NCBI RefSeq assembly: GCF_000143415.4
Contig: NW_003314649.1
Span: 1 to 7,863, forward strand
Reading direction: 5' to 3'
Length of the DNA: 7,863 nt
Source of the DNA: Selaginella moellendorffii
Taxonomy: Eukaryota > Plantae > Lycopodiophyta
Shown: in pieces, positions 1 to 7,863 of the stretch
Layout: the number at the start of each line of letters is the position of its first letter
Position numbering within the stretch: position 1 is the first letter of the stretch
The notes under the pieces: generated by a model
Told to the model about the DNA's origin: nothing
The model's input: the letters and a program-made list of their open reading frames with translations, nothing else
The model's database searches: none
Position numbers and translations under genes: made by a program

Positions 1-617
1 CTTTTGGGCACTTGTGAGTAGCAGATACCGCGTCGTGGCATTTGTATGGCATGTGCACAGGGATGTGTCTGGTGTATGTGAGGCTCTTGAACATGCGGTA
101 CACATCTAGTGCGCCCAGACATACATCAAACTCCTCCTCCTTCGGGTTCTTGATCCTTGAAGGATCGCTTGATCTTCTAGAGGGAAAGGTCCAAGCAAGG
201 AAGTAAGCCACCCTGCTCCTCAATAGTGTGGCTGGTGTGTTTGGTCGGATTTTAAAAACAACTATACTTCTAAGAGGAATTGTAATAACCACATCGTGTT
301 TGGACAGATGGGTCATGAGAAAAAACAAGATTCACTTACAAAACAATATTCCTTTCGAAATGTGAGCCCTTTCAACAATGCACAAGCAACAAAACGTCAG
401 CAAAATTCATAGCTGAGTCAGTTGCATAATGCAGCTAAGTTCTTTATAGTGAGGTTGCTCTGCAATCCTCATGGCCTTCAAAGCGGAAGCCCCAGCACTG
501 TTTTTCTCTCGCCCCAGCATTTGCCCCCAGAAAGCATAAGTTTTACAAGCAGTGCCCAGCAAATGCCGCAACCAGGTACCTGCCACCTTTCTGTTCTACG
601 AGAATGACAGGGGGGCC
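1..617 (+). repeat. ~780-bp tandem unit, type A, partial and deletion-riddled copy
   Basis: Homologous to 5699-6359 and more distantly to 618-1393. Confidence 0.9.
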
Positions 618-1393
618 TGTTATTTCCAGCTCAGGAAACGAGACAGCTACTGAGCTAAATATATCATGTGCTCCAGAGCTTCTCCTATTTCAGGCAAAAA
701 GACCACTAGACCCCACCCCATACATGTGGTGCTTTGGGGCATTTGTGAGTAGCAGATGCCGAGTGTTGGCATTTGCATGGCATGTGCACATGGATGTGTC
801 CGGTGTATGCGGGGCTCTTATTCGTTGCCGTCGCACAATACGCATCTGACACGACCCAGACACACATCAAACTCTGCCTCCTTTGGGTGCTTGATCCTTG
901 AGGGATTGCTTGATCTCCCAGAGTGCAAGGTCCAAGCAAGGAAGTACGCCATGACTGATGTATTTCTCGGTGTTGTTGGATCTTAAAAATGGCTGTGCTT
1001 TTGAGTTCCTGGCAAGGAATTGTATTCTCTTACGAATGAATCTTTGGTGTTTTTTCACAATCCATCTATCCAAACACAATGTTGTTATTGCATTTGCATA
1101 TTCCTTTCAAAAGTACAAAGAATGTGAAGCCATTTCAAGGCATCACACAACAATGTATGGGCGACAATGCGTTCAGAAAAATTCATAGCTAAGTTGGTCA
1201 CACAATGTTACCAGGAGTTCTTTATAGCTGCCTCGCTCCGCAATTCTTACTGCCTTTCAAAGCGCAAACCCCAGCACTGTTTGTCTCTCGCCCCAGCATT
1301 TGCCCCATGGGGGCATAAGTCTTACAAATATTTAGCAAATGCCGCACCGGGTGCCTACCACCTTTCTGTTGTGTGGGAATGACAAAGGGGCCC
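618..1393 (+). repeat. ~780-bp tandem unit, type B
   Basis: Begins tgttatttccag. Shares blocks with unit A (tgtgagtagcagat, catgtgcaca, aaggtccaagcaaggaagta, aaaattcatagct, ctcgccccagcatttgcccc). Followed by a ~20-bp stub of a third unit (ttgtatttccagcccaggaaa). Confidence 0.92.
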
Positions 1394-1618
1394 TTGTATT
1401 TCCAGCCCAGGAAAAAATAACTGATAAAAATTACCCGAGTTAATTTTATATTTTAAGCAAAAACATCTCTAGTAGATTTGCATCCATGGCCTGAGGACCT
1501 AGAGGCGCAAAGTCTGAAGGGTTGATCAATGAGAGTGCTCTGCGTTGTTGTGAAGATGACCGTTGAGATCTATTTTCAAATATTCTGGACTGCTTTCTTT
1601 TTTAATCTTTTCTTGCAG

Positions 1619-1984
1619 GCCGATGAAATGTAGTATGTTCTTGGGAGGATCTTGGCGGTGATGGCGTTCAAACCGGTCCTATAGGCTCAGGGCACAGGCC
1701 AGGTATGTCTCTCCACAGCCTTGATGGCAGGCACAGCTTGGATGGAATTTAGACTCTTCTGGAGAGACGTGCTAAAGCTACTAAGGTAACACGGAAGCCA
1801 CTACAGGGAAGTACCTTTCCCTTCTCTTTGTAACAGGTTGCATGCCAAGGTCGCTGGATACGTGCGTCAAGTTTATAGTGACTCTGGGAAAGGCGTGCAT
1901 GGCTTTTTATGGTCTCCCTCCCTTCAGGTAATGGCAGAAATCTGTTGGCAGAAATCTGTTTTGGGGGACTTGGGCGACAGTTAG
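1619..1984 (+). pseudogene. Possible decayed spliced gene fragment, no family recognised
   Basis: Acceptor-like ttttcttgcag at 1618 and a 51-nt GT..AG intron candidate at 1786-1836 with a polypyrimidine tract. The joined frame has only two internal TAG stops. Speculative. Confidence 0.2.
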
Positions 1985-2471
1985 AAGGTAGAAGGTGACG
2001 ACTGCCAGGCGACTAAATCAACTTTATTTTTGTGTAAACTTCGAATATACAAACAATTTTGGTCCCTGTTCCAACCAGATTAATGCTCCAATCTCGCAGC
2101 CAGTAAGTAGCCCTATCCGATCGAGATGAGGCAGAGATTGGTGTCGTGATTGGAAGGCAAGCAGGGGATGTGTTGTGCACGAGAGGTAACAAGAAAGATA
2201 AGTTCCAGAGTTTTCTTCGTAACTCTATATCATAAGTATGTTTTGAGTTAGCAACATAAGAACCTTTACTTGCCATGGTCTGCAAACCAGTCAAAAGTCC
2301 TTTCCAGTGACACACTAGTCATCTCGTGGTACGCGTAAGCTGCATTGAGCTCCTCTTGAATGTGATGCTCCCACTTCTTCAGGCTCACAGGAAAAGCATT
2401 CCTTCGCTCTAGAACAGCCCGCCAACCCACCCTCCGTCCATCGCTCCTCATGAAATCGTTCTTGTCTAGAA

Positions 2472-2840
2472 TAATAAAAATTAAAATTTTTAAATACTTA
2501 AGAAAAATTAACTTGAAATTGTTTTTATTTGTTTATATTGAAATTTTTAACATATTTAAATTTATATTATTATTTTTGTGGCACAATTTAACACTTTATA
2601 TATTCCAGAATATTTATCTTGCTTACAAAAAACATATGAATAAATTTGAAAATATATAATCAATAAATATATCCAGAAAAGTTAGAGATACATAGTCAAT
2701 TGTGTTTTATCATCTTCTCATCAAGGATTGTCCACAAAAGCTCCCTAAGGGATGAAGGTACACCTTCATCATCCATTTCCTTTGCTTTGCAGGAATGCAT
2801 TTGGATGATTGTACTATTGCCATAACACCCCATCCTAATG
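2472..2840 (+). repeat. ~370-bp imperfect direct repeat, copy downstream of the lectin gene
   Basis: Collinear with 4448-4807. Shared blocks include ttgtttatattgaaa, ttttgtggcacaatttaacactttatata, agaatatttatcttgctta, gttagagatacatag, ctaagggatga, gtacacctt, ccataacaccccat. Confidence 0.93.
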
Positions 2841-2956
2841 CTAAGACCAAGGTTAAGTTTGGAAATTTATTAACTATGAAATGGCGTTAGATGAATTTAA
2901 ATATAATAACAATATCATGACAATCTCTACCTTCCGTAAATATGCCTCACTAGTAG

Positions 2957-2973
2957 ATATATATATATATATA
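2957..2973. repeat. (AT)8 microsatellite
   Basis: atatatatatatatata read directly. Confidence 0.9.
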
Positions 2974-3464
2974 GGAAAAACTAAAGGCCTTACAATCTAA
3001 ATCAATTTTTAATAGTGTTTTCTTATCATTACATCAAAACAATTCTGCAAGGAAAAGAAAGAGTCTAAGAAATTACAAATTCAGTAACTATAAAATTATA
3101 ATTTTGAGTTTCAACTTGAAAATAAAATTCAAAGATAATTAGATTTAGAAAACATTCTCTAAAAGTTGTAAAACCAAGTAGCATAAGATCAATAAAAGGC
3201 TTATAATTCAATTTTTTTTATATTCAAGGTATTACATATAGAAATAATAAAATTAAATAATATTTAAATTAAATAAAAAATATATTATGTACATGAAAAA
3301 AATGGTTTGCTTACTAACTTAGTTACTTTAATATTTAATTTTGAACAATTACATAAACTTAATCGGTATACAATAATTGAACATTCTATTTACATATTTT
3401 CCAACTTTTTAAACAAAATAATTATAATAAGTTGTTTTATTTTACTTATTATATTCAAGATGAA

Positions 3465-3851
3465 TCAACAAAATGTATTTGAAGCCCAAATAGGATCTAT
3501 TAATGGATGAGTACTAAAATGTTTTTGATAACTTGAATATAAAACTAAATTACAATCATCTTGCATAATCAAATATGTATTTAAAAAACAATGAAGACGT
3601 TTGCAATTAGTACTAGATGCCCAAATTGCATGTTGTTTACCAGAATATAAAACTAAGTTTCCATCCTCTTGTAATCTTAAAACACAATTAAATTCATTAT
3701 TTGATGGTTTTATTGACCATAATATCTTATTGTTAGTATATAGTATCAATTCACAAAATATATTTAGATACAAGTGTGCTTTTTGATTTACAGAAATTAA
3801 GAAGTGTGTTTCTAATAAATATTGATGTGGCATATTAGGATATCCAGACAT
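3465..3851 (-). other. Bulb-type lectin (B-lectin, beta-prism II) domain, approx. aa170-297 of the CDS
   Basis: Three subdomain repeats: LNIFCELILY..ILWS, LQEDGNLVLY..IWASST, MQDDCNLVLY..IWASNT. C202 and C225 sit at the positions of the disulfide known in GNA. Domain start is approximate. Confidence 0.88.
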
Positions 3852-4358
3852 TATTATAGTTGTATATACATCACATCTTCTATTTTTCAAGTGCAAATTG
3901 GTTTTTGCATGTTGTATATGAGAGCGATAGTTTCTAATCATATATTGAAAAGCATAATTTTCAGCAACCACAGTGATATATGAAGCACCAAACTCCATCA
4001 TATCATCATAAGATTCTTCTAAAAGCCTACCTAATTCACCTCTTATAACTGATCCTCGATCTGTACCACCTGCAGCATTTACAGCACATTTTGCAAAAGA
4101 ATTCTCAATTGTACTATAAATCCAAATACTAATTGCAATAATTGTTTTTGTTCCATCATCATTTGTTAATTCTGCCTCACCATCTTGCCTTTGACCTCTT
4201 GGAATTATGGCATTAGGAATAGATGTGATCATAGCACGAATACCTCTAATAATTAAATGAACTGATTCTGAAGATAATACATCTAAATCACCTGCATCAA
4301 TTTGAAAAGGGCATACTTTTGAGACTAAAATTAATAAAAAATATATATAACACTTCAT
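3465..4358 (-). CDS. Secreted protein: signal peptide + unassigned N-terminal domain + C-terminal bulb-type (GNA-related, D-mannose-binding) lectin domain
   Basis: 297-aa uninterrupted ORF in AT-rich DNA where long ORFs are unlikely by chance. Third codon positions are strongly A/T. The N-terminus MKCYIYFLLILVSKVCP is signal-peptide-like. It has two canonical QxDxNxVxY motifs (QEDGNLVLY aa230-238, QDDCNLVLY aa266-274), each followed by IWAS(S/N)T as in Galanthus nivalis agglutinin-type lectins. Confidence 0.92.
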   Translation of the reverse strand: MKCYIYFLLILVSKVCPFQIDAGDLDVLSSESVHLIIRGIRAMITSIPNAIIPRGQRQDGEAELTNDDGTKTIIAISIWIYSTIENSFAKCAVNAAGGTDRGSVIRGELGRLLEESYDDMMEFGASYITVVAENYAFQYMIRNYRSHIQHAKTNLHLKNRRCDVYTTIIMSGYPNMPHQYLLETHFLISVNQKAHLYLNIFCELILYTNNKILWSIKPSNNEFNCVLRLQEDGNLVLYSGKQHAIWASSTNCKRLHCFLNTYLIMQDDCNLVLYSSYQKHFSTHPLIDPIWASNTFC

Positions 4359-4447
4359 TTTAAGTTTTTAATTTAGCTATGATTATCCTATTTATCTAAC
4401 ATTAAATATTATTATTACGCTTACTAAAATTTAAAAAATTATAATAT

Positions 4448-4807
4448 TAATAAAATTTAAAATTTTTAATTACTTAACAAAAACTTAACTTGAAATTTTT
4501 TTAATTTGTTTATATTGAAAAATTTAATATATTTAAAGTTATATTATTATTTTGTGGCACAATTTAACACTTTATATAATCTAGAATATTTATCTTGCTT
4601 ATACAAAAGACCTATGAATAAATTTGAAAACATATAAGTAATAAATATATTCAGAAGAGTTAGAGATACATAGCCAATTATGTTTTGTCTCATCAAGAAT
4701 TGTTCACGAAAGCTCTCTAAGGGATGAGTGTACACCTTGTATAAAAACCTGCAAAGTGCTCACCATTTTGATGTTCCACTCTACTACCATAACACCCCAT
4801 ACTTATG
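4448..4807 (+). repeat. ~370-bp imperfect direct repeat, copy ~90 bp upstream of the lectin ATG (probable promoter region)
   Basis: Collinear with 2472-2840. Promoter role is inferred only from position. Confidence 0.9.
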
Positions 4808-5245
4808 TAATTCACATTGTGCCACTGCCGAAATTTAACATCATCACTAAAAAATTCTCAATCCATGAGACTTTGAGCATTTTTTTCTATTTGCTTCCAC
4901 TAATATGGCATTTATACAAGATTCCATATAGAAATAACTTTGTGGTCTCAAGTAAGCTCACTCTATTGTTTTTAAGTACATACCTTTGTCTTACCCATTC
5001 CTCAGGAGTTGATTGCATACCAAAATGCCTATATTATATCAAAGATATTTGAAGTGCAAAATGAAAAAATTGAGAGATATATCCCAAATGTATATCACTT
5101 AAAATACCACATGAAATAAAGTTCTTTAAGCTGTTTTTCAAACAAATTCATTCATGCTTTTGGTCTTCTCTTGCAACAAATCATCTTTGAGCTTTAAACT
5201 CTGTGATGATGAAATCCTTGAATGGAAGTTACTCTCTGGCAAACA

Positions 5246-5297
5246 AAAAGGGTGGGCAAGTTTGGTTTTCACACCTATTGGACTTACCCACCCTCTT
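5246..5297 (+). other. Imperfect inverted repeat, ~21-bp stem-loop
   Basis: aaaagggtgggcaagtttggt / 10-nt loop / attggacttacccaccctctt gives 15 Watson-Crick pairs, 4 G-U pairs and 2 mismatches on the plus strand. Confidence 0.6.
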
Positions 5298-5580
5298 GTC
5301 CCCCATCTTAGGCCTTGCAAGGGGTCAGCAAGTGTGGTTCATGCATGTACCAAAATTGCCGTGCCTCCTCTTGCCTGATGGGGTGGCCATTGTTTCCGTG
5401 ATGTGCCCTCTGCAGAGTTGGACAAAGAAAAGGATATAACAAAAGAAAACAAACAAGAAAACCAGCTATCTCAACAATTACCTTTGGCACCATTGTCAAG
5501 ATCTCAGCACTCTCTGTCAGTGTGGTGAACATCCCTTGGTGCTCTCTCCTTTTTCTCTCAACATGGATGACACTCTCTCC

Positions 5581-6359
5581 TGTTATTTCCAGGCTATGAA
5601 ACTAAATAGCTACCAAGCTAAACACATCATGTGCTCCCAAGCTTCTCCCATGTCCAGTAAGAAGAAGTTTATGCCCACCAAACCCCATGCATGTGGTGCT
5701 TTTGGGCTTTTGTGAGTAGCAGATACCGCATGGTGGCATTTGTATGGCATGTGCACATGGATGTGTCTGGTGTATGTGAGGCTCTTGTTTGCCGGCAACG
5801 TGCGGCACACATCTAGTGTGACCCAGACATACATCAAACTCCTCCTCCTTTGGGTTCTTGATCCTTGAAGGATTGTTTGATCTCCTAGAGGGCAAGGTCC
5901 AAGCAAGGAAGTAAGCCACCTTGCTCCTCAATAGTGTGGCTGGTGTGTTTCTTGACGTGGTCGGATCTTAAAAACAGCTGTACTTCTAAGTTCCTGGTGA
6001 GGAATTGTATGGAAACGCAATAACCACATCGTGTTTGGACAGATGGGTCATGAGAAAAACCAAGATTCACTCGCAAAACAATATTCCTTTCAAAAGTACC
6101 AAGAAATGTGAGGCCCTTTCAGGGCATCACACAAGAATGCATAGGCAACAAAACGTTCAGCAAAATTCATAGCTGAGTCAGTTGCATAAGTCGAGGTTGC
6201 TCTGCAATCCTCATGGCCTTCAAAGCGCAAGCCCCAGCACTGTTTGTCTCTCGCCCCAGCATTTGCCCCGAGAAGGCACAAGTTTTACAAACAGTGCCCA
6301 GCAAATACCGCAACCAGGTACCTGCCACCTTTCTGTTCCACGAGAATGACAGGGGGGCC
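5581..6359 (+). repeat. ~780-bp tandem unit, type A, full copy
   Basis: Begins tgttatttccaggct and is collinear with the adjacent unit 6360-7135. Confidence 0.92.
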
Positions 6360-7135
6360 TGTTATTTCCAGCTCAGGAAACGAGACAGCTACTGAGCTAA
6401 ATATATCATGTGCTCCAGAGCTTCTCCTATTTCAGGCAAAAAGACCACTAGACCCCACCCCATACATGTGGTGCTTTGGGGCATTTGTGAGTAGCAGATG
6501 CCGAGTGTTGGCATTTGCATGGCATGTGCACATGGATGTGTCCGGTGTATGCGAGGCTCTTATTCGTTGCCGTCGAACAATACGCATCTGACACGACCCA
6601 GACACACATCAAACTCTGCCTCCTTTGGGTGCTTGATCCTTGAGGGATTGCTTGATCTCCCAGAGTGCAAGGTCCAAGCAAGGAAGTACGCCATGACTGA
6701 TGTATTTCTCGGTGTTGTTGGATCTTAAAAATGGCTGTGCTTTTGAGTTCCTGGCAAGGAATTGTATTCTCTTACGAATGAATCTTTGGTGTTTTTTCAC
6801 AATCCATCTATCCAAACACAATGTTGTTATTGCATTTGCATATTCCTTTCAAAAGTACAAAGAATGTGAAGCCATTTCAAGGCATCACACAACAATGTAT
6901 GGGCGACAATGCGTTCAGAAAAATTCATAGCTAAGTTGGTCACACAATGTTACCAGGAGTTCTTTATAGCTGCCTCGCTCCGCAATTCTTACTGCCTTTC
7001 AAAGCGCAAACCCCAGCACTGTTTGTCTCTCGCCCCAGCATTTGCCCCATGGGGGCATAAGTCTTACAAATATTTAGCAAATGCCGCACCGGGTGCCTAC
7101 CACCTTTCTGTTGTGTGGGAATGACAAAGGGGCCC
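6360..7135 (+). repeat. ~780-bp tandem unit, type B
   Basis: Nearly identical to 618-1393 (two substitutions seen). Confidence 0.92.
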
Positions 7136-7587
7136 TTGTATTTCCAGCCCAGGAAAAAATAACTGATAAAAATTACCCGAGTTAATTTTATATTTTAAGC
7201 AAAAACATCTCTAGTAGATTTGCATCCATGGCCTGAGGACCTAGAGGCGCAAAGTCTGAAGGGTTGATCAATGAGAGTGCTCTGCGTTGTTGTGAAGATG
7301 ACCGTTGAGTTCTATTTTCAAATATTCTGGACTGCTTTATTTTTTCGATGAAATGTAGTATGTTCCTGGGAGGATCTTGGCGGTGATGGCGTTCAAACCG
7401 GTCCTATAGGCTCAGGGCACAGGCCAGGTATGTCTCTCCACAGCCTTGATGGCAGGCACAGCTTGGATGGAATTTAGACTTCCGGAGAGATTCCAAAATC
7501 ATAGAGACGTGCTAAAGCTACTAAGGTAACACGGAAGCTACTACAAGGAAGAAGAGATGGAATTCTCTTTGTAACAGGTTGTTGGAT

Positions 7588-7681
7588 CGTCACCTTCTAC
7601 CTTCTAACTGTCGCCCAAGTCCGAGGGAGACCATAAAAAGCCATGCACACCTTTCCCAGAGTCACTATAAAATTGACGCAC
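7588..7681 (-). other. Segment inverted relative to 1862-2000 of the left repeat copy
   Basis: 7588-7622 is the reverse complement of 1966-2000. 7623-7681 is the reverse complement of 1862-1920 with two mismatches. Confidence 0.95.
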
Positions 7682-7863
7682 ATCCTTCCTTCTCTTCTCG
7701 ACTGCCAGGCAATTAAATCAACTTTATTTTTGGGTAAACTTTGAATATACAAACACTTTTGGTCCCTGTTCCAACCAGATTAACGCTCCAATCTCACAGC
7801 CACCTATCCGATTGAGATGAGGCAGAGATTAATGTTGTGATTGGAAGGCAAGCAAGGGATGTG

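Follow-up and report, generated by a model that had tools for sequence, protein, structure and literature searches.

A 7.9-kb scaffold of Selaginella moellendorffii (7863 bp, analysed over its whole length and called the window here) carries a single-exon gene for a three-part precursor. Behind a predicted signal peptide, the parts are an acidic N-terminal domain that resembles no known family, a basic linker, and a C-terminal lectin domain of the GNA (B_lectin) type. This architecture is real and is conserved in five intact paralogous ORFs. With moderate confidence we read the gene as an intronless nuclear gene for a lineage-specific secreted chimerolectin, in which the orphan domain is joined to a GNA lectin, with a putative C91-C162 staple and a presumed role in defence or recognition. 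As a kind, such a chimerolectin counts as known because GNA fusions are well known in bacteria and, as listed in PMC6362431, in plants. The partner domain and the cysteine-stapled layout are new as far as the searched databases show.

In the favoured reading the signal peptide would take the precursor into the secretory pathway. The product would then consist of an acidic N-domain of about 125 aa, a basic and variable linker of about 25 aa, and a C-terminal lectin similar to monomeric gastrodianin. The conserved lectin would dock on mannose-type glycans, with the fast-diverging N-domain, held on the lectin by C91-C162, as the variable working module. Cleavage in the linker may occur but would not be a conserved requirement. 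A lectin-targeted defence or recognition role is suggested by the secretory signal, by the similarity to a Gastrodia lectin labelled as antifungal and by the evolutionary pattern. Weighed against this reading are the near-neutral dN/dS of the N-domain, a stop codon in one allele, the CpG-depleted AT islands, public models that are partial and homology-derived, and the low model confidence of C162 and the linker.

The gene, its family and its surroundings

The ORF is present together with all the features listed for it in the initial annotation, which were a signal peptide, an acidic N-domain with C91, a KNRR linker, C162 and a GNA-type lectin (Table 1). Within the AT-rich region 2451-5100 the longest run without a stop is 300 codons. 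In 500 shuffles of that region the stop-free maximum was 129 codons (mean 72). The surroundings of the ORF are 19-29% GC and dense in stop codons. Secretory entry via the signal peptide is predicted, judged from hydrophobicity and paralog comparison only; the basic-then-hydrophobic N-terminus is kept in the alignment of all paralogs despite their diverged sequence. No transmembrane segment follows the signal peptide in the window protein. A Pfam scan of this protein returned B_lectin as the only domain, at the C-terminus, and Rfam and tRNA scans of the window were empty.

Table 1. Coordinates of features in the window and of the intact paralogous ORFs (the latter in their own loci)
Feature	Position	Strand	Remarks
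CDS, single exon, chimerolectin precursor	3465..4358	minus	ATG to TGA, 297 aa + stop; same start/stop layout in 4 further intact paralogous ORFs
Signal peptide as predicted, roughly aa 1-17 with an approximate cleavage point	4308..4358	minus	hydrophobic core aa 6-13; paralog comparison
Orphan acidic N-domain, aa 18-140	3939..4307	minus	pI 4.36; invariant C91; no database match
C91 codon	4086..4088	minus	invariant in 5/5
Basic, variable linker, aa 141-165, ending KNRR-C162	3864..3938	minus	pLDDT <50; 21-32% identity to distant paralogs
RR160-161, proposed dibasic processing site (KNRR = 158-161)	3876..3881	minus	position not conserved in family
C162 codon	3873..3875	minus	invariant in 5/5
GNA-type lectin domain (B_lectin, beta-prism II), aa 166-297	3468..3863	minus	six invariant Cys; Pfam, AF2, Foldseek
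Degenerate first sugar-site motif, aa 199-207	3738..3764	minus	Q, D and N all replaced in window
Intact QxDxNxVxY motif, aa 230-238	3645..3671	minus	invariant in family
C252-x4-C257 loop	3588..3605	minus	family-specific insert, by comparison with other B-lectins
Intact QxDxNxVxY motif, aa 266-274	3537..3563	minus	conserved in all five ORFs
AT-rich, CpG-depleted island around gene	2765..4808		GC 25%, CpG o/e 0.28; flanks about 43% GC
Direct repeat copy A	2472..2766	+	295-bp repeat; 88% identity with 4448-4738; gene lies between the two copies
Direct repeat copy A'	4448..4738	+	in 5' flank of gene
Paralog L004	9398-10288		93% identical to window protein
Paralog L001	5449-6333		42-43% identical to window protein
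Paralog L005	5467-6351		42-43% identical to window protein
Paralog L002	5389-6300		42-43% identical to window protein

No record in the protein database search matched the exact window protein. A word search with the whole protein returned 80 proteins, all of which match the lectin part only. A search with the lectin domain alone found the public product of the window gene, a 75-aa fragment, and three 'partial' hypothetical proteins of S. moellendorffii with 55-60% identity; a cluster look-up added two more. The public annotation of the family consists only of lectin fragments of 75-94 aa, which are homology-derived partial models. The paralogous loci were read as DNA from assembly GCA_000143415.2, and four further intact ORFs of 295-304 codons were found with the layout seen in the window. 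Besides the window, the loci are on GL377634.1, GL377704.1, GL377571.1 and GL377711.1/GL377689.1. The family comprises at least 4 loci and five intact ORFs, whose alignment has 79 invariant columns, all 8 mature cysteines among them. A further sequence, L003, is the haplotype partner of L005, and TPR, PsbO-type and ubiquitin neighbours are common to both. It aligns at full length in one frame and has one in-frame stop, in the N-part.

The family members have ordinary plant genes as neighbours, on scaffolds that reach 4 Mb and in both haplotypes; they are integrated plant genes and not contamination. All members occupy islands of 1.2-2.0 kb that hug the ORF, with GC of 25-28% and CpG o/e of 0.09-0.36, where the flanks have 37-53% GC. 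All five copies have a GC3 of 12-15%. The CpG depletion of these islands could mean that the genes are silenced. No terminal inverted or long terminal repeats were found at the island edges. A donor lineage for the islands was likewise not found, and the viral-contig scans returned no viral relatives. NCLDV-like genes have been reported in Selaginella (PMC4083422), and no link between them and the lectin family was found.

The window also holds more than one unit of a direct repeat of about 5.7 kb, positions 1-2172 matching 5699-7863 at 92%. This repeat contains subrepeats of about 775 bp with 45-50% GC and without coding signal. ORFs in the flanks had no significant Pfam match, and a scan of metagenome_contigs with the DNA pattern of the flank repeat returned nothing. 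From 3279 to 7863 the window is colinear with the L004 locus at 92%.

The lectin domain and its orphan partner

The C-terminal domain belongs to the GNA/B_lectin family and has all of its testable defining features. The bulb-type lectin reported in the initial annotation was borne out by Pfam PF01453, which scored 38.9 bits with the complete protein and 44.5 bits with the isolated domain (cut-off 32.4). The best sequence match in the PDB was gastrodianin-4 (1xd6, E 6.6e-18), and GNA and its kin were also matched. The nearest characterised lectin is that of Gastrodia elata, which the 1xd5 entry calls 'antifungal protein GAFP-1'. The AF2 model of aa 141-297 used 41 aligned sequences of lectin relatives; its pLDDT is mostly 82-94 from about aa 181 onwards, with one block of ten residues at 74, and aa 141-177, including C162, were modelled below 50 in the same run. 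A Foldseek comparison of the lectin model with the PDB placed monomeric gastrodianin (1xd6) first with a TMt of 0.81, followed by the Marasmius lectin, pyocin L1, garlic lectin and GNA. On the Pfam score and the model, the lectin is regarded as certain, and the model has the beta-prism II fold.

GNA has three QxDxNxVxY sugar-binding motifs per domain, and two of the three are intact in the window protein. The Q of the first motif is missing in all five paralogous ORFs and the window copy is degraded further. To judge by its motifs only, the lectin may bind mannose. The insert that holds C252 and C257 is 4-5 residues long and is peculiar to the Selaginella family.

The N-domain contains 18 D/E and 9 K/R between aa 18 and 140. 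Its description as an unrecognised family was upheld by the absence of relatives in Pfam, NCBIfam, PHROGs, the PDB, 1.84 billion cluster representatives and viral contigs. A word search of the protein databases with the N-part gave no match. A HMMER pass with aa 18-165 over the 1.84 billion representatives gave a single match, which fell to chance level on retest. Pfam at E<=10, NCBIfam and PHROGs returned nothing significant for any of the five paralogous N-domains. The same was true of the PDB profile search, where a viral envelope glycoprotein appeared at a chance-level E of 0.26-0.7. Scans of viral_contigs, genome_contigs (prokaryote) and metagenome_contigs with the window protein found nothing, nor did a scan of viral_contigs with the N-domain alignment.

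AF2 on the whole protein without an alignment gave a pLDDT of 31. The N-domain is 29-38% identical to those of the distant paralogs. Among the five ORFs the N-part has 23 invariant positions, including C91, a run of the form I-x3-I-x3-I-x2-I-P, R106 and R142. There is no conserved His in the N-domains of the five paralogs; two acidic columns are conserved and two Arg are invariant. With two conserved acidic columns and no conserved His, no catalytic set can be recognised. The hydrophobic moment over the paralog alignment has amphipathic-helix periodicity at about aa 33-52, 107-124 and 140-146, and this residue periodicity suggests amphipathic helices in part of the domain.

The two parts of the protein differ in their evolution. 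In Nei-Gojobori comparisons of paralog pairs the lectin has a dN/dS of 0.19-0.54, and the N-domain has 0.7-1.0, rising to about 2 against L002. Because extreme AT bias can distort this method, a neutral simulation was run under the island composition with stops alone forbidden; it gave an expectation of 1.0-1.1 and a 5-95% range of 0.74-1.8. The lectin is clearly constrained, since its values fall below the simulated 5% bound. The N-domain lies inside or above the neutral range and its residue-level constraint is therefore weak. Overall the N-part has evolved about twice as fast as the lectin. In these sequences a random substitution makes a stop in approximately 6% of cases, and the distant paralogs diverge by 43-45% in nucleotides. 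Without constraint 12-18 stop-creating hits would be expected in the N-part between distant paralogs, or 17-18 at this level of divergence, and none was seen (P 1e-6 to 1e-8; about 1e-8 for the latter). The absence of expected stops despite this divergence identifies the N-part as a real coding region kept open by selection. It keeps its frame and its cysteine while most of its residues turn over near the neutral rate.

Cysteines, linker and the dibasic site

The cysteines of the window protein are residues 3, 16, 91, 162, 202, 225, 252, 257, 269 and 297. The initial annotation listed the eight mature cysteines correctly but overlooked C3 and C16; these two belong to the hydrophobic N-terminus, and the paralogs do not conserve them. 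It had also proposed that conservation of C91 and C162 be checked, and both are invariant in 5/5 ORFs, as are the six cysteines of the lectin. C202 and C225 align with the two cysteines of gastrodianin, which form the canonical GNA disulfide, and the same bond would thus be expected here. C252 and C257 probably close the small family-specific loop. C269 shares the motif position of C202, a pseudo-threefold symmetry that would pair it with the C-terminal C297. With the lectin cysteines assigned in this way, by homology, pseudo-symmetry and the family-specific insert, C91 and C162 are the pair left over. This parity argument, together with the invariance of both residues, indicates that C91-C162 is probably an inter-domain staple that holds the N-domain on the lectin.

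The linker (aa 141-165) carries 6 K/R and 3 H against 1 D/E. Cleavage had been proposed at the RR before C162, and the position of that pair did not hold up across the family. RR stands directly before C162 only in the window protein and in the 93%-identical L004. In L001 and L005 it lies 11 residues upstream, and the longer linker of L002 has no dibasic pair, so that RR occurs somewhere in the linker of four of the five ORFs. A second dibasic pair, KR253-254, is found inside the lectin. With about 25 K/R in 297 residues approximately 2.1 dibasic pairs are expected by chance, and 2 are present. As the number of pairs equals the chance expectation, RR alone has no evidential weight.

Known lectin fusions and competing readings

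Gastrodianin (GAFP of Gastrodia elata; 1xd5, 1xd6) is the best match in both sequence and fold, with a cysteine pair that aligns with C202/C225 and with QxDxNxVxY motifs. It is a lectin-only protein of about 110 aa, whereas the Selaginella protein adds a 160-aa N-terminal extension, four lectin cysteines and the C-x4-C insert. The premise that GNA lectins are lectin-only, on which the initial annotation drew, is too narrow. Among plant proteins, GNA is known to be joined to GH, M11 peptidase, EGF or kinase domains (PMC6362431), and our protein search found many B_lectin fusions with CHAP, LysM, M23, astacin and hevein-type domains, as identified by Pfam accessions. The plant chimerolectins, whose partners also include S-locus and PAN domains, resemble the Selaginella protein in that a GNA domain and an unrelated module form one polypeptide of the secretory pathway. 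They differ in that the Selaginella partner has no match among known domains and precedes the lectin. In G-type (S-domain) lectin receptor kinases the lectin is N-terminal and is followed by S-locus glycoprotein, PAN and kinase domains; the Selaginella B_lectin is C-terminal, and Pfam found no kinase, PAN or S-locus domain in the window protein.

Type 2 RIPs such as ricin have a similar order of signal peptide, effector-side domain, linker and lectin, and the Selaginella protein likewise has a candidate inter-domain disulfide cysteine at the start of its lectin. However, it lacks a RIP domain, and its lectin is a beta-prism II and not a ricin-B trefoil. No RNA N-glycosidase (RIP) A chain was matched on the N-domain by Pfam at E<=10, in any paralog or in the PDB profile search. 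Bacterial fusions of a partner domain to B_lectin, and the LlpA/pyocin L1 proteins, share the use of B_lectin as a targeting module beside another domain, and pyocin L1 is a fold match. Their lectin is accompanied by a known enzyme domain, a known wall-binding domain or a second lectin in tandem, whereas the Selaginella protein has one lectin and an orphan domain, and is a plant protein. The yeast killer toxins K1/K28 are alike in idea alone, that of a dibasic cut and two disulfide-linked chains. There is no relationship in sequence, fold or host, the Selaginella dibasic site is not conserved, and no K1/K28-like protein was among the results of any sequence search. Killer-toxin genes are fungal or virus-borne, and the present genes lie on nuclear S. 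moellendorffii scaffolds with plant-gene neighbours. Because the defining features of these classes were tested and not found, the whole protein is not a type 2 RIP, a killer toxin, an LlpA-type tandem lectin or an S-domain receptor kinase.

The initial annotation had interpreted the layout as that of an AB-toxin, in which the precursor is cut in the basic linker to give a toxic A chain and a lectin B chain joined by C91-C162. We consider this unlikely. Both cysteines are invariant, the basic and variable linker comes out as disordered in the model, and RR is found in most of the linkers. Ricin, too, has the cysteine of its binding part at the very N-terminal edge of that part, as is the case for C162 here. 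Against this, the RR shifts between lineages and is missing from L002, dibasic pairs are no more frequent than chance predicts, and the N-domain has neither a RIP or other catalytic domain or motif nor an invariant His. In plant two-chain lectins, moreover, the cut is usually made after Asn and not at a Kex2-type site, and the analogy drawn with Kex2-processed killer toxins refers to a yeast system, whereas this gene is plant nuclear. What stands of the AB-toxin model is the cysteine pair and the flexible basic linker; the specific processing site is lost and a catalytic motif is absent. AB-toxin processing stays hypothetical and is no feature of the family. The N-part might instead be a propeptide or folding aid that is removed to leave a plain GNA-type lectin of about 15 kDa, like gastrodianin. 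GNA-family lectins are commonly synthesised as pre-pro-proteins, the N-part is the faster-evolving part and annotation captured the lectin only. This reading is nevertheless distinctly improbable, given the 23 invariant positions with C91 among them, the conserved length and the strong selection against stops, and it would leave C162 unpaired on the lectin.

Base composition raises the further question of whether these genes are silenced or decaying copies of foreign AT-rich DNA, horizontally acquired or element-borne and without present function. The AT richness (GC 25-29%), the CpG-poor islands and low GC3, the stop in L003, the N-domain dN/dS near 1 and the lack of an N-domain relative in any other organism among the 1.84 billion representatives are all in keeping with such an origin. 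However, five ORFs have stayed intact through extensive divergence in which many substitutions would have made stops, and the lectin is under purifying selection. The islands are without terminal repeats, no donor or viral relative was found, and the best characterised match of the lectin is a plant lectin. We therefore regard functionless relics as very unlikely. It is extremely improbable that the N-domain is a degenerate second lectin, in a tandem B-lectin like those of LlpA bacteriocins or of plant GNA precursors with two domains, or a ConA-like/LamG sandwich. The N-domain is near the lectin domain in size, and its single database match, to a 3371-aa bacterial protein with four LamG_3 repeats, had an E of 3.1e-4. 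That score was the sum of four identical repeats of 9.3 bits each; with the family profile 2.0 bits remained and with a paralog-only profile none, and the match was set aside as chance. An hhalign comparison of the N-domain with the lectin profile gave a probability of 0.1%, below the 0.2% of a reversed-sequence control.

The favoured reading thus keeps the orphan domain, the GNA lectin and the putative staple, with linker cleavage as an option. In a bolder version, which we hold to be quite unlikely, these proteins would be lycophyte-specific secreted two-chain lectin effectors. A new fast-evolving fold would be stapled by C91-C162 to the GNA domain and freed by linker cleavage, which would make this a plant AB-type defence protein unrelated to ricin and encoded in AT-rich islands.

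For the annotation of S. moellendorffii the analysis means that five 'partial' models of 75-94 aa should be corrected to two-domain secretory proteins of 295-304 aa. The N-domain adds a new partner to the repertoire of GNA chimerolectins, one with no detectable relative among approximately 15 billion predicted proteins, and the invariant C91/C162 pair offers a concrete structural hypothesis that can be checked. A frame kept by selection combined with near-neutral turnover of residues is typical of proteins at host-enemy interfaces, and is often seen in secreted proteins that interact with other organisms. The AT-rich, CpG-poor islands, with a GC3 of about 13% in genomic surroundings of about 45% GC, bear on the origin of these genes or on their epigenetic history in an early vascular plant.

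Gene models of the lectin family

The public models of every family member are 'partial' hypothetical proteins of 75 to 94 aa that cover only the lectin core (EFJ13259.1, EFJ06242.1, EFJ32922.1, EFJ07088.1, EFJ05932.1; P0082 is the model in the window), whereas the true ORFs have 295 to 304 codons. Two of the paralogous loci, L003 and L005, represent two haplotype copies of one locus and share their neighbours. The L005 copy is intact. The L003 copy has one in-frame stop in the region upstream of the lectin, and its remaining 177 codons are open. Near-perfect tandem repeats of approximately 270 bp lie directly downstream of the L005 gene.

In two proteins of the fungus Gigaspora margarita (P0060 and P0063), as in the Selaginella family, an N-terminal region precedes a C-terminal B_lectin domain. 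P0060 has no second Pfam domain on record, and no similarity of either fungal protein to the Selaginella N-domain was detected by phmmer or BLASTP.

Repeats in the window and at L004

The window contains a direct repeat of approximately 5.7 kb (92% identity), within which are subrepeats of approximately 775 bp with a GC content of 45 to 50%. Its ORFs gave no significant Pfam matches. The repeat block is present as a single copy, upstream of the gene, in L004, the paralogous locus encoding the protein 93% identical to that of the window. This makes the small window scaffold a local duplication or else a haplotig variant of the assembly. The two copies of the repeat in the window carry one short segment in opposite orientations, with 59-nt arms that are 97% complementary and a 36-nt exact match.

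A second direct repeat, of 295 bp and with copies 88% identical, lies on either side of the lectin gene in the window, and approximately 80 bases beyond it are also similar, though less so; L004 has the upstream copy only. Downstream of the L004 gene is an assembly gap with CT/GT microsatellites. Farther downstream at L004 is a putative reverse-transcriptase-like ORF of a plant retrotransposon, read from the translation.

Coordinates of features in the window and at the paralogous loci
Feature	Sequence	Positions
Direct repeat, ~5.7 kb	window	1-2172; 5699-7863
Inverted segment	window	1862-2001; 7587-7681
295-bp repeat	window	2472-2766; 4448-4738
P0082, lectin core	window	3537-3761
AT island	window	2765-4808
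AT island	L001	5199-6436
AT island	L002	5239-6453
AT island	L003	5128-6903
AT island	L004	8998-10591
AT island	L005	5117-6954
Haplotype copy	L003	5428-6303
Haplotype copy	L005	5467-6354
Tandem repeats	L005	6356-6899
Assembly gap	L004	10972-11439
Putative reverse-transcriptase-like ORF	L004	15070-15573

AT-rich islands around the family members

An AT-rich island depleted in CpG (GC 25 to 28%, CpG o/e 0.09 to 0.36) tightly surrounds each family member; the flanks have 37 to 53% GC, and GC3 of the ORFs within the islands is 12 to 15%. No terminal repeats were found at the island edges, and no donor was identified. The islands may have originated as foreign DNA, through methylation-driven decay, or in some other way.
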